NCBI GenBank assembly: GCA_964625535.1
Contig: CAZVEX010000006.1
Span: 1 to 62,843 of the forward strand
Source of the DNA: an uncultured Gammaproteobacteria bacterium
Lineage (GTDB): Bacteria > Patescibacteriota > Microgenomatia > Daviesbacterales > UBA10151
Length of the DNA: 62,843 nucleotides
Reading direction: 5' to 3'
Shown here in pieces: positions 1 through 62,843 of the stretch (its first letter is position 1; the number at the start of each line of letters is the position of its first letter). A model generated the notes under the pieces. It had not been told where the DNA came from. It saw nothing but the letters and a program-made list of their open reading frames with translations, and did not search any database. The translations under genes and the position numbers were made by a program.

Positions 1-20
1 CTTTGTGTTAAAACTCCATT

Positions 21-620
21 GTGTTAGCCAAACTTTTACTTTCACCTGATATAGAGAAAATTAGGGAAGCAATTCAGGAAATTAAAAAAAAGCATCCTGA
101 TGTATTATACTTCGAACAAGGTGAGAAGTTGGGGATTGCCGAAGCCAGAAAAATAAAAGATCATTTTTCCTTAAAACCTTATTCTGCCAAAGGCAGAACT
201 GTAATTATAGAAGATGCTTCGGTGATGACACATGAGGCCCAAAATGCCCTGCTAAAAACTCTGGAAGAACCGCCGGAAGAAGCAGTGTTAATTTTGGCAG
301 CTCCTTCAGATGCTAATCTTTTACCCACTATTTTATCCAGATGCGAGATCGTTCGACTACCGACTACCGACTACCGACTACCGACTAATACAGATATTGA
401 AAAATTACTTAATTATTCTATAGAAGAAAAATTTGAATACATAGAAAAATTAAAAGATAGAAAAGAGTTTCTATCATCTTTAATTAGTTATTTCCGCCAG
501 AAATTACCTGCCAATTTAGAGTTTACCAAAGAACTTCTGCAAGCAGAGCAGTGGTCCAAACAAAATGTAAATATTAGAGGAATTTTGGAATACCTGCTCC
601 TCAAAATGCCAAAAACTTGA
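21..620 (+). CDS. holB: DNA polymerase III delta-prime subunit-like protein (short CPR form)
   Basis: Clamp-loader AAA+ motifs VIIEDA..MTHEAQNALLKTLEEPP and LLPTILSRC; GTG start. Confidence 0.8.
   Translation: MLAKLLLSPDIEKIREAIQEIKKKHPDVLYFEQGEKLGIAEARKIKDHFSLKPYSAKGRTVIIEDASVMTHEAQNALLKTLEEPPEEAVLILAAPSDANLLPTILSRCEIVRLPTTDYRLPTNTDIEKLLNYSIEEKFEYIEKLKDRKEFLSSLISYFRQKLPANLEFTKELLQAEQWSKQNVNIRGILEYLLLKMPKT
354..387 (+). repeat. 7-bp tandem array (CGACTAC) x~5 inside holB
   Basis: Four perfect CGACTAC units plus CGACTA; encodes RLPTTDYRLPT. Confidence 0.95.
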
Positions 621-645
621 CTTTAATACACTCTTCTGCTACTAT
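617..645 (+). promoter_or_regulatory. sigma70-type promoter for a leaderless mRNA
   Basis: TTGACT-N17-TACTAT with extended TG, 6 nt before the ATG at 652. Confidence 0.7.
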
Positions 646-651
646 GGGATA

Positions 652-1401
652 ATGGTAAAACCAGAGTTTTTGGTTCAACATATACATGTCGACACGCAAG
701 GAATTGATCTCCTAAACTGGCTTGAAAATTCACATTGGAGTTTAAGAGGTAAATTATCATTAGTTCAGGTTAAATTTGCTGAAGGAACTCTGACAAGAGA
801 ACATCTGGGAGAGTTGGCAAATCGGGCATTTGACATCCGTCCTTTGAAAGCAGAGGAAATTTCTGAAAATTTCCAGATCCTCGCTGACGGCGATTTTGCT
901 TTTGCCACTGAATTCGGATTTACCTTAATTCCTCATTTTGCTTCTCTCCATCAAACTGCTGATGGGGCAATAGAAGCATGGATAAGCCCGGTTTTGCTTC
1001 CCCAAAATCATCCTCTTGCAGATAGTGCTAGTAACGGGGTAGCATTATTTACCGACTCCAATCCTACACACCGTTTTATTACAGAGAGAGTACGAGAGTT
1101 TGATGAACTTACACTTGGCCGTTATATTCGCTTGACTGTAGATGATCAACCCCTGGTTTTAGCCAGTGCTCTTGCTGCATTTCCAGAAGAAGGAATTAAT
1201 ATTCACGAGGTTAAACAACCCGAACCGGAAAAAGGCGTCCCAACAGCACAACTGGCAATTCTTTTAAATCCTTGCTCCGGATTAAGCTTTGGAAGGGCTT
1301 TGAATGCCATCCGCGCCCTACCTTCTTGTAGAGCTATCAATACAGTCTTACCAGTTATTGATTTAGGGCGATGGGGCATGCTCCAAAATGAAAAAGCTTG
1401 A
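652..1401 (+). CDS. Degenerate homoserine dehydrogenase C-terminal region plus ACT domain
   Basis: FATEFGFTL..IEAWISPVLLPQNHPLA resembles the Hom C-terminal domain; GRYIRLTVDDQPLVLA..GINIHEVKQ resembles the Hom ACT domain; no Rossmann GxGxxG. Confidence 0.55.
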   Translation: MVKPEFLVQHIHVDTQGIDLLNWLENSHWSLRGKLSLVQVKFAEGTLTREHLGELANRAFDIRPLKAEEISENFQILADGDFAFATEFGFTLIPHFASLHQTADGAIEAWISPVLLPQNHPLADSASNGVALFTDSNPTHRFITERVREFDELTLGRYIRLTVDDQPLVLASALAAFPEEGINIHEVKQPEPEKGVPTAQLAILLNPCSGLSFGRALNAIRALPSCRAINTVLPVIDLGRWGMLQNEKA

Positions 1402-1460
1402 CACTTCGGATGTGTAAAGTGAAGTTAATTGGCCTTTTCTTAAGCTTCCATATATGTTAA

Positions 1461-3452
<1,992 letters not shown>

Positions 3453-3470
3453 ATCTGATACAATCAGAAC

Positions 3471-3857
3471 ATGACTCAAGTAACTATCAAATCATTTACT
3501 GATTTGAACGTCTGGAAAGAAAGCCATAAGCTTGTCTTAATGATCTACAAAATCACAAACAGTTTCCCTTCAAAAGAAACATACTCTTTAATCGATCAGA
3601 TGAGAAGAGCTGTAGCATCTATCACTGCCAATATAGCTGAAGGATTTGGGAGACAAACTTATAGAGAAAAAGCACAGTTTTACTATTTGGCACAAGGATC
3701 ATTATTAGAATTGAAAAATTTCATATTAATAGCGAAAGATGTAGGTTATTTAAAAAGTGCCGACTTCAATCAATTAGCAGATCAGGCTAATATTTCTCAT
3801 AAACTGCTGCAAGGGTTTATTCAGAAAACTAAAACATTCATAAATCATAAATCTTAA
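3471..3857 (+). CDS. Four helix bundle protein (23S rRNA intervening-sequence protein family)
   Basis: SFTDLNVWKESHKL, FP.KETYSLIDQMRRAVASITANIAEGFGR, A.GSL.EL; 128 aa. Confidence 0.9.
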   Translation: MTQVTIKSFTDLNVWKESHKLVLMIYKITNSFPSKETYSLIDQMRRAVASITANIAEGFGRQTYREKAQFYYLAQGSLLELKNFILIAKDVGYLKSADFNQLADQANISHKLLQGFIQKTKTFINHKS

Positions 3858-3870
3858 ATCATAAATCAAT
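3838..3870 (+). repeat. 7-bp array (TCATAAA) x~5 downstream of the four-helix-bundle gene
   Basis: TCATAAA TCATAAA TCTTAAA TCATAAA TCAAT; reverse complement of TTTATGA. Confidence 0.9.
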
Positions 3871-3871
3871 T

Positions 3872-5080
3872 ATGTTAAAAGTTCATTTTTTGGGAATAGG
3901 CGGGAGTGGGGCATCGGCGGCGGCGGCTATTGCGAAGTCTCAAGGATACCAAATAACAGGTTGTGATCTGCAACCCCGCAATGAATTCACCACTCCTTTC
4001 AAAGATTCCCAGCTTTTCCAAGGCCACAATCCCGAACATTTAGAAAATATAGATATTCTGGCTGTTACTCCGGCTATTTTCTCTCTTGATCCGGAAAATC
4101 CGGAACTTGCAGAAGCCAGAAAAAGAGGCATCCCTATTATGACCTGGCAGAAGTTTTTGGGAAAGTATTTAGCCAAAGACAAATTTGTGATTGCCATAGC
4201 CGGCACTCATGGTAAAACCACCACCACTGCCATGATTGCCAAAATCCTGGAAGATGCAAACCTTGATCCGACTGTTTTGCTTGGGGCAATAGTACCCTGG
4301 TGGGGAACAAACTATAGATTAGGAAAGGGCAAAGCTGTTGTTATTGAAGCAGATGAGTACAATGATAATTTTTTAAACTTTAGGCCGGATATTGCAGTTG
4401 TCACCAATATTGAAATGGATCATCCGGAATATTTTAAGAACTTTGCAGCAGTCAAGAAAAGTTTTGATCAATTTAAAAGGCAATCAAAAAAAATCATTGA
4501 TCAACCAAATCCCAAACTGATTGATTTTCCGCTTCAAATACCCGGGGATTTTAATATTTTAAATGCCTCGCTGGCTTATCAAGTAGGTCTTTTTTTGCAA
4601 GTTGATCCAAAGATTATTCAAAAAAGCTTGAAAAATTATCAGGGTGTGGGCAGAAGATTTGAATTATTGGGAGAGTTTAAAGGGGCTAAAATTTATTCTG
4701 ATTTTGGACATCATCCTACGGAAATAAAAGTTACCATGGAGGCAGCCAGACAAAAATTTCCGGGGCAGCGCATTTTGTTAATTTATGAACCCCACATGTT
4801 TACCAGAACTTATAAATTATTTGGTGATTTTGTCAAAGTCTTCAAAGAAATTCCAATAGATAAAATCATTATTACTGATATTTATCAAAGCAGGGAAGCT
4901 GATAAAGGATTAGTTAATTCAAAACAATTAGTTAATGCAACAGAAAAAGAAAATACTACTTATGTTTCCAAAAAAAACTTGTTAGAAAAGTTAAAAAATG
5001 AATTAGGAAAAAATGATGTAGTCTTCTTCATGGGAGCAGGGGATATAGATCAACTGGCCAGGACTAATTTCTTAAATTGA
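3872..5080 (+). CDS. murC: UDP-N-acetylmuramate--L-alanine ligase
   Basis: HFLGIGGSG, AGTHGKTTT, IEADEY, NIEMDH, DFGHHPTEI. Confidence 0.88.
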   Translation: MLKVHFLGIGGSGASAAAAIAKSQGYQITGCDLQPRNEFTTPFKDSQLFQGHNPEHLENIDILAVTPAIFSLDPENPELAEARKRGIPIMTWQKFLGKYLAKDKFVIAIAGTHGKTTTTAMIAKILEDANLDPTVLLGAIVPWWGTNYRLGKGKAVVIEADEYNDNFLNFRPDIAVVTNIEMDHPEYFKNFAAVKKSFDQFKRQSKKIIDQPNPKLIDFPLQIPGDFNILNASLAYQVGLFLQVDPKIIQKSLKNYQGVGRRFELLGEFKGAKIYSDFGHHPTEIKVTMEAARQKFPGQRILLIYEPHMFTRTYKLFGDFVKVFKEIPIDKIIITDIYQSREADKGLVNSKQLVNATEKENTTYVSKKNLLEKLKNELGKNDVVFFMGAGDIDQLARTNFLN

Positions 5081-7317
5081 TTACCTCTATCTTCATAATC
5101 TTTGAATAAATTAAAACTGGCTGAAGCAGGAGACATTAAACAAATTTTTCCTTTGTCTGTATTTTTAAAAGCTAATTTTACTGCTACTTCCATTGAGTGT
5201 GCATTAAAAAATTTAATATCCTTTTTTACCGACTTCCTTATTTTTTCTCCTGTATCCGGAAACAGAATTAATGTTTTTATTTTTGACTTTGCAATTGCCG
5301 GTCCTAAAACCGAATAGTCCACCCCACGATCAAATCCTCCTGCTATTAAAGTTTGTACATCTTCCCCCAAAATCTTTAGACCATAAATAGTGGCATGGGG
5401 ATTAGTAGCCAGCGAGTCATTGTAGAATTTTATACCCTTAACTTCTCCAACATATTCCAATCTGTGAGGAAGGGGTTTGAAATTATCAATGGCTTTATTA
5501 ATTTTTTCTTCCGGAATTTTAAATAATCTTCCTATTGCTCTTGCAGCCTCAACAGAACTTTTGTTTTGAATAAGAAAATCTTTTTCAGTTTGATATTTAT
5601 AGATATTTACCTTGGCATTTTTATAATTTTCAAAACTGCCATGGTAGTCTAAGTGATCCGGGTAAAGATTTGTGATAACAGCCATATGAGGACTGGAGTT
5701 TAAATCATTAAGCTGAAAAGAAGACATTTCATAAACAATAATAGAATTTGCATTAATTTTTTCCAATAAATCAAGCGAGGGTTTACCAATGTTTCCAGTC
5801 AGATAAACATCCAATCTTCCTTTCTTTAAAACTTCATAAATCATCGCAGCTGTGGTACTCTTGCCCTTAGTGCCTGTTACCCCAATTATTTTTCCTTGGC
5901 AAATATCAAAGAAAATTTGGGTGGCAGAAGTAATTATTTTCCCTTTCTGCTTTGCTATTTTAATTTCCGGGAGATAGGGGATACCGGGAGATTTAATGAT
6001 GATATCAAAATTATTTATTTTATCCAAGTAACTTTCTCCATCTTTTGCATCGGCAGTTGCAAAATCTATATTATTTTTTTTCAAAAAATCCCGGGTTACT
6101 TGCCCTTCTCTGCCCATTCCCAAAATTAATATAGATATCTGATCTTTGTATCTTTCTAGAAGTTTTTTCCTTTTACCTTGTAAAATACCGAGCACCATTG
6201 CATATTCAATTTCCTCCTTTGTCCCCACACATTCAAAGGGTTTAAATTTTCCCGGCAGTTGTAAAAGTTCTTCCATCAAAGGAGCAAGTCTTTCATCATC
6301 CAGCAAATCCTTACCAAAAATTTCTTTAATTTTATCCCCCAAAAACGGATAAAGCATTAAATAGGTAAATAAACACTTTGAACACACTCCACACCAAACT
6401 CCTGACTTTGAACCTCTATTGCAGCTTCTAAAAAATTTGTGATATTTTTCCATCCGGGAAAACACTCTGGAAATTTGCAGTTCATTTAAACTTCTTAAAA
6501 AACTAAAATAATTTGTATTATTAGCCAAATATTTTTTGGCATATTCCTTAAAATCTTTTTCAAATTCAAAGCTTTTGGAATATTGATGATTTATTATCTG
6601 CCCATGATATTCCACATTACCTTCATCAGAAGAGGCCTCATTAGAAACAACAATATTTTTATAATCATATAAAACTGCAGCTAGGGTAGATAAAAAAGCC
6701 AAATATGCTGAAAATGGAGTATGACCATTTAAGTAACCTTTTTTGTTTAATTCCAAAAGTTTAGGGTCTATTATTCTTTTGATAATTATGCCGTCTTTGG
6801 CAATTTTTTTGGAAGCTTCAGTGGGATTTAACATTAAGGGGGTACCCTTTAAGGTTTCCAAGGTTACAATCGAATCTTTACCACCGCTAACTAAAATTAA
6901 ATCTCTGTTTTTTAACTGACCATTAAATGGGGGATATTGAATGTCGGAATCAATCACAAATTTCACTAAATTATTTTTGGTAAAATCAATTTTATTTTTG
7001 TAAAAAAATTCTCCCAGACCTTTTATTAAAAGATCTTTCCAAAACTTAATCTGCTCTTTGTCCAAATATCCTGCCTTAATAACAATTTCAGGTGAGCAGG
7101 TGGCTTTCCAATAACTTAACAGTTCCACCATCCCCAGATTGAAAATTAAGTTATGTGGAATAAACTTGGTCGCAGGAAAAATAATTTCCGGTTTAAATTT
7201 AATATCAGGACTTATTGAAAAATCAAAAGTGATCTTAAGATTTTCTCCATCTTTGGATATATCAAATCCCTCATAAATAAATTGAGGGTGTTTAGCCCTA
7301 AGCTCCTTAAAATTCAT
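5050..7317 (-). CDS. murL-murD: Fused MurL (UDP-MurNAc-L-Ala-L-Glu epimerase) and MurD/MurD2 ligase
   Basis: N-half: SGGKDS, NGHTPFSA, SNE.S..EGN, INHQYSKS, SCN..WCG.C.KC. C-half: ILGMGREG, SPGIP, GVTGTKGKSTT, EMSSFQL, DHLDYH, NDSLATN, SPASASF. ATG at 7317 preferred over TTG at 7326. Confidence 0.85.
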   Translation of the reverse strand: MNFKELRAKHPQFIYEGFDISKDGENLKITFDFSISPDIKFKPEIIFPATKFIPHNLIFNLGMVELLSYWKATCSPEIVIKAGYLDKEQIKFWKDLLIKGLGEFFYKNKIDFTKNNLVKFVIDSDIQYPPFNGQLKNRDLILVSGGKDSIVTLETLKGTPLMLNPTEASKKIAKDGIIIKRIIDPKLLELNKKGYLNGHTPFSAYLAFLSTLAAVLYDYKNIVVSNEASSDEGNVEYHGQIINHQYSKSFEFEKDFKEYAKKYLANNTNYFSFLRSLNELQISRVFSRMEKYHKFFRSCNRGSKSGVWCGVCSKCLFTYLMLYPFLGDKIKEIFGKDLLDDERLAPLMEELLQLPGKFKPFECVGTKEEIEYAMVLGILQGKRKKLLERYKDQISILILGMGREGQVTRDFLKKNNIDFATADAKDGESYLDKINNFDIIIKSPGIPYLPEIKIAKQKGKIITSATQIFFDICQGKIIGVTGTKGKSTTAAMIYEVLKKGRLDVYLTGNIGKPSLDLLEKINANSIIVYEMSSFQLNDLNSSPHMAVITNLYPDHLDYHGSFENYKNAKVNIYKYQTEKDFLIQNKSSVEAARAIGRLFKIPEEKINKAIDNFKPLPHRLEYVGEVKGIKFYNDSLATNPHATIYGLKILGEDVQTLIAGGFDRGVDYSVLGPAIAKSKIKTLILFPDTGEKIRKSVKKDIKFFNAHSMEVAVKLAFKNTDKGKICLMSPASASFNLFKDYEDRGNQFKKLVLAS

Positions 7318-7389
7318 ATTGGTCAATTATATAGATTAGAGATTGGTATATCAAACCAAATCACGGTATAATTTGTTCTCTGCCTAAAA

Positions 7390-8625
7390 ATGATCAGCAA
7401 AATTAAGAAAATATTATATTTCCCGCTGGCCCATTATTTTCGGTTTTTTGCCCAAATCCAGCTTGCGATTTGGCATCCTAAAATTATAGTCATCACTGGG
7501 TCAAGCGCCAAAACTACTCTTTTGCATATGCTGGAATCTCAAATTGGCAAGGGAGCAAAGTATTCTCATCAGGCCAACTCCAGCTTTGGCATCCCTTTTG
7601 ATATTTTGGACTTAAAAAGAAAAACTTTAAAACTGTTGGAGTGGCCGGCTCTTTTTTTGCTGGCACCTGTTAGAGCTTTTCAAAAACTCCATAGCCAAAA
7701 CTTATATATTGTGGAGGCGGATTGCGACAGACCACATGAGGGCAAATTTTTGGCCACTCTTTTACACCCGGAGTTTAGTTGCTGGCTGGTTTCCTCCAGG
7801 AGCCATAGCATTAATTTTCCCGAACCTGTTGATGAAAATATTGCCCATGAGTTTGGCTATTTCCTGGAATGGACATCCAAAAGAGTGATCGTCAATGGCG
7901 ACTCGCCACTGATTAAAAGGGAACTCCAGCGAACTACAGCCGAAATTGAGACAATTTCCCAAAAGGATTTACAAAGCTATCAGGTCACTGAAGATCAATC
8001 AATTTTTAAAATTAAAGGTAAGGGGTACACATTTAATTTTTTACTTCCCCAAGAATCCTTTTATCAAATTCAATCTGTCATCAAAATTCTGGACTATTTA
8101 AATATTCCCCTAGATCCGCTTTTTAAAAATTTCACTCTTCCTCCTAGCCGCAGTTCGTTACTTAAAGGGATTAAAAATACCCTTATTTTAGATAGCAGCT
8201 ACAATGCGGATTTAAATGCTACCGTGGTGATGCTTAATATGTTTAAAAAAGTGCCAGCTTTGCACAAATGGGTGATTTTGGGGGATTTAGTAGAGCAGGG
8301 TAAAAAAGAACAGGAAGAACACCAAAGGCTTGTACCCGCAGTACTCACTGCTAATCCTGAAAAAGTAATTTTGGTGGGACCCCGCCTTAAAAAATATACA
8401 TACCCCCTCTTAAAAGGTAAAATAGAGGTGGAAAATTTTATCACCCCCCTGGAGGCCCTAAATTATATCAAGGCTAGTATCAGGGGAGAGGAGATGATCT
8501 TTTTCAAAGGGGCGAGATTCCTGGAAGGTATCATTGAACATCTGCTAAAAAATAAAGCCGATGCGGCTAAACTTTGCAGAAGGGAAAAAGTTTGGCAGGA
8601 GCGAAGAAAAAGATGGGGACTGTAA
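7390..8625 (+). CDS. murF: UDP-N-acetylmuramoyl-tripeptide--D-Ala-D-Ala ligase
   Basis: ITGSSAKTT, ILDSSYNA, VILGDLVEQG, FFKGAR. Confidence 0.8.
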   Translation: MISKIKKILYFPLAHYFRFFAQIQLAIWHPKIIVITGSSAKTTLLHMLESQIGKGAKYSHQANSSFGIPFDILDLKRKTLKLLEWPALFLLAPVRAFQKLHSQNLYIVEADCDRPHEGKFLATLLHPEFSCWLVSSRSHSINFPEPVDENIAHEFGYFLEWTSKRVIVNGDSPLIKRELQRTTAEIETISQKDLQSYQVTEDQSIFKIKGKGYTFNFLLPQESFYQIQSVIKILDYLNIPLDPLFKNFTLPPSRSSLLKGIKNTLILDSSYNADLNATVVMLNMFKKVPALHKWVILGDLVEQGKKEQEEHQRLVPAVLTANPEKVILVGPRLKKYTYPLLKGKIEVENFITPLEALNYIKASIRGEEMIFFKGARFLEGIIEHLLKNKADAAKLCRREKVWQERRKRWGL

Positions 8626-9305
8626 AAAAGGTTTACATACTGCATGGTTGGACCACTTCTTTGGATCAATGGGAGAAGTTTTTGCACCTGTTGCCAAAGG
8701 TCAAACTTGAACCCCTCATGCTGAAAATCCCGGGACTGACGGAAAAAAGTAACAAATCCTGGGATCTGGAAAGTTATGTGGAATGGTTAAAGAAAAAACT
8801 TAGCGGCGAAAAAGAGCTAATTTTAATCGGTCATTCCAGCGGAGGCAGAATGGCTTTAACCTTTGCTGCCAAATATCCCGGGAGGATTAAACAGTTGATC
8901 CTGATAGACAGCGCCGGCATTTATCATAATGAGTTATCGACTCGCTTCAAGCGATTTGTATTTAAAAATCTGGCCAAACTCGGCAAGAAAATTACCAAAT
9001 CCGAAACTCTCAAAAATCTTTTATACAAACTGGCCAGAGAAAAAGATTATCATGAGGCTACAGCCTTGCAGCGCCGGATCATGATCAATCTGATCTCTGA
9101 AGATTTAACTCCAATCTTGGAAAAAATTACTGCACCAACTCTTTTAATCTGGGGAGAGTTTGATAAAACCACACCTTTAAGCGATGGCAAGCTGATGCAT
9201 CAAAAAATTAAAAATTCTAAGCTTTATGTGATCAAAGGTGCCAGACACTCACCCCAGTTTACCCATCCAAACGAGGTAGTAAAGGAAATTTATGAGTATC
9301 TTTAA
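8613..9305 (+). CDS. Alpha/beta hydrolase
   Basis: ILHGW, nucleophile elbow GHSSGG, LIWGEFD, ARHSP; start moved to the ATG at 8613. Confidence 0.85.
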   Translation: MGTVKKVYILHGWTTSLDQWEKFLHLLPKVKLEPLMLKIPGLTEKSNKSWDLESYVEWLKKKLSGEKELILIGHSSGGRMALTFAAKYPGRIKQLILIDSAGIYHNELSTRFKRFVFKNLAKLGKKITKSETLKNLLYKLAREKDYHEATALQRRIMINLISEDLTPILEKITAPTLLIWGEFDKTTPLSDGKLMHQKIKNSKLYVIKGARHSPQFTHPNEVVKEIYEYL

Positions 9306-10455
9306 TTCACTTGGCTCAAACTATGATTTTAAATTTGTACTTCAAGCCTTTTTTGCAGGAGGGAAGCCAGATCTGGCAAAATTCTTGGAGGAAAAATACG
9401 GGGGGAAGGTGACCTTGGTTTATAAAGGCAGGGAAGCCATAGAACTGGCTTTGAAAATTTTGCAACTGCCAAAAGGTTCATATGTGGGTATTTGCGGCTT
9501 CACTTGTTTCGCAGTCTATGAGGCCATCAAAAAAGCGAGCCTAAATGTTGAATATCTGGATATTGAAAAAGGTGAGTTAAATTTTTCTCCCGAAATTTTA
9601 CAAAAAAAATTAAATGAAAATCCAAAGTTAAATGCTGTGATAATCCAAAATACCTTGGGGTATCCTTGTCCAATTGAAGAAATCTCCAAAATTTGCCAAG
9701 AAAACAAAATTGCCTTAATTGAAGATTTGGCTCATAGTGTCGGCTCTGTTTATGAAAATGGGAAGGAAGCAGGAAGCATGGGAGATTTTGTGGCATTATC
9801 TTTTAGTCAGGATAAAATGATAGATGCAGTATCAGGTGGAGCACTGGTAACAAATATTCCTTCGGACGTTCACCTCGAAAAAATCCCCATAAAAAAACAG
9901 ATTATAGATAGGCTCTATCCATTTTTCAGCTATATAATAAGAAAAAGTTATCCTTTTGGTCTGGGAAAAATCTTGCATTTTGTTTTTCGTAACTTAAAAC
10001 TTTTATCAGGACCAATGGATGGGGGAGAAGGTATCCGCGAGCTTCCTGCCTGGTACGGGCACTTAATAGCATCGCAATTTAAAAACTTAAATGACAATTT
10101 AAAACATAGAAAAATAATTGCCTCGGTGTTCTCGAAAACAATTAACCCTAAAGTTTTATCCCCTAAAATTGTTAACAAAATTTACCTTTCTTCTAACCTG
10201 CGTTTTCCCATCTTTGTTAATAATCGAGCAAACCTGATAAAATTTCTGGCTGAAAAAGGAATTTTTGTTTCCGATATCTGGTATGATGCTCCGATATCCC
10301 CCAAAAAGTATCTGACTCAAACGGATTATGCCAGTCAATGTCCCAATAGCGAACTGGCAGCCGGGGAAATTGTCAATTTGCCAACTCATATTAATATTGA
10401 TGAAAAAGGAGCGCTTAAAATTGCCCAAGCGATCAATCAATGGTTAACCCAATAG
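9292..10455 (+). CDS. DegT/DnrJ/EryC1/StrS PLP-dependent aminotransferase
   Basis: LIEDLAHSVG, SFSQDKMID (PLP Lys), VNLPTH. Confidence 0.85.
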   Translation: MSIFNSLGSNYDFKFVLQAFFAGGKPDLAKFLEEKYGGKVTLVYKGREAIELALKILQLPKGSYVGICGFTCFAVYEAIKKASLNVEYLDIEKGELNFSPEILQKKLNENPKLNAVIIQNTLGYPCPIEEISKICQENKIALIEDLAHSVGSVYENGKEAGSMGDFVALSFSQDKMIDAVSGGALVTNIPSDVHLEKIPIKKQIIDRLYPFFSYIIRKSYPFGLGKILHFVFRNLKLLSGPMDGGEGIRELPAWYGHLIASQFKNLNDNLKHRKIIASVFSKTINPKVLSPKIVNKIYLSSNLRFPIFVNNRANLIKFLAEKGIFVSDIWYDAPISPKKYLTQTDYASQCPNSELAAGEIVNLPTHINIDEKGALKIAQAINQWLTQ

Positions 10456-11465
10456 TAAAAGAGATCAATCAAAAAGATACCTGGGAAAAATTTGTTCTAT
10501 CCTTTGATGGAGCTAATTTTTTGCAATCCTACAATTGGGGAGAGTTTCACCAAAGATTGGGAAAGTTTATCAAAAGACTGGGATTTTATGATAGAGGGAA
10601 ACTGCTGGGAGTGATGCTTTCTATTAAAGAAGATGCCAAAAGAGCCACATATCTCACTATACCAGGAGGGCCGTTAATAGATTTCAGCAATGAAGCGTTG
10701 GTGAAACTGTTTAAAAAAACCTTGCTGGATTCGGCCAAAGAACAAAATTGCAGTTTTATCCGCATCAGACCTCAATTGTTGGAAAATGAGGAAAATGCTT
10801 TGATTTTCGGCAAGTTAGGATTTAAGAATGCTCCCATGCATTTACATGCAGAGCTAACCCGGCAGCTGGATTTAACCAAAACAGAAGAAGAGCTTTTATC
10901 GGAAATGAGAAAAACTACCAGATACGAAATCAAGCAAGCCATCAAATCAGGCATCAAAATTACAGTCAGTAAAAACATAGAAGATATCGATGATTTTTAT
11001 AAATTACAGAAAGAAACAGCCAAAAGACAGGGCTTTGTGGAATTTGATAAAAAATTCTTAAAAGAACAATTCAAAGTTTTTGCCCAAGATAGGAAGGTTT
11101 TGCTATTTACTGCCTATTTGGGTACTAAAATGCTGGCTCAAGCTTTTATCATTTTTTATGGGCAAGAGGCAGATTATCACTATGGAGCATCTACGCCGGA
11201 TGGTAGAATTTATCCCGGGGCATATTTAATTCAGTGGGGAGCCATCAAGGAAGCAAAAAAGCGGGGGATGAAAAGATACAACCTGTGGGGAGTGGCACCG
11301 GAGGATCAAAAAAATCATCGATTTTATGGAGTGTCGGTTTTTAAAAGGGGGTTTGGAGGGGAAGATGTCCAGTACATGCATGCCAGAGATTTGGTCATTG
11401 ATCCGCTCAAATACAAATTAAACTGGCTGGTGGAAACTGTTAGAAGAAAAGTAAGACATGTCTAA
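10440..11465 (+). CDS. FemAB/FemX-family tRNA-dependent aminoacyl transferase
   Basis: FLQSYNWGEF, PGGPLIDF, MRKTTRYEIK, YHYGAS, RYNLWGV, FKRGFGG. Confidence 0.88.
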   Translation: MVNPIVKEINQKDTWEKFVLSFDGANFLQSYNWGEFHQRLGKFIKRLGFYDRGKLLGVMLSIKEDAKRATYLTIPGGPLIDFSNEALVKLFKKTLLDSAKEQNCSFIRIRPQLLENEENALIFGKLGFKNAPMHLHAELTRQLDLTKTEEELLSEMRKTTRYEIKQAIKSGIKITVSKNIEDIDDFYKLQKETAKRQGFVEFDKKFLKEQFKVFAQDRKVLLFTAYLGTKMLAQAFIIFYGQEADYHYGASTPDGRIYPGAYLIQWGAIKEAKKRGMKRYNLWGVAPEDQKNHRFYGVSVFKRGFGGEDVQYMHARDLVIDPLKYKLNWLVETVRRKVRHV

Positions 11466-11472
11466 AATATTT

Positions 11473-12000
11473 TTAAAACACCAGCTTAACAATTGTCTGT
11501 GGTAAATATTTCTTCCCCCATATTTGCACTAATTCATATCCTCCAAATAAAGATACTGTCCATACCAAATCACCCAGCAAAGTATTTCTGAAAAAAGGGA
11601 TTGCCAAAGTATAACTTTGCATGAGCCCGGCAAATGTGTACGGATACCAATTATTAGGAGGAGCCCAAACTCCAAAGTTGGTAATCAGGAAAAACAACAC
11701 AGAAGAGGAAAGTGCCGAACTTATTACCAAAATAGGCTTTTTGTTATTCTTAAGCCACAATCCAATCAAACCAACCAGACCAAAGCTCCCATAAACATAT
11801 AGCATATCTATTCCATAAAAGCCAATAAAAAAATCAGAGATCAAAAGTGCCAAAAGAGGCAAAAAAGCAAATTTTTTGGGAAGATATGCTCCTCCAAAAA
11901 GAGCCAGGGCAGTAATGGGAGAAAAATTGGGCGGATGAGGCAACAACCTGGAAAATACTCCCAGTAAAACAATAGTTACGGCAGCCAGTTTTAAATTCAT
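11473..12000 (-). CDS. DUF6580-like putative membrane transport protein
   Basis: RLLPHPPNFSPITALALFGG, FFLITNFGVW, AIPFFRNTLLGD; multiple transmembrane segments. Confidence 0.75.
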   Translation of the reverse strand: MNLKLAAVTIVLLGVFSRLLPHPPNFSPITALALFGGAYLPKKFAFLPLLALLISDFFIGFYGIDMLYVYGSFGLVGLIGLWLKNNKKPILVISSALSSSVLFFLITNFGVWAPPNNWYPYTFAGLMQSYTLAIPFFRNTLLGDLVWTVSLFGGYELVQIWGKKYLPQTIVKLVF

Positions 12001-12006
12001 GTAAAT

Positions 12007-12035
12007 ACAATATAAGGTATTTTAATTCTTGTCAA
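12007..12035 (-). promoter_or_regulatory. Promoter for the leaderless DUF6580 gene
   Basis: Minus strand TTGACA-N17-TATTGT, 6 nt before the ATG at 12000. Confidence 0.55.
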
Positions 12036-12036
12036 T

Positions 12037-12073
12037 CCACAAGATGTAGTACCTACATATCTACTTCTAGTTT
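12037..12073. promoter_or_regulatory. Tandem NrdR-box-like operators
   Basis: CCACAAGATGTAGTAC (12037-12052) and TATCTACTTCTAGTTT (12058-12073), 21-bp offset. Confidence 0.4.
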
Positions 12074-12140
12074 TTCAACTTCAACTCTGCTACAATTAAA
12101 AGTGGGCTTTAGCCCTTTTTGTTTGTTTGTTTTTTAACCC

Positions 12141-14573
12141 ATGAACATCGGTAAAGTTGAACCAACTCCAATTGTTGATGAGATGAAACGCTCATACTTG
12201 GACTATGCCATGTCGGTCATAGTTTCCAGGGCTTTGCCGGATGTTAGAGACGGACTAAAACCGGTCCAGAGAAGGATTATTTATGCCATGCACCAGCAAG
12301 GTTTGCATCATACCTCCCGTTACCAAAAGAGCGCAGCGGTTGTTGGTGAAGTTTTGAAAAATTACCACCCCCATGGAGACGCTCCGGTTTATGAAGCCAT
12401 GGTGCGAATGGCCCAGAATTTTTCCATGAGATATATGCTGGTAGACGGCCAGGGAAATTTTGGCTCCATTGACGGGGACTCGCCAGCGGCAATGAGGTAC
12501 ACTGAAGCGCGTTTGGCTGCCATTTCAGAGGAACTTCTTCGCGACATTAACAAAGAAACCGTTAACTTCGTTGATAATTATTCCGGCACCACCCAGGAAC
12601 CAATACTTTTACCATCGGTTATTCCCAACCTGTTACTAAATGGGGCTTCCGGCATTGCCGTGGGCATGGCCACCCAAATCCCGCCCCATAATTTAGGGGA
12701 GGTGTGCAATGCACTAATTCACATGATAGAGCATCCTGACGATACTGTTGAAGACCTGATGCAATTTATCAAGGGCCCGGATTTCCCCACAGGAGCTTCC
12801 ATTTACGATCAAAGTGAAATTTTGGCAGCTTACGGCACAGGCAAGGGCAGGGTGATAATGAGGGCCAAAGCGGAAATAGACGAAACATCTTCCGGTAAGA
12901 CCCAGATCATCATTTCCGAAATTCCATATCAGGTTAACAAAGCCACTTTAATTGCCCGTATTGCCGAGCTGGTCAAGGATAAAAAAATCGAAGGCATAGC
13001 CGATTTGCGCGATGAGTCAGACCGCAAACAAATGGTCAGAATTGTGATTGATTTAAAGCGCGACGGAAAACCCCAATCAATCCTTAATAATTTATACAAA
13101 CACACTGCCCTGCAGAGTGTTTTTAACGTCAACATGGTGGCTTTGGTGGATGGGGTACCTCATCTTTTAAATTTAAAGGTCGTTTTGGAAGAATTTATCA
13201 AACACCGCCAGGCAGTTGTCACCAAAAGATCGGAGTTTGAACTAAAAGAGGCTAGAGCCCGTGAGCATATTCTGGAAGGCTTAAAAATTGCGGTTGATCA
13301 CATTGATGAGGTCATTGAAACCATTAAAAAATCGCGAGACGGCGATGCGGCCAAGATCAATTTGATGCAAAAGTTTAAACTTACTGAAATTCAGGCCGTG
13401 GCCATTTTGGACATGCAGCTTAGGCGTTTAGCTGCCCTGGAGAGGCAAAAAATTGAGGACGAGCTGAAAATGGTGCGCGAAACTATTGCTTACCTCGAAG
13501 ATTTACTAGCCCACCCGGAAAAAATCTTAAAAGTTATCAAAGATGAACTCCTTAAAATCAAAGAGCGTTACGGGGATGACCGCAGAACCCGGGTTTACAA
13601 GCAAACAGTGGGGGAGTTTAACGAGGAGGATTTGGTGGCTAATGAGACAACCATTGTCACCATTACCGAAGGGGGTTATATCAAACGCCAAAGCCCCATG
13701 AGCTTTAGAACCCAACAGCGGGGAGGCAAGGGCGTGATGGGCATTTCCACCAAGGAAACCGATGCCGTGTCCCACATTTTCTATACCCAAACCCACGATA
13801 ACATTTTGTTTTTTACGGACAATGGTAAGGTTTATCAAGTCAAGGTTTGGGAAATTCCGGAAACTCAAAGGGCCAGTAAAGGTCAGGCTGTGGTCAATTT
13901 GATTAATATTGAACAGGGCGAAAAAGTAACGGCAGTTCTAACTATCAAAGGCAAAGGAGAACAGGCTAAATATATGCTGATGTGCACCAGGAAAGGCACT
14001 GTCAAAAAAACTCTGATTACGGAATATGCCAATATTAGAAAAAACGGTTTGGTCGCTATCAAATTAGAGCAGGAAGACGTGTTGGGCTGGGTTCAACCTA
14101 CAACGGGTGAAGATGATCCGGTGATTGTTTCCCAAAAAGGCCAGTCTATTCGCTTTAGCGAAAAACAGGTCAAACCAACCCACAGGGATACATCAGGGGT
14201 TAGGGGAATTAAACTGGGCAAAGAAGATGAGGTGGTTTCGCTAAATATTCTGGGTAAAGAAGAAAGTGAGCTTCTGGTAATTATGGGAAACGGCTTGGGC
14301 AAAAAAACCAAAACTTCTGCCTGGAACAGACAGGGCAGGGGAGGACAGGGAGTCAAAGCTGCCCAGGTAACAGCTAAAACCGGTCAAGTAGTCAGCGCCC
14401 AGGTGCTGGATAAACAAATGGATACTTTAGTTTTAACTTCCACCAAGGGACAGCTCATTAAAATGGATTTAAAAGAGGTGCCAACGCTGCAAAGGCAAAC
14501 CCAGGGTGTTATTTTGATGAGGATGAGAGAAGGAGAAAAGGTGGCAGCAGCCACGGTAGTAGGAAGGTCATAA
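12141..14573 (+). CDS. gyrA: DNA gyrase subunit A
   Basis: [18 protein letters not shown], catalytic AAMRYTEAR, GyrA-box QQRGGKG. Confidence 0.97.
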
Positions 14574-14783
14574 ATGTCTAAAGAAAAATTAGTGACAAAT
14601 TTGGCAATCGTTTATTTTGTTATTGGTTTACTTTTTGCCACGAGCTTTGCCGTTTACTATAAATGGTCACCACTTAGCTTTTTGTCCCCGGGCTTTTTTG
14701 CAGTAGTCTTCACCTGGCCTTTGCAAGCCATTGGTTTTGTGGGTGATTTATTAACCTACGGCTTGGCAGGTAAACCAATATAA
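14574..14783 (+). CDS. Small membrane protein
   Basis: 69 aa with two hydrophobic segments; starts directly after the gyrA stop. Confidence 0.6.
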   Translation: MSKEKLVTNLAIVYFVIGLLFATSFAVYYKWSPLSFLSPGFFAVVFTWPLQAIGFVGDLLTYGLAGKPI

Positions 14784-14785
14784 AC

Positions 14786-15055
14786 TTACTTTCCTCCTAA
14801 AAACTTTTGCACAAAGTCATTTAGGTAATTGGACAAACGGGCAATGATAAAACCCGTAAACAAAAACTCGAAAAAGGGATTGCCTGATTGATACCCCAAA
14901 AAGGGGGCAAAGACAGAGACTCTATAGGTAAAACTTAAAAATATAGCTATGGCCAGGGATAATAGAGGCAAATAAAGCTTTAAGCTTTTAACGCTGCCGC
15001 AAAGATATTCAATCAAAGCCTCATTTAGCACCACAAAGATAAAAATTTGTATCAA
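14786..15055 (-). CDS. Small membrane protein, holin-like
   Basis: Three hydrophobic segments; C-terminal FTGFIIARLSNYLNDF resembles the TG..I.RGSNY.HD motif of small holin-like proteins. Confidence 0.55.
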   Translation of the reverse strand: MIQIFIFVVLNEALIEYLCGSVKSLKLYLPLLSLAIAIFLSFTYRVSVFAPFLGYQSGNPFFEFLFTGFIIARLSNYLNDFVQKFLGGK

Positions 15056-15057
15056 TT

Positions 15058-15297
15058 TTACCTACCCTTGGGCAGGAGAAGCAACTGATATAACTTAAAC
15101 AAAACCTGGATCACTGTCAAGGTGTGATCTTCTTTAACTTGCGGCTTGTTCTTATCTTGAAACCGGCTGATTTGGGCCTCCCGCTCGGCCAAACTTTCCC
15201 TTAAAGAAATCATTTGACTGTAAACCGTGGCCAGAGAGGTTTGCAAATTTTCTATTCTTTCGGAATCATTTTGGGGCTTCTGGTTAAAGATAATCAC
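15058..15297 (-). CDS. Small coiled-coil hypothetical protein
   Basis: 79 aa with heptad-like segment IENLQTSLATVYSQMISLRESL; operonic spacing. Confidence 0.55.
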   Translation of the reverse strand: MIIFNQKPQNDSERIENLQTSLATVYSQMISLRESLAEREAQISRFQDKNKPQVKEDHTLTVIQVLFKLYQLLLLPKGR

Positions 15298-15312
15298 GCG
15301 CTCTATATTAGC

Positions 15313-16017
15313 TCATTCCTCTGCCGAATGGAAGTCCCTGGTCCGGCGCAAAATTTCCGGGGTGGCTTTAACCGAAAGGGCTGCCCTTTTGACATACTTT
15401 TCTACCACCCGCTCAATTGATCGGGGAGTAAGCCTCATGGCTTCACCTTCGTTTGCAGGATCTTTTTTGCCTTGAAAACGAATAAATAACGGTTTAAAAC
15501 TATCTTTGCGTGCTTGCAGATATTTTTCCAGTACAGCGGAATTTAATTTGATAGAATCACGATTTAAAAGAGTCAGCTCCGAAACCCGAAGCCCTTTGGA
15601 ATATAAAGTTTCCATAATGGCCCGGTCTCTTAAGTCCGCTTTTTTGGAAGGATCCGGGGCTTCCAGTAACCGCTGCAACTCAAGCTCATCCAACACCTTT
15701 AAGTCGCGTGGTTCCTGCGCAAGCAGCTCTATCTTGTCAAAAGATAAACTGTCAATCTTTTGATCTGCCAGATAACGAAGAAATGAGCGAAGAGCAATCA
15801 GAAAATAATTTTGGGTAACTTTCTTCAGGGGTTGTTTGGCCAAATGCAGCTTATATTTTCGAATCAAATGAAGATCAATATCTTTGGGTTCAATGTCATG
15901 GGAAAATTCCAAAAATCTTTTTAAATAATGGTCGTAATTGCGGATAGTTAGTTGAGAGGCTTGTTTCTCGGTCTCGAGAAACTGCAAAAAATCATCAATC
16001 AAGATAGACACCGTCAT
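15313..16017 (-). CDS. Truncated, catalytically incomplete Xer-like tyrosine recombinase
   Basis: N-terminal SAM-like domain (DDFLQFLETEK.ASQLTIRNYDHYL) and GLRVSEL are present; the GKG hairpin is missing; HxxR reads EILR; ends before LGH and the Tyr. The ATG at 16017 overlaps the upstream stop. Confidence 0.8.
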   Translation of the reverse strand: MTVSILIDDFLQFLETEKQASQLTIRNYDHYLKRFLEFSHDIEPKDIDLHLIRKYKLHLAKQPLKKVTQNYFLIALRSFLRYLADQKIDSLSFDKIELLAQEPRDLKVLDELELQRLLEAPDPSKKADLRDRAIMETLYSKGLRVSELTLLNRDSIKLNSAVLEKYLQARKDSFKPLFIRFQGKKDPANEGEAMRLTPRSIERVVEKYVKRAALSVKATPEILRRTRDFHSAEE

Positions 16018-16748
16018 AACAAAGCCAGGCCTAGCATTCCCAGAATGGTCAAAATGCCTCCCACAATAGCCAGAGTAAAGGTTAACTGGGGAGTACCCGG
16101 GCCCTTGCCGGTTTGATCCACAATTTGGTCTATGGTTTTGGGAAAGGCCGAAGGAGTGGAAACGACAGTGGTGCCTTGAGGGAAAGTAACAATAGTTGTT
16201 CCCGGGGTTGGTGAGGGTTGAGCACCGCAAGCCCCGCTGCCAATGGTATAGCTGCCGTTTGTCACGGAATTTAGCACATCTACTATCGTACCCCGTTGCA
16301 CCACATTGGAATCAGTGGTTTTGGTCTTGTCATTGGGGTCAAAATCAAATTTGATTTGAGTTGCTCCCGCCGGGGCCGTTTCCTTAACGGTCATACTCAA
16401 GGTAGCCAAACTGCCTTTGCCGGAAAAAGCTTGAGCGACCGAGGCCAAGCCGGAAATGGTAATTTTGCCTGATATCTCATCAACATTATTGCCGGGATAA
16501 TCGGGATAAACTTTGTTTTGGGTATTGATGGAGTTGACGGTAAAACGGCTGGCATCATAAATTAAGATGGCATCTGTGCCGTCCGTATCTGCCCCCGTAG
16601 TATCCAAGGTAATATCCAAGGTAAAACCGCAATTTTTGTTGAATGTGCCGGAGGAGGGGGATAGGGAAAGGGTAGCAGCCAAAACCCCGGATGGGAAAGT
16701 AAACGGTAAAAGAAAAAAAGTAAAAAGTAAGAATGGAAGCTTTTTCAT
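16014..16748 (-). CDS. Secreted cohesin-domain protein with C-terminal membrane anchor
   Basis: Signal peptide (..VLAA), cohesin-like LDTTGADTDGTDAILIYD..LATLSMTVK, PT-rich linker, C-terminal transmembrane helix. Confidence 0.75.
   Translation of the reverse strand: MKKLPFLLFTFFLLPFTFPSGVLAATLSLSPSSGTFNKNCGFTLDITLDTTGADTDGTDAILIYDASRFTVNSINTQNKVYPDYPGNNVDEISGKITISGLASVAQAFSGKGSLATLSMTVKETAPAGATQIKFDFDPNDKTKTTDSNVVQRGTIVDVLNSVTNGSYTIGSGACGAQPSPTPGTTIVTFPQGTTVVSTPSAFPKTIDQIVDQTGKGPGTPQLTFTLAIVGGILTILGMLGLALL
16696..16730 (+). repeat. Degenerate 7-bp array (AAAGTAA) in the signal-peptide coding region
   Basis: AAAGTAA ACGGTAA AAGAAAA AAAGTAA AAAGTAA; encodes LLFTFFLLPFTF on the minus strand. 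Confidence 0.55.
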
Positions 16749-17386
16749 TGCACTGATAAGTTCAAGTTAAAAACGCTCTCCAGAATGTCATTGCCGCTTA
16801 AACTCTCCACTATATTTGAATCGTCTGTTTTACCCGGGGTAAAATTTATTGTCAAAGTTGTATCACCGGCCGCTCTTGCCTTAAAATTAATGGTGGCAAA
16901 AACCCCTGCTCCTTTAAAGGTCTTGCCGTCCAAGCCGCTGATGCCGGATATTTGGATCAAACCTGCCTTAGCGTCCACTCTCATTTGAGGATAATCAGGA
17001 TAGATAGTGGTCTTGATAAGCGAGGCTGCTGAAGCCTCCAAAATTTTAGGATCAAAATTAAGCAGCAAATCTATTCCGTCGGTTTGGTGACCACCAGTAT
17101 TCACCCTCACATTGACAGTGATAACTTCTCCCACTTTAAAATCCTGCCCCACAGCTTCCAGAGACAAATTTACGCTTGATGGTTGACTTTCAGATTGAGC
17201 AGTCGGGGGAGGGGGAGTGGGAGCAGTCAAAGTTTTGATGGCAAAAATTACCTCTATCAAAAGTACTGCTCCCAAACTCAAAAAAATAGTTTTAGGGCTA
17301 ATAAATTTTCTGATAGAAAATTGCTTTTTCCCTCCCCCTGGTGGAGGAGAGGTATAAACATTGGGAGTGGCAGATAATTTATCCAT
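16745..17386 (-). CDS. Cohesin-domain protein with N-terminal membrane anchor
   Basis: Transmembrane segment, P-rich linker, VGEVITVNVRVNTGGHQTDGIDLLLNFDPKILE..VFATINFKA. Confidence 0.78.
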   Translation of the reverse strand: MDKLSATPNVYTSPPPGGGKKQFSIRKFISPKTIFLSLGAVLLIEVIFAIKTLTAPTPPPPTAQSESQPSSVNLSLEAVGQDFKVGEVITVNVRVNTGGHQTDGIDLLLNFDPKILEASAASLIKTTIYPDYPQMRVDAKAGLIQISGISGLDGKTFKGAGVFATINFKARAAGDTTLTINFTPGKTDDSNIVESLSGNDILESVFNLNLSVQ

Positions 17387-17388
17387 AA

Positions 17389-20300
17389 TTAAATTGGCAA
17401 AACTACATTCTCATTTATACTACAGTTGGCAACAATTTGCCAGCCAGTAGGTACATCACAAGGTGTGGGAAAATCTTTACACTCACCCGTTGTAGGATTT
17501 TTGGCAGGAGTGATCACTTGGATGCAGGCAGTTCCGGAAGGAGAACTGCTTGGAGTTGGACTTGGACTTGGGCGTGGAAGAGGAGCTGGAGATGCGGACG
17601 GAACACCAGGAGCAGGTTCAGGATCATCTCTATCCCCAAAATCATACCTCATACAGGCCCAATCCACTGAATTAACCCTGGTGTCTCGATTAAAGTCTCC
17701 TGTTCTTCCTGTTGCAGGTTGGGCAATAATCCACTGGCGGTCTAGCTCTCCCTTGTCAAAAGAATTAATAACCCCATCTCCGCCATCTCTCGGGAAAATA
17801 TCTCCCACCGGTAGAATAAAGTTTGGCACAATAGTCACCCCTTTACCTGCCGTAATCTCCACTGTTCTTCTTAAAATGAGCGGAGCCTTTAAAGAGAGGC
17901 TATATTTTCTGCCTTCTTCTAACCTTTGGGTTAGGTTTTGGATGATGCCGTTTTTGTCAATCCTGACAGTTTCCCTGATCTTTTGGCCCCCTTCAAACAG
18001 TCCTACCAAAACTAAATCTACATTATCCGTATCATGTTGGGAAGGAGCCCTGCAGAAAACCTTGGCCCCCAAAGATATGGTGGAAATTGCGCTACATTGT
18101 CCTTCACCTGACTGACCGTCAAGATTGGTCAAGGTAACGGGGAAGGTCTGCCCAACCGGGGGACTGCTCATAACCACCTTGGCGGCAGTATCTGTCCATT
18201 CTCTGACCGCAAGACCCTTTTCACCGCTTTTGGCCGTGCCTTTGTCCGCGCCAAAATTTGTACCCTTAATATCAAACACTACATTAGTCCCTTCAAAAAT
18301 TAAACCACAACTGGTAATGGTGGGGCCGGACCCCAACAATCTGATGTTGGCCATACAAGGCTGACTGCCATTGGTGCCACAACCGCCGGTTCTACCGTCA
18401 GCGGTCTTAAATTCCACCCAGATTTGTTTCATGCCCGGATTTTTATCTTTAATCTCATAATCTTTAATCATCCCGTCGCCTGTATAAGCTTCCCAGGGAG
18501 CACTCTCCAAACCGGCCACTGATTCAGCCACCCTAAATTCCACAGTCACCACAGGAGGCAGGCTAGGTGCAGGTGAGGATGTAGGTGGGGATGTAGGTGG
18601 GGGAGGAGGGGAAACAATAGTCCCGCTGGTAAAGGTTTTTTGGGGGGAGCACACTCTGGTATTTTTATCCGTGGTGAATTTTAAGGTATGTGATCCTGCA
18701 GATCCTGCCGGAACACTATTATAGACAAAAGTGGGCCAGGGATCCTGAATTCCTCCCCAGCCAAAATCCCGGGTTGAACCATCCAGATAAAGCTCAATAT
18801 TCTGCCACCCCTTGGGATCGCTGACACCTTGAACCTTAACCTGAATTGTCGAGCCGGGAGCGGGATTCTCATTGGATAGCTGCCAGCTAACAGTACATTC
18901 TCCCACTGTACCTCCGCCTCCACCTCCACCTCCACCTCCTCCGCCGCCTCCACCTCCACCGCTATCACAGATGGGATCCCGCGGTGTATCACCCGGCCCG
19001 CAGCTTGGTTCAGTTCCTGTTCCTGTATAGCGAAGTTGCAGACATCGGGCCCCATCCGCAAAACCGTAGCACCAATTACTGGTGGTGGGATCGATGAAAT
19101 TTGGTTGATCCCTGTTTTGGGGACAATCGGAATTTTTGGTACAAGTATTGTTTAGAGAGCAAGAGGCTTTATTGCCTGATCGGTCAACCAACCAATACAC
19201 GTGCAGTCTATCACATACACTACAATTATTAATCCCCAGCTCGCTTGGTGTGAAGGTAGCTTTACATTGCCTGCCGCTACCACCCCCAGGAGGTGGGTTA
19301 CTTCCTCCACTACAAGGCTCTGCACAACCTGAAGTATCGCAATAATTTTGGCCATCAAAGTTACATTGATAAGTTTCGTATTTTGTACATGTCTTTCCGT
19401 CTTTCGTACAGCTTCCTGCAGGAGCACCCGGTTTACATGCATGATAACCGGCAGCAATACAATAATTAGTGCCACCACTGCAGGGCTCTGCACAGTTACT
19501 ATTATCACACCATGCTTGCCCATTTTCGTCAGTCCTTAGCCACCTCGCATAAGCCGTGCATTGCTTTCCATCTAACTCACAAGATCCTTGGGGAGATCCG
19601 ATTTTTTCTTGGTCTGGAGCGTCGCATGGATATTCATCTTCAGCATAAACAGTTCCCACTAGAGCCTCTGATAATAAACTCATTAAATTGGGCTTGTGGG
19701 GTAGGGAAGTGGTTGTTGTTTGAAAAGCCTGGGGTAAATTGGGGTATTCCTTAATGGTAAATCCGACCTGTCCCGGCATCTGGGACAAAATCCGTAGAGC
19801 CTCCACCGCATTGGGATCGGGTTGGCGGGGCTTCTCGGCGATCTGCGCACCGGCAAGATTAGCGAGCTCTCTTGCCCGGTCCAGATCCCCGGCCAAAATG
19901 GCCCGCCGATACCATGCCAGAAGCCGTTGGCGGAGCGTCCACCCAGGTGGGTTCGGATTTGGACCTGCAAGATCCGGATACTTGGCGCCGAACTGGGCGG
20001 CCAAGGCATCTGTAAGTCCAGAGAGATTGTTGGACCAATTTTCCAGAGGGAGCCGAAACCCCATCTCCTGCATCCTGGCAAAGTAAACAGGATCATTAAC
20101 AAACCGATCCCCGGGCCAAGCCCGACTACCCTCCGGCCCGCCCATCTGGCTAATCATCCATTCCTTGACCTCGGGCGTCATAGCCACTATCTGGTCATTA
20201 GAAGTAACAGGTTGATTATCTTGACTATGGGCCACATCGAGGATAATCTGCGCCACCTGCTTGTAGCGGTCTTCCCAGACATAGCGCCACAAGGCGCTGA

Positions 20301-20877
20301 AGATGCTCGCTGGCGGGTTGTCCTCGCTGTCCTCGGAATCCATCTGGTCTGCAATGTCACCCATGCCTTGAGCCCGAAGGCGGTCCTTGATGGTCCGCGC
20401 CTGTTGTGGCGTAAGCCAGCCACCGTAGCCAGGACCAATAAAGATCCACGTTGGCCCATGCAGGGCGTCCCAGCCGCGCCCGAACGACCGGTGCATCTGC
20501 ACCCAGTCATCCGCCGTAACAATGGGAACCACCGACTGAAAAATGGTACCCTTAGGAGAACTAGTGGGGGATGGAGTAACATTGGCAGAGGTTGTGGGAG
20601 TGGGGGCGGGAGAACTGACAGGAGAACTGACCGGCGCCGGACCAAAAGGAGAGGTTAAAATAAGAGCAATTTGCGGTTTTAATGCTACTGTCTGACCATC
20701 TCTGACTTGCACATTGGGCCCGGTAAAAACAATGGGTTCACTGACAGCTCTTGATCTTAAGATTTGCTGGGTACGCACCAGACCAACTACCAAAGGTAAA
20801 CCCAAAAGCAAAATCAAAACCACCAAAAGATTAGCGAAATTTCGCTTATTCTTGAAATAAGTGATGATATCCTCCAT
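17389..20877 (-). CDS. Large multidomain surface protein with C-terminal dockerin-like domain
   Basis: N-terminal transmembrane segment, S/P/T linkers, Cys-rich repeats, poly-Gly, Ig/IPT-like region, paired loops GDIFPRDGGDGVINSFD and GDFNRDTRVNSVD. Confidence 0.8.
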   Translation of the reverse strand: MEDIITYFKNKRNFANLLVVLILLLGLPLVVGLVRTQQILRSRAVSEPIVFTGPNVQVRDGQTVALKPQIALILTSPFGPAPVSSPVSSPAPTPTTSANVTPSPTSSPKGTIFQSVVPIVTADDWVQMHRSFGRGWDALHGPTWIFIGPGYGGWLTPQQARTIKDRLRAQGMGDIADQMDSEDSEDNPPASIFSALWRYVWEDRYKQVAQIILDVAHSQDNQPVTSNDQIVAMTPEVKEWMISQMGGPEGSRAWPGDRFVNDPVYFARMQEMGFRLPLENWSNNLSGLTDALAAQFGAKYPDLAGPNPNPPGWTLRQRLLAWYRRAILAGDLDRARELANLAGAQIAEKPRQPDPNAVEALRILSQMPGQVGFTIKEYPNLPQAFQTTTTSLPHKPNLMSLLSEALVGTVYAEDEYPCDAPDQEKIGSPQGSCELDGKQCTAYARWLRTDENGQAWCDNSNCAEPCSGGTNYCIAAGYHACKPGAPAGSCTKDGKTCTKYETYQCNFDGQNYCDTSGCAEPCSGGSNPPPGGGSGRQCKATFTPSELGINNCSVCDRLHVYWLVDRSGNKASCSLNNTCTKNSDCPQNRDQPNFIDPTTSNWCYGFADGARCLQLRYTGTGTEPSCGPGDTPRDPICDSGGGGGGGGGGGGGGGGGTVGECTVSWQLSNENPAPGSTIQVKVQGVSDPKGWQNIELYLDGSTRDFGWGGIQDPWPTFVYNSVPAGSAGSHTLKFTTDKNTRVCSPQKTFTSGTIVSPPPPPTSPPTSSPAPSLPPVVTVEFRVAESVAGLESAPWEAYTGDGMIKDYEIKDKNPGMKQIWVEFKTADGRTGGCGTNGSQPCMANIRLLGSGPTITSCGLIFEGTNVVFDIKGTNFGADKGTAKSGEKGLAVREWTDTAAKVVMSSPPVGQTFPVTLTNLDGQSGEGQCSAISTISLGAKVFCRAPSQHDTDNVDLVLVGLFEGGQKIRETVRIDKNGIIQNLTQRLEEGRKYSLSLKAPLILRRTVEITAGKGVTIVPNFILPVGDIFPRDGGDGVINSFDKGELDRQWIIAQPATGRTGDFNRDTRVNSVDWACMRYDFGDRDDPEPAPGVPSASPAPLPRPSPSPTPSSSPSGTACIQVITPAKNPTTGECKDFPTPCDVPTGWQIVANCSINENVVLPI
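18910..18960 (-). repeat. Poly-Gly (17 codons) linker
   Basis: GGN x17 with mixed codons. Confidence 0.9.
19303..19587 (-). repeat. Duplicated ~38-aa Cys-rich module
   Basis: GSCELDGKQC..WCDNSNCAEPCSGG (19471-19587) and GSCTKDGKTC..YCDTSGCAEPCSGG (19303-19416). Confidence 0.85.
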
Positions 20878-20937
20878 AAAATTGGGTTCTTATCTAATAG
20901 TGAACTATCTAAGACGAATTTGTCAATAGTACAAGCT

Positions 20938-21939
20938 TTAGGATTTTGACAGGGGATGGAATTTACGGTGGGTTTCTTGAGCGAAACGGTCAGAAGCATT
21001 CACATATCTCGTGGTTGTATTCAGAGACTCATGTCCTAATAAAATCTGAATAGCAGCAGGAGATGCTCCTTCTTCTGCCAGATAGGTGGCAAACCCATGA
21101 CGGAAAGAATGAGGCGTCGTTGGTAAATTAATTCTTAACTTTTCCCTGTAAATCTTAAGTCTTTCCTGAATATATCGGGGAGTTAGCCTTGAGGAGAGCT
21201 TATCTTTGGATCTGGTTTTAGTTGGTATAAATAAAGCTTGCTGGTTATCCTTCCGGAGTACCAAGTATTGATCTAAAAAAGACTGCGCGCGTTCTGTCAG
21301 ATAGACAAACCGCTGTTTTCTACCCTTTCCGGTAATAAATATTTTTCCTTCGATATTTAAATCCCTTCTATTTAAATTGACCAGTTCCGAAATACGCATC
21401 CCGGTTGCAAACAAAACCTCCAATATGGCTCTATTCCGGGCGGATATAAGCGGGTCTTGCTCCAATCTTGAAGGAGATTCAATTAGGGCTACCAGATCGT
21501 TAAACTCCGCCACATTAGGATGCGACCGCTCGCGTTTCACCATCTTAAACTGATCCGGCACAACAGGTATTTTATAGTCCTGGTCTATTAAAAAGCGGAG
21601 GTAAGCTCTCACCGCAGAAAGACATCTGTTTATACTTGCTGATGATAACCTTCGGGCAGACTCCTGGTGAGTAGTAGCAGTTTCTCTCTGATTGGAAGCA
21701 AGATAGGCTTTAAATTCGAATATAGACCTTTTATCTAAATCCACAACTTTCAAATTTCTGGATTTTAAAAAATTGTCAAATATTGCCAAATCATTTTTAT
21801 AATGATAAAGCGTAGCAGGGGAATAGTTATTAGTTTGGAGGAAAAGATAGAAATCATCAAGAAGATCCAAACATGAGACTTCAACTCCGTGGTTTGCAGA
21901 GTGTTTAATTTTTGAATTTTCTTCACCAGAGTTGGGCAT
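20938..21939 (-). CDS. Xer-family tyrosine recombinase (intact)
   Basis: Full catalytic set: GMRISE, GKGRKQR, TPHSFRH, LLGH, TTTRY. Confidence 0.92.
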   Translation of the reverse strand: MPNSGEENSKIKHSANHGVEVSCLDLLDDFYLFLQTNNYSPATLYHYKNDLAIFDNFLKSRNLKVVDLDKRSIFEFKAYLASNQRETATTHQESARRLSSASINRCLSAVRAYLRFLIDQDYKIPVVPDQFKMVKRERSHPNVAEFNDLVALIESPSRLEQDPLISARNRAILEVLFATGMRISELVNLNRRDLNIEGKIFITGKGRKQRFVYLTERAQSFLDQYLVLRKDNQQALFIPTKTRSKDKLSSRLTPRYIQERLKIYREKLRINLPTTPHSFRHGFATYLAEEGASPAAIQILLGHESLNTTTRYVNASDRFAQETHRKFHPLSKS

Positions 21940-22031
21940 ATTGAGACTTCGTGTAATGCTGATTACAAGAATAATATCAAAGCTAAATAAGACTTGTCAA
22001 GTACTAAATTACACACCAACAGCAGGACTTT

Positions 22032-22059
22032 TAAAGGTTAATTACATATTATAGTAACT
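22032..22059 (-). other. dif-like (half) site
   Basis: Minus strand AGTTACTATAA TATGTA ATTAACCTTTA; the first arm and core resemble Firmicute-type dif, the second arm is poor. Confidence 0.3.
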
Positions 22060-22765
22060 CGTTTATATAGTCATTGTTCGAGAATACGCGGGGAACATAT
22101 AACTGTCATCCCTAGCTCGATCTATAACTAATCCGACTCCTTGGAGGCTATCCAAGCATAAGGCCCGTAAAGGCCCCAAAAACGGCTGATTGGGGAAGGA
22201 AAGGTATACTGTGCATCTAAAGATTAGCCTTTTGCAAACAGCCAAACTCAAAAACTAAAAAGTTAAATATTTAAGTTAAAGAATAAGAAATTTTTTAGTC
22301 GGCGACTGCCATTTTTAAGAACGAAAAATTAGCTTTAAATTCTTGCTTATTTTTATCATTATTTTTTTGTTTTTTTCATCTATGAAAATTGGGGTGTCCC
22401 CCTGACAAAATTTGTACTCAATATATTGTGCGACGTCGAGTAGAAGGGAGCTTTTGTTTTGTCTAAGAAAGAGGGTATGATATGTAGCTTCGTCTTCAAA
22501 ATACACCGTGCCCAAAGCAACAACTTGTACATTAACACTTATAATGCGGGGAGAAACAAAGCTCTACTCTACACATATTCGGGTATTATTCTCTGGGGTC
22601 AGCACTTATCCACAAAATATGCTAAATTGAGGCTCACGAAAGACCTATAATTATTTATTTGTATCTGCTAAATATATCAAACAATATCACTTCTTTTTTC
22701 ACGAAATCTTAGCAAATTTTTCACGGTTCCCTAACTTTAGCCTATCCTAATAATCTAATCCTCCC

Positions 22766-23548
22766 CTACCCTGTCCAGGAAGTCAGGAAAAAACTTACCA
22801 GGAATACTGTCCCTCCGATCCCTAAATATTCCCAGATCATTCTTTTATCCAACCTCCCCCGCAGGGATTGGGTGGTGATGCCTACCAAAACATACATGGC
22901 CGAAGAAAGCGCCAGGGACCAGATGGTGGTGGCCATGGGCCAAAAAGAGAAGGCTAGACCTAGTTCTCCCAAAATCAAGGCCAAAATCAAGCTTTGGACA
23001 ATAATAGATAGTCCTACCCTATCCTCCATCTCAATTGACCAGAGAACCTGCAAAATTAAAGGGAAACTGACCAGAAAAGTAAGCAGACCGTTTAAAAGAA
23101 AAATTAGTTTAAAAGCGTAAATAACATTAAAAATGAAAAAACTTGACAGCAGCGTAAAAAGAAAGGTGGCTGTTGAGGCAGCCCGATATAAAGGAATGGT
23201 TCTAATGGAGGCCACATTGAAAACATTTTGGGAAAGAAGCAACAGATAAAAAAATAGGCCAAAAAAAGAAGCCACCGGCAGTCTTGTCAACCACCTAACC
23301 GGCAGTAAAAAATAAAAGCTGGCAACAGCCACAGTAAAAAAGGTGGGCAAAATTAAAAGAACCAGGCCTTTTGTCAAATTTAACCCTTCCCGAAGAGCCC
23401 ACAAAGATAAAGCGCCGGCCAAAAAACCAAGCCCTGCGATAAATCTAAATCTTAAATTAAAATCAACCAGTTGGGTGGATAAAAGCCCCAGGGTGACCAA
23501 AATCGAAGCAGTGATAATTTTTTGACGCTTATTTAGATTTAAGTTCAT
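22766..23548 (-). CDS. Conserved polytopic membrane protein
   Basis: About 9 hydrophobic segments; start moved to the ATG at 23548. Confidence 0.75.
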   Translation of the reverse strand: MNLNLNKRQKIITASILVTLGLLSTQLVDFNLRFRFIAGLGFLAGALSLWALREGLNLTKGLVLLILPTFFTVAVASFYFLLPVRWLTRLPVASFFGLFFYLLLLSQNVFNVASIRTIPLYRAASTATFLFTLLSSFFIFNVIYAFKLIFLLNGLLTFLVSFPLILQVLWSIEMEDRVGLSIIVQSLILALILGELGLAFSFWPMATTIWSLALSSAMYVLVGITTQSLRGRLDKRMIWEYLGIGGTVFLVSFFLTSWTG

Positions 23549-23558
23549 AATTCCCTGA

Positions 23559-24092
23559 CTACTTGTTTGCAAGCTTAAGCACATGACAAATGGCAATGGC
23601 TAAGGCATCTGTGGCATCATCCAGGTGCCCACCTTTCCAGCTAACCTTTAGTTTTTTATGCCTTCTGCCACTATTCCCCAAAAATCTTCTTACCCCCTCA
23701 TGAACCTGATCCTTGTCTGCCCTACCCGATCCTGCCACCATCAGTTTAACTTGTAAGCCGGTATAATCCTGAAAGGGAATCTTATGCTGGGCAGCTGTCA
23801 GCATAATCACTCCCCTGGCCTGTCCCACCATAATGGCGGTTCTAGTGTTAGCTCCGAAAAACAACATTTCGCATACCATCTGATCCGGTTGATATTTTTC
23901 TATCACAACAGTTAGTTCACCATGGATCATATGCAGGCGGTCCTGCATTAATCTCTCTTTTGGAGTGCTAATATTCCCATAAGCCACCAGTTCAATATCG
24001 TATTTAAATTCCCTGCCCAAAATATCATCAGGCACTTTGATAACTCCATAACCTGTGGTAGCAGTTCCTGGATCAATCCCAAGTATAATCAT
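23559..24092 (-). CDS. ruvC: Holliday junction resolvase
   Basis: ILGIDPGTATTGYG, VCEMLFF, GRADKDQV, DDATDALAIA. Confidence 0.93.
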   Translation of the reverse strand: MIILGIDPGTATTGYGVIKVPDDILGREFKYDIELVAYGNISTPKERLMQDRLHMIHGELTVVIEKYQPDQMVCEMLFFGANTRTAIMVGQARGVIMLTAAQHKIPFQDYTGLQVKLMVAGSGRADKDQVHEGVRRFLGNSGRRHKKLKVSWKGGHLDDATDALAIAICHVLKLANK

Positions 24093-24838
24093 ATAAGCTC
24101 TTCTGGAATATCGAAATTACTGTACACTTTTTGTACATCATCCAATTCCTCTAGCCTTTGGGCAAAATCCAATACCTTTTTAGCTGTTTCAGGATCTTTT
24201 GTTTCCACCAAAATATTGGGTTTCATGACCACTGAAGCCTCCTCCACCTCAAATCCAGATTGAGTAATTTTTGTACTCATAGTATTTAATTCTGGGCTTT
24301 CTACATATACTAAATATCTTTGCATGTTGTTCTCCTGAAAATCTTCTACATCCCTTATTCCTAAATCAATAAGTTGCAATTCTTCCTCATCAACGCTTCC
24401 ACCCTTACTTTTTACCTTTAACTCCCCTACTTTTTCAAACATATAAGCCACGCTACCCTGCCCTGCCAAAGATCCTCCGGATCTTTCAAAAAGATTTCTC
24501 ACTTCTTGTAAAGTGCGCAGTTTATTATCGGTGATTGCTTCAAGATAAAAAGCTACCTTGCCCGGACCAAAACCCTCATAGATTACTTCTTCTAACGCTT
24601 CTTTCCCCTTCCCGAGCCCCCTATCTATAGCCCTTTGAATATTTTCTTTGGGCATGTTTAAAGAACGAGCTTCCTCTATAGCCATACGCAGCCTCGGATT
24701 GGCACCCGGATCACCCGATCCGCCCATTTTAACGGCAATGATGATGGCATTGGCTATCTTGGTAAAGGTTTGACCCCTTTTGATATCCGCCGCCCCTTTT
24801 TGCCTCTTAATAGTTGACCACTTGCTATGCCCTGACAT
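24089..24838 (-). CDS. yebC: YebC/PmpR family protein
   Basis: MSGHSKWSTIKRQKG, NPRLR, YEGFGPG, DDVQKVYSN. Confidence 0.95.
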   Translation of the reverse strand: MSGHSKWSTIKRQKGAADIKRGQTFTKIANAIIIAVKMGGSGDPGANPRLRMAIEEARSLNMPKENIQRAIDRGLGKGKEALEEVIYEGFGPGKVAFYLEAITDNKLRTLQEVRNLFERSGGSLAGQGSVAYMFEKVGELKVKSKGGSVDEEELQLIDLGIRDVEDFQENNMQRYLVYVESPELNTMSTKITQSGFEVEEASVVMKPNILVETKDPETAKKVLDFAQRLEELDDVQKVYSNFDIPEELI

Positions 24839-24877
24839 GGTAGATATTCTAACATATTCCTATTACAATATAATTCT

Positions 24878-25798
24878 ATGGCTAATACTGTTTTAGAGGT
24901 TAAAAATTTAACTAAGAATTTCGGCTCGTTTCGGGCAGTGGATAACTTGAGCTTCACACTTGCCGACGGGGAGATTTTGGGGCTTTTGGGCCCTAATGGC
25001 GCCGGCAAAACCACCACCATTCAGATGCTTTTGGGGGTGATGGATCCCAGTTTTGGTGAGATCTCCTACTTTGGCAAACCTTTCCACAAACACCGAAGCG
25101 AGATCTTAAAGAGAATCAATTTCTCCTCCACTTACATTGCCCTGCCCTGGCATTTTACGGTCTGGGAATCCTTGGATGTTTTTGCCCGGCTTTATGAAAT
25201 TCCCAACAAAAAAGGTCGCATCTTAAAGCTGCTGGAAGAGTTTGAAATCGCCCATCTTAAAGATAAAAATTTTTTCATGCTCTCGGCCGGGGAAAAAACC
25301 AGGCTGATTTTGGTCAAATCTTTTCTTAATTACCCCAAGATTTTACTTTTGGATGAACCGACAGCCAGTCTTGATCCCGACATTGCGGTTAAAGTGAGAG
25401 ATTTCTTGAAAAAACAGCAAAGAGAGTATCAAGTCGGCATGCTTTTTACTTCTCACAACATGGCCGAGGTGGAAGAAATGTGCGACCAGGTAATTATCAT
25501 TCACCGTGGTCAAATCATTGCCGAGGACAGCCCGGAAAATCTGGCCAAAGAGATTCAAGATTGCCAGGTAGAACTACTGATTAAAAAAGACGCCGAGCGG
25601 GCAGATAAATTTTTGACCAAACTGGAGCTGGCTTTTGAAAAAGAACGCCATCGTTTTCGAATCATGGTTGACGAAAGTGAAGTAGCGGAACTTTTAACTC
25701 TTTTAACCAAAGAGAGCATTGAATATGAGGAAGTTAGCATTAATAAACCGGATCTGGAAGATTTTTTTCTTAAAGTCATCAAGGAGAAGCAGGAATGA
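24878..25798 (+). CDS. ABC-2 type exporter ATP-binding subunit
   Basis: GPNGAGKTT, LSAGE, LLLDEPT, SHNM, C-terminal KPDLEDFF. Confidence 0.92.
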   Translation: MANTVLEVKNLTKNFGSFRAVDNLSFTLADGEILGLLGPNGAGKTTTIQMLLGVMDPSFGEISYFGKPFHKHRSEILKRINFSSTYIALPWHFTVWESLDVFARLYEIPNKKGRILKLLEEFEIAHLKDKNFFMLSAGEKTRLILVKSFLNYPKILLLDEPTASLDPDIAVKVRDFLKKQQREYQVGMLFTSHNMAEVEEMCDQVIIIHRGQIIAEDSPENLAKEIQDCQVELLIKKDAERADKFLTKLELAFEKERHRFRIMVDESEVAELLTLLTKESIEYEEVSINKPDLEDFFLKVIKEKQE

Positions 25799-26583
25799 TT
25801 AACTTAAATCGTGTCAATGCCATGGTGCTTAGATATTTTTTGTATCTGCGCCACAATCTGGACCGGCTATCAGACATGTTTTACTGGCCGGCCATGGATA
25901 TTTTTGTGTGGGGATTGACCGGGCTTTACATTGCATCCTTGGGAGCAGGCGGCGGGCAAACCATTTTTGTCATTTTAACCGGAGTGGTTTTCTGGATTGT
26001 CATCTGGCGGGCCCAATACGAGATCAATGTTAACCTCATGTCGGAGATCTGGGACAAAAATCTGGTCAATATTTTTGCCTCACCCTTAACTCTGCCGGAG
26101 TGGACTCTGTCTTTGCTTTTGGTAGGGCTGATTAAGATGGTTTTGAGTGTAGCTTTTTCTGCCGTATTAACCTTTTTTCTCTACGGCTTTAATATTTTTC
26201 AGTTTGGGGTCTTGCTTCTGCCGGCAGTCTTGAGTTTACTTTTGACAGGCTGGGCAGCCGGCTTTGTGATTGCCGGTTTCCTGATGTATTTTGGACAGAA
26301 AATCCAAACCCTGGCCTGGACCGGGGTGGCTATGATTTGGCCTTTTTCCGCCCTTTATTACTCTGTGTCCATTTTACCCGACTGGGCCCAGGCCGTTTCC
26401 CGCTTTATCCCCCCATCTTATGTTTTTGAAAACATGAGAGAGGTAATTTTTACCGGACGCTTCGCCTGGGATAAAATTCTCGTAAGTTTCACCCTGAATA
26501 TTTTTTATTTAATCCTGGCTATCTGGTTTTTTGTCTTTATGTTTAAAAAAAGCCGCAAGCTTGGTCTGGGCAGGCTAATTTAA
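25795..26583 (+). CDS. ABC-2 type exporter permease
   Basis: Six transmembrane segments, FYWP, YYSVSILPDW; overlaps the ATPase stop. Confidence 0.85.
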   Translation: MINLNRVNAMVLRYFLYLRHNLDRLSDMFYWPAMDIFVWGLTGLYIASLGAGGGQTIFVILTGVVFWIVIWRAQYEINVNLMSEIWDKNLVNIFASPLTLPEWTLSLLLVGLIKMVLSVAFSAVLTFFLYGFNIFQFGVLLLPAVLSLLLTGWAAGFVIAGFLMYFGQKIQTLAWTGVAMIWPFSALYYSVSILPDWAQAVSRFIPPSYVFENMREVIFTGRFAWDKILVSFTLNIFYLILAIWFFVFMFKKSRKLGLGRLI

Positions 26584-26594
26584 CCCGAAAGAAA

Positions 26595-26623
26595 TTGACA
26601 ATGCCTTCGTGTCTATCTATACT
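26595..26623 (+). promoter_or_regulatory. sigma70 promoter
   Basis: TTGACA-N17-TATACT, 11 nt before the ATG at 26635. Confidence 0.75.
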
Positions 26624-26634
26624 TTTAAGTCTAG

Positions 26635-27354
26635 ATGGACGATTCTACTTCTTCTAACATTCACCATCAGGCCATTGCCCTCTCGCTGGAGGGCCGCTGG
26701 GAAGATGCCCTTAAGCTAAATAAAAAAATCATCAGGCTGGATCCGCAAAACGTGGATGCTCTGGCCCGTCTGGCCCGGGCATATATGGAACTGGGCCGCT
26801 TTAACCTGGCCAAAAAATATTACAGTGAGGCTCTAAAATATGATCCATACAATCCGATAGCTTCAAAAAACTTAAAGATCATTAAAACTTTTAAGTCTAA
26901 CAGCCAACCCAAAGCTGTCAACGGTCATGGCAAACTGTCCTCTTCCCTATTCCTGCAGGAACCAGGCAAGAGCAAAATTGTCAGCCTGTTAAAAGTGGCC
27001 GAGCCCCAAAAACTTTCCCAGATCTATTGCGGTATGCAGGTTGCCGCAGCAGTTAAAAACAGAAAAATCACCATTGTTGACGGAGAAGGCTCGTATTTAG
27101 GGGTCTTACCGGACGATATCTGTCATCACCTAATGAGACTTCTTAAAGGAGGCAATAAATATGAATTTTTTATCAAATCGGTGCGCGTCAATAGCTTAGC
27201 CCTTCTGATCAGAGAAACTTTCCGCAGTAAAAGATTCAAAAATCAACCTTCATTCCTAGAAAGTTCTTCTTTACCCCACCTGGAGATGATTACCACCATA
27301 GATGACGAGGCGGAAGACGAGGACGGGGAAGAAAACGAAGAGCAGGAAGTTTAA
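26635..27354 (+). CDS. TPR-repeat protein with acidic tail
   Basis: TPR pattern LDPQNVDALARLARAYMELG..ALKYDPYN; FLQEPGK; acidic C-terminus. Confidence 0.8.
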   Translation: MDDSTSSNIHHQAIALSLEGRWEDALKLNKKIIRLDPQNVDALARLARAYMELGRFNLAKKYYSEALKYDPYNPIASKNLKIIKTFKSNSQPKAVNGHGKLSSSLFLQEPGKSKIVSLLKVAEPQKLSQIYCGMQVAAAVKNRKITIVDGEGSYLGVLPDDICHHLMRLLKGGNKYEFFIKSVRVNSLALLIRETFRSKRFKNQPSFLESSSLPHLEMITTIDDEAEDEDGEENEEQEV

Positions 27355-28025
27355 GCAAGGGATAACAGCTTTAAAACCGAATTGCTGTTTAAAATCGGGT
27401 TAAGTTTATTTTTAAGAAAGCTTCTCTTTTTATAAAAGTCAACAATCTGCTCTTTGGTAAAAGGCTTGGGGACTTTAGTTAAATCGCCTGTGGCCAGATT
27501 TTTAAGCTGCGGCAGGCTTGATGAAGTAACCACTCTAATTTGCCCCTGGAAAAATCTGTCTCCCCCCTTGATATTTTCACCCTTTAATACCAACTGCCAC
27601 CAAAGCTGTTCGTTTTCGGGAAGGGGCGGTAAATCCTTAAAAAAACTGTCCATTAATTTAGTCTGTTGCTGTTTTCTTGCTCCCATCTCCCAGGCTTGCA
27701 GAATGGCCGGATCAACCCGGGTGTAATCTTCCAGTTCCAAAAGATTCAAAGCTTCAAGGTAATTGCTCAATATCTCCTGCGGGCCATAAATTACCAAGGC
27801 AGACTCTTTCCCCTTAATCAATCTTTCCAGGCTGATGATGGCACCATCCTGTAACATCAAATCATGCATTGAATCCAAAATGGTGGAGGTTAAAGCCTGG
27901 GGGTGGCGGATTAAAAATAGCGAAGATCTAGTCGGCGGATGATGGGCAAAATCAGCCATTGAACGAAGAGCCAGCAAAAAGGAGATAAAAATTACTGCGG
28001 CAAAAAGGATAATCCAAAAAATCAT
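27351..28025 (-). CDS. Membrane-anchored hypothetical protein
   Basis: N-terminal transmembrane segment; 224 aa; ATG adjacent to the upstream stop. Confidence 0.65.
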   Translation of the reverse strand: MIFWIILFAAVIFISFLLALRSMADFAHHPPTRSSLFLIRHPQALTSTILDSMHDLMLQDGAIISLERLIKGKESALVIYGPQEILSNYLEALNLLELEDYTRVDPAILQAWEMGARKQQQTKLMDSFFKDLPPLPENEQLWWQLVLKGENIKGGDRFFQGQIRVVTSSSLPQLKNLATGDLTKVPKPFTKEQIVDFYKKRSFLKNKLNPILNSNSVLKLLSLA

Positions 28026-29036
28026 TCAGTTACCCAGTCTTAAAAAGAAATCCTCACCCAAAATAACATTGATTTGGGCACGGGAGGAAATCCCTTCAAG
28101 ACTTTGTGGATCAATTTTATCACAACAGCCAAAAATTTGCGTCAATCTTTTTAGAGTTTGAGAAGGCTCTCCCGAAACCCGGGTTTTATCAAGCTTAAAA
28201 GAAGCATTGGAAATTTGAATCACGTTACCTCCCAAATTGGTAACGATCCTAGCTGCTTTTTGAGCAATTAAAGGCCGCTCGGTAGCATTAAAAACCGCCA
28301 CTGTTTTGTGTTCTTCAAGTACATGGTTATCTGTCAAATTCTGGGCTATGGAATCAATCCTGACCGGATCGCCAATTAAAACTTCCGTCTGATCCGGCAA
28401 GTAGCTTTTATCCAGTACCGAAGAAGATCCAAGATCTATGTAGTTAACCTTGTCAAACCTCACCTGAAAAAGCGCCATATTGAAACGGAGAAGCTCCAAA
28501 GGGCTTAAGTCACTCCTTGTATCTTTGAGCGCCAAAAGAATATTTAGAGGATTTTGTCTGATTAAACGAACAAAATCCTCTCCTTCCTCTTCCGCAAAAT
28601 CTCCCCTAAGCTGAATAAACCCTTCCACCGGTACTCCCAAAAAAGAAGTGAGCGTTCCTTCAAGTAGGTTCGCTCCGGCGGATGAGCCGGACTGGCCTAA
28701 ATCATAGATTGATCTAAGCTGCCATTTGCCAAAACCGCCCGGCACATCCAGATAGGTTTGGGGCGGAAGCTTAATGACAATGACCTTTTTTTGAACAGGA
28801 TTAAAACTGATTAAAGAAACCGAAGCTCCCCGGAGGACAACATTAAGATTGTAACGGCCGTCCCAACTGTGACTTTTTTGCGTATTAAGCTGCCAGGGAG
28901 AATTTAGAGTTTTTGTCAAATTTACCAAAGCCCCTGCTAAAAAAAGAGTTCCCAAGATAGCCACGGTCAAAAGAGCCAGCTTGGTCCTTTTTTTCTGTTT
29001 CCGGTGCGACTGAACAAGCTTCCATTTGCTGGGCAT
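28026..29036 (-). CDS. LytR/CpsA/Psr-like protein with LytR C-terminal domain
   Basis: N-terminal transmembrane segment; C-terminal VAVFNATERPLIAQKAARIV..GGNV..INVILGED. Confidence 0.75.
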   Translation of the reverse strand: MPSKWKLVQSHRKQKKRTKLALLTVAILGTLFLAGALVNLTKTLNSPWQLNTQKSHSWDGRYNLNVVLRGASVSLISFNPVQKKVIVIKLPPQTYLDVPGGFGKWQLRSIYDLGQSGSSAGANLLEGTLTSFLGVPVEGFIQLRGDFAEEEGEDFVRLIRQNPLNILLALKDTRSDLSPLELLRFNMALFQVRFDKVNYIDLGSSSVLDKSYLPDQTEVLIGDPVRIDSIAQNLTDNHVLEEHKTVAVFNATERPLIAQKAARIVTNLGGNVIQISNASFKLDKTRVSGEPSQTLKRLTQIFGCCDKIDPQSLEGISSRAQINVILGEDFFLRLGN

Positions 29037-29113
29037 AACTGCATTGTAACTTTAAGTATTGACCTGACGCAATAGTATGGGATAAACTGGGAAAAAGGGG
29101 GTGAGATATAAAA

Positions 29114-29383
29114 ATGAATCCAGACGATCCAAATCAAAATCCGGCCGGTCCGGCCGGTCCAATGGGAGGCGGGATGCCTTCGCAACCTGCGGATCAACCG
29201 GCAGATCAACCTGCAGCAGGAGAACCGCAACAACCACAACAGGCAGCAACCTGCGTTAAATGCGGAGGCAGCGCTCAAAACGGTGTATGCGTTCCTTGCG
29301 GTCAAAATGAACAAGCTTGTACCTGCATGCCGTCCGGCAGCGCTCCCTCGGGAGATATGGGACAACCGGCTCCTGCCATGTAA
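29114..29383 (+). CDS. Small Gln/Pro-rich protein with a six-Cys motif
   Basis: CVKC..CVPC..CTC; SD-like GGGGGTGA upstream; downstream hairpin. Confidence 0.65.
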   Translation: MNPDDPNQNPAGPAGPMGGGMPSQPADQPADQPAAGEPQQPQQAATCVKCGGSAQNGVCVPCGQNEQACTCMPSGSAPSGDMGQPAPAM

Positions 29384-29398
29384 GGAGACTTAAACTGG

Positions 29399-29436
29399 AA
29401 GCTAGGTGGAAGGGCCATGTTCCAACCACCTGGCTT
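29399..29436. terminator. Hairpin between convergent small ORFs (likely terminator)
   Basis: AAGCTAGGTGG pairs with CCACCTGGCTT, inner GGAA/TTCC. Confidence 0.6.
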
Positions 29437-29475
29437 TCAATAGGATGTAAGAGTATTGAGTAAGTGTAAGAGTTT

Positions 29476-29637
29476 TTATCGCATTAATCCTGTTAGCATC
29501 TTACAAATATCTTCTGCGGTATTATTTGTAATAGATAAAGCCGCTCTTCTTTCATTATCCAAAAAATTACTTACTCCGACCCTTACTCTTTCTAAACCTT
29601 GACTTACACCTCTGCGCATTTCTGCTAAACGATCCAT
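29476..29637 (-). CDS. Small hypothetical protein (53 aa, below the ORF-track cutoff)
   Basis: MDRLAEMRRGVSQGLERVRVG..MLTGLMR; upstream TTGCAA-N18-TATATT 9 nt from the ATG. Confidence 0.4.
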   Translation of the reverse strand: MDRLAEMRRGVSQGLERVRVGVSNFLDNERRAALSITNNTAEDICKMLTGLMR

Positions 29638-29743
29638 AATACCCCAAATATACGCCTTTTCCCATTAAATTTGCAAGGGAAGCTTCGTACATACGCATCT
29701 TTTGTTAAATATCAGTATAGATTTAGGAGGAGGGCCATGAAAT

Positions 29744-30730
29744 TTAGATTTCCAGAAGGATTTTACCAAAAGCTTTTTGTTTATCCAGCTTTTTTAAAGC
29801 CTCTTGAGCCTTTCTAAGAGGATAGATAGAGTCTATGCAGGGTTGTAAAATCTTATTCTTAAGCAACTTGAGTACGTTCTTTAGATCTTTAATCCTACCT
29901 CCATATGATCCTAAAATATTAATTTGTCTGGAAAATGCACTACCAATATCAACAGTCCCTGTCTCATCTATGGTAGTGGCACAGTAAACCATGGTTCCGT
30001 TTTTAGCCAGCAACCTAACTCCCTCTGACCAGATATGTCCGCCAATCATATCTACAACATAATTTACTCCACCTGGATATATCCTCCTTACCTCCCCCGC
30101 TAACCTCTTCGTAGAAACAACATGGTCAACTCCCAGTTTTTTTAGTAAATTTTTTTTACTACTGTGAGAGGTGCTGCAAATAATTTTGCAATCCCTGTTT
30201 TTTAGCAGTTGAATTACAAAAGTACCAACGCCTCCTGTTGAACCTGCCACCAGAACCGATGAATTATTTTTGACTTTTGCTCTATCTATTAAATGATGCG
30301 CTGTTGTACCGGCTAAAGTAGCTGCACAAACTTGATCTAACGATAAACCTTTTGGTATTTTTATTAAATTTTTTGCAGGTACCACCGTATATTCAGCATA
30401 CCCTCCCCACTTAGTTCTCCCTATTGTCCCACCATTATCACATACATTCTCATTTCCGCTTTTGCATTGAAAACACTTCCCACAAAAAGTCCAGGGATAA
30501 ACTATTACATTATCCCCTTGCGCGGTTGTGCCGACAATTTCCGATCCCAATATATGAGGAAAAATTTTTGGCCCCGGTCGTTTACCTTGCTGGATTAAAA
30601 GATCCAAATGATTTAAACCGCAAAATTTGACTTTGATCAATGCTTCATTTGCTGCAGGTACTGGTCTGTCTATAGATTGATATATCAAGTTTCCAGATTT
30701 TCCTATTTTAGTCAACACTACAGCTTTCAT
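29744..30730 (-). CDS. Zinc-binding MDR-family dehydrogenase/reductase
   Basis: CGLNHLD, PHILGSE, structural Zn motif CGKCFQC..C, GSTGGVG, FGKILL. Confidence 0.88.
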   Translation of the reverse strand: MKAVVLTKIGKSGNLIYQSIDRPVPAANEALIKVKFCGLNHLDLLIQQGKRPGPKIFPHILGSEIVGTTAQGDNVIVYPWTFCGKCFQCKSGNENVCDNGGTIGRTKWGGYAEYTVVPAKNLIKIPKGLSLDQVCAATLAGTTAHHLIDRAKVKNNSSVLVAGSTGGVGTFVIQLLKNRDCKIICSTSHSSKKNLLKKLGVDHVVSTKRLAGEVRRIYPGGVNYVVDMIGGHIWSEGVRLLAKNGTMVYCATTIDETGTVDIGSAFSRQINILGSYGGRIKDLKNVLKLLKNKILQPCIDSIYPLRKAQEALKKLDKQKAFGKILLEI

Positions 30731-30740
30731 AGTATAAGAT

Positions 30741-32153
30741 TTATGGGTTAAACTTCGGCCAGGTAGTTGATACTAGAACCGGATCTATTGCCGCCATGCG
30801 CCGCTTCATTATATCAGAATAAAACTGCTGTCCTACCTCATCTGCAAATAATTTTCCGGTATAAGTTAAATCCACAGAATCAGATCCAGCCTCAACAAAT
30901 CCTAATATTGCTAGTCTCTCCCATGTATCCGGAAAAGCATCTAGGACATCAATTCCATAAGTACTTTTAAAAACAGGTCTATCAATCCCCATTTTAATTC
31001 CTAGCATTACTGTCCTTCGCATTTTTTCGTCACCTGATAAAAATTCCCCTCTCCAGATAGGTAACTCGCCTCTTTTCAGTATTGCTTCCCACCGTAGTGT
31101 GTCATTTGCATTATAATATTGCCAACCGCCAACATAAGAATATGCTGAGGGACCAACCCCCAATAATTCAGTTTCATCAGATCTTCTCCAATTATGATCC
31201 TGATATTGATGGAAGAAAGATGGATCCCTAATAAACCAATCTACCGGATTTTGTGTGTATTCAAGTTCTCCTTCCATTCGTTCGCAACTCATGGCATGCA
31301 TAAGAAGAAGGTCATAGTCTGTAGGAAATGTACTTGGATCTTTCTTCCAAAGATTATACTCTGGTGTTCCCTTTTTAAGTCTTAGGAAATACATGGCCAC
31401 AGATGCCGGCCGGAGCCTAGCAACTTCATCCAGATTCTGTTCCCAAATAGGAACAGTTTGACCTCTCAACCCGTAAATAAGGTCGAGATTTATACTTCGG
31501 ATACCAGCTTTTTGCACACGATCAAAAGCAACTAGTGCATCTTCCATCGTATGCCTTCTATTTTCTCCAGCTAAGATGTTATTATTAAAACTTTCTACCC
31601 CAATATTAACTCTGTTAACACCATGTCCTCTAAGGATTGCTAATCGATCGTCATTCGTACTCTCCGGGTGCATTTCAAAGGAAATTTCTATGCCGGGCGG
31701 TAAAACTGCATGACTTTTTATCATAGCGAAAAGTCTGTCAATTTGGCGTGGTTTCAAATAGCTGGGAGTACCGCCGCCTACATATATGGAGGCTACCTCC
31801 AATCCACCAAAGCGTTTCTTATGCATTTCTAACTCTTGATCTATACCATCAAGAAACCTGTCTACAGATTTTGAAGATTGGGCAAATTGTTTGTAGTAAT
31901 GGCAATAGTAACATTCTGCAGTGCAGAAAGGAATATGAATATACAAGGCGAGACTTCTACCATCTTTACTAGAACTAGCCGAGGTCACTTCTTGAGCACT
32001 AACCTCCCTCATAGCCTGCAAAGAAGGATATGCAATGTTTAAAAAATATGTACTTCTATCGCGCCAAATACCTGCATCTTTCACCCGTTGCAACGACAGA
32101 GTTTGTATACTTTCCGCCGCTTTGAGAACTAGTATACTATCTCTTTCATTCAT
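30741..32153 (-). CDS. HemN-like (class C) radical SAM enzyme
   Basis: LYIHIPFCTAECYYC, IYVGGGTPS, RVNIGVESF, INLDLIYGLRGQT, GVGPSAYS. Confidence 0.88.
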   Translation of the reverse strand: MNERDSILVLKAAESIQTLSLQRVKDAGIWRDRSTYFLNIAYPSLQAMREVSAQEVTSASSSKDGRSLALYIHIPFCTAECYYCHYYKQFAQSSKSVDRFLDGIDQELEMHKKRFGGLEVASIYVGGGTPSYLKPRQIDRLFAMIKSHAVLPPGIEISFEMHPESTNDDRLAILRGHGVNRVNIGVESFNNNILAGENRRHTMEDALVAFDRVQKAGIRSINLDLIYGLRGQTVPIWEQNLDEVARLRPASVAMYFLRLKKGTPEYNLWKKDPSTFPTDYDLLLMHAMSCERMEGELEYTQNPVDWFIRDPSFFHQYQDHNWRRSDETELLGVGPSAYSYVGGWQYYNANDTLRWEAILKRGELPIWRGEFLSGDEKMRRTVMLGIKMGIDRPVFKSTYGIDVLDAFPDTWERLAILGFVEAGSDSVDLTYTGKLFADEVGQQFYSDIMKRRMAAIDPVLVSTTWPKFNP

Positions 32154-32210
32154 AAATATAAGGCAGAGTGTTCTTATGATAGGGATTATACCACCTGGAC
32201 CATAAAATAT

Positions 32211-33917
32211 TCATTCCCAGGCCAGGGTTTTACGTTCCAGCTTGTCCAATTCAATTCTGGCTCTATCTTTAAAATAAGCGCTATCCCCCAGATGCTCCTT
32301 GATAATACCCAGCAAAAAATCCCCTGCCAGAATATCGGGGATAATCACATAATCCGCTCCCGCCTTGTAGAGACTTTTGGCATCTTGAGCAATCTCTGCC
32401 CGGACAATAACGGGAATATTGATGCCTCTGTAGTGTAGCTCTTCCAATAGTAATTTATTGTCCGCCGTAGAGGGAGACGTGGAAATAATCATTTTAGCCC
32501 TATTCAAATCCAAGCTGTCAAAAACTTCCGGATCTCCGATATCGCCGTATAATACGCTGATTTTTTCTTTAAGCAGGGCATCAACCAGGTGAGGATTAAA
32601 ATCCAACACCACCACCGGTACTTTTTCCTTTTTTAAAAATCTAACAATCTCTCCTCCCACCCGATGAGCACCCACCACCACCACATGATCGCTAAAGATG
32701 CCGTCTCTTCCAAGTTCCAGCTGGTGGCGAAAGTTTTTCCTTTCAAAAAAGGCTATCGTTGCTTTAAGATATTTGTACAATTTATTGGATTTGGCCACCA
32801 TCAGAGAAGAAATAATAGTGGAGACGATAAGCGAGAGGGCAATGGCTGTTAAAGAAGCCGACGATACAATGCCTATGTTCACTCCTACCACCAAAATAAT
32901 CAAAGAAAATTCGGAGATGTTGGATAAATTGATGGAGGCTTGAAACATGGTGTGCTTCCGAAAGCCAAAACTACCCAAACTTAAAAGAAAAATAATTGGT
33001 TTCAGAACTACGGCATAGAGGGTAAAGGCCACAATCAGCGGCAGGGCTTTGGAAAAATCGGCAAAATTGACCTGCGTTCCGAGATATACAAAAAACAAAG
33101 TGACAAAAAAATCTCTCAAGGGTTTGACTTTACCCTGGATTTGATAATGGTAAGGCGACGCTGCCAAGCCCACCCCGGCCAAAAAAGCTCCGATCACCAC
33201 GGAAAAGCCCAGGGACAGGGCAAAAGAAACGAAAATAAAACACCAGGCCAGAGCTGTTAAAAAAAGCAGTTCCATTGATTCGGACACCGCCCCAAAAACC
33301 CTGGGCAGTACAAAACGGTTGACAATAAACGCTCCCCCAAAAAGCAGTAGCACCTTAAAAACAAAGGTCACTATGGGGAAAGATTGCTGGAATCCGAAAT
33401 GCAAAAAAGAAGGAGAAACCGTCAGTCCCAAAAGAATCAAAACAGCCACTAAATCTTCCAGCAATAAAATGCCTACTGCCAGCTTGCCGTAAAGGGAATT
33501 CAGCTCGTTTTTTTCAAGAAGCAGCTTCACTACCACAATGGTGGAAGAAAAAGATAAACCCACCCCCAGATACACGGATTCTGTCGGATCAAAACCCAGC
33601 AGCCGGGCCAGCACAAAACCGGCAATGGAGGAAATAATGATCTGCAAAGTGGAAGACATCAAAATGGCTCTGCCCAGTTTTCTAATTTCCCTTAGATCCA
33701 TCTCCATGCCTACCAAAAACAGCACAAAAGCAATGCCTATTTCCGGCAAAAAATGCAAGACTTGCGACTGGCCAAGATCAAAAATGGCGGCTGCGGCAAT
33801 CAGCAAACCGCCCAACAGGTAGGCAATCAGAAGAGGCAGTTTAAATTTATGAGTGATGTATCCAATAACGGATGCCAGTCCCAAAATTATGGCCAACTGT
33901 ATAAAAATATTATCCAT
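32211..33917 (-). CDS. CPA2 cation:proton antiporter (KefB/C-like) with TrkA-N/RCK domain
   Basis: EIGIAFVLFLVG, SFSSTIVVVK, GILLLED, GAFLAG, VVGAHRVG, YGDIGD. Confidence 0.9.
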   Translation of the reverse strand: MDNIFIQLAIILGLASVIGYITHKFKLPLLIAYLLGGLLIAAAAIFDLGQSQVLHFLPEIGIAFVLFLVGMEMDLREIRKLGRAILMSSTLQIIISSIAGFVLARLLGFDPTESVYLGVGLSFSSTIVVVKLLLEKNELNSLYGKLAVGILLLEDLVAVLILLGLTVSPSFLHFGFQQSFPIVTFVFKVLLLFGGAFIVNRFVLPRVFGAVSESMELLFLTALAWCFIFVSFALSLGFSVVIGAFLAGVGLAASPYHYQIQGKVKPLRDFFVTLFFVYLGTQVNFADFSKALPLIVAFTLYAVVLKPIIFLLSLGSFGFRKHTMFQASINLSNISEFSLIILVVGVNIGIVSSASLTAIALSLIVSTIISSLMVAKSNKLYKYLKATIAFFERKNFRHQLELGRDGIFSDHVVVVGAHRVGGEIVRFLKKEKVPVVVLDFNPHLVDALLKEKISVLYGDIGDPEVFDSLDLNRAKMIISTSPSTADNKLLLEELHYRGINIPVIVRAEIAQDAKSLYKAGADYVIIPDILAGDFLLGIIKEHLGDSAYFKDRARIELDKLERKTLAWE

Positions 33918-34596
33918 CTAAATTTTTTAAGGCTCCTTCTAAATCCTCCGGTAATTTACTTTCCACTTCCATCCATTTCCCGGATACAGGATGTTTAAAA
34001 CCAATTTTCGCTGCATGCAAAAACATCCTTGGGCACCATCTTTTATCCAACTTATTTCTCTTCCTTCCCGCATACTTGTCATCTGCAACTATTGGATGCC
34101 CGATATGCTTTAAATGTACCCTAATCTGATGTGTCCGTCCAGTCTTGGGATAACATTTCAGGAGAGTAAATTCATTATATTTCATTCTTTCTAGTTTTCT
34201 AATTTGATTTTTATTTAAATCATTAAAAATTGATTGAAAATTTAAAATTTCAAATTTAAAATTTTTTATGGGTGTGTATTCAGTTACTGCCTCTTTGCCT
34301 TCCCCCAGCACAGTAAATTTCTCCCTATTGCCCGGGTTCCTACCAATAGCTCCTTCTATTTTGCCTCCCTCTAAAATAGTCCCGTGCACCAGGGCCAAAT
34401 ACTGCTTTTTAATTTCTCTTTGTTTAAACTGGGCTTGCAGGTTCTCTAAGGCTGAAGGAGTTTTAGCTACCAGTAATACTCCCGATGTATCTTTATCCAA
34501 CCTGTGTGCCGGCAAACCGGGAATCTCCGTTACTACCAGACCCGGAGGCTTATCTATGCCTACCAGCTCTTGATCTTCATAAAGAATTTTTAACAT
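33910..34596 (-). CDS. RluA-family pseudouridine synthase
   Basis: IDKPPGLV, HRLDKDTSG, PKTGRTHQIRVHL, GHPIVAD, RMFLHA. Confidence 0.92.
   Translation of the reverse strand: MLKILYEDQELVGIDKPPGLVVTEIPGLPAHRLDKDTSGVLLVAKTPSALENLQAQFKQREIKKQYLALVHGTILEGGKIEGAIGRNPGNREKFTVLGEGKEAVTEYTPIKNFKFEILNFQSIFNDLNKNQIRKLERMKYNEFTLLKCYPKTGRTHQIRVHLKHIGHPIVADDKYAGRKRNKLDKRWCPRMFLHAAKIGFKHPVSGKWMEVESKLPEDLEGALKNLDG
34238..34265 (+). repeat. 7-bp array (AAATTTN) x4 inside the RluA-family gene
   Basis: AAATTTA AAATTTC AAATTTA AAATTTT; encodes KNFKFEILNF on the minus strand. Confidence 0.7.
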
Positions 34597-34635
34597 GACT
34601 TGACAAATTATATCCTAAAATTAGATAGTTAAGAT

Positions 34636-35112
34636 ATGGACAAAAGAAAGCTGTTGTGGATTTTGGGAATACTTTTTGTCTTAAGCCCCATATTGGTTGT
34701 TTTGGCCATAGTCTTTATCCCCAAACTTTCTCTGTGGCAGAAGGCTCCACTCATTGTCCCGTCTGAAAAAACTCTTGATGAGAATGAGTCCCCCATTGCC
34801 TTTGACATCTTAAAAAATCCCCTGGTTTATGAATGGAGAGGATCAGTTGAAGGAACCTTGGTAGCTAAAGATGAAAAATCAATCACCCTAACAGATGACA
34901 AAGGAAATAAGATAACTATTATGGTAGAGAGTAGCTCAAAAGAAATTACCGGCGGCACAAGATTTTTTAAGAACAAGCCAACTAAAGATCCAAGAACTAA
35001 CTTTATTGATTTAAAAGATATTCCAGTGGGCACTAAACTTCTAGGAGATTTTTTTGTCTTTCCCCATAGAAAAAATGAGCTTGTTGGCAGTTCTTTTAAT
35101 ATTGTGGAATAA
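34636..35112 (+). CDS. Membrane-anchored hypothetical protein
   Basis: N-terminal transmembrane segment followed by a beta-rich domain. Confidence 0.7.
   Translation: MDKRKLLWILGILFVLSPILVVLAIVFIPKLSLWQKAPLIVPSEKTLDENESPIAFDILKNPLVYEWRGSVEGTLVAKDEKSITLTDDKGNKITIMVESSSKEITGGTRFFKNKPTKDPRTNFIDLKDIPVGTKLLGDFFVFPHRKNELVGSSFNIVE
35052..35086 (+). repeat. 35-bp direct repeat, copy 1
   Basis: TTTTGTCTTTCCCCATAGAAAAAATGAGCTTGTTG; 34/35 identical to 35983-36017. Confidence 0.95.
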
Positions 35113-35117
35113 TAAAT

Positions 35118-35146
35118 TTGACAAGTAGATAGTTTTATGATATTCT
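35118..35146 (+). promoter_or_regulatory. sigma70 promoter of the lipoprotein gene
   Basis: TTGACA-N17-TATTCT with extended TG, 9 nt before the ATG. Confidence 0.7.
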
Positions 35147-35155
35147 ATAAGGTAT

Positions 35156-35956
35156 ATGCCAGTAGAACATATGTCAACTGATACTGGGACAGAAATTGAA
35201 TATAAAGACAAGGTAGATAAAACAGTCTCACCGGGGTGGTGGAAATCATTAGGTAAAAGATTACCAAGATTTTTAATTCCAGTAGGTACTGCTATCTTGG
35301 CTGCCTGTGCACCACAACCTCCTAAAGAAGCTACTTCACATAGTGCTCCTACCTCAGCTACTTCTGGTACAGAACAGCCAATTGAAACCCAATCAACTCA
35401 ATCCCCAGAACCAACAAATACTCCCCAGGTTGAACCTACAGCTACTCCCAAACCAGCAGAACCAACTAAAACCCCTGAACCCCCTCGAGTTACAGAACGT
35501 TTTTTCCAGGAAGTAGGAATATTAGACATTTATACAAGCGATCTATTTATTGTTACTAAAGGCAAGATTGGCAAAATCTTAATTTCACGTCTGCCAGATG
35601 ATAGTATACTGCTTGCTTATAATACCCTAAGTGCGCGCACTGACGGGAAAAAACCAACACCCATTGGTTTGGTACCAAAAGCTGCTGTCCGCGGCGCAGG
35701 GTTTCAATTTAATGGCCCGGAAAAAGTAGTAGTATTGTTGCAGGAACCCAATCTTGGCGGACAAGTAGAATTTAAAAATTTACCCGGTATCAGCGAACCA
35801 GCTCTATTTAATGCCAGCAAACAAGGCAATGGTGCTGATGAATTATATGCTATGCTTGCAAAGATACATGGTGAAGTTGACCCCAGACTTACCCAGGAAC
35901 GAGCCAAAGATATTGTGACAACGCTTTATAAAGGACCTCTAGAACCATCCAAATAG
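35156..35956 (+). CDS. Putative lipoprotein with PT-rich linker
   Basis: Lipobox ILAAC after a basic and hydrophobic stretch; PEPTNTP/PTATP linker. Confidence 0.7.
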   Translation: MPVEHMSTDTGTEIEYKDKVDKTVSPGWWKSLGKRLPRFLIPVGTAILAACAPQPPKEATSHSAPTSATSGTEQPIETQSTQSPEPTNTPQVEPTATPKPAEPTKTPEPPRVTERFFQEVGILDIYTSDLFIVTKGKIGKILISRLPDDSILLAYNTLSARTDGKKPTPIGLVPKAAVRGAGFQFNGPEKVVVLLQEPNLGGQVEFKNLPGISEPALFNASKQGNGADELYAMLAKIHGEVDPRLTQERAKDIVTTLYKGPLEPSK

Positions 35957-35982
35957 TTACTCTTATCTGATTAATTGACAAC

Positions 35983-36017
35983 TTTTGTGTTTCCCCATAG
36001 AAAAAATGAGCTTGTTG
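35983..36017 (+). repeat. 35-bp direct repeat, copy 2
   Basis: TTTTGTGTTTCCCCATAGAAAAAATGAGCTTGTTG; intergenic. Confidence 0.95.
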
Positions 36018-36078
36018 ATTGAAGAAGATATAGGCGGAGTAAAATTGCCTCAAGCTTCAAAATAAATTATCATTTTAT

Positions 36079-36107
36079 TTGACAATGAAAGCAGGGATTT
36101 GTACGAT
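36079..36107 (+). promoter_or_regulatory. sigma70 promoter for a leaderless mRNA
   Basis: TTGACA-N17-TACGAT, 6 nt before the ATG at 36114. Confidence 0.7.
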
Positions 36108-36113
36108 GAGTAT

Positions 36114-38459
36114 ATGCCCTACCTTTCTAAAGCTTTAATTGCTATTTTTATCTTTTTGGGGCTGACTGTTTTTTTCTTTTTCAGCGTTAAGTCAGTTAAC
36201 GCTCAAGAGTGCGTACCCAGCTATACAGAATGTTGTCGTGACTATTACAGTAAAATGGTTTATGAATGGGATGATGGTAGTGGCTATTGCGGTGAAGGTG
36301 GTTGTGACATCCGTGATGGTGCCTGTGATCCACCCCCTCCACCCCCACCATCGCAAATTTGTACCCCTAATGAAAGATGCCTCTTTGATGATTATGGACC
36401 AGACTTTTGCTGTAATAGCAATCCCCCGAGCAAAACGACCTCTAACCCAAAAGGCAATAATGTTTGTAATTATGAATACTGGTGGTATTGTAATGGAGCT
36501 GGTACTGCTTGCGATCAAGGACCTTATGCTTATACATTAAACTCTGTAACACATGCATGTACCAGAGTACTGGCTTGTGGTATTTGTAGAGCTAACGAAA
36601 CTCAAACTGAAACACAATATTTAACTTCTTGTAATTCTTCTATCAATGGTGGGAGTTGTCCCGGCATAGAAAATTATTGTTCTGAAACAGTTACCCAACA
36701 GCAAAGAACCAGAACCTGTAATGCGGATTGTGGTGGATGGAGCGGCTGGAGTGGCTGGTCAACAGTTAATCAGTATCCTCAATGCTCCACCAGCTGCAGT
36801 ACCATTTCAGATCCATCTTCTAGCTGTTACTCCCATACCCACAGGTATCGATGTGACGTTTCTCTTTGTATTCATGATGATGCCGGCGGTACCACCACTG
36901 ATCCCAATTGTGGCGGGGCCTGTAGTGCTCCCCCGGCCAGATACAGATGCAGCAGTGGTTCTTGTATTAGAGATGATGCTTCAGGTACCACCACTGATCC
37001 CAATTGTGGCGGGGCCTGCGTTGCTCCTCCCCCACCCCCTCCTCCAGGCTCTTGTAGTGTTTCCTGGAGTTTGTCCAATTCAAATCCCCCACCCAATTCC
37101 ACTATTCAAGCTCGTGTGACAGGTATCTCTGATCCCAACGGTTGGCCAAATGTAGCGCTATATCGTGATGGCGCAACTGCAGACTATTGCTGGGGAGGTA
37201 TTACCAATCCCTGGCCCACTTTTATCTATAACTGTGTCCCAAGCGGTACCAGTGGTACACATAATCTAGCTTTTACTGTTCAACCAAGTGGCCGATCAAG
37301 ATACTCTTGTACGCCCACCCAAAACTTTACCACCCAAAACATCACTCCTTCTAACTTACAGGTATCAGGAGTTCCCGCCTGTGCCAGCGGTCCGTTTAAT
37401 GTGACCTTGAGCTGGACCAATACCAACTCCACCTTATGGGCTGACATCTCCACTAATGGTTTTGCCAGCTATTCCAATAAAAATGTTAGTAATCAAACCT
37501 CTACTGCTGCACCTGCCGGATTTAACCCCGGCCTCACTTTAAACCCCAATACTACCTACCAATGGAGACTTTGGAATGGTTCTGTGCATACAGTAGGTCC
37601 CAGTTTTATCGCCCCTTTTTGCGTTCCCTCTCCTCCCACTCTTAATGCCCCATCATGTCCGGCCCCCGGAACCACTGCCTCCATCTCTTGGAATGCCTCA
37701 TCAGGCGCCACCTACTATATGTTGCGGGCGGATGATCAAACAGCCAATGGCTGGAACGGTCAATGCAATGGCAACCAAAATCCGGGAGATGTCTGTGAGG
37801 ATATAGCCGCCACTTCTAAAAACTTTGCCTCGATCGCGAATCATACTTACAGCTGGTGGGTACATGCCTGCAACAGCAGTGGCTGCAGTGCACCAACATC
37901 TGGCACTAATTTTACCTGTACCCCCCCTCCTCCTCCCCCCTGTACCAATACCAGCCCTGGTACTAATCAGCTGACAGGCTGTTTATGGGACGGGGTGAAC
38001 TTTAATACCCCTGATGGCAATGCACCTGATGGCGTATCTTTACCCTCCCCTGTTCCTGATACAATTTATGCCTTAAATCAAGATTGGGGAACAGGTCAGC
38101 CTAATTCCTTTGTGGGAGCTGATACCTTTTCTGCCAGATGGAGAGGAAACTTCACCTTTAAAGCAGGTACTTATACCTTTTATGCCGGGGCTGATGATGG
38201 AGTGAGAGTGAGAATTGATGGAGTAACTGTGCTAGATGATTGGAGAGACACCAGCTATTTTGAGAGATCTTTCAGTCGCAGCTTTCCCACAGCAGGCATT
38301 CATTTAGTGGAGATTGATTATTATGAGAATGGTGGGCAGGCCAGGGCAACTCTCCGCTGGACCTATACCCCTCCTCCTCCTCCTCTGTCCCCCTGGATCC
38401 AGGTGATTGACGGGGATGTTCATTCAGATACTGCCATTAATGCACCGGGAGGACCGTGA
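36114..38459 (+). CDS. Large secreted Cys-rich surface protein with FN3/Ig-like and PA14 domains
   Basis: Signal peptide ending VNA-QE, poly-Pro linkers, C-terminal PA14 (DTFSARWRG..GADDGVRVRIDG..IDYYENGG); start moved to 36114. Confidence 0.82.
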   Translation: MPYLSKALIAIFIFLGLTVFFFFSVKSVNAQECVPSYTECCRDYYSKMVYEWDDGSGYCGEGGCDIRDGACDPPPPPPPSQICTPNERCLFDDYGPDFCCNSNPPSKTTSNPKGNNVCNYEYWWYCNGAGTACDQGPYAYTLNSVTHACTRVLACGICRANETQTETQYLTSCNSSINGGSCPGIENYCSETVTQQQRTRTCNADCGGWSGWSGWSTVNQYPQCSTSCSTISDPSSSCYSHTHRYRCDVSLCIHDDAGGTTTDPNCGGACSAPPARYRCSSGSCIRDDASGTTTDPNCGGACVAPPPPPPPGSCSVSWSLSNSNPPPNSTIQARVTGISDPNGWPNVALYRDGATADYCWGGITNPWPTFIYNCVPSGTSGTHNLAFTVQPSGRSRYSCTPTQNFTTQNITPSNLQVSGVPACASGPFNVTLSWTNTNSTLWADISTNGFASYSNKNVSNQTSTAAPAGFNPGLTLNPNTTYQWRLWNGSVHTVGPSFIAPFCVPSPPTLNAPSCPAPGTTASISWNASSGATYYMLRADDQTANGWNGQCNGNQNPGDVCEDIAATSKNFASIANHTYSWWVHACNSSGCSAPTSGTNFTCTPPPPPPCTNTSPGTNQLTGCLWDGVNFNTPDGNAPDGVSLPSPVPDTIYALNQDWGTGQPNSFVGADTFSARWRGNFTFKAGTYTFYAGADDGVRVRIDGVTVLDDWRDTSYFERSFSRSFPTAGIHLVEIDYYENGGQARATLRWTYTPPPPPLSPWIQVIDGDVHSDTAINAPGGP
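36888..37018 (+). repeat. Intragenic tandem duplication, 96-bp period
   Basis: Identical 35-mer GGTACCACCACTGATCCCAATTGTGGCGGGGCCTG at 36888-36922 and 36984-37018 (RYRC..C..DD..GTTTDPNCGGAC x2). Confidence 0.92.
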
Positions 38460-38462
38460 AAT

Positions 38463-38840
38463 TTAAGTTTTTTGCAGGTATGATTTTACTTCTGTCAGTA
38501 CCTGGTCCGGATTCATGGCAGATTTGATGATGTAGCCGACTGCTCCCAAATCAAAACACTCCTTAATAATAGTATCCTGACCCAAATTGGTCAAAACCAC
38601 AATGGCAGCTTTTGGGGATTTTGCAGGATGAAGTTTTAAATCATGCAAGATTGTCACTCCGTCTTTTTTGGGAAGCATGATATCCAAAAGAATCAGATCA
38701 AACTCCTGCTCCCAAATCTTTTTTAAAGCTACTTCCCCATCTCCTGCCACATCCACCAGAAAACCTTCTCCCTGAAGCAGTTCCTGATAAAACTCCCTTA
38801 AGAATTGATCATCCTCAACAATTAAAATTCTTTTTTCCAT
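38463..38840 (-). CDS. Single-domain response regulator (receiver)
   Basis: ILIVEDD, DLILLDIMLP, LTN, GYIIKS; leaderless start at 38840 (TATAAT-N6-ATG). Confidence 0.9.
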   Translation of the reverse strand: MEKRILIVEDDQFLREFYQELLQGEGFLVDVAGDGEVALKKIWEQEFDLILLDIMLPKKDGVTILHDLKLHPAKSPKAAIVVLTNLGQDTIIKECFDLGAVGYIIKSAMNPDQVLTEVKSYLQKT

Positions 38841-38847
38841 ATAATTA

Positions 38848-39741
38848 TTATACAGCAACCGGCAGGGCGATGGTAAATGTTGCTCCTTTCCCCACGCCTT
38901 CGGATGAAGCCCAAATCCTGCCATGCATCAGCTCTATCAAACTTTTGGAAATAAAAAGCCCCAGGCCGGATCCAGGGACCGAGGCGGCATCCGTGTAGGA
39001 GGAATCCAGTCTGCCAAACTTCTGAAACAACCTGCCCAGATCCTCCTTGCTGATACCCGAACCCTGATCTTTAACATAGGTTTCCACCGACTTCCCGTCG
39101 GTAAAAAAACCAATGGTGATTTTGCCTCCATGAGGAGAAAATTTCACCGCATTACCTACTACATTGATTAACACCTGCCGCAGTTTCTCCGGATCGGCGA
39201 AAATTTTGGGCAAGGCTTCCTCCAAAAGCGTCATCTGAATGTCTTTAGTAGTGGATTTCGAGTAATACACTTCATCTATAATATCCCTGCAAAGAGAAAT
39301 CAGATCCACTGGTTCGGGACTTATTTCTATCCTGCCGGATTCAATACGGGAGATACTGAGCATATCGCTAACCAAATTAATCATTCTCTCTGTGGAAATT
39401 AAAACTCTCACCAGGTATTTTTCCATGGTCTTGGATAAAGGAGTATCCGAGCGGTGCAAAGCCATCCAAGCATAGGAACGGATGGCAGTCATGGGAGTGC
39501 GTAGCTCATGAGAGACAATGGAAACAAATTCATCTTTGACCTGATCCAGTTCCTGTAATTTTTGATTGGTTACTGACAAAAGATTTAAGGTATTTTGCAG
39601 TTTTTGATTTACTTTGGCATTATCTGCCGTTAAAACCTCCAGTTTTTTATTTCTTTCTTCCAACTCCTTGGTTCTCTTGCTGTAGAAAAAGTTGATGGTC
39701 AAAATGATTGTCAAAAGGAAAAGACTGATAAAAATTATCAT
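38848..39741 (-). CDS. Sensor histidine kinase
   Basis: H-box VSHELRTP, N-box NAVKFS, DQGSGI, GSGLGL, GKGATF; single transmembrane segment. Confidence 0.92.
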   Translation of the reverse strand: MIIFISLFLLTIILTINFFYSKRTKELEERNKKLEVLTADNAKVNQKLQNTLNLLSVTNQKLQELDQVKDEFVSIVSHELRTPMTAIRSYAWMALHRSDTPLSKTMEKYLVRVLISTERMINLVSDMLSISRIESGRIEISPEPVDLISLCRDIIDEVYYSKSTTKDIQMTLLEEALPKIFADPEKLRQVLINVVGNAVKFSPHGGKITIGFFTDGKSVETYVKDQGSGISKEDLGRLFQKFGRLDSSYTDAASVPGSGLGLFISKSLIELMHGRIWASSEGVGKGATFTIALPVAV

Positions 39742-39757
39742 AGTAAATTAGATTATA

Positions 39758-40126
39758 TCAGCTTTTGTTTGAAATTAATTTTTTGGAGCAAGATAAGCAA
39801 TATCTGGCTGTAGGCATGGCCAGCAGCCTTCCTATTCCAATTTGTTGGCCGCATTTTTCACATTTACCGTAAGTGCCGTTTTTGATCCTGAAAAGTGCAT
39901 CCCTGACGCCGGCGCCCAAATTTTTGAGCTGCTGGCGAAAAACTGCAGTTTTGTTATGCTCCTCCGCCACCCATGAATCTGTCCCGGGTTCTGTGCTTTC
40001 CGCCAAAGCAGGGGTGGTGGCCGGATCATCCTTTTCCACCTCCTGCAGGTTTTTCTCCACCTCTTTCTGCTTCCTTAAGAGGTATTTTTTAATTAAATTT
40101 AAGCTTTTACGGGTTAATCTTAACAC
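39758..40126 (-). CDS. TraR/DksA C4-type zinc finger protein
   Basis: ALFRIKNGTYGKCEKC..RLLAMPTARYCLSC; GGAGG SD before the GTG. Confidence 0.85.
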   Translation of the reverse strand: MLRLTRKSLNLIKKYLLRKQKEVEKNLQEVEKDDPATTPALAESTEPGTDSWVAEEHNKTAVFRQQLKNLGAGVRDALFRIKNGTYGKCEKCGQQIGIGRLLAMPTARYCLSCSKKLISNKS

Positions 40127-41003
40127 GCATCCTCCTTAATATTTTGCCCAAATTCTTAAGTTTCCATGAAACGGCAATTTTTTGATTATACCAGCTTTTT
40201 CTAATTTGTTGTACTGCCAGGTTGCGGGTTTTAGCATCATTAACCAAAGACAGGATAAACTTAAAAAAAGACTTTATGTCTGTAAGAAGCGTTCTTTTTC
40301 CAGAATGTATTCTATAGAAAACATGTATTCCCAGAACTATTAAGGTTAAAGGGAATAAAAACCCGCTTGCTCCTTCTTTTAAGGGTTCTATCAAAAGTTT
40401 GACTGCTCCTATATAAATTAAACATTGAGAGACTATCAAACCCCGCGGATGAAAATGGGTGGCTTTGGCCCAAATTCTTGCTAACACCAAGCTCAAGGCA
40501 ATAGCTTCCAGGGCTTGGACGGGAAATCTTTTACCGATCACTCCTACCATGGGAACGGCAAAAAACAGATTGCTTGGTATACCCACGCCGCAACTACCCA
40601 GGAAACAACCTAAATTTCCCAGAATCAACCCTCCCAAAAAACCAACTATGCCAATATCCGCCACTAAAGCAAAATCCATCTTAAACTTCCTGGAAAAAAA
40701 GTATAGCGCCAGCCATCCTCCCAAAAATCCTCCCCAAAAAGACAGCCCCGGATATTTGTTAATAAGCAACAATTTCTCGAGGCTTGCGAAAGCTTGAAGG
40801 TGTTCTGCCACGAAAAAGATTCTGGCTCCCAGCAACCCTCCCACAAAGCTTAAAAGAGTCAGGTCCAAAATCCGCTCCTCCGGCAAATCCCAGGCCCGGG
40901 AGAGCCTCCAAATCAAAAATACCCCAAACAAAAAGGCCAGGGCCAAAAACACCCCGAATGAAGAAACAGCCACATTGGAAATTGAAAAAAGAACCGGAAG
41001 CAT
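40107..41003 (-). CDS. lgt: Lgt-family (prolipoprotein diacylglyceryl transferase-like) membrane protein, divergent
   Basis: GARIFFV, PGLSFWGG, RFPVQALE; several canonical catalytic residues replaced. Confidence 0.75.
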   Translation of the reverse strand: MLPVLFSISNVAVSSFGVFLALAFLFGVFLIWRLSRAWDLPEERILDLTLLSFVGGLLGARIFFVAEHLQAFASLEKLLLINKYPGLSFWGGFLGGWLALYFFSRKFKMDFALVADIGIVGFLGGLILGNLGCFLGSCGVGIPSNLFFAVPMVGVIGKRFPVQALEAIALSLVLARIWAKATHFHPRGLIVSQCLIYIGAVKLLIEPLKEGASGFLFPLTLIVLGIHVFYRIHSGKRTLLTDIKSFFKFILSLVNDAKTRNLAVQQIRKSWYNQKIAVSWKLKNLGKILRRMRVKINP

Positions 41004-41058
41004 GACAAATAGCCTACCATAAATGGCGCCGTTTGACAAAGTGGGGTATACTTATTAG

Positions 41059-41502
41059 ATGACAGCAACAGCTCATGCGCTGGTGGGAGGAGCCATTGCA
41101 GCTTCCGCAATTCATCCTGCCCTTGGTCTAACCCTGGCAGCAGCCTCACACCCCATTTTAGACATGATCCCCCATTGGGATTTAGGTATAGGATGGAGAA
41201 GTAAAAATAAAGTTACGCTTTTTGTTGAATCAGCGCTGGATTTAATCGTGGGTATTCTTCTAGCCTACTTTATTTTTGGAAGAAACATTAATCCATTTTA
41301 TTTTCTTTCCTGTATCTTTTTCTCCGAAATTTGGGATATTTTAATGATGCCTTACCTTCTTTTTAAATGGAATTTCCCGCCCTTTTCGACAGCCTACAAA
41401 TGGCAACATAAAATTCAAAGCAATATTAAGCTTCCCTGGGGAATTTTAACTCAAGTGGTATCTGTCACGGGAGTAGTTTTTGCTCTAAGATTTATCCACT
41501 AA
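41059..41502 (+). CDS. Membrane protein, metal-dependent hydrolase-like
   Basis: TAHALVG, SHPILDMIPHWD, C-terminal WQHKIQ; TATACT-N6-ATG. Confidence 0.65.
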   Translation: MTATAHALVGGAIAASAIHPALGLTLAAASHPILDMIPHWDLGIGWRSKNKVTLFVESALDLIVGILLAYFIFGRNINPFYFLSCIFFSEIWDILMMPYLLFKWNFPPFSTAYKWQHKIQSNIKLPWGILTQVVSVTGVVFALRFIH

Positions 41503-42375
41503 TTCTTTTAAGTACCTGGAGAATTCTTCACCTATCTCGGGATGTTGTTTAGCCAAGTCTACAACGGTTTTTAAATATTCAAATTTATTTCCAGTATCCC
41601 TAAAGATGGCATTCTCAAGCTCTACTGCATGAACAGGTACTCCATAATCAACCATGCCTTGAACTCCCATAGTATAGACCAACTCTTCCCCTTCTTTAAG
41701 ATTTAAGGAAGCTTTCTCCAAATACTCATAAATCTCTGGGGTATATAGGTAGCCTGAAACAACTGCCAAATCTGATGGTGATGCATCTTTACTTCCGGGC
41801 TTTTCTACAATCTTTGTAAGCTTGATTACTTTTCCATTAATGTTTTGTCCAGCAGCAAAACCATATTTCTTGTAGTCATCATCGGATCTTGCCCTAATCC
41901 CTCCTAAAACAGTCGAATCATATTTTTCATAAGCTGCAATCATTTGTTTGGCTCTTGAGGGTTTTGCATCTACAAAATCATCTCCCCAAAAAACCAAAAA
42001 TGGATCATCTCTCATGATATGCTTTGCATTTAAGATTGGAGTGGCATTACCATCTGGACCTTTTTGTCTGATATAAACAAACTCAGCTAGATCTGAGATT
42101 TTTCTTACTTCTTCCAAAGCATTGGTTTTACCTGCTTCTCTTAATTTCTCTTCTAGCTCAAAGTTATTATCAAAATGATCCTCAATTGATCTTTTATTCC
42201 AACCAGTCACAATAACAATTGTTTCAATGCCTGCTTCCACCAGTTCCTCCACCACCCGCTGGATAATGGGTTTATCAACAAGGGGCATCATTTCCTTGGG
42301 CATGGCTTTGGTTTGTGGTAAAAATCTTGTCCCAAATCCGGCAGCAGGTATTAAAGCTTTAGTTATTTTTTTCAT
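41485..42375 (-). CDS. galU: UTP--glucose-1-phosphate uridylyltransferase
   Basis: KALIPAAGFGTRFLPQTKAMPKEM, VRQKG-like FVYIRQKG, VEKP, DTGNKFEY. Confidence 0.92.
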   Translation of the reverse strand: MKKITKALIPAAGFGTRFLPQTKAMPKEMMPLVDKPIIQRVVEELVEAGIETIVIVTGWNKRSIEDHFDNNFELEEKLREAGKTNALEEVRKISDLAEFVYIRQKGPDGNATPILNAKHIMRDDPFLVFWGDDFVDAKPSRAKQMIAAYEKYDSTVLGGIRARSDDDYKKYGFAAGQNINGKVIKLTKIVEKPGSKDASPSDLAVVSGYLYTPEIYEYLEKASLNLKEGEELVYTMGVQGMVDYGVPVHAVELENAIFRDTGNKFEYLKTVVDLAKQHPEIGEEFSRYLKELVDKS

Positions 42376-42935
42376 TTGACTCTTTCTACATACTCACCTG
42401 TTCTGGTATCCACTTTTACTTTTTCTCCCACTTTCATAAACATGGGAACTTTAACTGCAAGTCCATTATCCAGTGTAGCATCTTTGTAAACATTTGACAC
42501 GGTATTACCTTTCTCTCCCGGCCCTGTTTCCGCAATTTCATAGACCAAACTCAAGGGCAATTCCATACCCAAGGCCTCTCCTTCACTAACTATTAAAATA
42601 ACTTCCAATCCGTCTTTGAGATATTTTATTGAATCACCCAACACACTACCCTGCAGGGAAAATTGTTCAAAACTTTGCGGATCCATGAAGTTAAAGTTAT
42701 CAGCCTCTCTATAAAGAAACTGGGCTTTTTTCTTCTCTACTTCAGCCTCATCCACCCGGGCCCCGGTGATGAAAGATTTTTCTACCACAGATCCTGTTCT
42801 AACATTTCTCACTTTCACTTTAATGGTGCCAGAACCCCTACCCATCTTAACGTGTTCATAGGTTAAAACCTGAAGGATATTACCCCCTTCTTTGAAAAAA
42901 GCGCCATTTCGAAGTTCAGTTACATTCAATGCCAT
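42372..42935 (-). CDS. efp: Elongation factor P
   Basis: HVKMGRGSG, GEKGNT, VPMFMKVGE.VKVDTRTGEYVER. Confidence 0.95.
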   Translation of the reverse strand: MALNVTELRNGAFFKEGGNILQVLTYEHVKMGRGSGTIKVKVRNVRTGSVVEKSFITGARVDEAEVEKKKAQFLYREADNFNFMDPQSFEQFSLQGSVLGDSIKYLKDGLEVILIVSEGEALGMELPLSLVYEIAETGPGEKGNTVSNVYKDATLDNGLAVKVPMFMKVGEKVKVDTRTGEYVERVK

Positions 42936-42978
42936 AATCTATGAATTTTACCATAGTTTGTCATATTCTGACTATTCG

Positions 42979-42997
42979 TCCCACCTGGAGGGTGGGA
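42979..42997. repeat. REP-like palindrome CACC-N5-GGTG
   Basis: TCCCACC TGGAG GGTGGGA; intergenic. Confidence 0.6.
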
Positions 42998-43008
42998 TAG
43001 CTTGGCAC

Positions 43009-45471
43009 CTACTCTTTTTGCAGAAATTTCTTAATTTTTTCCCTATCTCTTTTTAACCAATCCTCATTGCTGTAAATTCTCTCTATGACTTGGGCAATGG
43101 TTCTTTTGGCCTCTGGAATTGGGTTTTTCCTGACAAAAGACTCTATATCTTTTGCATCGGAACTTAAAGTAAACTCCCCTGCCGGTTCAAAAACCCGGGT
43201 AAAATAATGCCCTCCGGCATACCGCTCTTTTAATAATTTCCAGTTTTTCTTGACAAATTCCCAAGCCAGATATCTCCCCTCCGGATTTCCCCAAACCGCA
43301 GCTATCATCTGCAGCGTATTTTGAAATCTAACATGCTGGGAAGTGGCAAAAACCAGAGTTTTTTGCAAAATTTCTTTTTGTTTAAACAATCCCAAGCTTC
43401 TGCCAATTCTATCCTTTTCCTGCTGGTGATCTTCTTCTTTATACATTTTTATCAGAGCATTAAATTCTTTTTCTTCCCCGCTTGAGGCCACCAAATTATA
43501 AACCACGCTTTTTAAATCAGGATCGATTTTTTGGCCTGCCCGTCCGGCAGGCGGGCCAAAAAACTTTTGGGCTTTTTTAATGGTTTCTTCATCCCCAAAA
43601 GATCCCAAGCGATATAAAACCATTCCTCTAAGGAGTGCATCCGTATGCTTTTCTCCCTCGCTTCTTTCCCAACCCATTTTGCCGGCAATCTTTCCATAAA
43701 TTTGCCTGCCGTATTTTTTGAAATCTTCATAAAAATCTTCATAAGCTAAAAGAGAATTTAACTCGCTTAAATGCCCTGTCAACTGGCTCCAAACAGTATA
43801 ATCTTCTTCGTTAACGTAATTTAATGCCAGTTCAAGAGCCAAAGTTGTTGGAGAATCTCCGGACTGCGCCAGATCAAAACCGTCTCTTATAAGTCCCAAT
43901 CTATCCGGGGCAGATAAATTTGTTAGTTTAGTTAGATAATTTTTTGGGTAATCAACCCTTAAAAAACTGGTCTCTCCCAAATTTAATTTCTTTCCCTTAT
44001 TGGGAATTTGCAAAGTTTTCTCATTCATTAAAATTCCATCAAGAGGAATTGACCAGACAGTTTGATCGTTTGTTTCTTTTTTAGAAATGGGACTGATGAA
44101 AAATCTATTTTGTGTTAATTCTAACTTTGCACTTTGCACTTTACACTTTACACTTATTACCGGGTGTCCCGGCTTTGATGTCCAGTTGGCCATGATTTTA
44201 GCAACAGGTTTACCGGACATTTCCTCCAAAGCAATCCATAAATCCTCTGTTTTGGCATTAGAATAAGAATGTCTCTTAAGATAATGTTGTAAACCTTTTT
44301 GAAAGTTTTTTTCTCCCAAATATTGCCAGAGCATCCTCAAAATGGATGATCCTTTGGAATATGAAACTTTATCAAAAATCTCACTAATTTCCGCAGGATG
44401 GCCCACTTCTACCTCAATAGGATGAGTATTCTTTAAGCTATCCAAAGAAAACGCTTCTCCCATTTCATTGGCCACAAATTGAGTCCATATATCCCATTCA
44501 GGAAAAATATGATCTATGGCCAGATATTCTATAAAGCTGGCAAAGCCTTCATTGAGCCATAGGTGAGTCCACCACTCCATGGTCACCAGATTGCCAAACC
44601 ACTGGTGAGCCAGCTCGTGAGCTATCACCAAAGCCACCCACTGTTTGTTGGCCGAGGAAGATTTTTCTTCATCAATCAACAGTGTCGACTCTCGATAGGT
44701 CACAGCCCCCCAGTTTTCCATGGCACCGGCGGCAAAATCGGGAATGGCAATTAAATCCAAAACCGGCAAAGGGTAGTCTATATCAAAATATTTTTCATAA
44801 AAGTCTAAACATTTAATAGCCACTGACAACGCAAACTTGGCCTGATCTTTTTTCCCCGGAGTAGTAAATACTCTTATCGCTTTCCCCTTTCCGGTTTCCC
44901 CTTCTATATACTCAAACTCCCCCACAATAAAGGCCACAAGATAGGTGGACATTTTGGGGGTAGGTTCAAATTCTACCACCTTGTATCCGGCCTCGTGTTC
45001 CTGAACAGCAGACTCAATAGTATTAGAAATAGCTGTAGTGTGAGAAGGCACCATCAAGGTCACATCAAAAATGGCTTTTTGAGACGGTTCATCAAAACAG
45101 GGAAAAGTACGTCTTGCATCAGTTGCCTCAAACTGGGTTACAGCCAGATGTTTCTCTCCAAATTTGCTTCTGTAAAACCCCCGCATTTTGTCATTTAAGA
45201 TGCCCTGAAATGTTAACTTAATTTGATTTTTGCCTTTTGGAAGTTTTTTGGGAAAGGTAAGTGTAGCTGTTTCTGCTTTTTTATCATAGGTTATTTTTAC
45301 TCCATCGCTTTCTAAAATTAGCTCTGCAGAGTGAAGAGTAATTTCTTTGGCAGGTTTAGCCAGCGTTAAATCAATAGTTTCCTCACCCTCAAAGGTAAAA
45401 TTTTCCAAATCAGGCTTAATCATGATCTTATAACGCTCTGGTTTAACATGTTGAGGAAGTCTGTGTTTCAT
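43009..45471 (-). CDS. pepN: M1-family aminopeptidase
   Basis: TQFEATDAR, GAMENWG, HELAHQWFG..WLNEGFA, YSKG, ERAP1-like C-terminal domain. Confidence 0.95.
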   Translation of the reverse strand: MKHRLPQHVKPERYKIMIKPDLENFTFEGEETIDLTLAKPAKEITLHSAELILESDGVKITYDKKAETATLTFPKKLPKGKNQIKLTFQGILNDKMRGFYRSKFGEKHLAVTQFEATDARRTFPCFDEPSQKAIFDVTLMVPSHTTAISNTIESAVQEHEAGYKVVEFEPTPKMSTYLVAFIVGEFEYIEGETGKGKAIRVFTTPGKKDQAKFALSVAIKCLDFYEKYFDIDYPLPVLDLIAIPDFAAGAMENWGAVTYRESTLLIDEEKSSSANKQWVALVIAHELAHQWFGNLVTMEWWTHLWLNEGFASFIEYLAIDHIFPEWDIWTQFVANEMGEAFSLDSLKNTHPIEVEVGHPAEISEIFDKVSYSKGSSILRMLWQYLGEKNFQKGLQHYLKRHSYSNAKTEDLWIALEEMSGKPVAKIMANWTSKPGHPVISVKCKVQSAKLELTQNRFFISPISKKETNDQTVWSIPLDGILMNEKTLQIPNKGKKLNLGETSFLRVDYPKNYLTKLTNLSAPDRLGLIRDGFDLAQSGDSPTTLALELALNYVNEEDYTVWSQLTGHLSELNSLLAYEDFYEDFKKYGRQIYGKIAGKMGWERSEGEKHTDALLRGMVLYRLGSFGDEETIKKAQKFFGPPAGRAGQKIDPDLKSVVYNLVASSGEEKEFNALIKMYKEEDHQQEKDRIGRSLGLFKQKEILQKTLVFATSQHVRFQNTLQMIAAVWGNPEGRYLAWEFVKKNWKLLKERYAGGHYFTRVFEPAGEFTLSSDAKDIESFVRKNPIPEAKRTIAQVIERIYSNEDWLKRDREKIKKFLQKE
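43535..43555. repeat. 21-bp GC-rich palindromic element inserted in frame in pepN
   Basis: CCTGCCCGTCCGGCAGGCGGG; encodes PPAGRAG. Confidence 0.65.
44124..44158 (+). repeat. 7-bp array (ACTTTRC) x~5 inside pepN
   Basis: ACTTTGC ACTTTGC ACTTTAC ACTTTAC ACTTATT; encodes SVKCKVQSAK on the minus strand. Confidence 0.9.
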
Positions 45472-45514
45472 ACAAGAGAGTTTAACTAATTTGTGCTAAA
45501 ATGTCTAATGATTA

Positions 45515-45598
45515 GCCAAGGTGCTGGAATGGTATACAGGGTAGTCTCAAAAACTACTGGTCCAAAAGGCCGTGAGGGTTCGACTCCCTCCCTTGGCA
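45515..45598 (+). tRNA. tRNA-Leu (anticodon CAA)
   Basis: Acceptor GCCAAGG/CCTTGGC, anticodon arm GTAGT-CTCAAAA-ACTAC, long variable arm, GGTTCGACTCC, A73; CCA not encoded directly after A73. Confidence 0.96.
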
Positions 45599-45629
45599 CT
45601 CCATACTCCAAATTTGTTATAATTTCACC

Positions 45630-46619
45630 ATGCCTGAACAAACTGGAAAAATTGATGGTAGAAAATCCGCTCCATATAGGGTTAGGATTGTGGAACAACC
45701 CCAAAAGCGTCGTCTGTTAAAAGCCATCGGCATAGCTACCCTGGCGACAATAGCAACTGGCGGTATAAGAATTGACTTACCTGGTCAAAAAACCCCTGGA
45801 GAAATTCAATCGCCAGAATTACTAGCTTATCAGAAAAGATTAAATACTCTAAATCAAGAAATATTAAGAAACCCCCAAAATCTTAAAGAAATAGCACCAA
45901 GAATTGGTCAATTAGCCATTGAATTTTTCTCTGGGGAAATGGACTATAATCCCCAAGAATATGAAGGAAAAACTAAATATAAATGGGACAATGAATACCA
46001 AATAAGTCAAAAAGAAGAATCTGGTTGTATAGAATTACAAACCAGCGATGATGAGTATGGCTATGTTAATGTGGTTAGGGATGATCTATCAATTAATTTG
46101 GATAAGGTACTTTATGGACTACCAGAAGATAAAACTAGGAAAGTCATTCAACCTTATCCAGCTTTTGCACTATTTTCCACTCTGATACATGAACTTCATC
46201 ACTTAACCTCCCCGTTTATGCCAGATCCAGACTCAAATGACCCACGAATAAGGATAAGAGGGCTTGTGTTTTTTGAACCCAACTTAGAATTTAGTAAACC
46301 TAGATATACCTGCTATGATAGCTATCGTACACAACTAGAAGAGGCTGTGGTACAAGATTCTACCGACAGGATGACTCAGAAATTAGGGTTTCAACTGAAA
46401 CCGGACAAAGATTATCAATTATGGGTCCAACGCTATCGAATTGGTGTACTAGAGAAATTTTTTGACGGTGATAATCAACCGCTCCTGAAATTACATCAAC
46501 AAACAAAACCTAGGGAATTTTTTACCGTAGTAGGCCAAAAATTAGGTGCGCCATCCCAGGAAGCTGCTGCGATAGGCGAATCTTATTTAAGAAATCTATT
46601 ATTAGAGGACTCTCCTTAA
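45630..46619 (+). CDS. Hypothetical exported protein with HEXXH (zincin-like) motif
   Basis: RRLLKAIG then a hydrophobic segment; LIHELHHL and downstream LEEA; TG-TATAAT-N6-ATG. Confidence 0.65.
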   Translation: MPEQTGKIDGRKSAPYRVRIVEQPQKRRLLKAIGIATLATIATGGIRIDLPGQKTPGEIQSPELLAYQKRLNTLNQEILRNPQNLKEIAPRIGQLAIEFFSGEMDYNPQEYEGKTKYKWDNEYQISQKEESGCIELQTSDDEYGYVNVVRDDLSINLDKVLYGLPEDKTRKVIQPYPAFALFSTLIHELHHLTSPFMPDPDSNDPRIRIRGLVFFEPNLEFSKPRYTCYDSYRTQLEEAVVQDSTDRMTQKLGFQLKPDKDYQLWVQRYRIGVLEKFFDGDNQPLLKLHQQTKPREFFTVVGQKLGAPSQEAAAIGESYLRNLLLEDSP

Positions 46620-46627
46620 TAGAAAGT

Positions 46628-47986
46628 TTATGCTGCTGCAGGGAGTTCTTTAGATTCCTCTTTGGGCGGGCGGCCGCGGCCTTTTTCCAAACCGTGAAAG
46701 CGTACCCGCTCGGCCCTGAAAAGCAGCGATATCTCACCGGTTGGCCCATTGCGGTGTTTTTGAATATCCAAAGTCACCAGTTCCGGCTTTTCCGGATCTT
46801 CCCGCCATAGAAACATCACCACATCTGCATCCTGTTCTATGGCTCCGCTCTCCCGCAGATCAGCCAGCTGCGGTTTTCTGGTACCGCGCTGCTCCACTGC
46901 CCGCGACAGCTGGGAAATAGCCAAAACCGGAATTTTTAGTTCTCTCGCTAAATTTTTAAGATTTTGAGAAATTTCCGATACTTCCTGCACCCTGTTTTCC
47001 AGGTTTCGCCCTCTGATAAGTTGCAAATAATCCACAATTAAAAATTTTAAACCGTGTTCAATCTGCAATCTTCTGGCTTTGGTCCTTATTTCGGATATGG
47101 AGCTTCCGGGAGTATCGTCAATAAAAAGCGGGGCTTCTGCCAACTCCCCCATGGCCAAAGACAACTTATCAAAATCTTTTTCATCAAGTCTTCCTGTTTT
47201 TAGCTTCCAGGCATCAATATCAGCTTGACCTACCAACAGCCGGTCCACCAGCTCTTCTTTACTCATTTCCAGAGAAAAAATCCCCACCGGCAATCCTGCC
47301 GAAACCGCCACGAACTGGGCAATGTTTAAAGCCATGGAAGTTTTACCCTGCCCGGGACGGGAAGCTAAAATAATTAAATTAGAATCCTGCATGCCGGCCA
47401 GTTTAGAGTCCAAATCTTTAAATCCGGTTGGCACCCCTCTAAGCTTACCCGAGCTTTTCTGCAACTCGTCAAGTCTGTCAAAACTCTCCGTCAGGGCGTC
47501 CTTAATGGGGATAAAATCCCGCGCCACATGTTGTTGGGCCAGGGAAAAGATTCCTCCCTCGGCCTGTTCCAGCAAATCTTCAATTGTTTGGGACTCATCG
47601 TAAGCTTTTTCAATTAGACCAGTGGCCTGGGAAATCAGGCTTCGCCTGAGGGCATGTTCTTTAATAATTCTGGCGTAATATTCAACATGGGCAGAGGTTG
47701 GTACCATGTTAACCAAGGTAGTCAAATATGCCGAACCCCCAACTTTGTCATAAACTCCGCTTCTTTTTAGCTCCTCTGTCAGAGTAACCAAATCAATCGG
47801 CTCCCGTCTTTCAAAAAGACTCTGCATGGCCGAATAAATAGATCCATGTTGTTCGCTCCTGTAAAAATTGCCGGAGTGGATTATCTCCAAAACCTTAACA
47901 ATGGCGTCTTTATCAATCAATAGCGCTCCCAAAAGGGATTGCTCGGCATCGATATTTTGCGGCGGAAGTTTAGTTACATTAGCCAT
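46628..47986 (-). CDS. dnaB: Replicative DNA helicase
   Basis: LPPQNIDAEQSLLG, SRPGQGKTS, FSLEMS, VDYLQL, SQLSR, DLRESGAIEQDAD, KHRNGPTG. Confidence 0.97.
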   Translation of the reverse strand: MANVTKLPPQNIDAEQSLLGALLIDKDAIVKVLEIIHSGNFYRSEQHGSIYSAMQSLFERREPIDLVTLTEELKRSGVYDKVGGSAYLTTLVNMVPTSAHVEYYARIIKEHALRRSLISQATGLIEKAYDESQTIEDLLEQAEGGIFSLAQQHVARDFIPIKDALTESFDRLDELQKSSGKLRGVPTGFKDLDSKLAGMQDSNLIILASRPGQGKTSMALNIAQFVAVSAGLPVGIFSLEMSKEELVDRLLVGQADIDAWKLKTGRLDEKDFDKLSLAMGELAEAPLFIDDTPGSSISEIRTKARRLQIEHGLKFLIVDYLQLIRGRNLENRVQEVSEISQNLKNLARELKIPVLAISQLSRAVEQRGTRKPQLADLRESGAIEQDADVVMFLWREDPEKPELVTLDIQKHRNGPTGEISLLFRAERVRFHGLEKGRGRPPKEESKELPAAA

Positions 47987-48639
47987 TAGGATTTACTTAA
48001 AACCACTACCAGTGGTTCTTCGGGCAGTTTTTCTTTAGTAATAGACAGCTTTGGAACAGGTGCCACCCCTTCCGCTCCCATTTCTTTTAAAAATTTGTCC
48101 GCTCCGTCCAATTCAAACTTTAATCCTTCTATTTTATAGTGCATGGGGATGATAATTTTTGGCTCCAGTTGCGCCGCAACTTCTTGAGCCGTCTTGGCAT
48201 CGATTGTATATACAGAGCCAACAGGAATGAGCAAAATATCGGTTTGACCAATTTGAGCCACCTGCTCCTCTGTTAGTTTCAACTGACCCAGATCTCCCAA
48301 ATGAACAATATTTAAGCTATCAAATAACAGATGAAAAACTGTGTTTTTTCCCCGCTCCTGGCCGCTTAGATTATCATGGAATGAACTAATGCCTGTGATC
48401 ACCACTCCTTTTACTTCGTATTCCCCGGGATCGGTAAATACCAAAGGTTTCTCGCCTGTGGGCAAAACTGCTGCGGTATTATTATGATCCTGGTGACCAT
48501 GGGATGATAAAACTACATCTGCAGAGAGATCTTTAGGAAGTTTAAGGCCTGTGAAATCCGGATCAAAAGGATCAATAATTACAGTGGCAAACTTGCCCTT
48601 CAGTTTAAAGCAGGCCTGTCCCAGCCAGTAGACATCCAT
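47986..48639 (-). CDS. MBL-fold metallo-hydrolase
   Basis: WLGQACF, SHGHQDHN, HLGDLG, LLIPVG, IPMHY; start moved to the ATG at 48639. Confidence 0.85.
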   Translation of the reverse strand: MDVYWLGQACFKLKGKFATVIIDPFDPDFTGLKLPKDLSADVVLSSHGHQDHNNTAAVLPTGEKPLVFTDPGEYEVKGVVITGISSFHDNLSGQERGKNTVFHLLFDSLNIVHLGDLGQLKLTEEQVAQIGQTDILLIPVGSVYTIDAKTAQEVAAQLEPKIIIPMHYKIEGLKFELDGADKFLKEMGAEGVAPVPKLSITKEKLPEEPLVVVLSKS

Positions 48640-48679
48640 CACAAAAAGCATACTAACAAATATGCTAAAATTGTTCAAG

Positions 48680-49114
48680 ATGAAACTTACCCGGAAACTA
48701 TCTCCCAAAGTCTTTTTCCTGTCGCAGGCCATAATTCTTGTAGTGGGACTGATTTTTTTGGGAGGTCTTTATTACATGTTATATAATGAAAAGGTTGAGG
48801 GTCCTGCCTCACCGCCAGGCGGGCCTGTAACAGTCCTGCCCAAAAGTTTAAGAATAGATTTGGATCAGCCGGATGACAATCTTTTAACATTTCAATCCTC
48901 GCTGATTGTTTCCGGAAGTACCTTGCCCAATCTTCTTGTTTTAATTTCAACGCAGTCGCAGGATTCCGTGGTGGAGTCCAAAAAAGACGGCTCTTTCTCT
49001 ACTGTCATCCAGCTGGAAGAGGGAGTTAATAATTTGACAGTAACTGTTTTTGATCAGGGCGGTGACTCAAGATCCGCAGAGCGGACTGTTTATTATTCAA
49101 AGGAAAAAATATGA
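48680..49114 (+). CDS. Membrane-anchored protein with Ig-like domain
   Basis: Transmembrane segment, then VSGST.PN..DGSFS..IQLEEGVNNL.VTVFD..G; TG-TAAAAT-N8-ATG at 48680. Confidence 0.7.
   Translation: MKLTRKLSPKVFFLSQAIILVVGLIFLGGLYYMLYNEKVEGPASPPGGPVTVLPKSLRIDLDQPDDNLLTFQSSLIVSGSTLPNLLVLISTQSQDSVVESKKDGSFSTVIQLEEGVNNLTVTVFDQGGDSRSAERTVYYSKEKI
48803..48823. repeat. Degenerate copy of the 21-bp element
   Basis: CCTGCCTCACCGCCAGGCGGG; 17/21 identical to 43535-43555; encodes PASPPGG. Confidence 0.45.
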
Positions 49115-49752
49115 GAAAAAGTATAACCATTAAGAGCGTAAGCTCGCAAGCTTTGCTTATAATCGTTATAATAATTATAATTTTTTTAGTTCCTTCTACC
49201 TTTGCGGCAGAAAGTACCCCATCTGCTGACATTCGGAATAAACTCGAGGAACTGAAAAAAGAAATTGCTTCCAAAGCAGCCAGACTAAAAGAAGTAGTCT
49301 CTCAAAAATTAACCAATAAAGCCTTCATAGGCACTGTAGAGAATAAAACGGACAATTCCCTGACTATTGTCACCAAAAGCGGCGCCAAAATAGTGAGCTT
49401 TAATCAAGACACTGTTTTTGAAAGCAAAATTAAAAGTAAAAAAAAATTTCCCAAAAATCTGGCCACAGGCGATTATCTGACAGCCTTGGGAGATATAGAT
49501 GATACAGGAGTGCTTACGGCAAAAAAAGTGATCCTACTATCACCTGTTAACCTACCACCTAAAACCTATTTATGGGGTGAGATCGTATCTACTTCAAATA
49601 GTCTTGTTAGCCTGAAAGATAAAAATTTAAAAATACATGGAGTTTCTTTGAAAAAAAATTTTGATTTAAAGCTAGGTGATATTGTCATACTAACGGGGAA
49701 TTTTAACAAAAATGAGGTTTTTGAGGCAGGATTTGTATTTGTTTCTAACTAA
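49111..49752 (+). CDS. Exported hypothetical protein (coiled coil plus OB-fold-like repeats)
   Basis: Signal/transmembrane segment, coiled coil, two G.V..GD.V repeats. Confidence 0.65.
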   Translation: MRKSITIKSVSSQALLIIVIIIIIFLVPSTFAAESTPSADIRNKLEELKKEIASKAARLKEVVSQKLTNKAFIGTVENKTDNSLTIVTKSGAKIVSFNQDTVFESKIKSKKKFPKNLATGDYLTALGDIDDTGVLTAKKVILLSPVNLPPKTYLWGEIVSTSNSLVSLKDKNLKIHGVSLKKNFDLKLGDIVILTGNFNKNEVFEAGFVFVSN

Positions 49753-50452
49753 AATCTTCTCTGCCGTTACTTAAGAATTCCTCTGCTTCAGATTTATCTT
49801 TTACCACATCCACTGCTCTCCAAAACCCGCCGTCTTTAAAACCTAAAAATTTTTCTTTGGGGATTTTGGGAAAAGTTTCTTTCTCATGATCCCCTTTATC
49901 CGGCAAAAGCGGTTCAATTTCTTTATTAAAAAGATAAACTCCTCCATTTATCCAATAAGGCAGCTGGGGTTTTTCCTCAAAGCCGGTGATATAATTTTGT
50001 TCATCAATCTTTACCACACCCCATCTGGAAATATAAGGCACTAAAAGCAGAGTCACCAAAGCTTTCCTGGTTAAATGTTCATTTATCATCTTGGGCAAGT
50101 CGAGTCTGGTAATAATATCTCCGTTACAAACCACCACATCATTTTCTCCGGCAATTAAAGAACTCTTGAAGGCTTTTTTAATGCCTCCACCCCGACCCAA
50201 TGGAGTCTCCTCAATAGAATAATCAATTTCTATCCCAAATTTAGATCCATCTCCAAAATAGTCTTGAACTACTTCATGTTTGTAGCTGACAGTTAAGACA
50301 AATTTGGTGATTCCGTGAGATTTTAACCATTCAATCTGCCAGGCCAAAATCGGTTTACCAGCTATCTCCACCATGACTTTGGGCCGGTCATTGGTATAAG
50401 GACGAAGCCTTTCCCCTTTTCCACCTGCTAAAATAATGGCACATTTAACCAT
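49745..50452 (-). CDS. Sugar-phosphate nucleotidyltransferase family protein
   Basis: IILAGGKGERLRPYT.DRPKVM, EETPLGRGG, CNGD, FEEKP, INGGVY; start moved to 50452. Confidence 0.9.
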   Translation of the reverse strand: MVKCAIILAGGKGERLRPYTNDRPKVMVEIAGKPILAWQIEWLKSHGITKFVLTVSYKHEVVQDYFGDGSKFGIEIDYSIEETPLGRGGGIKKAFKSSLIAGENDVVVCNGDIITRLDLPKMINEHLTRKALVTLLLVPYISRWGVVKIDEQNYITGFEEKPQLPYWINGGVYLFNKEIEPLLPDKGDHEKETFPKIPKEKFLGFKDGGFWRAVDVVKDKSEAEEFLSNGREDFS

Positions 50453-50496
50453 AAAAGATATATTATCACAAAAGACAAGTATGGTATAATAAAGAT

Positions 50497-50958
50497 ATGG
50501 CAGAAAGTACGGTGGAAATACCGACTGATCCGAAAGCCCGTTTAGTTTGGCGAATTTTGACACATTTTCCTTCAATTGGCCCGCGTCCTACCTGGTTTGA
50601 ATGTAATGGTTTTACCGAGATAAATGGTCCCCAAGTACATACAGAATATCCCACTGTGGTGGCTTTGGAAAAATTGCCTGATGGCAGAGTTATCGTTTCC
50701 AGATTTAAAACGCCTACAAGAAGGACAAAAGATCAAGTCCCGGGAATGATATATGTTTTTCAACAGGAAGAGGAATCAGGCAGATTTTTGTACAAGGTTG
50801 AGTTTAATCCGGGCGATTATGAAGGAAGAATTCAACAGGTTCGCCAAGGATTACCAACAGAACTTCAAACTTCCATTGATCTGACTCAAGTGGAAATAAA
50901 CGGACTAAATGGTGCGCTTCTTGACAGAAATCCGATAATCATCGGCAGCCAGCCATAA
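50497..50958 (+). CDS. Hypothetical protein
   Basis: 153-aa ORF with TG-TATAAT-N6-ATG leaderless promoter. Confidence 0.65.
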   Translation: MAESTVEIPTDPKARLVWRILTHFPSIGPRPTWFECNGFTEINGPQVHTEYPTVVALEKLPDGRVIVSRFKTPTRRTKDQVPGMIYVFQQEEESGRFLYKVEFNPGDYEGRIQQVRQGLPTELQTSIDLTQVEINGLNGALLDRNPIIIGSQP

Positions 50959-51018
50959 CTAGTTAAAGGACGTCTACTGGTTCTAATACCAAATTCAGAT
51001 GGAAATGGTCACCATTAA

Positions 51019-51039
51019 CTTCCACCTCGGGGGTGGAAG
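51019..51039. repeat. REP-like palindrome CACC-N5-GGTG
   Basis: CTTCCACC TCGGG GGTGGAAG; perfect 8-bp stem; intergenic. Confidence 0.65.
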
Positions 51040-51071
51040 TGTAGCTGCACCCCAGGTAACCCATAGGAAAT

Positions 51072-51099
51072 TTGACAAGTTGACAATTTGTGGTATAAT
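51072..51099 (+). promoter_or_regulatory. Consensus sigma70 promoter of the T-box operon
   Basis: TTGACA-N16-TATAAT with extended TG. Confidence 0.85.
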
Positions 51100-51105
51100 G
51101 TATTT

Positions 51106-51345
51106 ACAATTAAATAACCAAAGGCATTATCAGTGGAGTCACGATCCACGAGCCGAGGGTCAAAATACCCTACAGAAGTTAAACTGTAAAATGTAACAGA
51201 CGATGTCGCCTAGCGGAGTCGCCACTAAGAGGTCCGATAAGAAATTATCGAGACAAACAGGATGGGACCGCGGGAGGTCCTTTTTTAATGCCTCTCGTTC
51301 CTTGAATTTCACTTCATGTGGAGTTCAAAGAACGGGAGGTTTTTT
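51106..51345 (+). promoter_or_regulatory. T-box riboswitch, probably His-specific, transcription-attenuation type
   Basis: Stem I GGC..GTGGA-GTCACGA-TCCAC-GAGCC; Stem II AGGGT/ACCCT; IIA/B pseudoknot ACAG-AAGTTAAA-CTGT with GTTA/TAAC; Stem III CGATAA-GAAA-TTATCG; T-box AGGATGGGACCGCG; antiterminator AGGA/TCCT plus GCGGGAGG/CCTCTCGT. Confidence 0.85.
51291..51345 (+). terminator. Intrinsic terminator of the T-box leader
   Basis: CCTCTCGTTC..TTGAATTTCAC-TTCAT-GTGGAGTTCAA..GAACGGGAGG followed by T6. Confidence 0.9.
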
Positions 51346-51352
51346 AATAGTT

Positions 51353-52006
51353 ATGAAAACAAAGAAATTTTTAATTGCTAAAGGAAACTCCACCCTGCTT
51401 GTCTGGGATTGTCCTGAATGGAAAAAATCTCAGATTATTAAAAAGTACTTAGGAGATGTGGAACAAATTGGTTTCATTGAAGACTTCAATGGAATAAGTT
51501 CTCTTAAAATGATGGGCGGAGAACTTTGTATTAATGCCACAATTGCCTTGGCATCACAATTAGGTGCTAATGGAAAGTTAAAAACTAGTGGCCTTAATCA
51601 GGAAATTGAATTTAAGAACAAAAATAAATTTACGTATTTAAAATTCTCTCTACCATTTACTAGAGAAGGAAATATTGTTCTCTTTCCCGGTATAGGTTTT
51701 ATTTGTTCTAGTAGACTAATCTATGGTGCCAAGAAAGAATTATCTTCACTGGCTAAAAAATATTCTCTACCAGCCTTTGGATTAGTTTCTTATCAGAATA
51801 ATAAAATCACTCCCTATGTTTATGTCAGAAATACTAACTCTTTAGTTGAAGAAACCGCCTGTGGATCTGGCTCAATTGCTTACTCCATTGTCACAGGTTA
51901 CTCCAAAGTAATTCACCCAACTGGGCAGTCAGTTCTGGTGCGCCAAAGAGGCGATATCTTTATTGTAGGAGCTAAAGTTGTTAAGATAGAAGAAAACTAT
52001 GATTAA
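51353..52006 (+). CDS. DapF-fold amino-acid racemase/epimerase (CntK histidine racemase-like)
   Basis: GNSTLLV, EQIGFI, MMGGELCINA, ETACGSGS (two catalytic Cys); true start is the ATG at 51353. Confidence 0.75.
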   Translation: MKTKKFLIAKGNSTLLVWDCPEWKKSQIIKKYLGDVEQIGFIEDFNGISSLKMMGGELCINATIALASQLGANGKLKTSGLNQEIEFKNKNKFTYLKFSLPFTREGNIVLFPGIGFICSSRLIYGAKKELSSLAKKYSLPAFGLVSYQNNKITPYVYVRNTNSLVEETACGSGSIAYSIVTGYSKVIHPTGQSVLVRQRGDIFIVGAKVVKIEENYD

Positions 52007-52886
52007 AGCACCGCCGACACCAAAAGGGTTTAGAGATATCAAGCCGGAACTGGCCAAAAAACGCCGCGAGGTAATTTCAAAAATTGCTGATGTTTTAGAA
52101 CAAGAAGGCTTTGTCCCTATTGAAACCCCTACTATTGAATTTGCAGATACACTCAAGGGAAAATACGGAGAAGAAGAAAAATTGATTTATGAGTTTACGG
52201 ATAGGGGCGATAGAAAACTGGCTCTGCGCTATGATTTGACAGTTCCTTTGGCTCGATATGTGGCCACCTACAATCCTCCCCTGCCATTTCGCCGCTATCA
52301 AATTGGCCAGGTTTTTCGCGGGGAAAATCCTCAAAAAGGCAGATTTCGTGAATTTACCCAGTTTGATTTTGATTCTGTGGGATCCAATGATCCAAAAGAG
52401 GATGCTTTGATCATTGCTGCAGCAATCAAATCTTTGGAAGTTTTGGGGGTTAAAAATTTTAAGATCTTAATTAATGACAGAAATATTTTTGCCGGCCTGC
52501 CTCCTTCGATTATTCGAATAATTGACAAAATCAAAAAAATTGGTCGCGATGAAGTGGTTAATGAATTGATTAAAGCAGGTTATTCGGAAAAGGAGTTGCA
52601 AACTATTGAATCTAACGAACCAACGGAAAATTTACAAAATATATTTCAGGAACTTGAGAATTTGGGTATTTCAAAAGATAAATATCAATTCTCACCTACT
52701 CTGGCTAGAGGTTTGGATTATTATACCGGCATAATCTTAGAAGCAGAAATTGAAGAATATGGTGGAGGCTCTGTTGGAGGCGGAGGCAGATATGATAATT
52801 TAATAGGCATGTTTTCTAAAAAACAAGCTCCTGCTGTTGGATTTTCTTTTGGTCTTGATCGTCTACTGGAAATCCTCTATCCTTAA
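51999..52886 (+). CDS. hisS: Histidine--tRNA ligase lacking the anticodon-binding domain
   Basis: KGFRD, LRYDLTVPLARY, FRGENPQKGRFREFTQ, LARGLDYYTG, GGGRYD, GFSFGLDRL; stops right after motif 3. Confidence 0.88.
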   Translation: MIKAPPTPKGFRDIKPELAKKRREVISKIADVLEQEGFVPIETPTIEFADTLKGKYGEEEKLIYEFTDRGDRKLALRYDLTVPLARYVATYNPPLPFRRYQIGQVFRGENPQKGRFREFTQFDFDSVGSNDPKEDALIIAAAIKSLEVLGVKNFKILINDRNIFAGLPPSIIRIIDKIKKIGRDEVVNELIKAGYSEKELQTIESNEPTENLQNIFQELENLGISKDKYQFSPTLARGLDYYTGIILEAEIEEYGGGSVGGGGRYDNLIGMFSKKQAPAVGFSFGLDRLLEILYP

Positions 52887-52891
52887 TATAG

Positions 52892-53830
52892 ATGACTTCT
52901 GCCATTTTTACCAAGCCCTGGCCATATTTGGCACTAATACTTGCCCATATGATTTGGGGGGGTAATTTTGTGGTGGCTAAGGTAACTCTGCAGGAGTTTC
53001 CTGTCTACTCTCTGGCATTTTTAAGATTCGCCCTGGCTTCCCTGTTTTTAGCTCCATTTTTTTTAACTAATACAAAAAAGGTTAAGATTCACAAAAAAGA
53101 TATCCCAAAATTAACTTTAATCGGGGTTTTGATGATCACCTTAAACATTGCTTTTTTCTTTACCGGCATACAAAAAACCACTGCCATTAATGCCTCTGTT
53201 TTAACCTTAATTATTCCCATGTTATCGGTCCTCCTGGGCTGGTGGTTTTTAAAAGAAAAAGTCTATTTAATTAATCTGGCCGGCATCTTTGCCGGGCTTA
53301 TGGGAGCGTTAATTATTATTGGTGTGCCCAGAGCCCTTTTCGGGGATGTGTCTATTCAATCTTTAACCGGCAACTTTTTGATTATTCTGGCGTCCGTAGT
53401 TTGGGTCGCAGGAGCAATTATCTCCCGTCAAATGTTGCAAAAATATTCCTCCCTGACAGTGGTGGCCTTTGCATTCCTTATCGGGATGATCACTTTTTTC
53501 CCTCTGGCCGCTTTTGAATATCTGGAAAATCCTGGCTGGACTACTAGAGTGAGCCTGCTGGGAATTCTGGGACTTTTGTACATGACCATGCTATCATCGG
53601 TATCTGCCTATTTTCTTTTTGAATGGGGACTGGCCAAAACTTCCGTGATGATCGCGGATTTATTTCAATACATTGAGCCATTTGTAGCTACGACTTTGGC
53701 AGTCTTAATTTTATCCGAAAGCTTGTCGGTTGATTTTGGCATAGGAGCAGTGTTAATAGCTGCGGGGGTCTATCTTGGTACTTTTGCCAAAGAAGCCCAC
53801 CATAGACATCACAAGGCACATAGGATATAA
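52892..53830 (+). CDS. EamA/DMT-family transporter
   Basis: [16 protein letters not shown], ten transmembrane segments in two repeats, YIEPFVA..VLILSE; His-rich tail. Confidence 0.9.
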
Positions 53831-53838
53831 TTGAGCGT

Positions 53839-54165
53839 ATGAAAGCTAATTTACACCCAACCTGGTATCCAGAGACCAAGGTGACTTGTGCTTGCGGCAA
53901 CACTTTTACCACCGGCTCTATTCTGCCGGAAATTCGGGTGGAAATTTGCTCCAATTGTCATCCTCTTTTTACCGGCCAGCAAAAATTTATTGACACTTTG
54001 GGACAAGTAGACAGATTTATCAAGAAAACAGAAGTTTCCCAAGTTAAAAAGGAAGAAAGAATTAGAATTCTGGAATTAAGAAAAAGCAAAAAAGAAGAAG
54101 TTAGAAAAGAACGACCCAGCCTCAAAGATCTTTTGATGCAAGCCCGCAAACAGGCAATAAGTTAG
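53839..54165 (+). CDS. rpmE: 50S ribosomal protein L31
   Basis: [30 protein letters not shown]. Confidence 0.95.
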
Positions 54166-55044
54166 ATGGATTATTTAAAGCAACAAATTGATCAGATAAA
54201 TAAGCGGATTGCAGATATCAAACCATTGCTCGAAGATCCCGAGATGGCCCAGCTGGCAAGCGAGGAAATTGCCCAGTTGGAAAGACAAAAGGAAGAATTG
54301 ACGCCCAAGGTTGCAGTTGCGGAAAACGGCAGTCTGAAGACGGATAGCTGTATTCTTGAGATAAGAAGTGCTGCCGGCGGGGATGAAGCGGGAATTTTTG
54401 CCGGGGATCTCCTTAGAATGTACACAAAATTTACTCAAAATCAGGAATGGAAAGTAGAAGTACTTGATAAGTTTGTACTCAAAATTTCAGGAAAAGATTG
54501 TTATAATATGTTAAAGCATGAATCTGGTGTTCATCGAGTACAAAGAGTACCTGTTACGGAAAGTTCAGGCAGAATTCACACTTCCACGGCCACAGTGGCG
54601 GTTTTACCGGAAGTCACTTCCAGGGAAGTTTCCATTAACCCCGCCGATTTGACTTTTGAAGCTTTCAGATCTGGGGGCCACGGAGGCCAAAATGTCAATA
54701 AAGTTTCAACAGCCGTCAGACTTAAACATATCCCAACGGGAATTGTGGTAACGACCCAAACAGAACGTTTTCAGGCACAAAATAGAGAAATTGCCATGGA
54801 TCTTCTTCGCTCCAGGATTTGGCAGATGGAAGAAGAAAAAAGACAAAAAGAGATAGCGGGAAATAGAGCTTCGCAGGTTGGGATGGGAGAGAGATCGGAA
54901 AAAATCAGAACTTACAATTTCCCTCAAAACAGAGTGACCGACCACCGCCTTAACAAATCATGGCATAATTTGGAAGAAATCATGGACGGAAATCTGGAAC
55001 CGATTATTCTTACTCTGCAGGCAGCTCTCCCAATGTCGCATTGA
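54166..55044 (+). CDS. prfA: Peptide chain release factor 1 (short form)
   Basis: LEIRSAAGGDEA, HRVQRVPVTES (PxT motif), GGQNVNK, RTYNFPQNRVTDHR. Confidence 0.92.
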   Translation: MDYLKQQIDQINKRIADIKPLLEDPEMAQLASEEIAQLERQKEELTPKVAVAENGSLKTDSCILEIRSAAGGDEAGIFAGDLLRMYTKFTQNQEWKVEVLDKFVLKISGKDCYNMLKHESGVHRVQRVPVTESSGRIHTSTATVAVLPEVTSREVSINPADLTFEAFRSGGHGGQNVNKVSTAVRLKHIPTGIVVTTQTERFQAQNREIAMDLLRSRIWQMEEEKRQKEIAGNRASQVGMGERSEKIRTYNFPQNRVTDHRLNKSWHNLEEIMDGNLEPIILTLQAALPMSH

Positions 55045-56137
55045 CTTTGAGGGTTTTTCCGTCGCGCCAAATTTCCAGTTCGACATTTTGTCCGATGGAA
55101 CTCTTTTGGATAACTTCGGCAATCTTATTCTCATTTTCCATGCTCTGCCCGTTAATCTTTGTAATAATATCTCCTTCTTCAATTCCAGATTTTTGGGCGG
55201 GAGAATCATTAACTACCGACTGAATATATGCTCCCTGCGGTACTTCGTTTAAAATAGCCACATCTCTGGAGATAAATCTGTATTGAATCCCCAAAAACGG
55301 CCTGGAAACAGATCCTTTGGCCACAAACTCATCCACAATGGCCTTAACAGAATTAATAGGGATGGCAAAACCGATATTTTGCGCTCCTTCCGACACCGCC
55401 ACATTGACCCCGACCACCTGTCCGCTTGAGTTTAAAAGCGGACCGCCAGAATTGCCCGGATTGATGGCCGCATCTGTTTGAATTAAGTTATCCAAAGATT
55501 CCAGACCCCCCCAAAAAGGATCGCCCGCCACCACTCTTCTGCCTAACCCGGATACTACCCCCGTGGTAACAGTGTTGGTAAATCTACCCAGGGCATTGCC
55601 GATGGCAATGACGGTTTGGCCTACTTTAAGCTTGCTTGAATCCCCCAGTTCCAAAGCTTTCAAATCAGACGCCTCAATTTGGACCAGGGCCAAATCAAAA
55701 ATCGGATCCCGGTAAATTCTTTTAACCTCATACTTTTGTTCATCTTTGGTTACTACGGAGTATTTGGTGCCGGTATCGGCCACCACATGCTTATTTGTCA
55801 CAATGATGCCTCGCTCCGACACCACAAATCCCGTGCCAATGGTAGCGTCTTCTTTGCGCGGCAGTGAAAAAGGATCAAAGGGATTGACCACCCGCCGGCT
55901 CACTCCAATTGCCACCACAGAAGATGAGGTTTTCTCCACCGCGGAAATGACAACGTTTTCCTCTTTTAGAATTGTTCTTGTTTCTTCGGGAGGCTTTGGG
56001 AATTCAATACCCTTGCCGGGGATAAATCCCCGAATTTGAGCCTGATAAAGCCCTATGGCCACTATCATCCCCGCGGCCACAGCCAGCACCAGACTGGAGA
56101 GTTGTATTTTTGGTAATTTGAAATTTGATTGGTCCAT
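55010..56137 (-). CDS. HtrA/DegP-family serine protease with PDZ domain
   Basis: TNKHVV, DLALV, QTDAAINPGNSGGPL, C-terminal PDZ. Confidence 0.95.
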   Translation of the reverse strand: MDQSNFKLPKIQLSSLVLAVAAGMIVAIGLYQAQIRGFIPGKGIEFPKPPEETRTILKEENVVISAVEKTSSSVVAIGVSRRVVNPFDPFSLPRKEDATIGTGFVVSERGIIVTNKHVVADTGTKYSVVTKDEQKYEVKRIYRDPIFDLALVQIEASDLKALELGDSSKLKVGQTVIAIGNALGRFTNTVTTGVVSGLGRRVVAGDPFWGGLESLDNLIQTDAAINPGNSGGPLLNSSGQVVGVNVAVSEGAQNIGFAIPINSVKAIVDEFVAKGSVSRPFLGIQYRFISRDVAILNEVPQGAYIQSVVNDSPAQKSGIEEGDIITKINGQSMENENKIAEVIQKSSIGQNVELEIWRDGKTLKVNATLGELPAE

Positions 56138-57309
56138 TACTCTAATAATTCCAAAGCTTTATCCAATTGCGGATCCTTGGTTGAATCTTCCTTATCTCCC
56201 TCTATTTTAACATCCGGTTCCAAACCCTGGGTCTCATTAACCCATCTGCCGTTGGGAGTAAGCCACTTTGCCACCGTAATGTGAATTCCTGTCCCCTTAG
56301 GAAGATCTTGGGTTTCCTGAATGGTGCCTTTGCCAAAAGATTTCTCCCCTACCACCTTGGCCCTGCCCCGATCCTGCAGCGCTCCGGCCACAATTTCCGA
56401 AGCGGATGCGGAACCTTTGTTAATTAAAACTATCAGGGAAAGATCAAACAACTGACCTTTTCTGTTAACCTTAAAGGCTTGTTTTCTCCCCTGGCCGTCT
56501 TCCTGCAAAACCACGTCTCCGCCATCCAAAAACTCTGAGGAAACAAAGACCGCACCGTCAAGATATCCCCCGGGATTATTTCGAACATCCAAAATAATCC
56601 CTTGGGGACGCTTTGATAAAATATCAGAAACGGCCTCTGTCCATTCCGATCTGGTCCGCTCCGAAAAACGGGAAAGCTTTAAAACTGCCACATTTTTGCC
56701 GGATTTGGTCTTTTTGTATTTAAGCTCCACGCTTTTAACCAAAATAGTATCTCTTATCAGGGTAAATGTTCTGGTTTCCTCTTCTTCCTCCCTAGCAATA
56801 ACCAGTTCAACCTTAGTCCCTTTTTCTCCCCTTATTAATTTAACCGCTTCAGCCAAGGTCATGCCCGCGGTGTCTGTGTTGTCAATTTTGATAATCCAAT
56901 CCCCTGGTTTAATTCCTGCTTTCTCTGCCGGCATACCGGAAAGCGGAGCAATCACCACCAATTTTTTCTCCTCGTTAAAACCCAGCTGAATACCCACGCC
57001 TTCAAAAGTGCCGCCCAATTCTTCTTTGGAAGCTTTTTGCACTTCCGGCGGCAGGAAAAATGTGTAGGGATCACCTGCCGCAGACACCATGCCGGAAATG
57101 GCGCCATAAAATAATTTGTCCGTATCCAGAGTTTCCCTTTCCAGATAATCTCTGGAAAGCAAATTCCAGGTATCCCAAAACAATTTAAAATCAACATTGA
57201 TATTTTTGGGGGGATCGTTATCGACCTGCCCCAGTTTCCAACCGATGACAAACGTTAGTATTACAATCAAAACAATTCTTAAATTTATCCGGAGAAAAAA
57301 ATTTTTCAT
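56137..57309 (-). CDS. ctpA: S41 carboxy-terminal processing protease
   Basis: DPYT, PDZ, LDVRNNPGG, SASASEIVAGAL, SFGKGTIQ, GLEPD. Confidence 0.92.
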   Translation of the reverse strand: MKNFFLRINLRIVLIVILTFVIGWKLGQVDNDPPKNINVDFKLFWDTWNLLSRDYLERETLDTDKLFYGAISGMVSAAGDPYTFFLPPEVQKASKEELGGTFEGVGIQLGFNEEKKLVVIAPLSGMPAEKAGIKPGDWIIKIDNTDTAGMTLAEAVKLIRGEKGTKVELVIAREEEEETRTFTLIRDTILVKSVELKYKKTKSGKNVAVLKLSRFSERTRSEWTEAVSDILSKRPQGIILDVRNNPGGYLDGAVFVSSEFLDGGDVVLQEDGQGRKQAFKVNRKGQLFDLSLIVLINKGSASASEIVAGALQDRGRAKVVGEKSFGKGTIQETQDLPKGTGIHITVAKWLTPNGRWVNETQGLEPDVKIEGDKEDSTKDPQLDKALELLE

Positions 57310-58448
57310 ATCAACTCCACATTAGCGCCGGGAATCTTTATTTTCCTTCTTTTGGTTTCCACCGTTAATAAACAGGCATAAATTCCGGAAGGCAGCTGTG
57401 TCTCGGTTTTATCAATAGCTACCACTTTTCCCTGCTCCGACGCGAAAGAATTACCCACTACTCTAATTTTGCTTCCCAATCCAACCTCCGTCTCTTTGGT
57501 TCTTCGATCTTCCGTCAAAGTTAAGCTATCCTGCAGTCGGGGCAGTTTGGTATTTCTGACCCGGGTCATGGAGCTTGACTCAAAAGAAGGAAGGTTTATT
57601 ATAGCATGATTGCCGTCCAGCAACGCAAACTTTCCATTATATTTTTGTAAAACCTCATAAATATCCTCGCCAAGAGGCGCCGGCCCAAAACCCTCACAAA
57701 CAATCACGGAAATACCAATGTCCGTTTCCAGTTTCTTTGGAAAAATCAACCGCCCTCCGACCATTCCCTTGTAATCTTTACTATTGATACCGCCCGTAAT
57801 AATGCCGGAAACGCCAGAAGAAATAGCTTTGGAGATTGCCTCTTTATAAATCAGGCTTCCCCCCACTAAAATTTGATCGGAATCCGTGGCGAATATTTTT
57901 GACTCCCCTATCATCTCATCCCTACTGCCAACAAAATTTAATATTCCGTCTCTGCTTCTGCCGGTACCGAACATGCCGTAAATTCTACTGATCTGAGTTG
58001 CGATGATCATGTCGCCGCGCGCGGGATCAACTTCTTCCACTACTCCATAAACTGCCGCTGGCAGATCGACTTTTTTTGGCAAAAAGTTAAGCCGCAACTC
58101 ACCTGTGAGTTCGTTAAAAAATTCCAAAATCCCGTCCGAAGGGGAAATAACAATTTTTTTCCCCCCAAAAAAAGACTGATTTTTGTAAGCCAGAAGCTCT
58201 CCTTTGTAAATTTTTTGGCCTACCTCTCTTTTGAGATATTTTTTAACTTCCTTTGGCGAAACAGAAAGGCTCTTGGATAAATTGAAAGTCCTAAAGCCGG
58301 GAGAAACCTCGCAACTCCCGACAATGTCATCGGGAGAAACTTCCTGCCCCGCCGACACATTAAGCTGACCCCTTGCTTTTAAGCTCCGATGTACCCTGGC
58401 AATAACGTCTTTTTCCACCCGCAATCTTTTTAAAGCTTTCGGTTTCAT
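57306..58448 (-). CDS. Conserved hypothetical protein with barrel-sandwich-hybrid-like repeats and C-terminal KOW-like region
   Basis: LNVSAGQEVSPDDIVG, GQKIYKGELLA, GIITGG, VIVCEGFG. Confidence 0.7.
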   Translation of the reverse strand: MKPKALKRLRVEKDVIARVHRSLKARGQLNVSAGQEVSPDDIVGSCEVSPGFRTFNLSKSLSVSPKEVKKYLKREVGQKIYKGELLAYKNQSFFGGKKIVISPSDGILEFFNELTGELRLNFLPKKVDLPAAVYGVVEEVDPARGDMIIATQISRIYGMFGTGRSRDGILNFVGSRDEMIGESKIFATDSDQILVGGSLIYKEAISKAISSGVSGIITGGINSKDYKGMVGGRLIFPKKLETDIGISVIVCEGFGPAPLGEDIYEVLQKYNGKFALLDGNHAIINLPSFESSSMTRVRNTKLPRLQDSLTLTEDRRTKETEVGLGSKIRVVGNSFASEQGKVVAIDKTETQLPSGIYACLLTVETKRRKIKIPGANVELI

Positions 58449-59116
58449 TTTTTTTGATTCCTGGCGTCTATAAACAGCCCCACTCTCCCACCGTATACTT
58501 CAATTGCGCTTTCCTCTTTGCCTAAAATTTTGCCTTTGTTAAATTTATAGGCGATCTGACAACGGTTGGCAGGACAGGGAATAACCATCAGAGAACCGGA
58601 GCGAACTTTGTAAGATTGGTTTCCCAGTTGAAGCTCCAGCACCCCGTTTCGGTCGCTAAATTGGGGGAGAAGCACTGAACCGACTGTCTCGTCTATTTCG
58701 CCCGTTAAAATAATTGTCCAAAGATCTTCAAAAAAATCTTCTCTTTTTCTCTCCAGTAAAAAAGCGTCAACAAAAGCCCAGATTAAAGTTGTCATGTTGG
58801 GAATAAACCGCAAAAAATTTGAAGGAATCAGTATTTTGCGAAGCATAACGTTTAAAAAGGTATTGTCTCCCAAGAAAGGACCGGCTCCCTTTAAATTCTT
58901 AGGCGCGTTTTGCCTTAATGCCTCGCGCAAAATGGCCAGATCCAGCTCCAAATCGGTCTTGGTTAAAGGCAAAGTTTGAGGGTATAAAATTTTGTTGGCC
59001 AGATAATTTTCCAGGGCAACTTCGTTTGGAGCGGCTTTAAGCCAGCGGGCAATGTCTTCAACCGCAATTTGATCAAGATTATCGAAGCTATCAAACAATC
59101 CACTCCCCAAGGGCAT
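58445..59116 (-). CDS. Hypothetical protein resembling the GlmL (glutamate mutase L) family C-terminal region
   Basis: NYLANKILYPQTLP..DLAILREAL and terminal GGRVGLFIDAR. Confidence 0.5.
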   Translation of the reverse strand: MPLGSGLFDSFDNLDQIAVEDIARWLKAAPNEVALENYLANKILYPQTLPLTKTDLELDLAILREALRQNAPKNLKGAGPFLGDNTFLNVMLRKILIPSNFLRFIPNMTTLIWAFVDAFLLERKREDFFEDLWTIILTGEIDETVGSVLLPQFSDRNGVLELQLGNQSYKVRSGSLMVIPCPANRCQIAYKFNKGKILGKEESAIEVYGGRVGLFIDARNQKK

Positions 59117-59128
59117 ACTTTAAGTTTA

Positions 59129-59410
59129 CTAAACTTTGGGGATGAAAGGAAGTAACCCTATGTGCCGAGCATGTTTGATCTCTCTGGCGGCAAAGCGCTG
59201 ATGTTTGCTGCAAAGACCGCTTCTTAATTTTGGGATAATCTTGGCTCTGTCGGTTAAAAAGCGTCTTAAATTTGCTGTATCCGAGTAAGAAGGAATTGAT
59301 TTGTTTTGACAAAATTGGCATTTTTTGCCTCTAGGAGAAATTTTAGTCTCAACTTCGGCTACACCCGCTTCGCCCGCTTCGGTTTTTTGAGTAATAATCT
59401 TTTTTACCAT
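59129..59410 (-). CDS. rpsR: 30S ribosomal protein S18
   Basis: CQFC..LRRFLTDRAKIIP..CSKHQR..IKHARHIGLLPF. Confidence 0.95.
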   Translation of the reverse strand: MVKKIITQKTEAGEAGVAEVETKISPRGKKCQFCQNKSIPSYSDTANLRRFLTDRAKIIPKLRSGLCSKHQRFAAREIKHARHIGLLPFIPKV

Positions 59411-59413
59411 AGA

Positions 59414-59860
59414 TTAAAAAGGTAGATCTTCCTCCACATCTTCATTTTTTGGACTGGTTTTTTCTTTTTTCGGTTCTTCCTCTTTAATTTCCTCCGCTGG
59501 GGGTTCAACCTTTTCTTCCCCATTAGCCTTAGGAGTGAGCACTATCATATCCTCCACCACAATCTCTGTGGTCTGTCTGGTTTGGCCGTCATTACCTTCC
59601 CAGGATCTGGTCTGCAGCCTTCCGGAGATAAAAACCTTCATCCCTTTTTTCAGAAGCTGATTGCACAACTCTGCCAGTTTATTCCAGGCTACCAAACGGT
59701 GAAAATCCACTTCCTCTTTTCTCTCGCCCTCGGAAACATAACTTCTGTTGGTGGCCAAACCAAAGGTGCAGACTGCGGCTCCATTGGGGGTATATCGAAG
59801 CTCCGGATCCCTGGTTAAATTACCTATTAGTTCTACTCTATTCCAACTGCGGCTTGCCAT
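59414..59860 (-). CDS. ssb: Single-stranded DNA-binding protein
   Basis: NRVELIGNLTRDPELRYT, GRLQTRSW, C-terminal DLPF. Confidence 0.97.
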   Translation of the reverse strand: MASRSWNRVELIGNLTRDPELRYTPNGAAVCTFGLATNRSYVSEGERKEEVDFHRLVAWNKLAELCNQLLKKGMKVFISGRLQTRSWEGNDGQTRQTTEIVVEDMIVLTPKANGEEKVEPPAEEIKEEEPKKEKTSPKNEDVEEDLPF

Positions 59861-60130
59861 TTATTTCCTTACCAGTAAATAACGAATGATATCTTCTTCC
59901 AATTTTAAGATTTTGTCAAGACCTTTGGCCGCTTTAGGATCGGCTTCCAATTCAAAATGAGCATAAAAACCTTTTGCTTGCTTTTTGATCGGGTAGGCCA
60001 AATCTCTTACCCCCCACAAATCTTCTTTAACCACTTTTTCAAATTTCTTTTTCAAACCATCCAAAAACTCCTTGCGGGCTTTTTCCTCCATGTCCGGCTT
60101 TAGAACTAAAGTTAAATAATATGAATTCAT
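59861..60130 (-). CDS. rpsF: 30S ribosomal protein S6
   Basis: WGVRDLAYPIKK..IIRYLLV; rpsF-ssb-rpsR gene order. Confidence 0.93.
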   Translation of the reverse strand: MNSYYLTLVLKPDMEEKARKEFLDGLKKKFEKVVKEDLWGVRDLAYPIKKQAKGFYAHFELEADPKAAKGLDKILKLEEDIIRYLLVRK

Positions 60131-60182
60131 CTGAAGAAAAGATTGTACCTTTTGAAGACCAAAAATTCAATACTGACAATTT

Positions 60183-61082
60183 TCAAATCTTGTTGCTATA
60201 TACACCTCTAGCTTCTACCGGGACAATTTGAGCTACCTTACTCATAATTAGAGTATTAGCAGAGGCTTTATCTTGTGGCCAAGAAGTAATTGGCATCCCT
60301 ATGTTTACATCCACAAAGGTACGACTAGACAAACGTAAAATTGATGCCCACGTATCAAGAGGGGGAAATAAAGTATATGGAGGAAGTATTCTGTAGCTTC
60401 CATGAATCCCTACTGGAACAAAAAATCCCTCTTGCTGACCATTTCCGTTTCCCCCAGTAACTAACTCGTAATAAGGCATTAATGAATTATCTCTAATCTT
60501 CTGCATCCCCAAGATATCTTCCCTTCTATTCGAGGTGATGATATCAACCAGATTTTTAATAGATTGGGCGAATCTACCTCTATGGTCATTATTTCTCGGA
60601 TATCTCCCTCCCTGAACACTAGCTTCAGGTAAACTGGCAATCCTGTAACCCTGACGAACTCTCTCGGCAAACGACCTAAGTTGACTTGCTCTCGGTTTCT
60701 TTATTCTGTATCTTTCTTCATCTACTTCTCTGGTATAATCTATAAACCTTAATCCTCTTCTTGAGGTAACGAGTTCAGCTAAAGGATAGGCAAGTTGCAA
60801 AAATCTACTTTGATGCCCTGATCGTACGGATGATGCCACAGTTAAAACATAACCTTTAGGCTGCTCTACTGGAGCTACTTCTCTTTCATAGGTGAGAAGT
60901 CTTTGCGTCACCCAAGCCAGGATAACACCATCAAAATGACTCTGATGGTTTCCTACTATAATAGGTTTTCTCTCCTTTGCAACTAATTCCTGAAAATATT
61001 CTTTAAAGCCTGGCTCTTCATTTACAGTTATTAGTCTATCTAAACCATGATCTACCCAATCTAAAATTCCTTCTTTTAGCAT
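60183..61082 (-). CDS. PlsC-like (lysophospholipid) acyltransferase family protein
   Basis: IVGNHQSHFD (HxxxxD), LPEA (FPEG-like block), VPVGIHG, NIGMPI. Confidence 0.65.
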   Translation of the reverse strand: MLKEGILDWVDHGLDRLITVNEEPGFKEYFQELVAKERKPIIVGNHQSHFDGVILAWVTQRLLTYEREVAPVEQPKGYVLTVASSVRSGHQSRFLQLAYPLAELVTSRRGLRFIDYTREVDEERYRIKKPRASQLRSFAERVRQGYRIASLPEASVQGGRYPRNNDHRGRFAQSIKNLVDIITSNRREDILGMQKIRDNSLMPYYELVTGGNGNGQQEGFFVPVGIHGSYRILPPYTLFPPLDTWASILRLSSRTFVDVNIGMPITSWPQDKASANTLIMSKVAQIVPVEARGVYSNKI

Positions 61083-61129
61083 ATAATCTTCTATTATATC
61101 AGAACCTATAGTGAATAGCGACTCCTGTA

Positions 61130-61142
61130 CACCCTTGGGGTG
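61130..61142. repeat. REP-like palindrome CACC-N5-GGTG
   Basis: CACC CTTGG GGTG; intergenic; weaker flanks than the other two copies. Confidence 0.4.
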
Positions 61143-61182
61143 GAATAGGTTGACACCCGCGGATTTTTAAGTAACTTTGAGC

Positions 61183-62124
61183 CTAAGTTCCCACTAAAAA
61201 CTCCACTACATCCCCATCTTTTACCACATAATCCTTTCCTTCTGTCCTAATCCAGCCTCTTTTTTTAGCTTCCCCATATGACCCTGCTTCAATTAATTTT
61301 TCATATTCAATAACTTGAGCCCTGATAAAATTCTTGATAAAGTCCGTGTGGATCACACCGGAGGCCATTTGGGCATTTGTTCCGGACTTAACAGTCCAGG
61401 CCCGGACTTCTTTTTTACCGGCCGTTAAAAATGAAATAAGTCCCAGCAGATTATATGCAGCCTGAATTAATCTTTCCAAACCGGTCTGCTCCAAACCCAA
61501 TGTTTTTAAATATTCCAATCTTTCTTCTTCCGATAAATCAGCCAATTCTTCCTCTAATTTTGCGCATATGACAATATTGTCATCCCGAGCGATTAGCGAA
61601 GGATCTCGCAGCTTGTCTGCGTATTCATTCTCATCCACATTTAAAACATATAGAACAGGTTTAGTTGACAGCTTGTCCACCTTGTCAATATCGGCCAAAG
61701 CCAACTCTGTTTCCACCAACTCCTTATCTTCTTTGGGATTAACAGAACCCCCTGCTCTTACAACATTTGGATCTTCAAAATCTCTTAAAACATGGACAAT
61801 GGCATCCACCTCGCGAATATGGGATAAAAACTGATTCCCCAACCCCTCACCTGTTGATGCTCCTTTAACTAATCCCGCAATATCCACAAACTCCACCGCA
61901 GCCGGAACAATTGGCGGCAGATTTTCCATCTTCTCTTCTGATTTAACCAATTCGGCTAATTTAATTAGTCTCTCGTCTGGAACTGCCACCACTCCTACAT
62001 TTGGTTCAACCGTGGCAAAAGGATAATTGGCAGACAAAGCCACCCTTTTTTTCAAAAGAGCATTGAACAAGGTGCTCTTTCCTACATTTGGCAATCCAAC
62101 TATTCCACATTTTAAAGACGACAT
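61183..62124 (-). CDS. ychF: Obg-family ATPase YchF (short form)
   Basis: [43 protein letters not shown]; TG-TATAAT-N6-ATG. Confidence 0.95.
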
Positions 62125-62136
62125 AGGCAGATTATA

Positions 62137-62595
62137 TCAGGAAGTCTGAAGTCTTTGCTGAAAATTTAGTAAAACCTGGATTTGTACCTCTTCCAAATGA
62201 ATCTCTGCTCTCTTTTCTTTAATCATCCTTATTGCTTCTTCAACTGTCTTGCCCTGATTAATAAAATAAGCAGCCAGTATAGTTGGCGATCTGCCATGAC
62301 CATTTTTGCAATGGATATAAACTTTCTTTTGATTTTTAACCAGGCTATCAATTACAGCAACCCCTGTATCAAGTTGTTCTTGAGTCGGGGCAGAGTGATC
62401 CTTTACAGGTAACCAAAGATAGGTATCAATATTAGGTGTTTGTTCCTGCCTTTCTTCTTCAAGATCAATATCTGCTTTAATTCCCAAATCAAATAAAACT
62501 TTAAGATGTGGCATGGTTGTACAACAAAGGTTGGTGCCTAGATAGATTAAATCAGTTATTTGATTAAGCTGGAATCTTTGATGGTTATTATTCAT
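62137..62595 (-). CDS. Dual-specificity protein phosphatase family
   Basis: CX5R loop HCKNGHGRS; WLPVKDHSAP. Confidence 0.88.
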   Translation of the reverse strand: MNNNHQRFQLNQITDLIYLGTNLCCTTMPHLKVLFDLGIKADIDLEEERQEQTPNIDTYLWLPVKDHSAPTQEQLDTGVAVIDSLVKNQKKVYIHCKNGHGRSPTILAAYFINQGKTVEEAIRMIKEKRAEIHLEEVQIQVLLNFQQRLQTS

Positions 62596-62843
62596 CTAAA
62601 CATCTTTTCTCCAGCCTTAATAGCTACTGGTAAAACATTCTCTTTTGGAGTTATTGGACAATCCCAATTGTCATTATAAGAGCTATAAGGATTGTAGGCA
62701 TAGTTAAAATCAACAATTAGCTCATCTCCCTTTTTTGGAATTTGTAACATTCTCCCATTCTCATAAGTTTGCCTGCCTGTAGTTTCATCTCTAAAAAGTA
62801 AATAGTATTGAAACTGTTCTTGTTCTGGATCTTCAAAAACTAA
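62592..62843 (-). CDS. DUF1684-family protein, 3-prime part only (runs off the window)
   Basis: LFRDETTGRQTY..GR..VDFNYAYNP..CPITPKENVLPVAIKAGEK; not in the ORF track. Confidence 0.8.
   Translation of the reverse strand, partial: LVFEDPEQEQFQYYLLFRDETTGRQTYENGRMLQIPKKGDELIVDFNYAYNPYSSYNDNWDCPITPKENVLPVAIKAGEKMFR

Follow-up and report, generated by a model that had tools for sequence, protein, structure and literature searches.

The question raised by this locus is whether the leader RNA at positions 51106-51345 of the window (the whole 62,843-nt stretch of DNA analysed here), upstream of a gene unit that includes hisS, is a T-box riboswitch, and whether a Stem I of 32 nt can be coupled to attenuation of transcription. 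T-boxes serve as a model for RNA-RNA ligand sensing and as antibiotic targets, and are known mainly from Firmicutes and Actinobacteria. A short Stem I has been associated with translational T-boxes and a long Stem I with transcriptional ones (PMC7778990, PMC11297988). We consider it highly probable that the leader is a histidine-specific T-box riboswitch belonging to a previously uncatalogued CPR family, most likely acting by transcription attenuation.

Architecture of the leader

The initial annotation, drawn from the letters of this DNA, had read a consensus promoter followed by all T-box modules in order, and each of these was mapped (Table 1). Stem I with its GGC/GCC base, 5-bp upper stem and GUCACGA loop, the GUUA/UAAC pseudoknot, the GAAA-capped Stem III and the AGGA-UGGG-ACC-GCG T-box all stand as described there. 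Stem II is likewise present, but its description had to be amended: the helix is only 5 bp long and is without the long S-turn-bearing helix and the S-turn sequences of canonical T-boxes. Hairpin Y, hairpin T1, the UCA internal loop of Stem I, the racemase-like first gene and the Trp and Arg siblings discussed below are additions of the present analysis. Measured against the T-box hallmarks of sequence and structure, the leader departs in two points only, its short Stem I and its low Rfam score.

Table 1. Coordinates of the promoter, leader elements and downstream genes in the window.
Feature	Position	Strand	Details
Sigma-70 promoter, extended -10	51072-51099	+	TTGACA 51072-51077; 16-nt spacer; TGgTATAAT, with TATAAT 51094-51099
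Ultrashort Stem I, 32 nt	51123-51154	+	Base GGC 51123-25 / GCC 51152-54
Stem I upper stem, 5 bp	51133-37 / 51145-49	+	GUGGA / UCCAC
Stem I terminal specifier loop, 7 nt	51138-44	+	GUCACGA; His codon CAC 51140-42
Minimal Stem II, 5 bp	51156-51171	+	A-rich loop CAAAAU
Stem IIA	51172-51187	+	ACAG / CUGU
IIA/B pseudoknot	51178-81 / 51194-97	+	GUUA / UAAC
Extra hairpin Y	51199-51223	+	Conserved internal-loop strands GAUGUC and GGAGUC
RAG-like purines	from 51227	+	AAGAG, conserved, 5' of Stem III
Stem III	51232-51254	+	GAAA cap
Antiterminator/discriminator	51259-51302	+	Helices A1 and A2
T-box sequence	51259-72	+	AGGAUGGGACCGCG; 13/14 positions against the consensus AGGGUGGNACCGCG
Helix A1	51259-62 / 51299-302	+	AGGA / UCCU
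T-box bulge, 7 nt	UGGG 51263-66	+	UGGGACC, between A1 and A2
Helix A2	51270-77 / 51291-98	+	GCGGGAGG / CCUCUCGU
T1 hairpin with U6	51264-51286	+	GGGACC-GCGGGA-GGUCC(U); flagged by terminator scan
T2 terminator	51291-51345	+	49-nt hairpin 51291-51339; U6 51340-45
Gene 1, histidine-racemase-like	51353-52006	+	217-aa two-cysteine DapF-fold protein
Gene 2, hisS	51999-52886	+	Histidyl-tRNA synthetase catalytic core, 295 aa; TIGR00442
Gene 3, EamA-family transporter	52892-53830	+	

The promoter matches the sigma-70 consensus at 12 of 12 positions in a promoter scan, with a predicted transcription start near 51106. Among the matches listed, a promoter of at least 10/12 lies at the same distance from the leader in 86 of 113 homologous leaders. 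Stem I contains an asymmetric internal loop, with AUUAUCA on its 5' side and GA on its 3' side. Most relatives carry a K-turn-like UGA/GA or UGA/AA at this point; since the window has UCA/GA rather than the family's usual UGA, the kink may be weakened here. The distal part of Stem I is absent, with 7 nt standing in for 76 Rfam model positions in the RF00230 alignment.

Stem IIA is followed by an F-box-like sequence, CUGUAAAAU (element 51172-51197). Between IIA/B and Stem III, the linker holds hairpin Y, which the Rfam T-box model does not contain and aligns as an insertion; in the window copy the second pair of this hairpin is an A-C mismatch. The purines in front of Stem III resemble the RAG element of T-boxes (PMC11297988).

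The 241-nt stretch folds with a minimum free energy z-score of -4.99, and none of 200 shuffles folds as well. The initial annotation had set an antiterminator against a long terminator whose U6 ends 7 nt before the ATG, and this arrangement is borne out: the 3' strand of the antiterminator doubles as the 5' arm of T2 (CCUCUCGUUCCU, 51291-51302), making the two structures mutually exclusive, and 7 nt separate the end of the U6 (51345) from the ATG at 51353. Calculated stabilities are -12.9 kcal/mol for the antiterminator, -10.2 kcal/mol for T1 and -30.5 kcal/mol for T2, and the antiterminator stands against -43.7 kcal/mol for T1 plus T2. Given the difference between T2 and the antiterminator, the default state would be termination, as in other T-boxes. 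The joining of a minimal Stem I to a terminator, also proposed at the outset, extends well beyond the window, since the T2 design is common to at least 103 of 115 relatives (median 52 nt and -30.4 kcal/mol).

Detection, homologous leaders and covariation

At the gathering threshold, an Rfam search of the whole window reported no T-box. The comparison with RF00230, by which the initial annotation had suggested its reading be checked, came out in support: RF00230 is the top local match to the leader (E 9e-4), yet its score of 25.5 bits lies far under the cutoff of 93. This match, the only meaningful local one in Rfam, spans the full model except for the distal Stem I, and a scan of the whole window by E-value gave a single T-box-like match, at the 51106-51345 leader. 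Relatives score 33-51 bits against RF00230 and, falling under the same cutoff, are missed by Rfam-based catalogues; the family has thus probably escaped collections such as TBDB class I. The truncated-Stem-I model of TBDB was applied only to Actinobacteria and to class I hits (PMC7778990). Two further TGGNACC sites in the window, at 46879 and 8375, were set aside, as by eye they lie inside apparent coding regions and are without T-box context.

Homologous leaders, more than 120 in all, were reached by two routes. Firstly, the racemase-like protein has 118 homologs, mostly in Patescibacteria, and 80 GTDB loci were taken via this protein. The loci L008, L011, L020 and L039 have a clearly homologous leader with the same loop and core and compensatory changes in the stems. 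As a route to orthologous leaders the gene was nonetheless rejected: the element occurs in only six of 81 sources (the window and the 80 GTDB loci), and the T-box therefore does not travel with the racemase-like gene. Secondly, a DNA-pattern scan of metagenomes with AGTCACGAT-N(105-135)-GGATGGGACCGCG was far more productive and gave at least 120 stretches with at least 116 distinct leaders. This pattern fixed the specifier loop and the T-box core, so that their invariance in the metagenome set is uninformative, and independent support for conservation of loop and core comes from five GTDB loci only, those reached through the protein. Some relatives carry inserts of 60-110 nt in the antiterminator loop, and an Rfam search of these inserts found no known RNA family.

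Covariation across related leaders, the other check suggested at the outset, agrees with the proposed structure. We aligned 81 leaders with MAFFT, without structure information, and scored the alignment on a structure derived from the window sequence alone. Paired cells amount to 90.2%, whereas controls with the partners slid by one to three columns give 35-48%, and both sides change at 38 of 52 pairs. The covariation score is 0.404 compared with 0.05-0.12 in the slid controls, and none of 500 shuffles matches any observed measure of pairing or covariation. In a covariance-model alignment of 102 matches, 92.5% of positions are paired.

The signal is spread over nearly all helices. The upper stem of Stem I covaries and is 99.8-100% paired, its first pair being CG in 34 leaders, GC in 26 and UA in 16. 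Compensatory changes occur at all five pairs of Stem II, while three of four pairs covary in Stem IIA, four of four in the IIA/B pseudoknot (one of them UA:50, CG:13, GC:8), eight of ten in hairpin Y and, in the model-based alignment, every pair of Stem III. In helix A2, 6-7 relatives have replaced GC by AU in a compensatory manner; A1 is invariant and consequently carries no covariation information. RNAalifold, folding the alignment de novo, arrives at Stem II, Stem IIA, the antiterminator, the upper stem of Stem I and, for hairpin Y, its outer portion. A chance resemblance to a T-box is ruled out by this covariation together with the gene context.

Histidine specificity and the regulated genes

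The assignment of the specifier to histidine, made in the initial annotation, is supported on sequence evidence by three independent lines: CAC in the loop, the fit of UGGG to C73, and a wholly histidine-related regulon. CAC is the only loop codon that fits the remaining evidence. All 38 parsed tRNA-His genes behind homologous leaders have the C73 that UGGG calls for, and 35 of them have G-1. Among the matches listed, the first feature downstream of 126 homologous leaders is a same-strand tRNA-His(GTG) gene in 56, hisS in 20 and the racemase-like gene in 16; where it is the tRNA-His gene, this starts a median of 8 nt past the terminator U-run. Histidine biosynthesis genes are also found behind the leader, namely hisG-hisD-hisC/HAD in L163 and hisG in L085 and L109.

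In the window, the product of the first gene has NCBIfam matches to HisR (3e-12) and CntK (4e-10) only, both far under their cutoffs, and the best PDB match of its family profile is to the histidine racemases 9cr1 and 9cr6 (1e-19). The hisS gene that had been placed downstream is there, but as the second gene, behind the racemase-like one, and without the anticodon-binding domain; its TIGR00442 match scores 294 bits and covers positions 2-312 of the 406 in the profile. The HisRS of the syntenic locus L008 has 396 aa. Daviesbacteria, Curtissbacteria and Microgenomates commonly have HisRS proteins 293-316 aa long, which are often annotated as HisZ, and a literature search combining HisRS without an anticodon-binding domain with Patescibacteria found nothing relevant in the papers covered. 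Within the window, neither a second hisS nor his-biosynthesis genes were found. The last gene of the unit is probably eamA; L008 shows the same hisS-eamA-rpmE order, and many relatives likewise have eamA behind hisS.

The window copy could be regarded as a decaying relic that no longer switches and either terminates constitutively or leaks. Its UCA internal loop, where the family has UGA, the A-C mismatch in hairpin Y and the domain missing from the regulated hisS would fit such a history, and degenerate leaders do exist, one truncated to the decoding module alone (L012) and one broken (L039). Several observations nevertheless speak for an intact element. The window copy scores 200.6 bits against the family model, among the highest, and its helices, promoter and both terminators are all intact. 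Other members too have a UCA-type loop and the A-C mismatch, and as recurrent features these are subfamily traits, while HisRS without the anticodon-binding domain is conserved as well as common. We hold decay to be very improbable and continue with a working histidine T-box as the preferred reading.

Lineage and sibling T-boxes

The CPR-like origin proposed in the initial annotation is upheld: among named organisms, the encoded proteins have their nearest relatives in Daviesbacteria, Curtissbacteria, Microgenomates and Patescibacteria, and we place the window, by these relatives, in a Daviesbacteria-like lineage of the Microgenomates. Only two leaders, both from Saccharibacteria (L109 and L189), carry a UCCUU/AAGGAGG helix beside the start codon in place of T2, and the closest named relatives of the L189 HisRS are from Saccharimonas and Saccharibacteria. 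The lineage of these two leaders and their helix, which would sequester the Shine-Dalgarno (SD) sequence, indicate that the family spans at least two CPR classes and both kinds of expression platform.

Matches to the family model also include a leader for tryptophan (L148, minus strand 5704-5467), with the loop UUGAU-UGG-GA, a perfect GA/GA K-turn and UGGU; it is followed by a terminator with U7 and then by a tRNA-Trp gene whose A73 matches UGGU. A putative Arg counterpart (L179, 622-833) has the loop GU-CGC-GA and again UGGU, and it is built on the miniature plan of the His family, as is L148. As far as can be read from their sequences, these Trp and Arg T-boxes are siblings of the His family with the same architecture. 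Both have a hairpin and a U-run inside an enlarged Stem III.

Some observations concern the genes behind these and similar leaders. The third ORF of the operon behind the L179 leader looks arginase-like by eye. Pfam searches with ORFs behind T-box-controlled tRNA genes (555 and 454 aa in L148; 392 and 291 aa in L129) gave no matches, and the two L148 proteins are marginally alike (E 0.004).

Proposed mechanism and alternative readings

In the mechanism that we favour, transcription would begin at the consensus promoter, and the decoding module (the 32-nt Stem I with CAC, the 5-bp Stem II and the IIA/B pseudoknot) would bind the GUG anticodon of tRNA-His. The 3' CCCA of an uncharged tRNA-His (C73-C74-C75-A76) would pair with UGGG of the bulge and so stabilise the weak antiterminator, allowing readthrough by RNA polymerase into the three downstream genes (racemase-like, hisS, eamA). 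When uncharged tRNA-His is lacking, the bulge would instead fold into T1 with its U6, and T2 would capture the 3' strand of the antiterminator and stop transcription ahead of the ATG. Binding of the tRNA, discrimination between its charged and uncharged forms, and actual termination at T1 and T2 are steps that we infer, and readthrough would accordingly be expected to depend on tRNA.

A different division of labour would make control mainly translational, with a ribosome-binding site in the 3' arm of T2 sequestered unless tRNA stabilises the antiterminator, in the manner of actinobacterial ileS. That arm does end in an SD-like GGGAGG (51334-51339), 13 nt upstream of the ATG; many relatives have the ATG directly after the U-run, with a spacing of 6-7 nt, and the replacement of T2 in the Saccharibacteria leaders points in the same direction. 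However, the helix in the window is followed by a clean U6 and a long spacing to the ATG, and the GGGAGG is imposed by complementarity to the T-box core. Moreover, the identical T2 precedes tRNA-His genes in at least 56 leaders, where a ribosome-binding site is unneeded, which implies that T2 acts on transcription and not on ribosome binding. We regard mainly translational control as unlikely, although the GGGAGG may lend an added translational effect to attenuation in the window.

Within the attenuation reading, the role of T1 merits closer consideration. This hairpin has the tRNA-binding bulge as its 5' arm and the 5' strand of A2 in its loop, and thereby excludes the antiterminator. It could be an upstream terminator, a hairpin pause or an anti-antiterminator signal; if termination at T1 were efficient ahead of synthesis of the antiterminator 3' strand, it would disable the canonical switch. 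One reading gives T1 a function of its own, as an early terminator or hairpin-dependent pause rather than a by-product: once the 3' end of an already bound tRNA had captured UGGG, T1 could no longer form, the choice between antiterminator and T2 would then test charging, and a pause would give extra time to a Stem I that has no contact with the tRNA elbow. Of 114 distinct leaders among the matches listed, 110 have T1 together with its U-run. The hairpin takes one of two registers, each pairing with the T-box: GGGACC/GGUCC, or GACCGC/GCGGUC, the latter with a GNRA-type loop. Conservation of the U-run is at least 90% among homologous leaders, in contrast to the variable nucleotides behind it, and the Saccharibacteria variants without T2 still carry T1 and the U-run. 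The hairpin and U-run within Stem III of the Trp and Arg siblings would be a parallel, and contact with the elbow, absent in short-Stem-I T-boxes, greatly accelerates the first step of tRNA binding (PMC11297988). Against these points, T1 is weak for a terminator, with a stem of 5-6 bp and a 6-nt loop, and is missing in four family members; the 4-bp helix between tRNA and bulge would have to form before helices A1 and A2; and T1 could be purely an anti-antiterminator. We give two successive checkpoints serious consideration while leaning towards attenuation with the single antiterminator/T2 decision.

Comparison with known systems

The leader shares much with the canonical transcriptional T-box (RF00230; for example B. 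subtilis tyrS and the hisS and his-operon leaders of Firmicutes). The modules follow in the same order, from Stem I with its specifier through Stems II and IIA/B to Stem III. The 14-nt T-box sequence is nearly complete, UGGN is matched to the discriminator base, a strand is shared between the antiterminator and an intrinsic terminator with a U-run, and the genes controlled are those for an aminoacyl-tRNA synthetase and for amino-acid metabolism. In contrast to the canonical form, Stem I of the His family has neither the AG bulge nor the distal T-loop platform for the tRNA elbow, its specifier sits in a terminal loop of 7 nt, and Stem II is down to 5 bp. The His family further differs in having hairpin Y and a terminator-like T1 built from the bulge, in scoring 25-51 bits against the cutoff of 93, in its CPR lineage, and in often controlling the tRNA gene itself.

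In actinobacterial ileS T-boxes with an ultrashort or short Stem I, too, the specifier reportedly lies in the terminal loop (Sherwood and colleagues, 2015). These translational T-boxes (M. tuberculosis, M. smegmatis; TBDB class II) likewise have a truncated Stem I without elbow contact, Stem II and IIA/B placed at the anticodon, RAG purines, Stem III and a T-box bulge (PMC11297988, PMC7778990). They sequester an SD sequence, whereas the platform of the His family, in the window as in most of its relatives, is an intrinsic terminator. They also respond to Ile in Actinobacteria, as opposed to His (with Trp and Arg in the siblings) in a Microgenomates-like genome; hairpin Y and T1 are additional here and Stem II is much shorter.

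Two other systems offer partial parallels. The glyQS T-box is also naturally reduced and still works by transcription attenuation, but there Stem I is full-length and retains the elbow platform, while it is Stem II and IIA/B that are missing, the opposite of the His family. The leader-peptide attenuator of the enterobacterial his operon likewise responds to tRNA-His charging, governs his genes and alternates between terminator and antiterminator hairpins; it relies, however, on ribosomes stalling at His codons, whereas the present leader has no leader ORF and its RNA would bind tRNA directly.

Literature searches combining T-box riboswitches with Patescibacteria, candidate phyla or Saccharibacteria found no link in the papers covered, and one for a T-box upstream of a tRNA gene found no description there. 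To our knowledge, neither an ultrashort Stem I coupled to a terminator nor a cognate tRNA gene under T-box control is known from earlier descriptions.

Significance

The His family breaks the link of a long Stem I with transcriptional control and a short one with translational control, and extends T-boxes into Patescibacteria. With a length of about 190 nt, it could serve structural and kinetic studies as a minimal transcriptional T-box found in nature, and it provides a predicted case of T-box control over tRNA genes.

A more inclusive reading, which we put forward tentatively and think doubtful, would join these observations into a T-box class of the CPR's own (His, Trp and Arg), in which an ultrashort Stem I is combined with attenuation, hairpin/U-tract checkpoints compensate for the lost contact with the tRNA elbow, and the switch regulates the gene of its own tRNA. 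If this were true, the His checkpoint T1 would be built from the acceptor-binding bulge, so that the switch would read the 3' end of its tRNA twice. Such switches would also often gate the gene of their own tRNA ligand, closing a direct autoregulatory loop on tRNA supply; we know of no description of such a loop for T-boxes.

For the organisms themselves, the His family points to amino-acid-specific regulation where regulatory capacity has been thought poor. The placing of a HisRS without its anticodon-binding domain and of a histidine-racemase-like enzyme under predicted tRNA-His sensing may, in addition, provide a lead on how histidine is supplied.

Terminators, inserts and variant leaders

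T1, the hairpin formed from the tRNA-binding bulge of the T-box and followed by a U-run, recurs in 110 of 114 related leaders among the matches listed, and its pairing adopts two alternative registers across the family. It could stop transcription early, make the polymerase pause or act as an anti-antiterminator. Since the 3' arm of the main terminator ends in GGGAGG and the start codon falls immediately past the U-run in many relatives (e.g. L020, L081, L087, L088 and L090), the sequence suggests that this hairpin may have a second role in sequestering the ribosome-binding site.

In some relatives, the antiterminator loop carries structured inserts of 60-110 nt. One, common to loci L097, L193 and L198, lies between the T1 U-run and CCUCUCGUUCCUU; it is conserved (GAUGAGA..UCUCAUC, AUCCUCC..GGAGGAU and CGUGUACGAAUAGUAC), with compensatory changes present, and had no family match in Rfam. 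Other inserts occur in L182, L183/L194, L197 and L190.

A reduced leader, L012, retains Stem I, Stem II, the IIA/B pseudoknot and hairpin Y, and has a small hairpin and U-run in place of Stem III, the T-box core and the antiterminator; it may have decayed, or it may represent another kind of switch. The His T-boxes of two Saccharibacteria loci, L109 and L189, retain T1 and bear an SD-sequestering helix instead of the long terminator. The gene controlled in L109 is hisG-like, which is unexpected because Saccharibacteria are usually described as lacking amino-acid biosynthesis.

Coordinates of leader elements, T-boxes and associated genes
Locus	Position	Strand	Feature
Window	51264-51286	+	T1 hairpin and conserved U-run, 5' of main terminator
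Window	51334-51355	+	End of terminator 3' arm, span including start codon region
Window	51999-52886	+	hisS
Window	56316-56433	+	Sub-threshold RF02800 match
L011	2913-2987		tRNA-His(GTG), behind T-box terminator
L012	2786-2909		Reduced leader
L148	5704-5467	minus	Trp-specific T-box, specifier UGG, UGGU
L148	5418-5347		tRNA-Trp, A73
L148	3886-5250	minus	454-aa ORF after tRNA-Trp
L148	2168-3835		555-aa ORF
L179	622-895		Arg-type T-box, loop GU-CGC-GA, UGGU
L179	915-3745		ORFs of the operon behind the T-box

Genes associated with the leaders

The histidyl-tRNA synthetase encoded by hisS in the window lacks the entire anticodon-binding domain; it is 295 aa long, whereas its syntenic relatives measure about 400-420 aa. 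The same domain is missing at L085, L088, L107, L124, L132 and L143, and forms of 293-316 aa, frequently annotated as HisZ, are widespread in Microgenomates.

Elsewhere in the window, Rickettsia sRNA47 is matched over positions 40-157 of its 316-position model, with a score of 44.6 bits (cutoff 60) and E 3.6e-8. This may be the sign of a conserved element, either coding or RNA.

Sibling T-boxes share the ultrashort architecture. Behind the Arg-type example lies an operon comprising a 405-aa ORF without assignment and creatininase-like and arginase-like ORFs, the latter two assigned by eye only. The Trp-specific example stands directly upstream of a tRNA-Trp gene. The 454-aa and 555-aa proteins of that locus, marginally similar to one another (E 0.004), and those of the first two ORFs of L129 (392 and 291 aa) lie directly 3' of T-box-controlled tRNA genes; none of the four matched Pfam. 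They may have a tie to tRNA or amino acids.

In our literature search, no paper described a tRNA gene under T-box control. Among the matches listed, a tRNA-His(GTG) gene directly follows the T-box terminator in L011 and 55 other loci (L082, L089, L092, L176, L184 and L199 among them), starting a median of 8 nt past it. These genes carry C73 (38/38 parsed) and G-1 (35/38). With the tRNA-His gene placed just past the terminator, the riboswitch would therefore, as judged from sequence, gate transcription of the gene for its own ligand.

Follow-up and report, generated by a model that had tools for sequence, protein, structure and literature searches.

The 62,843-nt stretch of DNA analysed here, referred to below as the window, encodes a protein which is, judged from its sequence and predicted structure, a short and distinct branch of the CntK/HisR clade of histidine racemases rather than a diaminopimelate epimerase (DapF). 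Its gene lies between a leader specific for histidine, of the T-box type, and a gene for a minimal histidyl-tRNA synthetase (HisRS). The best reading of this arrangement, which we hold with moderate confidence, is that of a T-box-induced racemase supplying HisRS with L-histidine made from D-histidine. The gene belongs to a short subfamily of a known kind of enzyme, and its regulatory and operonic setting is one for which we found no description in the literature searched.

T-boxes turn on when their cognate tRNA is uncharged (PMC7583486), and both HisR and CntK racemise histidine (PMC11602996). In the mechanism we propose, a consensus promoter would drive a leader of ~245 nt acting as a histidine T-box. 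The GUG anticodon of uncharged tRNA-His would pair with CAC in the loop of a short Stem I, and its free 3'-CCCA with UGGG in the T-box bulge; binding would stabilise the antiterminator, and a terminator which otherwise hides the ribosome-binding site could not form. One message would then yield a cofactor-independent histidine racemase with two catalytic Cys and, by translational coupling across an 8-nt overlap, a minimal HisRS. Under low tRNA-His charging the racemase would turn D-His, either free or liberated from peptides that contain D-amino acids, into L-His for HisRS, and its action would also lower the concentration of a non-chargeable analogue, D-His itself.

Four features of the locus and of related loci link a large, unstudied part of the histidine-racemase family to histidyl-tRNA charging, namely a common His T-box, coupling to hisS, the presence of tRNA-His in the operon, and fusions to HisRS. 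The concrete role offered here is that of making L-His for HisRS from D-His.

Promoter and histidine T-box leader

A sigma-70-type promoter with a TG extension (TTGACA, 16 nt, TATAAT; 51072..51099, plus strand) matches the consensus at 12/12 positions and places the predicted transcription start at about 51106, giving a leader of roughly 245 nt. TTGACA and TATAAT elements are also present in homologous leaders. The His-specific T-box leader itself (51118..51346, plus strand) comprises a short Stem I, a Stem II with a IIA/B region, two Stem III-like hairpins, an antiterminator and a terminator. At its gathering threshold Rfam reported no T-box in the leader, while a permissive search over 551 nt matched RF00230 at 51118-51305 with 25.5 bits against a gathering score of 93 (E=0.001 for a search of that size). 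The score is low because the model has a long Stem I of 76 positions where this leader has 7 nt. As the Rfam match was sub-threshold, we built our own leader alignment and an nhmmer HMM from eight homologous leaders, which scored the window leader at E=4e-67 and recovered the T-box in 11 racemase loci besides the window, as well as in L081 and L205.

Covariation within this alignment is extensive. RNAalifold found compensatory change in 27 of 62 pairs; with the antiterminator placed by hand, 94% of cells were paired and 16 of 38 pairs showed compensatory (double) changes, against 1-6 compensatory pairs in slid controls and with 0/500 shuffles matching the observed values. Covariation is strong in Stem II and in another two hairpins. 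The specifier hairpin (51133..51149, plus strand) consists of a 5-bp stem, GUGGA/UCCAC, and a 7-nt loop, GUCACGA, in which CAC, a codon for histidine, occupies 51140-51142. The stem covaries, its closing pair varying between GC, CG and UA, while the loop stays invariant. The specifier agrees with what lies downstream of such leaders: hisS, his genes or tRNA-His. When an 18-mer from the T-box core was used as an exact query against metagenomic contigs, at least 120 stretches were retrieved, and among the matches listed the loop GUCACGN occurred in 123/131 T-box-core sites with enough upstream sequence. The preliminary description of this DNA had placed the racemase directly under a His T-box, and the covariation, the invariant CAC and these ~123 homologous leaders bear it out.

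The T-box sequence proper, AGGAUGGGACCGCG (51259..51272, plus strand), is a 14-mer shared without change by 10 leaders, and nine GTDB loci have it ahead of the racemase. Its 7-nt bulge, UGGGACC (51263-51269), would, by the bulge-NCCA pairing rule (PMC7583486), pair through UGGG with the 3'-CCCA of a tRNA-His bearing discriminator C73. This prediction matches the tRNA-His genes of five related operons (L011, L125, L142, L166 and L187), which lie directly after the terminator and feature a GUG anticodon, an encoded G-1 and C73. The antiterminator (51259..51302, plus strand) is formed by helix A1 (51259-62 with 51299-302) and helix A2 (51270-77 with 51291-98), paired in 100% and 97% of cells, respectively, across the eight leaders. 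All eight also retain the basal G270-U298 wobble of A2, an element with a role in the T-box antiterminator (PMC7583486).

The 3' strand of the antiterminator doubles as the 5' arm of an intrinsic terminator, CCUCUCGUUC...GAACGGGAGG (51291-51339), which is followed by U6 (51291..51345 in all, plus strand) and whose inner stem covaries. The terminator 3' arm contains the GGGAGG Shine-Dalgarno (SD) sequence of the racemase gene, and in relatives the ATG lies 1-2 nt past the U-run. Since an intrinsic terminator with a U-run thus bears the SD in its 3' arm, the T-box looks transcriptional and is possibly dual. A small hairpin, GGACC-GCGGGA-GGUCC followed by U6 (51264..51281, plus strand), overlaps the T-box bulge, resembles a terminator and has a compensatory variant, GACCGC/GCGGUC, in L011 and L205; it is possibly a first terminator.

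On covariation and conserved tRNA-contact elements, then, the leader is a real His T-box of the short-Stem-I kind. As in that class, the distal Stem I platform for the tRNA elbow is absent, Stem I being a 5-bp hairpin. With the short-Stem-I T-boxes of the actinobacterial ileS type (PMC7583486) it shares the short Stem I specifier, Stem II and IIA/B, as well as the canonical discriminator, the 7-nt bulge and the basal G-U wobble. It differs from them in carrying the specifier CAC in a 7-nt terminal loop, in its intrinsic terminator and U-run with an SD-containing 3' arm, and in its occurrence in Patescibacteria-type metagenome-assembled genomes (MAGs), where it sometimes controls a tRNA-His gene. 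Neither a paper on T-boxes in CPR/Patescibacteria-type bacteria nor a description of a class of compact His T-boxes from CPR-type genomes was found in the literature searched. A strict T-box regular expression gave no match upstream of the other hisS-linked racemases (L032, L035, L036, L038-L041, L051 and L078), in which the T-box may be missing or divergent.

The racemase, its gene and the adjoining synthetase

The racemase gene occupies 51353..52006 on the plus strand and encodes 217 aa, including the motifs MMGGELCINA (Cys59) and EETACGSG (Cys170). The longest open reading frame (ORF) in this frame begins at 51203. The stretch 51203-51352 is structured leader RNA, and the N-termini of homologues lie uniformly at the position of MKxKKFLIAGGNST; both findings put the true start at 51353, in agreement with the preliminary description. 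The TAA stop (52004-52006) falls within the hisS gene, whose ATG is at 51999, and this overlap of 8 nt (AACTATGATTAA), also noted previously, is now backed by the match of the downstream ORF to the HisRS model TIGR00442. Through it the racemase is translationally coupled to hisS.

Beyond hisS, a tightly packed, co-directional series of genes (52892..55044, plus strand) consists of eamA (52892-53830), whose product matches the EamA family of Pfam, rpmE for ribosomal protein L31 (53839-54165) and prfA (54166-55044), with gaps of 5, 8 and 0 nt from hisS onwards. The order hisS-EamA-L31-prfA is kept in relatives, and these genes are possibly on the racemase-hisS transcript. The immediate neighbours of the racemase (an NTP_transferase, a 153-aa ORF without assignment, HisRS, EamA, L31 and RF1, the only genes checked for this purpose) include neither cntL (nicotianamine-synthase-like) nor cntM (opine dehydrogenase). 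This accords with the earlier remark that a metallophore role lacks support here. No ATP-grasp-type ligase adjoins the racemase in the window.

Several independent searches place the protein among histidine racemases. In NCBIfam, the sole notable matches were the HisR model of Fusobacterium (46.9 bits, E=3e-12) and the CntK model (39.8 bits, E=4e-10), far under the equivalog cut-offs of 400 bits (NF052224, HisR) and 300 bits (NF033599, CntK). Scores this low mark a distinct, shorter subfamily, the substrate specificity of which could differ. A single-sequence phmmer search of the PDB retrieved HisR (9CR1/9CR6) and CntK (6L4L/6JIS), and a profile of 29 family members run against the whole PDB had HisR (E=5e-20) and CntK (E=5e-17) as its sole matches, with no DapF at E<=1. 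A scan with a local copy of Pfam, which held no model for this racemase, found no family and no DAP_epimerase match, while the precomputed Pfam match on record is PF26317, CntK_N. An AF2 model from the family alignment (pLDDT 96.3, pTM 0.92) was matched best by Foldseek to 9cr6/9cr1 (HisR, E=7e-18) and then to 6jis (CntK), with PhzF, O-ureidoserine racemase and DapF further down. The fold is thus DapF-like and of the CntK type, as had been proposed from the two cysteine motifs, both of which we could read.

The catalytic cysteines of HisR, identified by its C67S and C209S crystal forms, align to C59 and C170. For histidine binding in HisR, N18, E49, E65, N69, E206 and S211 have been proposed, with C67/C209 as the catalytic pair (PMC11602996); the six binding residues align to N12, E37, E57, N61, E167 and S172. 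Among the 29 members, all these positions are invariant or nearly so, save for variants with Ser at position 59. Taken together, the NCBIfam, PDB-profile and Foldseek results, the active-site residues and CntK_N assign the protein to the histidine-racemase clade and not to DapF. Histidine is its probable substrate, and the enzyme most likely interconverts D- and L-histidine.

To our knowledge, just two histidine racemases of the cofactor-independent kind have been characterised so far. HisR of Fusobacterium nucleatum (PDB 9CR1/9CR6; PMC11602996) is the best match by sequence, profile and structure, sharing the motifs MMGGE(F/L)C.N and E..C(A/G)SG and the Asn and Glu residues proposed to bind histidine. 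The identity is ~21%, however, and HisR is about 260-270 aa long against 217 aa here; moreover, HisR has an orphan gene context and its role is not established, whereas the present gene is under a T-box and coupled to hisS. The sequence network in the HisR paper used a minimum length of 250 aa (PMC11602996), by which the short branch would be missed. In the representative protein library, 1443 clusters were matched at E<=1e-10. CntK of Staphylococcus aureus (PDB 6JIS) has the same fold and two-Cys chemistry at an identity of ~18%, and CntK_N matches the racemase. CntK supplies D-His for staphylopine, whereas the present gene adjoins no cntL/cntM or exporter/importer genes and its regulatory logic points to L-His supply. 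DapF likewise has a pseudo-symmetric fold of two domains, with a Cys at the N-terminus of each of two helices (PMC12039745), but shows no profile-level sequence match and a different gene context, and the side-chain-facing position is Glu in this racemase and the histidine racemases and Ala in DapF.

The HisRS gene (51999..52886, plus strand) encodes 295 aa with a catalytic domain only. The product scores 294 bits against TIGR00442 (cut-off 286.75), covering profile positions 2-312 of 406, and 186 bits against the hisZ model (cut-off 272). Its translation shows FRGENPQKGRFREF, RGLDYY, GGGRYD and GFSFGLDR; the catalytic motifs 2 and 3 are intact, as are those that bind histidine. The C-terminus follows directly on motif 3, the anticodon-binding domain being absent, and no such domain is encoded elsewhere in the window either. 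The best 120 homologues are 254-350 aa long, nearly all of them 286-316 aa, and likewise lack this domain; some are named HisZ by their source. The closest carry the labels Daviesbacteria, Curtissbacteria and Microgenomates, although many MAG record titles are unreliable as taxonomy. Orthologues in the same place in L008, L022 and L024 measure 396-417 aa. We read the 295-aa protein as a real minimal HisRS of the window lineage. No description of a widespread HisRS without anticodon-binding domain was found in the literature searched.

Recurrence of the hisS link and the serine variants

To the extent that simple ORF picks allow, the association with hisS can be followed through 80 loci from GTDB species genomes which encode a relative of the racemase. 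A hisS gene lies within the available flank in 36/80 of these, and in about 25 it is directly downstream on the same strand. The two genes are also fixed as racemase-HisRS fusions in L032 and L035 (in each a single 645-aa reading frame) and in P0248 from the representative library (642 aa, with a full HisRS including the anticodon-binding domain). Chance adjacency was accordingly rejected, as the link recurs across loci, and the co-occurrence check suggested in the preliminary description came out in its favour. We found no paper on a racemase-hisS link in the literature searched (titles or abstracts for D-His/HisRS). Decayed racemase copies persist between T-box and hisS in L048, L044 (a C-terminal fragment), L021 (N-terminus lost) and L098 (split), in keeping with a function that is accessory and dispensable.

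In 14 of 73 racemase relatives, Ser takes the place of the first catalytic Cys, and this change is concentrated next to hisS: 11/14 Ser forms lie directly upstream of it, compared to 10/59 Cys forms (Fisher p=2e-5, kinship ignored). The variants use five Ser codons and are scattered on a neighbour-joining sketch of the tree, and all three of the fusions seen are Ser forms. Two Ser-Ser pairs gave a dN/dS of 0.13, like that of Cys forms and indicative of purifying selection; we thus rejected the notion that they are pseudogenes and consider them functional. They retain the second Cys and all binding residues. No natural Ser/Cys variants were described in the literature searched, and these could show how racemases become direction-biased. 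Like the minimal HisRS, the replacement in hisS-linked copies was unforeseen in the preliminary description.

The prevalence of Ser beside hisS weighs against the D-to-L reading and may point elsewhere. A Cys-to-Ser change hinders catalysis in HisR (PMC11602996), and a substitution which has arisen several times, is maintained by selection and marks every fusion would suit a protein that, in the hisS context, is mainly a His-binding partner of HisRS, delivering or gating its substrate or acting as a chiral filter or regulator. We consider this unlikely for the window, whose copy retains both Cys and the whole active site. Even in the Ser forms the second Cys is retained, and a hydroxyl/Cys pair can still catalyse, as in EcL-DER (E. 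coli YgeA), whose unbalanced Thr/Cys pair gives quasi-unidirectional catalysis (cited in PMC12661438). EcL-DER is a precedent for enantiomer-biased racemisation by such pairs and hence relevant to the variants adjoining hisS, although it belongs to the Asp/Glu racemase family with a different fold, and the window racemase is Cys/Cys. Of the two Cys of DapF, the N-terminal one faces the L-centre and the C-terminal one the D-centre (PMC12039745). By analogy alone, the Ser forms might be enzymes biased from D to L; or else they are His-binding modules of HisRS.

Many close homologues of the racemase have no hisS nearby. In L025, L028 and L046, the gene adjoins an ATP-grasp ligase of the cyanophycin-synthetase/GshB type, and L072 is a racemase-ligase fusion. 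The family thus has more than one context, of which the window represents the one with T-box and hisS. The hisS-free, ligase-linked copies fit D-amino-acid production and count against the D-to-L reading, as does the reversibility of the racemase, the direction of which is not fixed by sequence. Could the enzyme of the window, then, run from L to D and make D-His for a cell-envelope component, a peptide or another product? The supply of D-His is the presumed role of both characterised relatives (of CntK for staphylopine, of HisR by suspicion), and GNAT genes follow the racemase or are fused to it. Nevertheless, we judge this quite unlikely here: the window and 11 related loci are under a T-box induced by uncharged tRNA-His, a state in which L-His is scarce, and are coupled to HisRS, while neither ligase nor cntL or cntM adjoins the window gene. 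Draining scarce L-His would be counter-productive, which lowers the standing of D-His production in the T-box/hisS context, ligase-linked homologues excepted.

Other T-box cargo and the proposed supply of histidine

The same T-box controls a varied cargo. Among the matches listed, 72 T-box sites had at least 2.5 kb of downstream sequence; hisS was present in 29/72 and the racemase in 21/72, with both in 12/72. A hisG gene occurred in 31/72, the order hisG-hisE-rac-GNAT, including two variants, in 6/72, M15-rac-GNAT in 3/72, and a biosynthesis operon of the hisGDCBH type in about 10/72. Further cargo included genes resembling M15 D-Ala-D-Ala dipeptidases, hydrolases of the M20 and AstE/AspA types, GNATs and SLOG proteins; the M15, M20 and AstE/AspA genes can stand where the racemase would otherwise be. 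Apart from HisRS, the racemase domain is fused to M15 (P0334, P0345 and P0360), GNAT (P0239), HAD (P0247) and HisE (P0025/L205). That a family of D-specific dipeptidases belongs to the same regulon, and also supplies fusion partners of the racemase domain, lends independent support to the importance of D-configured substrates.

The fusion with HisE sits between a short hisG and hisS. Together with the racemase's place after hisG-hisE in some T-box operons, a further point against the D-to-L reading, it raises the question of whether the protein catalyses a step in making histidine, as a non-orthologous replacement of, for example, HisI, and no racemase at all. At least seven T-box sites (four hisG-hisE-rac-GNAT, the two variants and L205) could be cited for this. 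It is nonetheless very improbable, given that the protein agrees with proven histidine racemases in its catalytic and substrate-binding residues, that most copies, that of the window included, have no his gene nearby, and that the hisGDCBH T-box operons among the matches listed contain no racemase in the first five genes read. As for an ordinary DapF, or another enzyme of that fold, adjoining hisS by chance, the fold itself and the depositors' label 'diaminopimelate epimerase' on the CntK PDB entries might suggest it, but it is scarcely tenable in view of the missing DAP_epimerase match, the conserved Glu residues typical of histidine racemases and the recurrent hisS adjacency with its fusions and common T-box, and DapF identity was rejected outright on the 29-member profile.

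This leaves the supply of L-His from D-His, the physiological flux probably running from D to L on the strength of the T-box logic and of the M15 genes under the same T-box. The preliminary description had proposed D-histidine salvage by a histidine auxotroph. Of that proposal, the clade, the His T-box and the coupling to hisS stand; the D-to-L direction is still reasoned from context, albeit better supported by the comparative data. Against it, D-histidine is not known to be an abundant amino acid in the environment. Histidine auxotrophs of Salmonella use D-histidine by means of D-amino-acid dehydrogenase and transamination. There, likewise, D-His feeds the histidine requirement once converted to L-His, but by oxidative deamination and re-amination, with no racemase, no T-box and no link to hisS.

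Within the 62.8-kb window, a small part of the genome and hence weak evidence on auxotrophy, tblastn detected no genes for histidine biosynthesis or salvage. In the reading proposed, the organism would depend on external histidine. Since related T-box operons combine hisG/hisE with the racemase and others carry hisGDCBH, the carriers are not uniformly histidine auxotrophs. The occurrence of hisG and hisE in racemase operons, including the short hisG at L205, does not fit salvage.

More tentatively, the cargo may be viewed as a 'histidine supply' regulon of Patescibacteria, in which the T-box racemase, free or fused, would channel D-His from peptides into tRNA-His charging. Its fusion partners would then be HisRS, the D-specific M15 dipeptidase and HisE, and the Ser/Cys variants, keeping only the Cys which faces the D-enantiomer, would be D-to-L-biased enzymes or chiral gatekeepers of HisRS. 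Such a system would, if real, give a histidine racemase its first physiological role in translation and represent a new kind of module associated with aminoacyl-tRNA synthetases. Among the conserved neighbours, three (467-aa c8, 529-aa c15 and 147-aa k15) had no match in Pfam or NCBIfam. The same holds for a 171-aa ORF of L008, which nevertheless clusters with the SLOG proteins. GCA_016183225.1, a sister genome, has the same T-box ahead of two aminotransferase-like genes and a 293-aa hisS, the racemase being absent.

Compact His T-boxes and tRNA-His genes

The tRNA-His-sensing leader upstream of the racemase gene (the His T-box, window 51118-51346, forward strand) belongs to a compact class, also found at loci L084-L203 among those compared with the window, in which the Stem I hairpin comprises 5 bp and the loop reads GUCACGN. 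The class scores below the threshold of the Rfam model; groundwater-type metagenomes are rich in it, and at least 123 sites were confirmed. It is predicted to control operons of a hisS type and a hisGDCBH type, and also genes for M15, M20, AstE/AspA, GNAT, SLOG and aminotransferase-like proteins.

At five loci the T-box terminator is followed directly by a tRNA-His gene and then by protein genes (L011, 5913-5987; L125, 6526-6597; L142, 4173-4244; L166, 4335-4409; L187, 5318-5389). All five are GUG genes with an encoded G-1 and C73. Since each lies directly 3' of the terminator, this arrangement implies that the riboswitch would control the making of its own ligand.

Nucleotides of the T-box bulge in the window leader are also part of a small stem-loop (51264-51281), GGACC-GCGGGA-GGUCC with U6 after it. 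This hairpin, preserved through compensatory change in L011 and L205, may be an additional terminator farther upstream or else a trap for the off state.

Fusion, substitution and probable loss of the racemase

Among the compared loci and the racemase-domain proteins of our representative library (P-numbers), the domain is repeatedly joined to others. A racemase-like domain of the Ser form shares a single reading frame of about 645 aa with a full-length histidyl-tRNA synthetase (HisRS) in L032 (1816-3753), L035 and P0248. Other fusion partners are an M15 D-Ala-D-Ala-dipeptidase-like domain (P0334, P0345, P0360), GNAT (P0239), a HAD hydrolase (P0247/L027, 5428-6624), HisE (PRA-PH; P0025/L205, 1533-2435) and an ATP-grasp ligase of the cyanophycin-synthetase/GshB type (L072, 5884-7857), which also adjoins the racemase in L025, L028 and L046. 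Between T-box and racemase, L008 carries a gene for a SLOG-cluster4-like protein (5436-5951), and L043 (5435-5878) and L045 an extra gene for a 147-166-aa protein; this protein, as seen in L043, L045 and L192, matched no family.

Ser replaces the first catalytic Cys in L002, L008, L019-L022, L032, L035, L041-L043, L045, L051 and L078, with five of the Ser codons in use across these loci. Copies directly upstream of hisS are enriched in this replacement, and purifying selection acts on the Ser forms (dN/dS 0.13).

Truncated, split or fragmentary copies persist between T-box and hisS in L048 (about 6001-6207), L044 (1852-2043), L021, L098, L120 and L140, which suggests that the racemase gene was lost repeatedly. 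The sister genome GCA_016183225.1 (L081, 402-4882), whose HisRS is 86% identical, has the same T-box; a pair of long aminotransferase-like genes (PF00155; 557 and 492 aa) occupies the place of the racemase, followed by a 293-aa hisS.

The racemase shares His T-box operons with hisG and hisE in L205 (646-3128), L088, L094, L097, L139 and L191, with no other his genes in view in these operons. The order in L205, T-box, short-form hisG (202 aa), HisE-racemase fusion and hisS, raises the question of whether HisRS might double as HisZ.

Short HisRS and downstream synteny

The window HisRS (51999-52886) is a 295-aa catalytic domain without the anticodon-binding domain. Its best 120 homologues, from Daviesbacteria, Curtissbacteria and Microgenomates, are equally short; orthologues in other relatives are longer (396-421 aa). 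Some of these 120 bear the source name 'ATP phosphoribosyltransferase regulatory subunit'.

Downstream of hisS, at 52892-55044, lie eamA (encoding a DMT-family protein), rpmE and prfA (292 aa), with gaps of 5, 8 and 0 nt, in an order kept in relatives. About 6 kb upstream, tRNA-Leu(CAA) (45515-45599) is syntenic also in L022 and L024.
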